13,885 nt of DNA from Pseudobacteriovorax sp. (GCA_050293845.1 JBNKNM010000150.1:1-13885); one strand, 5' to 3'. Positions 1-13,885 are shown, counted from the stretch's first letter. Numbers and translations are program-made. Notes: generated from the sequence alone by a model not told the origin.

Positions 1-76
1 TTGCTAGTGGTCTGGTCAACTAGTCTCCCTTGCGAGTCACCTCACAAGCCCCCTCCTTTAGGTGGGGGTAATTGAC
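1..76 (-). ncRNA. 5' domain of a HEARO / OMEGA omega-RNA scaffold (IscB/IsrB-associated), truncated by the window edge
   Basis: The minus strand from 76 reads GTCAATTA-CCCCCACC-TAAA-GGAGGGGG-CTTGTGAG-GTGA-CTCGCAAG-GGAGAC-TAGTTGAC-CAGACC. A closing stem GTCAATTA/TAGTTGAC encloses a C-rich/G-rich hairpin with a TAAA loop and an 8-bp hairpin with a GNRA (GTGA) loop. Two mismatches resolve as G-U pairs only on the minus strand. This matches the characteristic GTCAAC.ACCCC...TAAAG...GGGGCTTG...GTTGACCAG start of IscB omega-RNAs. Confidence 0.8.
1..76 (-). mobile_element. Terminus of an IS200/IS605-superfamily (IscB/IsrB-type) element; boundary predicted at 76/77
   Basis: Subterminal hairpin CCCCCACCTAAAGGAGGGGG beside GTCAA. 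Sequence shifts abruptly from GC-rich and structured (<=76) to an AT-rich flank (>=77). No transposase or nuclease ORF is visible inside the window. Confidence 0.65.
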
Positions 77-112
77 TATTATGTGTATAGTAAATCTAGT
101 TTCCACAGCTAC

Positions 113-601
113 TCAGGAATTAATTTGAGGAGCCACATCAATATTGGCTCTGACCTTCATATCATGCTCAATAACCTTTAAAGATAAGAAAAAATCCCCA
201 ATAAAATACAGAAGACCCGCTAGCAAACTTAGTAATCCCATGGAAAAGAATAGTATGGGAAAGAAACCTACATGGATGCCAAAGCTGAGGGAAAGGAAGA
301 TACATAAGATGGTGAGGACCACAAAGGCGGCTGCGCAAATTTCCAGAACGATCATCAAGCGCAGCAAGCGGGCTCTTTGGTATAGGGTCTTAAACTCCTG
401 ATTCATATGATTGGAACCCAGGGCCATGCCGTATAGCTTGGGACCTTCACGGAGTAGAGTGCGGATACGGTCGATGACCCTTCCGTAACGTAAGCTCATA
501 GCTGAAACAATAGCAACTATACCGGTGATGAGAAATACTGGAGCTACAGAAGCGGACAATATTTTTACCAGCTCAGAAGTTTGTGTATGAATATTCGGCA
601 T
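113..601 (-). CDS. DUF2721-family membrane protein (162 aa, about 3 TM helices)
   Basis: Start re-called at ATG 601 (GAAGGG upstream). The motif ILSASVAPVFLITGIVAIVSAMSLRYGRVIDRIR followed by RARLLR and two further hydrophobic helices is typical of DUF2721. Confidence 0.8.
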   Translation of the reverse strand: MPNIHTQTSELVKILSASVAPVFLITGIVAIVSAMSLRYGRVIDRIRTLLREGPKLYGMALGSNHMNQEFKTLYQRARLLRLMIVLEICAAAFVVLTILCIFLSLSFGIHVGFFPILFFSMGLLSLLAGLLYFIGDFFLSLKVIEHDMKVRANIDVAPQINS

Positions 602-789
602 ATAAAACCCTTCGAATTTTTTTGCTAATGTCTCGTGCTTTTCCCATGGTTTTGACGTAAACTTCGCCTTTTCCCTCCAAGGGAATAATAAGACTTTATG
701 GCCATATGTACAAAGTCTTTGGTGTAAAACTTTATAGTTTGTTATGCTTTTGCTACTGAATTTGCTACCGAAAACTGAAAGTCCACAAC

Positions 790-2802
790 ATGACAATAGC
801 CGCGAGACTCGACTCACTTCTTGTAGAAAAATTTGGCTTTGCGCATTTTCGAGAACATCAAAAAGAAGTATGTCTTAACGTAGCATCGGGAAATGACTCA
901 TTACTTGTGATGCCCACAGGAGCCGGAAAATCATTGTGTTTCCAACTACCCGGTATTGCTTTGGCTGGGACTACCTTGGTTATCTGCCCTTTGATCGCAC
1001 TTATCGACGATCAGGTGACCAAGCTGCAAGAAATAGGGCTCCGTGCCGTGGCGATCCATTCAGGGTGTTCACGACAGGAGTCGCGCTTAAATTGCCAGAA
1101 GTTTCTTGCGGGTGAAGTAGACTTCCTTTTTGTGGCTCCCGAAAGGCTGGGACTGCCAGGTTTTGTGCAGCTATTAAGCAAAAACCCTCCGACACTCATA
1201 GCGGTGGATGAAGCCCACTGTATTTCCCAGTGGGGACACGATTTTCGGCCTGACTACCGTATGCTCGGGGAAAGGCTGCAAGGTCTGCGCATGCATGCAC
1301 CCTTGATTGCTTTGACGGCAACAGCTACACCACAGGTGCAAAGGGATATTGTCGATCAGCTGCAGATGAAAGATGCGACAATATATGCTCATGGCTTTCG
1401 GCGATCGAATATTGCTATTGAAGGGATAGAGTGCAAAAAATCACAGCGATTATCAATCGTTAAAAAAATCCTCCAGGACGAAGAGCGAAAGCCTGCCATT
1501 TTCTATTCACCAACACGCAAGATGGCAGAGGAATTTGCTTTTGAATTGGGAGAAGGGGTCGTAGCATATCATGCCGGACTAGCTTCTGAGCAACGACTGG
1601 CTATTCAGAACGATTTCCTACAGGGACATGCTGATGTTATTGTGGCGACTGTCGCTTTTGGAATGGGCATAGATAAGTCTAATATTCGGACCGTCGTACA
1701 TCTTGGGTTTCCTAGCAGTATAGAAGGCTACTATCAAGAAATTGGTAGAGCAGGTCGTGATGGCTTGCCAAGTCGAGCCATTCTGCTTTACTCGTTTGCC
1801 GATATTAAGACCCACGAATTCTTGTTTAACAAAAACTATCCTGAAAAAGCCGAGCTGAGCAAATTCCTGGCAACCATTCCCGATGAGGGGTGTCTCATAG
1901 ATTCGCTCGAAGATAGCTGGGATTTTGACCTTAGAAATGGTCTGGAAAAGTTGTTAATTCATGGCGCCATAAAAATAGAAGCTGACATGGTATTTCCGAC
2001 CCATGGGCCCTGGCAAGCGCGATATGAAGAACAGCGGCAGCATCGCTATGATCAGCTTTACAATGTCCATGCCTACGCAAAAAACTCTGGAACGTGCCGT
2101 ATGTTACAGCTTATGGCTTACTTTGGTGATCCTGATGCTGGAGGAGAAACCTGTCATCAATGTGATATATGCTGTGAATCTAGTTCTGACCTTATGCAAA
2201 CGAGACCGCTTACGAAAAATGAACAAGGGTTAGTCAGGAAAATTTACGAACAATTGCGTACCAAGTTCGGCCCTAGCAGTTCTAAGCTGTACAAGCTGAC
2301 CTTAGAGCCCCAAGGCTATACTAGAACACGCTTTGATGAGTTACTAGATGTTCTAATTCGCCATTCCTATGCAAAGTTTGATAGTGTGACCTTCGAGGCA
2401 GCGGATGGACGGCAAGTTTCCTATCAAGCTGTTATTTCAAAAAAGAGCCTGCTGCAAGTGGATCTGGAGCGCTTAACCATAAGTGAGCTTTCAACAGACA
2501 ATAGCAAAATGACGAGTTCCAAAAGGAAATTTAAGTCTGTCTCCCGCGAAGCGGTCCCGCAGGTTATTAGCGATGGCGAGGATAAATTGCTATTTGATAA
2601 ACTGCGCGATTGGAGGCTCAGTGAATCGAAGAAAAATAAGGTTGCAGCATTCGTTGTGCTCAGCAATAAAGCGCTGTCCGCGATTGCCACCACAAAGCCT
2701 AAAGATCAATCAGACTTGCTCGGTATACCAGGAATTGGTCCTGCTAAATACGAAAAATACGGGAGGGATCTTCTAGCAATCGTGCGACAGTTTAAAAACT
2801 AA
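790..2802 (+). CDS. recQ: ATP-dependent DNA helicase, RecQ family (helicase core, Zn-binding domain, C-terminal HRDC)
   Basis: FGFAHFRxxQ (motif 0), MPTGAGKS (Walker A), DEAHCISQWGHDFRPDY, LTATA, FGMGIDK, YYQEIGRAGRDG, Zn ligands CR...CHQCDIC, HRDC segment LFDKLRDWR...IPGIGPAKYEKYG. Confidence 0.95.
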   Translation: MTIAARLDSLLVEKFGFAHFREHQKEVCLNVASGNDSLLVMPTGAGKSLCFQLPGIALAGTTLVICPLIALIDDQVTKLQEIGLRAVAIHSGCSRQESRLNCQKFLAGEVDFLFVAPERLGLPGFVQLLSKNPPTLIAVDEAHCISQWGHDFRPDYRMLGERLQGLRMHAPLIALTATATPQVQRDIVDQLQMKDATIYAHGFRRSNIAIEGIECKKSQRLSIVKKILQDEERKPAIFYSPTRKMAEEFAFELGEGVVAYHAGLASEQRLAIQNDFLQGHADVIVATVAFGMGIDKSNIRTVVHLGFPSSIEGYYQEIGRAGRDGLPSRAILLYSFADIKTHEFLFNKNYPEKAELSKFLATIPDEGCLIDSLEDSWDFDLRNGLEKLLIHGAIKIEADMVFPTHGPWQARYEEQRQHRYDQLYNVHAYAKNSGTCRMLQLMAYFGDPDAGGETCHQCDICCESSSDLMQTRPLTKNEQGLVRKIYEQLRTKFGPSSSKLYKLTLEPQGYTRTRFDELLDVLIRHSYAKFDSVTFEAADGRQVSYQAVISKKSLLQVDLERLTISELSTDNSKMTSSKRKFKSVSREAVPQVISDGEDKLLFDKLRDWRLSESKKNKVAAFVVLSNKALSAIATTKPKDQSDLLGIPGIGPAKYEKYGRDLLAIVRQFKN

Positions 2803-3295
2803 AATCTTACGGTATGGGATCATTTTCTTTACAATCTTGGCATTATTACAGTAATGCGGGCGAAGCGTTGACAACTTAGGCACCCCTGCTTACGAGGTGA
2901 TCACTGTATTTGTTTAGTCCATGAAATGATTTGCTATAAATCTGCATCTTAGGGCTTTGCATAGAGAATGAGCACGATTTTTTTGCTGAAGCCAGTTCAG
3001 AACGGGGTCTATTTTTCAATAGCTTGTCTTGGTATTATCTGTGCATATTAAGGCAAGTAAATCATGGTTGGCAAGAAGCCTATGGTAGGTTATGGACGCA
3101 TTTTCATTATGTGTCCGTCTCGGGTCGGGTCTATTCAAAGAGAATGGGCTGACTTGATCTTTACATATAATGTAGCTATATTCCAGTTCACTAGTTTTAT
3201 CACCTCTATCCTTGCAATTCATAGATAGTATAAATTATTTGCGTAACGCTGATCATATCTTTTTAGCAGATCTGACATTTCCATAAAAAAAATAT

Positions 3296-3322
3296 TTAGG
3301 ATATGAATATGCTTTCCGATAT
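3296..3322 (+). promoter_or_regulatory. Possible sigma-28 (FliA)-like promoter of the sensor kinase
   Basis: TTAG(3296-3299)-N15-TCCGATAT(3315-3322) versus the consensus TAAA-N15-GCCGATAA. The -10 is good and the -35 is weak. It lies about 110 nt upstream of the ATG. Confidence 0.35.
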
Positions 3323-3430
3323 ATTTTCGAGTAAGCACGTAGCGTTTAAAAAATTGACTGTTTGCAACTGCGTTAAACAATACAGTTTATGATGAAATAG
3401 ATTTCTATAAGAAAGTTTAGAGACTATTAA

Positions 3431-6115
3431 ATGTTGTTGACCAAAACTCCATTACTTTTAAGCTTGGTTATCGCTACATATGCTAGTGCTTATCCTCAGG
3501 CTCATGACTCCGGGAATTCCTTAAAAGCGGAAACTCTTCACTGTGCCAAAGAATTAAGTTGTTTTTTACGTAGTGAGTCACTAGAGCAAACGGTTAAAAT
3601 TAGAGGTGACTGGCTAATATTCTGGAAGCAATTACTTACTCCAAAACAATTTGAAGCTGCATTACAAAAATCTGGAAGAGAAATCCGGACGCTAAGTTTA
3701 TCATTTGTGCAAGATTTTAGTGATGTTGCCAAGGATGGTCATGGTTATATTACGGTTCAGAAAGAATTAATCTTTGAAAAATCGCAAAATATAGCTATGT
3801 TTTTTCCTACTACTTCATCTGCGCGCAAGGTATGGCTTAATGATAATTTGATATTAGAACAAGGGGTTGTTGGTCGCAGCTTTGAGGAAGAAACCCTAGG
3901 TACAAAGAGTGAATCGATACGTACTTTTGCTCACGCTGGAGTTAACAAGCTTACGATTCAAATTTCAAATTTTCACCATTTTTATGGTGGTCACACCAGA
4001 AATATAATAATCGGAACACCATCTCAAATAGATCTTTTAATGAATAAGATGACAACCAATGATGCTCTTAGTATTGGTGCTATTTTGATCATGACCTTCT
4101 ACCATCTTTATTTATGGATCATTCGTAGAACAGATATGGGCAGTCTATTCTTTTCATTTTTTTGTGCCAGTATCGGCATTCGTTCCATAGCTATGGGAGG
4201 GGCTCAACTACTGCATCAATTTATTAACGGCAGTGAAGGAGTCCTATTAAGAGTAAAATTAGAGTATTTTGGATTTTCTTTTGGAGCGTTGATGATTGGA
4301 ATGTTCATGCATTCTCAGTTTTATAAGGAATACAACAAATGGGTAGCGACTATAGGCGGAGTTCCTTTTGGTGTATGGACTCTAGTAATCATTTTTACAT
4401 CCCCAAATTTTTTCCCCAAATGGCTTACTTTTTTTCAATTTTGGACCGTTGGTTTTGGAATTGTTGGTATTTTAGCGCTGATCTTAGCTATTTTAAGAAA
4501 GCGAGATGGTGCCGGGTTATCATTACTAGGGTTCGGTATATTTTTTGTTTGTGTAACGCACGATATTCTAAGGGCTTTAGGGACTATTGAAAGTTCTATG
4601 GAAATTACTCAATTAGGACTATTTATGTTCCTGTTTTTTCAATCAACTATTCTAGCTTATCGTTTTAATAAATCTTTCATCAAATTAGACCATGCAGAAA
4701 GAGAAATTAGGTCACTTAACCTGAGTCTAGAAAAGAAGGTTGAAGAACGCACCAAGCAAATCAACACTATACTGTCCAATGTACAGTCAGGTTTTTTAAT
4801 CATTTCTGAAAATTGTATAATCCAACCCGGATTTACCCAGTCATGCCATGAGTTATTAGATGTTGAAATAACGCTAGGGATCTCGTGTATAAAGTACTTT
4901 CAAACAAACCCACGAGATGAAGAGCTTTTTCGGAGTGCTGTTATTCAGACTTTTCATGACATTATGCCTGAAAGTGTGAATTTAGCACAGATCCCTAATA
5001 GGATGAAATCGCGTAATAATCGGATATTATCAATCTTGTACTCTGTAATACGTGATAATGAAACAAAAAAGGTAGATGGTATTTTATTGACAATAAATGA
5101 TGCTTCTAGCCTCGTTCAAGCTGAAGAACAGGTTATGAAATCTCAAATTATCGTAAAGATTTTGCAAAACAAAGCAAGCTTTGATGGTTTCGTGCAAGAT
5201 TTTGAGAAAAATTGTACATTAGCCCTTAAACTTCTTATCGAAAATTCGCAGCCAGGAGTTCGTTCGATATTACACACCCTTAAAGGCAATGTTGCCACCT
5301 TTGGTTTCAAACGGACAGTAGACCTTATTCATCAGATTGAAGATAAAGTCACAATTTCAACAAAAGATATATCTGTTATTAAAGACTCACTTATGTCTTC
5401 TATTGATGAATTTAAGGAAATACTCGACTTTAACCAAGAATCCAAAATTCTTATTCCAAGAAATGAGGTCATGCAGTATATTGCTTTGATGAAAAAATCT
5501 AGTGATAAAAAAATTGCCAGTACCATTATCAATAATCTCAGCAAACATACCCTTGCAAAGGCCAAAGAAATTTTGGGTCCCATAGAAGATATGGTTTCTG
5601 TAATGGGTGAAAGGCTTGAAAAAGAAATTCAATTAGACTTTCGTGGAAAAAACTGCCCCATTAATCAAGAACATACAGAAGTGGTAAGAAATGTTATTCA
5701 TTTAATTCGAAACTCAATTGATCATGGTATTGAAGAATCTTATCATCGTCATCCCAAAGATTCCACTGGTCATATCTATCTTGTGTTCAACCGTTTCGAT
5801 TCAGAAATGAAAATTGAAATTGCTGACGATGGCAAAGGGATCGATACTCATTACTTGTATCAGCTGGCTGTGGAAAGAAAGATAATAGATATAAAAGAGA
5901 TGTCTGAATCTGATAAAGAGAATTTAATTTTTCATCCAGGATTATCAACTACAATTAAAAATACTGATCTTTCTGGTAGAGGTATAGGTATGTACTCTAT
6001 CAAGAAAGCTATCGATGAGGTTGGTGGTAAAATTACAGTTGAAAATCGTCCGCTTCAAGGGTGTACATTCTTAATTACCCTTCCGTTTAAAAAAGATATC
6101 CAACTTGCTATCTGA
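3431..6115 (+). CDS. Membrane sensor histidine kinase: signal peptide, extracellular beta-sandwich, 7TM-DISM, coiled coil/PAS-like region, HPt, CheA-like HATPase
   Basis: N-terminal signal peptide; IRGDWLIFWKQLL...KVWLND...NKLTIQISNFHHFYGG extracellular domain; seven hydrophobic helices ending in LAYRF (7TM-DISM type); LEKKVEERT helix; HPt motif LHTLKGN; CheA-type boxes HLIRNSIDHGIE, ADDGKGID, FHPGLST, SGRGIGM, GCTFLITLP. Confidence 0.88.
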   Translation: MLLTKTPLLLSLVIATYASAYPQAHDSGNSLKAETLHCAKELSCFLRSESLEQTVKIRGDWLIFWKQLLTPKQFEAALQKSGREIRTLSLSFVQDFSDVAKDGHGYITVQKELIFEKSQNIAMFFPTTSSARKVWLNDNLILEQGVVGRSFEEETLGTKSESIRTFAHAGVNKLTIQISNFHHFYGGHTRNIIIGTPSQIDLLMNKMTTNDALSIGAILIMTFYHLYLWIIRRTDMGSLFFSFFCASIGIRSIAMGGAQLLHQFINGSEGVLLRVKLEYFGFSFGALMIGMFMHSQFYKEYNKWVATIGGVPFGVWTLVIIFTSPNFFPKWLTFFQFWTVGFGIVGILALILAILRKRDGAGLSLLGFGIFFVCVTHDILRALGTIESSMEITQLGLFMFLFFQSTILAYRFNKSFIKLDHAEREIRSLNLSLEKKVEERTKQINTILSNVQSGFLIISENCIIQPGFTQSCHELLDVEITLGISCIKYFQTNPRDEELFRSAVIQTFHDIMPESVNLAQIPNRMKSRNNRILSILYSVIRDNETKKVDGILLTINDASSLVQAEEQVMKSQIIVKILQNKASFDGFVQDFEKNCTLALKLLIENSQPGVRSILHTLKGNVATFGFKRTVDLIHQIEDKVTISTKDISVIKDSLMSSIDEFKEILDFNQESKILIPRNEVMQYIALMKKSSDKKIASTIINNLSKHTLAKAKEILGPIEDMVSVMGERLEKEIQLDFRGKNCPINQEHTEVVRNVIHLIRNSIDHGIEESYHRHPKDSTGHIYLVFNRFDSEMKIEIADDGKGIDTHYLYQLAVERKIIDIKEMSESDKENLIFHPGLSTTIKNTDLSGRGIGMYSIKKAIDEVGGKITVENRPLQGCTFLITLPFKKDIQLAI

Positions 6116-6126
6116 ATTCATAAGAG

Positions 6127-6206
6127 GTGTAAGGTCTTAAGGATTTAAAAGGCTTACACAAATACTAGAGCTGAATTGACTTGGTACTACCATTGTGAAG
6201 TGGTAG
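6127..6206. terminator. Two hairpins between convergent genes; possible (bidirectional) terminator or 3' stabiliser
   Basis: GTGTAAG(G)TCTT...AAGGCTTACAC (6127-6159) and CTACCAT-TGTGAA-GTGGTAG (6187-6206). No clear U-tract follows either. Confidence 0.3.
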
Positions 6207-6229
6207 CTGCGCAAACCAGATCCGTTACT

Positions 6230-6856
6230 TCAATCGATTTGATAAATGGCTTCGATTTCCTTTAAAATTTTAGGAAAGTTGATTTTGAAATCTTTAAGCC
6301 GACCCGTATAAGTATCAAAAACCCAGCCATGTAATTTTAAACCTTTTTCTCGCATTGCTTTTTGGACAACGGCATTTTTAACTAGGTTGACACATTGCTC
6401 CTGAACATTTAGTTCAACTAATCGATTACGACGTTGCTGCTCGTCCTTGATCTCTAAGAGCTCATGTTTATACAGACGAAAGACGTCACGGATATTTCTC
6501 AGCCAAGGATTGATGACTCCCAAGTCCCTAGTTTCCAGAGCAGCTTGGATGCCACCACAACCATAGTGGCCGCACACCACCGCATGTTCAACATTCAAAT
6601 GCTCAATGGCATAGTTGATAACACTCATGGAATTGAGGTCAATATTCACAACTAAGTTAGCAATATTACGGTGTACAAAGACTTCACCTGGTTCAGCGCC
6701 CATCATTTCTTCGGCGGTCACACGGCTATCGGAACAACCAATATAGAGCAGTTTAGGATTTTGTCCCTGACCCAGCTTTTTAAAGTAATCCGGATCAAGA
6801 TTGAGCTTTTTTGTAACCCACTTTTCATTGTTAGCAAGAAATTTTTTAACTCTCAT
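6230..6856 (-). CDS. can: Beta-class carbonic anhydrase
   Basis: GQNPKLLYIGCSDSRV, GEVFVHRNIAN, VVCGHYGCGG (Cys/His/Cys Zn ligands), ELNVQEQ, LHGWVFD. Start at ATG 6856 (AAGAG upstream); ATG 6877 is an alternative. Confidence 0.93.
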   Translation of the reverse strand: MRVKKFLANNEKWVTKKLNLDPDYFKKLGQGQNPKLLYIGCSDSRVTAEEMMGAEPGEVFVHRNIANLVVNIDLNSMSVINYAIEHLNVEHAVVCGHYGCGGIQAALETRDLGVINPWLRNIRDVFRLYKHELLEIKDEQQRRNRLVELNVQEQCVNLVKNAVVQKAMREKGLKLHGWVFDTYTGRLKDFKINFPKILKEIEAIYQID

Positions 6857-7149
6857 AGGGATCTCTTTGTTAAACATTTAGGCACGTATTTGGTTAGACG
6901 CCAGCAAATCGCCATAATCTGCTAAAAGTGGAGTCAAATTACAAGAGATATATTGCGGCAGTTGTTGGGTTCGTGCTGGAGACATCAAGGTCTTTATGGG
7001 AAAATGGGACAGTGAAAGCCGGATAATTTTATTATATCAATAATATTAGGAGAGTAAAGATTAGGAATTTGAGAAATATTGACATTATCATGATAAGTCT
7101 TCCTACCTTCTAGTCGTCTAGGCTTACGAAAATATATAATTATTCTCAA

Positions 7150-7176
7150 TCAATATGCCCCGACTAATTCCGAATA
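7150..7176 (+). promoter_or_regulatory. Sigma-28 (FliA)-like promoter of the response regulator
   Basis: TCAA(7150-7153)-N15-TCCGAATA(7169-7176), with canonical spacing and 33 nt upstream of the ATG. Confidence 0.45.
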
Positions 7177-7209
7177 CTAATAAGTCGTAATGAGTATGAT
7201 GAGATTACT

Positions 7210-7968
7210 ATGTTTCAGGCTTTATTAATTGAAAAAGATCAAGAGTGGCTTGATAAGCTTGAAGAAGCCTTGTTTTCCATGAACTTTGAGTGCCTCGTAG
7301 CTACCAGTGAAGACGCAGCGCGATCCTATATTGAGAAACGTGGAAAAAGCATTGGAATTATTTTCGCTTGCTTAGATAAGGAGCGACTTGACGGCATGGC
7401 AGCTGCTGCCATCCAATATAACTTAGGGTTTTACCGGCCTATCATCGGTATTACTAATAAGTCTAGTCAAACGGGAAATAGGAGGGAAAGACTCGATATC
7501 AATGGATTATTAGGGCCCGAAATCAAACAAATGGATCTCAGAAATATGATCGATAGAATTTTTTGGGAGCATCATGAAGCAGTTAGGAACCGCTCAAGAA
7601 CACCTATTGTTCTTATTGTTGAAGATGATGATATGCAATCAAGTCTACTTGTGAGCCGATTGATTAAGACAGGGGTAGAACCCTATGTTGCTGTGAACGG
7701 TCTTAAGGGCTTAGAAGAAGTGAAAAGATTATCACCTCAATTGATCATTATGGACATTAACATGCCGATAATGGATGGTTTTACTTTGGTGCGACTGCTC
7801 AAAGACTCCAGAGTAACCAAAAATATTCCTGTCATTGGAGTAAGCGCATCGGCTTCAGAAACAGAGTGCCTCAGAGCAGGGTGCGATCTGTTCTTTGTTA
7901 AGCCTTATAGCAAAAAATTGATAAGTAAAATTAAAGACTTACTCTCGGAAATGGCGCAAGCATCCTAA
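7210..7968 (+). CDS. Response regulator with two receiver domains (degenerate N-terminal REC plus canonical CheY-like REC) and no output domain
   Basis: C-terminal REC: VLIVEDD, LIIMDINMPIMDG, IPVIGVSA, GCDLFFVKP. The N-terminal half has the REC pattern (ALLIEKD...IGIIFAC...PIIGIT...INGLLGP) but lacks the phospho-Asp and the conserved Lys. Confidence 0.88.
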   Translation: MFQALLIEKDQEWLDKLEEALFSMNFECLVATSEDAARSYIEKRGKSIGIIFACLDKERLDGMAAAAIQYNLGFYRPIIGITNKSSQTGNRRERLDINGLLGPEIKQMDLRNMIDRIFWEHHEAVRNRSRTPIVLIVEDDDMQSSLLVSRLIKTGVEPYVAVNGLKGLEEVKRLSPQLIIMDINMPIMDGFTLVRLLKDSRVTKNIPVIGVSASASETECLRAGCDLFFVKPYSKKLISKIKDLLSEMAQAS

Positions 7969-7991
7969 TGAAGTCTCCCGAAATCTGGTCG

Positions 7992-8420
7992 TTACCAGTC
8001 AACCTTCCAATAAACCAAAATAGATTTACCGCTCATGGTTGAAGAAATCGCCTTAAAATCCATATCTTTAAGTGATAGCTCAGCGCAAACGGGAAGTTCT
8101 TGACCAATTGCTTTGATATGGCTCAAGCTTCCATTTTTTTCTAAAGTTGCGGTTAAAGAAACGGAAAAGGGGCTGGCTCTCCAGCGACGCAAGCATGGCT
8201 CTAAACTGATCTTTGATTGACGTTTAAATATAACCATAAATCGATCTTTGTCGATACCGAGTAGATCCGATGTTGCCATTTGTTTTTTTTTCCACCGCTC
8301 CATGGGAGGATTTTGGGAAGATGCAAAGGGTTTTTTATGATTTCGTAGGCCTTTAGGTTCGTCCCCGATAATGCAGGCCCATAATATTCCCCAAATGAAT
8401 AAAATTAGTTTATAATTCAT
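7992..8420 (-). CDS. Small N-terminally anchored protein with a TonB-C / AgmX-PglI C-terminal-like domain (142 aa)
   Basis: Start re-called at ATG 8420, overlapping the upstream stop. Hydrophobic N-terminus, Pro/Lys linker, then helix with Cys (SLEPCLRRW), strand SVSLTATLEKNGSLSHI, helix with Cys (PVCAELSLKDMDF) and terminal strand ILVYWKVDW. Confidence 0.55.
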   Translation of the reverse strand: MNYKLILFIWGILWACIIGDEPKGLRNHKKPFASSQNPPMERWKKKQMATSDLLGIDKDRFMVIFKRQSKISLEPCLRRWRASPFSVSLTATLEKNGSLSHIKAIGQELPVCAELSLKDMDFKAISSTMSGKSILVYWKVDW

Positions 8421-10092
8421 CTTTGGTCCACACAATCCAATCGTTACTGTTATAACTTTTAGGAAATGCGACAAGAGGCATGAGAGGAGGAGACAGCGAG
8501 GAATCCCATTTAAAAGGTATGGAAATCTCTGCATTCTTATTAAGTTTTACCACACCTAAGTTTTGCACTCCCTGTAAAACCTGCTCCATACCTTGGCTTT
8601 CCTTAGTCTTCATCAACTTTAGGTAAAAATTATAGATTTTTTCTAATCGAGGAGTATGGTGATGTGATTTTAAACATTTTGCTACCAGACTTTGAAAAGG
8701 TTGCAACTTGATACGGTATTGATCCCTTAAACCTATGATGTGCGTCGTAATCTTTTCTATAAATCTAATATCAAAATGTCTCATTCGCTTTCGCGAACAC
8801 ATAATACTCAATAAATGATCTACATGCTGAAGATTGCGTTTTGCTAGTGATTCGAGGATATGAAGATGATGATTGTGGCGTCTTTTGTAGCGGTAAGATT
8901 CTTTAGTAAAATTTAATAAATTATGGAAAGCAAGCTGGTCACCAGTGAGAGCAAGTTCAATTAACATTTCTTCTGCCAACTTGTTCCAAGTGTGCCTGGG
9001 TAGTGACTTGCGAACAACACCTGCTAACACTTTTTCAAAGCGATACTCGATTAAGATGTCATGTGCTATTTTAGTAGCTGATGCAATAATAGGATTATTG
9101 TTCTGTGCTTCATTTAACAACAGCAATCTGCGAATAATGTTTAATGCATCAAGAAATTTACCGCTTTGATAAGCCATTGATGCTTGCTCGTGAAGCGTAA
9201 AATCACGAAAATTATCAATTTTAACCAAGTGGTTAATTAATTTAGATTTATTCTCAAATGAGATTTGATTATAATTTATTAACCCTAACCACTGGGCTGA
9301 TAAAATATGATGGGAATTTAAAATAATACTTAAAATAAACTGAAAAGGTTTACTACCCGGTGCATAAGGAGGAGGATTAATAAATGATTCGTTTATGAGT
9401 TGTTCCCATAAAAAAACTTGCTCTTCAAACTTGAGAAAATTCCAGTGACTTAACTTTAGTGGGATAAACTTTCTTAGTATGTTGTGCCTTAATTCTTTTA
9501 AATCTTTATTTTCCCGTGTCAGCCATAATATTCTTATATATACTGATTCTTCGTAGCTGATAGGTAATCTCTTAGGGTGGCGGTACCATTCTATTAAATG
9601 TTCAAGTTCATAATCTTTCGCACTTTTATGATTTCTTAGGCGACTGCTTAACCAGTAACAACCTTGTTGTTGTAGTAATTGTGTTTCTGCTATTTCATCA
9701 AGATAAGGTAGTAAATTACTATTGAAGTGGTATTGCTTTTCTTTATTGGGATGGTAGAAATACGGATCATTATTGTATGGTCTGTGTTGAAACTGCAGGT
9801 GATATCGATAGATATATGCAGAAAGTAATAGGTCAAAAGGAATATCTTCAGTATCAATGAGTGGGCAGGAACGAGCCATAGCCATGGTTAAGTGGGAAAG
9901 ATAGTTTTGATGAGATAGATTGATTTTAAGGCGTTGACTTAAAATAAGAAGGCGCCAGGCTTCATTAGGGTTGCTTTGTAATATGTGGTATTTTATTCCA
10001 TTTTTAATACGGGTTTCTATGGTAGCTTTACTCTGCCCAGCAAGCAGTAGTGCTATAATACTACAAAAGAACCAACTACGAATTGCATCCAA
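8410..10092 (-). CDS. Exported, largely alpha-helical (TPR-like) hypothetical protein, 560 aa
   Basis: Signal peptide MDAIRSWFFCSIIALLLAGQSKA, amphipathic helical repeats, and a TPR-like segment HEQASMAYQSGKFLDALNIIRRLL. Overlaps both neighbours. Confidence 0.7.
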   Translation of the reverse strand: MDAIRSWFFCSIIALLLAGQSKATIETRIKNGIKYHILQSNPNEAWRLLILSQRLKINLSHQNYLSHLTMAMARSCPLIDTEDIPFDLLLSAYIYRYHLQFQHRPYNNDPYFYHPNKEKQYHFNSNLLPYLDEIAETQLLQQQGCYWLSSRLRNHKSAKDYELEHLIEWYRHPKRLPISYEESVYIRILWLTRENKDLKELRHNILRKFIPLKLSHWNFLKFEEQVFLWEQLINESFINPPPYAPGSKPFQFILSIILNSHHILSAQWLGLINYNQISFENKSKLINHLVKIDNFRDFTLHEQASMAYQSGKFLDALNIIRRLLLLNEAQNNNPIIASATKIAHDILIEYRFEKVLAGVVRKSLPRHTWNKLAEEMLIELALTGDQLAFHNLLNFTKESYRYKRRHNHHLHILESLAKRNLQHVDHLLSIMCSRKRMRHFDIRFIEKITTHIIGLRDQYRIKLQPFQSLVAKCLKSHHHTPRLEKIYNFYLKLMKTKESQGMEQVLQGVQNLGVVKLNKNAEISIPFKWDSSLSPPLMPLVAFPKSYNSNDWIVWTKDEL

Positions 10093-10760
10093 TATTTTAA
10101 CCGTCCTTCACTGTTAATAGGGATTCCAAGCGATGGTTCGAAAGTTAAACCGTAAGAATTTGGTAAGTATAAGTTCCACTTTAACCCAAGTTCTAAAGTG
10201 AATCGTGGCGTCATCGGATCTTGTCCGGGAAAACGAGCTATAGATTCTTTAATGGCGAGAGTTGTCCGATTCAAGTAGTGATTATAGGATATTCCTGCAA
10301 AGCCGAATAATGCAAATTCTATGTCACTTATTGTGGGACTTAAGCGTGTTATCGCACGACCTTCCATGATACTCAGCAAACCTTGAAAAGATAGTTGATA
10401 TCGGTTGGTTCCAGAGCGCTGTTTAAAGGGGGTTCGTCCAACAAGGTTTGATGATGGGGTCGGCCAGTAATTGACTCGTGCTAAGGCTATGCGATAAGAG
10501 AAGCCATTAGGATTTAAAAAAATGAAACCTATACCTGAAATATTGTTTTCAAAATTATTTTGCTCATCTAAATAGCCATATATCAGGTCAATTTCGTAGT
10601 CATCGACGCGCCAATCATATTGATGCTTTGAAGTAGTTTTTTGTATGACATCTTTTAATATAGAAATGCTTGAAAACTGCTTTTTCAAATCAACTTCTGC
10701 AAACAATAAGTTATGATATAGTATCACCATTATGATTGGTAGTATGTGCTGTACTTTCAT
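10053..10760 (-). CDS. Predicted outer-membrane beta-barrel protein (235 aa)
   Basis: Start re-called at ATG 10760 (ATGA overlap with the upstream stop). Signal peptide ending LLFA; alternating-hydrophobic strands YEIDLIYGY, SGIGFIF, FSYRIALARV, YQLSFQGLL, FALFGFAGISY, FTLELGLKWNLY, YGLTFEP, WMQFVVG. Confidence 0.65.
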   Translation of the reverse strand: MKVQHILPIIMVILYHNLLFAEVDLKKQFSSISILKDVIQKTTSKHQYDWRVDDYEIDLIYGYLDEQNNFENNISGIGFIFLNPNGFSYRIALARVNYWPTPSSNLVGRTPFKQRSGTNRYQLSFQGLLSIMEGRAITRLSPTISDIEFALFGFAGISYNHYLNRTTLAIKESIARFPGQDPMTPRFTLELGLKWNLYLPNSYGLTFEPSLGIPINSEGRLKYWMQFVVGSFVVL

Positions 10761-12781
10761 AGCTCGTTCCATATAGGGTATATAGAAGAGGGACATACTG
10801 CTGTGCTTTGACTAACCCAACGGGATCTTAATTGGTATGCTCCTGTTTCATCATAATAGGGATGGTCACAATATTGTGTACACTTCTGCGTTAAACTTCC
10901 AAAATCCCAATTCTCCGTTAACCAAATTTCATCCCCTAAAGTTTGTAGAGCCGAAGCTCCTTGAGAAAAGGGAATCACGCTTACAATTTCTCCTGTAAGA
11001 CTAGTGTCGTAGTCGATAGCTGCCCAATAGGGGAAGCTCCAGGAGATGCCAATGAGATATTCATCCTCTGCATTGTTACTTAACCACGCTTCGTTGATCG
11101 TCTGATTATCGTAGAGAGTCCCCGATTTTCCCTCTGATACACGACGAAATCTGAAGGGGAGATCCGTGTAACTGCAGAATCTAGCACGTTCCCCTGAGCT
11201 AATCGTATAGCGTACCCCTTGAAAGTATGTAATCCTATTGCTGTCATCAATTTCAGTATTGGCATCAATAGGGACACTTTGCATGATCAATTTAGGGTTT
11301 CGTGCTAAACCTTCATCATTATATGTATTAACATATTCATTGTAGGCATCAAGAGATGGTAGAGGTCCTAAGGGAGCGACAAAGTTAATGACTTGAAGAT
11401 CAAGATCTACAGAACCAAATATGGTACAATTTTCTTCAGCAAGAGGTATATTCAGAGTATCCTGACTAAGAAGCTGTTGAGGGCACCATATGATGTAGCT
11501 TTGTTGCATGAAATTAGGTAGAAAGTTACCAATGGAATCATAAACAAAAGACCCTACTAAGCGCGGTGATGTGTAACTAGTCTCTAGTTGAGCTAATTCA
11601 TAAAGAGTTTGTGCCATTGATTCTTGTTTGGTAAAAAATTCAGTTGATAGTTGGTGATGAAAGAGAACCACAAATGCAAGATCAAGATTCAGTGGATTAT
11701 TTAATTTAGCTGTATTTAACTTAGACTCAGCAATAACTCTAAAGTCATAAGCAAACTGCGTATCATCCAAAGAGTAAAAGCATAAATCTACTTCGAATGG
11801 CGTACCGAGTATGAATTTTTGATAATTAAAAAAGCGATCATCATAGATGAGGTTATAGTTGATATCATCTTCACATGCTTTGATAATAATAGGGATTTGT
11901 AGAATCTCCTGGAGTGGTGTTGTGAGCACTTGACTACCTGTTGAAATAATAGGATTTCTTAAAGCTATTCCTTGTACGCCGCTCAAAAGCACACTTTGAT
12001 TTTGATCTAAAAAATCCATTAAAAAGCAAAAACCATTCTTTGGATCAGAGGAAGGAAAGATGTCTTGGAGCCAGCTAGTATGATCAGAGATCGTGACGGC
12101 TTGGTTTAATACTGGTACCGTATTGCAGAGGGAGGATGGAAAAACGATATTGTTGCCGCCAGTAGTAGCCCTGTCTTGTTCGACTGATGATAGGGGCAAG
12201 TTTGCTAAAGTTCCGTTGGTAACACGGAAGTTACGCTCCATGCCGTACCTAGATATCTCAGATGTAGAAAGGTCTCCAAAATTATCGACGACCTGAATTC
12301 GTATGTGCTCATTTATTTCGTCAAAACTGCCATAGGCAAGAGCACTAAAGGAACTAAACAATTCAGTGCTACGATGATTTGAAACAATCATTTCTTTTTC
12401 AATCGCAAATCCTGAAGCGTTATCATAGCGAAAGCGCAATGTAGCTCTGTTTAGTGGATAATCTAGAGAAAAACTGTAACTTCCGCAAATTTTGTATTCA
12501 CCACAGTCTACAAGACGGTGGAGATGTACACCCTGAGAAAAGTCAATATTGCTGATTTCTGTAAGTTGAATACCTCCGTCTAAGGTTTCATGGCTATATG
12601 ATAGATCCCATCTGGGATCAATTAATCTTGCTTTTTTCTCTGCAAGACTAAAAAAAATATACGCTGTCTTTTCATTTTCAAACCAATGAATATTGGCAAA
12701 GCTGATTGATCCATAGTCTAAATCAAGGGGAACTTTTCCACAATTTATAAGGAATAGACTAAATAAAATGATAAGCTTCAT
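10757..12781 (-). CDS. Large cysteine-rich predicted lipoprotein, 674 aa, function unknown
   Basis: Short signal MKLIILFSLFLIN-C with Cys14 as the likely lipidation site, 12 further Cys, beta-rich acidic sequence, and ATGA overlaps at both ends. Confidence 0.75.
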   Translation of the reverse strand: MKLIILFSLFLINCGKVPLDLDYGSISFANIHWFENEKTAYIFFSLAEKKARLIDPRWDLSYSHETLDGGIQLTEISNIDFSQGVHLHRLVDCGEYKICGSYSFSLDYPLNRATLRFRYDNASGFAIEKEMIVSNHRSTELFSSFSALAYGSFDEINEHIRIQVVDNFGDLSTSEISRYGMERNFRVTNGTLANLPLSSVEQDRATTGGNNIVFPSSLCNTVPVLNQAVTISDHTSWLQDIFPSSDPKNGFCFLMDFLDQNQSVLLSGVQGIALRNPIISTGSQVLTTPLQEILQIPIIIKACEDDINYNLIYDDRFFNYQKFILGTPFEVDLCFYSLDDTQFAYDFRVIAESKLNTAKLNNPLNLDLAFVVLFHHQLSTEFFTKQESMAQTLYELAQLETSYTSPRLVGSFVYDSIGNFLPNFMQQSYIIWCPQQLLSQDTLNIPLAEENCTIFGSVDLDLQVINFVAPLGPLPSLDAYNEYVNTYNDEGLARNPKLIMQSVPIDANTEIDDSNRITYFQGVRYTISSGERARFCSYTDLPFRFRRVSEGKSGTLYDNQTINEAWLSNNAEDEYLIGISWSFPYWAAIDYDTSLTGEIVSVIPFSQGASALQTLGDEIWLTENWDFGSLTQKCTQYCDHPYYDETGAYQLRSRWVSQSTAVCPSSIYPIWNEL

Positions 12782-13500
12782 GGGATGACCCCCATAAAAT
12801 TTGACGTATCATTTACAATGATTTCATTACGGCTATTGATTCCCTCTTCTGTGGGATCAATTATACGAATAAACGTACCATCATGTGTCGAAGGCTTGTT
12901 CAATAGCTTTCTCCATTCTTGAATAAATCCGGTTTTTTGTTGATCTATAACGAAATGATGGTAGGAGCGAGCATCGATACCGCGATTTTTAAACTCTTTC
13001 CAGGCAAACCAGTCATCTTCAAAAGTGGCTATATTTTGGGATTGCTCTGCATTTCCCCAGAAAATAGCTTTAATATGGAGAATAGGTAAATTTCCTTCCA
13101 ATTCAGGAGCATTGTCATCGCTACCCCACGGATTTGATGAATTAGCCATGGTTTGAATAACATTAGTGTTTAGGCAGTTTTCTGTTGATATGATAATATC
13201 ATTTTGTACAAATTTGATTGTTCTCTGGCTTAGACTAGTCGCCATTGTTATGTTTCTTAAATCCCATTCGCGCTCTCGATAAGTAGCTGTTGCGCTATTG
13301 GTAAAACATCCCGTGTTATGAATGGCATCATCACTAAGATATATCGCTTGGTATAGAATATAATCAAATTCGGATATAGATTCCTCTGGCTGATCAATCG
13401 AATCAGGGGTATCTTGATCCAATGGGCTAAAACCCTCATAGCAACTTTGAAAAATCATAAAAAATATTAGCAAAGTATTAATTTTTAAGAATTTTTTCAT
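12778..13500 (-). CDS. Predicted lipoprotein, 240 aa, function unknown
   Basis: MKKFLKINTLLIFFMIFQS-C lipoprotein signal, acidic Pro/Asp linker after the Cys, two more Cys, and a strong AAGGAG Shine-Dalgarno at 13505-13510 (minus strand). Confidence 0.8.
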   Translation of the reverse strand: MKKFLKINTLLIFFMIFQSCYEGFSPLDQDTPDSIDQPEESISEFDYILYQAIYLSDDAIHNTGCFTNSATATYREREWDLRNITMATSLSQRTIKFVQNDIIISTENCLNTNVIQTMANSSNPWGSDDNAPELEGNLPILHIKAIFWGNAEQSQNIATFEDDWFAWKEFKNRGIDARSYHHFVIDQQKTGFIQEWRKLLNKPSTHDGTFIRIIDPTEEGINSRNEIIVNDTSNFMGVIP

Positions 13501-13885
13501 TAATCTCCTTCAAATTAAGATGCTGAAAGCGATTTTTGTTTTGTAAAAATACTTTAATCTTACGTTTAGCTCGATCAACCAGGCTTTGATCTTGCAATAT
13601 CTGAGGAGTTTGAAATTCTTGAATGTGCTCTTTTAATCTAGGGTTTAATTGTTGCAGGATTTCGCTACCCCAGATAAATTGCCCCAAATATGCTGCTGAT
13701 TCTTCAGGAGTTAGGGCTAAAAAAGTATCTGTAAGAATGGGGTTCGGTAGCATCCTAATGGATTCATCCAAAAAAATATGCCCGGCTAAGTAGTTCACGA
13801 TGTTAGGGTCTTGGGCTAAGATATGATTGATAAAATCCTGTCTATGATTATCTTTAAGTGAATTTATAACATCTCCATAGATTTG
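13478..13885 (-). CDS. 3' part of a gene running off the window; C-terminus resembles the FliG C-terminal domain
   Basis: The frame is open from 13885 (29 extra codons, QIYGDVINSLKDNHRQDFINHILAQDPNI, before the listed GTG). The pattern QDPNIVNYLAGHIFLDESIRMLPNPIL...AAYL...EILQQLNPRLKEHIQE...DQSLVDRAKRKIKVFL...LNL follows the FliG-C helix pattern (DP.LA..I...MF.FEDL..L.D..I...LA.AL...IL.NMS.R....I.EE...V..AQ..I). Confidence 0.55.
   Translation of the reverse strand, partial: QIYGDVINSLKDNHRQDFINHILAQDPNIVNYLAGHIFLDESIRMLPNPILTDTFLALTPEESAAYLGQFIWGSEILQQLNPRLKEHIQEFQTPQILQDQSLVDRAKRKIKVFLQNKNRFQHLNLKEINEKILKN

Follow-up and report, generated by a model that had tools for sequence, protein, structure and literature searches.

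The six overlapping open reading frames (ORFs) on the minus strand of the window, by which we mean the whole analyzed stretch of 13,885 nt, belong to a gene set that points to an undescribed motor-driven envelope machine. Judging from sequence comparisons and predicted structures, we consider it probable that the cluster encodes a non-flagellar rotor-stator assembly; its output is a guess. The gene set had no match in the family libraries or solved structures searched, and no description of it was found in the literature searched, in agreement with a preliminary description of this DNA that could place it in no recognized system. These searches also revealed no enzyme folds, nor did the gene set as a whole correspond to any known system.

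Six ORFs Are the Distal Part of a Larger Gene Cluster

The window is one whole contig of a Pseudobacteriovorax sp. genome, and the ORFs, designated O6 to O1 from the contig end inward, occupy positions 7992-13885. The longest possible ORFs for O3 and O1 span 10053-10796 and 7992-8534, respectively. Homologue alignments back shorter forms that start at ATG 10760 for O3 (MKVQ..., in an ATGA overlap) and at ATG 8420 for O1 (MNYK...). With these starts, the previously noted overlaps of 23, 4, 4, 40, and 11 nt are reproduced. All six ORFs are real and conserved. For each, tblastn finds homologous proteins in other genomes, arranged in the same order (E 1e-11 to 1e-169), which places them far beyond chance.

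The preliminary description treated these ORFs as a six-gene operon. They are instead the distal (3') part of a conserved cluster of 10-14 genes in the Oligoflexia and correspond to the C-terminus of protein F followed by proteins G, H, I, J, and K. The remaining half of the cluster lies on contig C80 of the same genome, which begins inside F and continues with the N-terminal part of F, E, D, C, B, and A, and then the divergent genes for MotA, MotB, and a PEGA lipoprotein. Proteins A-E are lipoproteins and periplasmic proteins, E being a TPR lipoprotein. Export signals were assessed by eye and with a Kyte-Doolittle scan, and lipoboxes were read by eye. On this basis, a lipobox, signal peptide, or anchor was recognized in 10 of the 11 non-motor proteins A-K; the eleventh, F, has a signal peptide and a transmembrane (TM) helix. 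The export or anchor signals earlier ascribed to five of the window ORFs are thus accounted for by lipoboxes on O5 and O4, signal peptides on O3 and O2, and an anchor on O1. The statement that no enzyme is recognizable also holds: Pfam returned no match for any of the six ORFs, NCBIfam returned only three chance-level matches, all to O6, and neither library placed any of the six in an enzyme family. O1-O5 fit no Pfam, NCBIfam, or PDB family.

Synteny, which had been proposed as a check, is found in other genomes. In all 17 loci from these genomes, H adjoins I. Sixteen of them contain F, the remaining contig beginning after F, and 15 contain MotA and MotB, the other two contigs (8102 and 6593 bp) ending first; the pair occurs in every related locus long enough to show the upstream part. 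Two gene orders exist, and the same pair of orders recurs among 13 loci from named records. In the second, seen in seven loci, the genes share one strand in the order C-D-E-MotA-MotB-F-H-I-J(-K), so that the stator genes are internal to the operon and flanked by E and F. Both rearranged forms share the core C, D, E, MotA, MotB, F, H, I, and J, and the order is kept at protein identities of 20-45% across at least two orders of the class. A same-genus genome that is 94% complete (G001) has no H, indicating that the system is dispensable.

The Cluster Encodes a Flagellar-Type Stator

The proposal of a proton-motive-force (PMF)-driven trans-envelope complex came with the suggestion that MotA, TolQ, or ExbB genes be sought upstream. 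That search, run on C80 and the related loci, found a MotA/MotB pair of flagellar type, which supports the proposal. When a profile of eight cluster MotA sequences was compared with the PDB, all 10 matches at E<=0.01 were to MotA or PomA (E 2.4e-20 to 1.1e-6), and neither ExbB nor TolQ was among them. The best NCBIfam matches are PomA, MotP, and MotA, all below their equivalog cut-offs; PomA scores 2.8e-17 versus 7e-4 for TolQ (19.4 bits, against a TolQ cut-off of 221). MotB of the same genome matches Pfam MotB_plug (49.6 bits) and OmpA (52.1 bits), and its channel Asp lies in a SYADLVTNL motif. By these sequence criteria, the cluster stator is classed as flagellar-type MotA/MotB, not as ExbBD/TolQR-type.

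Protein F Is a Membrane-Anchored FliG-like Protein

O6 (13478-13885, minus strand) is cut by the contig end and is left with an open 5' side. It encodes only the last 135 residues of F, a protein of ~540-585 residues when complete, and aligns with residues 442-568 of the 572-residue F of a related locus (L015). The N-terminal 400 residues of the same genome's F are encoded at G000:C80:1-1200 on the minus strand. O6 contains an IFLDES hinge-like motif and an LNPRL helix. Overall, F comprises a signal peptide, an alpha-beta-beta-alpha-beta domain in the periplasm, a single TM helix, and, in the cytoplasm, a region resembling the N, M, and C domains of FliG.

The earlier recognition of a FliG-C-like protein is borne out by profile and structure comparisons. 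The four best PDB matches of the F profile are all FliG (E 5e-7 to 4e-3), the best being 1lkv_X over FliG residues 5-221, and the other eight have E>=0.2. With an AF2 model of an F orthologue, Foldseek ranks 1-13 are all FliG, and VIA aligns 289 residues with full-length FliG at Z 12.1. At the domain level, VIA matches the M domain to FliG_M (Z 9.2, rmsd 2.2 over 80 of 80 residues) and the C domain to FliG_C (1qc7_B; Z 9.2, rmsd 2.4 over 86 of 89) and to stator-bound FliG (8ucs_H; Z 9.0). Sequence identity to FliG is 12-19%. Two sequences exceed the Pfam FliG_C cut-off of 23.3 bits, the F of locus L017 (25.8 bits) and the N-terminal part of F from the genome studied here (27.0 bits). These data indicate that F is a predicted single-pass inner-membrane protein with a FliG-like cytoplasmic part, whose terminal torque domain is encoded by O6.

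The periplasmic domain of F resembles FliF RBM3 in VIA (Z 8.7 and 8.5) and weakly in Foldseek (E 0.17). The unrelated ferredoxin-like MamM CTD and OsmC score no worse (Z 9.2 and 8.8), so a ring-building function for this domain is not established. In profile alignments, F does not retain the EHPQR-type FliM-binding motif of FliG; of the torque helix (LNPRL), the Arg alone is conserved, in the 14-gene form. The stator-rotor charge interface of F is consequently only putative.

Envelope Proteins Encoded in the Window

Both ORFs previously described as lipoproteins, O4 and O5, have the signature by which bacterial lipoproteins are recognized, a signal peptide ending in a lipobox with a conserved Cys, and are assigned to this class on that basis. 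O5 (12778-13500, minus strand), preceded by a good ribosome-binding site, GAAGGAGA, encodes the 240-residue protein G with the lipobox FQSC|Y. Its mature chain begins with a conserved CYEG(W/F), in which Cys20, Y21, E22, and G23 are invariant in eight of eight sequences (alignment A6). Clusters of the 14-gene form (type 1) are the only ones to contain G, which has no match in Pfam, NCBIfam, or the PDB.

The best-conserved protein of the window is H, the 674-residue product of O4 (10757-12781, minus strand). The Cys of its lipobox, LINC|G, is kept in at least 90% of 50 sequences (alignment A7). H combines Ig/FN3-like beta-sandwiches at its N-terminus with an alpha/beta domain at its center, and it has 12 conserved Cys residues and a VHxH motif. 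AF2 gives a confident multi-domain fold (pLDDT 89.3, pTM 0.78), and its structural matches are generic beta-sandwiches only (best VIA Z 7.5, Foldseek TM about 0.1). A search of 1.84 billion proteins at E<=1e-3 gave 142 representatives of the family.

O3 (10053-10760, minus strand) encodes protein I, a secreted protein of ~235 residues with a signal peptide. It is a probable small outer-membrane (OM) beta-barrel, a label that rests on language-model look-alikes: ESM Atlas features score 0.95-0.96 against unnamed clusters from Bdellovibrionota and Fibrobacterota and against clusters annotated OMP_b-brl, DUF2715, and HP_OMP. Pfam and profile comparisons gave the label no support, there being no Pfam match and an hhalign value of 0.6% against OMP_b-brl of the same genome. 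The homologues of I terminate in aromatic-rich strands of the G-x-x-W/Y-x-F type.

O2 (8410-10092, minus strand) encodes J, a 560-residue secreted protein with a signal peptide that is probably an all-helical repeat protein. Its description as TPR-like was not confirmed as stated; the Atlas gave only weak PPR/TPR-like look-alikes, below 0.9, and the PDB gave no match. J is common to both cluster types, matching the protein at the same position in locus L016 (hhalign probability 87%, E 4e-6). The last ORF, O1 (7992-8420, minus strand), encodes K, which has ~142 residues and a hydrophobic anchor at its N-terminus; its C-terminal ~85 residues make up a conserved domain with two invariant Cys residues and a W..(D/E/S)W end (alignment A4).

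Proposed Mechanism and Alternatives

From the gene content, its conserved order, the homologies of MotA, MotB, and F, the export signals, and the fold of H, we infer the following mechanism. The engine would be the MotA/MotB stator, an ion channel that has a plug and a conserved Asp and would be anchored to peptidoglycan by an OmpA-like domain. It would be partnered by F, with FliG-like N, M, and C domains in the cytoplasm and a periplasmic domain whose fold class is also that of FliF RBM3 and similar ring-building motifs. Ion flow would turn MotA around MotB, and MotA would push the FliG_C-like domain of F (O6). F, probably oligomerized in the membrane, may then rotate or otherwise be driven. 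Motion would pass through its periplasmic domain to the TPR lipoprotein E, to C, D, and J in the periplasm, to the lipoproteins G and H, to the small anchored K, and to the probable OM barrel I; these contacts and the OM location of I are predictions. Mechanical work would be done in the periplasm or at the cell surface, where surface motility, adhesin transport, secretion, envelope remodeling, or prey contact are candidate outputs at the level of a guess.

The cluster could instead serve an ordinary flagellum as a lineage-specific scaffold, an extra ring, or an alternative rotor or stator, a reading that we regard as unlikely. Extra periplasmic disks and rings do occur in some polar flagella, and, though only in kind, the TPR, PEGA, and other lipoproteins of the cluster are similar to components of periplasmic flagellar scaffolds. 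Both the stator and F are of flagellar type. H is present in 31 of 131 genomes of the phylum, and 30 of these 31 have FlhA, so the distribution does not show independence from the flagellum; among FlhA-negative genomes, H occurs in 1 of 19 (G076, 91% complete, in 460 contigs). These counts come from related genomes that are not independent. However, 112 of the 131 genomes have FlhA anyway, which makes the association weak, and only 30 of the 112 have H. Apart from the families of the stator and F, no flagellar family, including those for the export apparatus, rod, hook, FliM, and FliN in Pfam, was found in the cluster genes scanned (window, C80, L012, L013, L015, L016, L017, and L019). F, having its own signal peptide, TM helix, and FliG-like N/M/C region, would duplicate FliF/FliG rather than decorate them. 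Two canonical FliG genes (140.8 and 97.3 bits) lie on other contigs of the genome, as does FlhA, on contig C48.

Improbable, too, is a linear force transducer modeled on ExbBD-TonB or AglRQS-Glt, in which MotAB would pull or gate a single F and K and so energize transport through, or movement of, the OM protein I, with no ring being spun. K would suit such a role, combining an anchor with a small C-terminal domain. As to the TonB-C-like character attributed to O1, K aligns in register but weakly with eight TonB_C domains of the same genome (hhalign probability 3.1%, E 0.014, 45 columns); Pfam TonB_C, which has nine matches in this genome, has none in the window. The cluster also supplies lipoproteins and a candidate OM barrel. 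Descriptions of new families of PMF-driven transducers beside 5:2 motors continue to appear (PMC12204202). Against a linear transducer, the motor is MotA/PomA-type with a plug and OmpA domain, and no TonB-dependent receptor family was matched in Pfam or NCBIfam. Moreover, F carries a full FliG-like region, for which the only role known to us is as a ring pushed tangentially by MotA.

It is very unlikely that the cluster serves anti-phage defense in the manner of Zorya or puts a MotAB-like channel to some other non-mechanical use. PADLOC gives generic ZorB matches on MotB (best 1.1e-16), but ZorA, ZorC, and ZorD match none of the 15 cluster proteins scanned; the cluster MotA, at ~240-270 residues and without a long tail, fits flagellar stators, and every other cluster protein is exported to the envelope. 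That these are unrelated neighbors without a common function is barely credible, for although reading-frame overlaps are frequent in compact genomes, the order is kept at the low identities noted above, in at least two orders and in two rearranged forms with the same core.

Comparison with Known Systems

The rotor-stator machine that we favor most resembles the flagellar motor core in its engine. The A subunit matches only MotA/PomA structures, the B subunit has the plug, Asp, and OmpA-like anchor, and F contributes FliG-like N, M, and C domains, with rmsd values of 2.2-2.5 Å when compared domain by domain. The arrangement of a periplasmic alpha-beta domain, TM helix, and FliG-like region in F mirrors RBM3-TM2 of FliF followed by FliG. 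F also resembles engineered FliF-FliG fusions, which reportedly still form rings. In contrast to the flagellum, the cluster has no export gate, rod, hook, filament, P/L rings, FliM, or FliN, and it lacks FliF RBM1 and RBM2, the RBM3 likeness being unspecific. Rotor and membrane anchor are one polypeptide with a cleavable signal peptide, and the module is joined to approximately nine envelope proteins of no known family.

The Agl-Glt machinery of Myxococcus combines a PMF motor with periplasmic TPR-type proteins, lipoproteins, OM barrels, and small anchored proteins encoded in one or two operons. The cluster shares the combination of a PMF motor and an envelope-protein set, in a related lineage of predatory bacteria. 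AglRQS, however, is a TolQ/TolR-type motor without a peptidoglycan-binding domain, whereas the cluster motor is MotAB-type with a peptidoglycan anchor. We know of no FliG-like protein in Agl-Glt, and the window ORFs gave no Pfam match and only the chance-level NCBIfam matches to O6. With the Ton and Tol-Pal systems (ExbBD-TonB and TolQRA), the cluster shares a 5:2-type ion motor, a candidate anchored transducer in K, and putative OM partners. It differs from them in the preference of MotA for PomA over TolQ, in the lack of a Pfam TonB_C match on O1, and in having no TonB-dependent receptor, TolB, or Pal family in Pfam or NCBIfam. Since its motor is MotAB-type, not TolQR/ExbBD-type, the cluster resembles Agl-Glt and Ton/Tol only superficially.

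GldLM of Bacteroidota gliding and type 9 secretion is named among the 5:2 motors (PMC12204202). The cluster would share with it the concept of an inner-membrane ion-driven rotary unit that drives OM parts across the periplasm, and no sequence relation between the two was found. In GldLM, such a unit transmits motion to the outer membrane without a flagellum, through the periplasmic GldM shaft. In the machine proposed here, by contrast, torque would be taken up in the cytoplasm by the FliG-like domain of F.

Results

The window, a complete 13,885-bp contig (C150), carries six minus-strand open reading frames (O1–O6) between positions 7992 and 13885, as the preliminary description had reported, and its overlaps of 23, 4, 4, 40, and 11 nt are reproduced when O3 starts at 10760 and O1 at 8420. 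Both starts are favored by alignments of homologues; O6 is open at the contig end. Inspection together with a hydropathy scan recovered the export signals ascribed to five of the products, namely lipoboxes in O5 and O4, signal peptides in O3 and O2, and a hydrophobic N-terminal anchor in O1. None of the six matched a Pfam family, and an NCBIfam scan of all six gave three matches, all to O6 and all at chance level. A promoter/terminator scan of positions 7000–13885 gave 21 sites against 23.8 in shuffled sequence and 3 against 4.6, no excess in either count. The GC content of the cluster part (7992–13885) is 0.37, compared with 0.41 for the genome (6.68 Mb, 741 contigs, 96.4% complete). This value lies at the low edge for contigs longer than 5 kb (5th percentile, 0.372) and is not a clear island signal.

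From O6 to O1, the window encodes the C-terminus of protein F followed by proteins G, H, I, J, and K. When 61 related genomes were searched with O4, 15 contained a relative, and all six genes are present in the same order in five fetched loci, with two further loci cut by contig ends. The six overlapping genes are real, and they are half of a larger cluster. Five codirectional genes lie upstream of F, encoding a lipoprotein (A), three proteins with signal peptides (B, C, and D), and a TPR lipoprotein (E). Full-length F has approximately 540–585 residues, and O6 supplies only its final 135. The upstream sequence, which had been proposed as the place to look for motor genes, contains MotA (Pfam MotA_ExbB) and MotB (MotB_plug and OmpA), transcribed divergently in the form that we call type 1. 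A PEGA-domain protein accompanies the divergent MotA/MotB pair in the present genome and, among the eight complete related type 1 loci, in all but one (L015), where it was undetected.

In the present genome, the upstream half lies on a second contig, C80, which begins inside F and continues with E, D, C, B, A, MotA, MotB, and the PEGA lipoprotein. Residues 11–433 in the F alignment map to C80 positions 1209–1, and residues 442–568 map to the window. The end of the window contig and the start of C80 were compared for an exact sequence overlap and shared none, so the junction is drawn from the alignment of F.

Two gene orders recur. Type 1, the 14-gene form, reads [PEGA<MotB<MotA] A B C D E F G H I J K and occurs in the present genome, eight complete loci, and two truncated loci. 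Type 2, the 10-gene form, has MotA and MotB inside a single-strand operon, C D E MotA MotB F H I J (K), and occurs in seven loci, three of them from another order of the class; the cultured, nonpathogenic relative Oligoflexus tunisiensis Shr3 (locus L032) carries it. In all 17 loci from other genomes H adjoins I; F is present in 16 of them and MotA plus MotB in 15, and those without F or MotA/MotB are on contigs that end before these genes. The homologues are thus syntenic in other genomes. One type 1 locus (L057) yielded no tblastn detection of B, J, or K. Thirteen loci from named records, mostly Oligoflexales or Oligoflexus, have the same two gene orders and were excluded as additional evidence because they may come from the same genomes as some of the other loci. 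Within the phylum, 31 of the 131 genomes carry H, one of them only by a weak partial match (G061, E = 2.9e-9); H was not found in a genome of the same genus (G001, 94% complete). A search of 1.84 billion cluster representatives assigned 142 to the H family at E ≤ 1e-3. A word-indexed search with F returned 27 relatives at E ≤ 1e-5, the majority without a name and two automatically named FliG.

The relation of F to FliG was examined by profile and by structure. A profile built from nine full-length F proteins and the O6 fragment placed FliG structures first in the PDB (1lkv_X at 5e-7, then 4fhr_B, 3ajc_A, and 3hjl_A), the eight other matches having E ≥ 0.2. An AF2 model of an F orthologue (pLDDT 75.5) predicts a signal peptide, a periplasmic alpha-beta-beta-alpha-beta domain (residues 40–145), a transmembrane helix (171–205), and an all-helical cytoplasmic region (236–567). 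Foldseek ranks 1–13 with this model are all FliG. In VIA-align, F matches full-length FliG with Z 12.1 over 289 residues, FliG_M with Z 9.2 (rmsd 2.2, 80/80), and FliG_C bound to the MotAB stator with Z 9.0. The FliG-C-like character first noted for the O6 product holds up, as this end of F aligns with FliG_C with Z 9.2 (rmsd 2.4, 86/89). Within O6, an invariant Phe in IFLDES aligns with the MFxF hinge of FliG, and the LNPRL helix aligns with the FliG torque helix. Since the profile, Foldseek, and VIA-align matches of F all lead to FliG, O6 encodes the end of F that carries the torque domain. For the periplasmic domain, FliF RBM3 scores Z 8.7 and 8.5, which is not above the scores of unrelated ferredoxin-like domains; a FliF-like ring domain would be compatible with these data. 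A four-copy complex prediction of this domain scored 0.10 against a mark of 0.42 and bears neither way.

All 10 matches of the MotA profile in the PDB are flagellar MotA/PomA, and in NCBIfam TolQ falls far below PomA, MotP, and MotA for the cluster protein. The cluster MotB has a plug, the channel Asp, and an OmpA-like domain. In PMC12505986, MotAB/PomAB-type stators with a plug and an OmpA anchor are treated as diagnostic of flagella, and by the criteria given there the cluster MotA and MotB have the features of flagellar rather than "generic" stators.

Some nine envelope proteins of the cluster belong to no known family. PDB profile searches with G, H, I, J, K, C, and D returned nothing below E 0.1. 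H was modeled by AF2 at high confidence from a 50-sequence alignment (pLDDT 89.3, pTM 0.78); the predicted fold has Ig/FN3-like sandwiches at the N-terminus, an alpha/beta domain at the center, and additional beta domains. Foldseek and VIA-align found no specific relative of this model, only generic Ig/FN3-like or multisandwich matches (TM ~0.1, best Z 7.5, with good coverage only of residues 22–142), and we therefore assign H no fold-based function. Twelve cysteines of H are invariant or nearly so, and a VHxH motif lies at residues 85–88 in the first Ig-like domain, a pattern that could reflect disulfide-stapled domains or a metal site. I (O3), for which an outer-membrane barrel had been proposed, resembles a small barrel by language-model features alone (0.95–0.96); hhalign against OMP_b-brl domains of the same genome gave a probability of 0.6%.

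J (O2) is conserved across both cluster types, and an Atlas look-up gave weak helical-repeat look-alikes, all below 0.9. K (O1) has a conserved C-terminal domain with two Cys that aligns in register with TonB_C domains of the same genome, at a statistically weak hhalign probability of 3%; against the 193-residue protein at the K position of locus L016, the probability is 0.2%. The lipoprotein G (O5) is confined to type 1. The two best-conserved proteins of no known family are C (C80 2762–3877) and D (C80 1830–2768; alignments A9 and A10). Each has an invariant CxxC in its N-terminal half and no Pfam or PDB match, and the last residues of C, GMGVVVRW, are typical of an OMP-like C-terminal strand.

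Two plus-strand genes are convergent to the 3′ end of the cluster, a sensor kinase with 7TMR-DISM, Hpt, and HATPase domains (window positions 3431–6115) and a response regulator (7210–7968). Between them, on the minus strand, is a beta-class carbonic anhydrase (6230–6877; Pfam Pro_CA, 175 bits). L015 and L016 each have a related kinase in convergent orientation downstream of the cluster (34% identity over 378 residues in L015; 23% over 492 residues, in a 954-residue ORF, in L016), which suggests that the kinase may be a conserved regulator.

The same genome has two canonical FliG genes outside the cluster. Two further proteins, on contigs C198 and C18, combine a signal peptide, a periplasmic domain, a transmembrane helix, and a FliG-like region; neither has BLAST similarity to F, from which both are too diverged. 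The C198 protein (562 residues; L043 8736–10424, minus strand) has a transmembrane helix at 199–217 and a FliG_C match of 24.8 bits. Directly after it, on the same strand, come MotA (7949–8713), MotB with plug and OmpA (7303–7965), and a leucine-rich-repeat (LRR) protein (5695–6873), and the set is a second, much shorter module. The C18 protein (777 residues; L044 8090–10423, minus strand) has a transmembrane helix at 338–356 and matches FliG_M (33.9 bits) and FliG_C (46.7 bits). It adjoins genes for a DsbA-like protein and an L,D-transpeptidase and lies ~2.4 kb from a pilMNOPQ cluster.

Discussion

Our analysis establishes the homologies, topology, and genetic linkage of the cluster, and the reading that they best support is a rotor–stator envelope machine. 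The preliminary description had proposed a trans-envelope complex, possibly driven by the proton motive force; our analysis supports this proposal and sharpens it to a MotAB/FliG-type motor cluster. Peptidoglycan-anchored MotAB, powered by ion flow, would push against the FliG_C-like domain of F. The F protein, which is probably an oligomer, would then move, and its periplasmic domain would pass the motion through exported cluster proteins to the outer membrane. Ring formation, rotation, the contacts between proteins, and the output of the machine are what we infer. In its full form, the proposal is a self-contained ion-driven rotary motor in which MotAB turns a ring of a one-piece FliF/FliG-like protein; in Oligoflexia it would be coupled to approximately nine otherwise unannotated periplasmic, lipoprotein, and outer-membrane parts, giving a new envelope-spanning machine without a flagellar axial structure, and we put the chances of this proposal slightly short of even.

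The only role known for FliG is that of the ring that receives torque in the flagellum. A conserved cluster in which FliG and MotAB accompany a dozen unknown envelope proteins and no further flagellar component would constitute a motor-driven machine of a new kind. It would also be a natural test case for the origin or reuse of the flagellar rotor–stator pair, and it gives a context to at least nine unannotated protein families (A–E and G–K).

The closest known system is the flagellar motor core, and the likeness is at the stator–FliG interface. The flagellum differs in that the cluster has no export apparatus, axial parts, or FliM/FliN, and the cluster is therefore not a flagellum; no other flagellar gene was found in any cluster scanned. 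Against independence from the flagellum, FlhA is present in 30 of the 31 genomes that carry H; however, 112 of the 131 genomes of the phylum have FlhA anyway. The sole FlhA-negative genome with H (G076, contigs C266 and C430; 91% complete in 460 contigs) is possibly a flagellum-free carrier and is too weak as proof of independence from the flagellum. The Agl-Glt gliding machinery and the Ton/Tol systems each have a motor of the wrong type, so the cluster is neither. A Zorya system is rejected, PADLOC giving only generic ZorB matches on the cluster.

A literature search at the level of abstracts turned up nothing beyond engineered FliF-FliG fusions and general papers on stators. The review-style list of known 5:2 motor users in PMC12204202 includes no FliG-coupled nonflagellar system. 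If the proposed motor is correct, the cluster would extend the known users of 5:2 motors by a new class, and it would either have been exapted from the flagellar motor core or be related to the preflagellar ancestor of that core.
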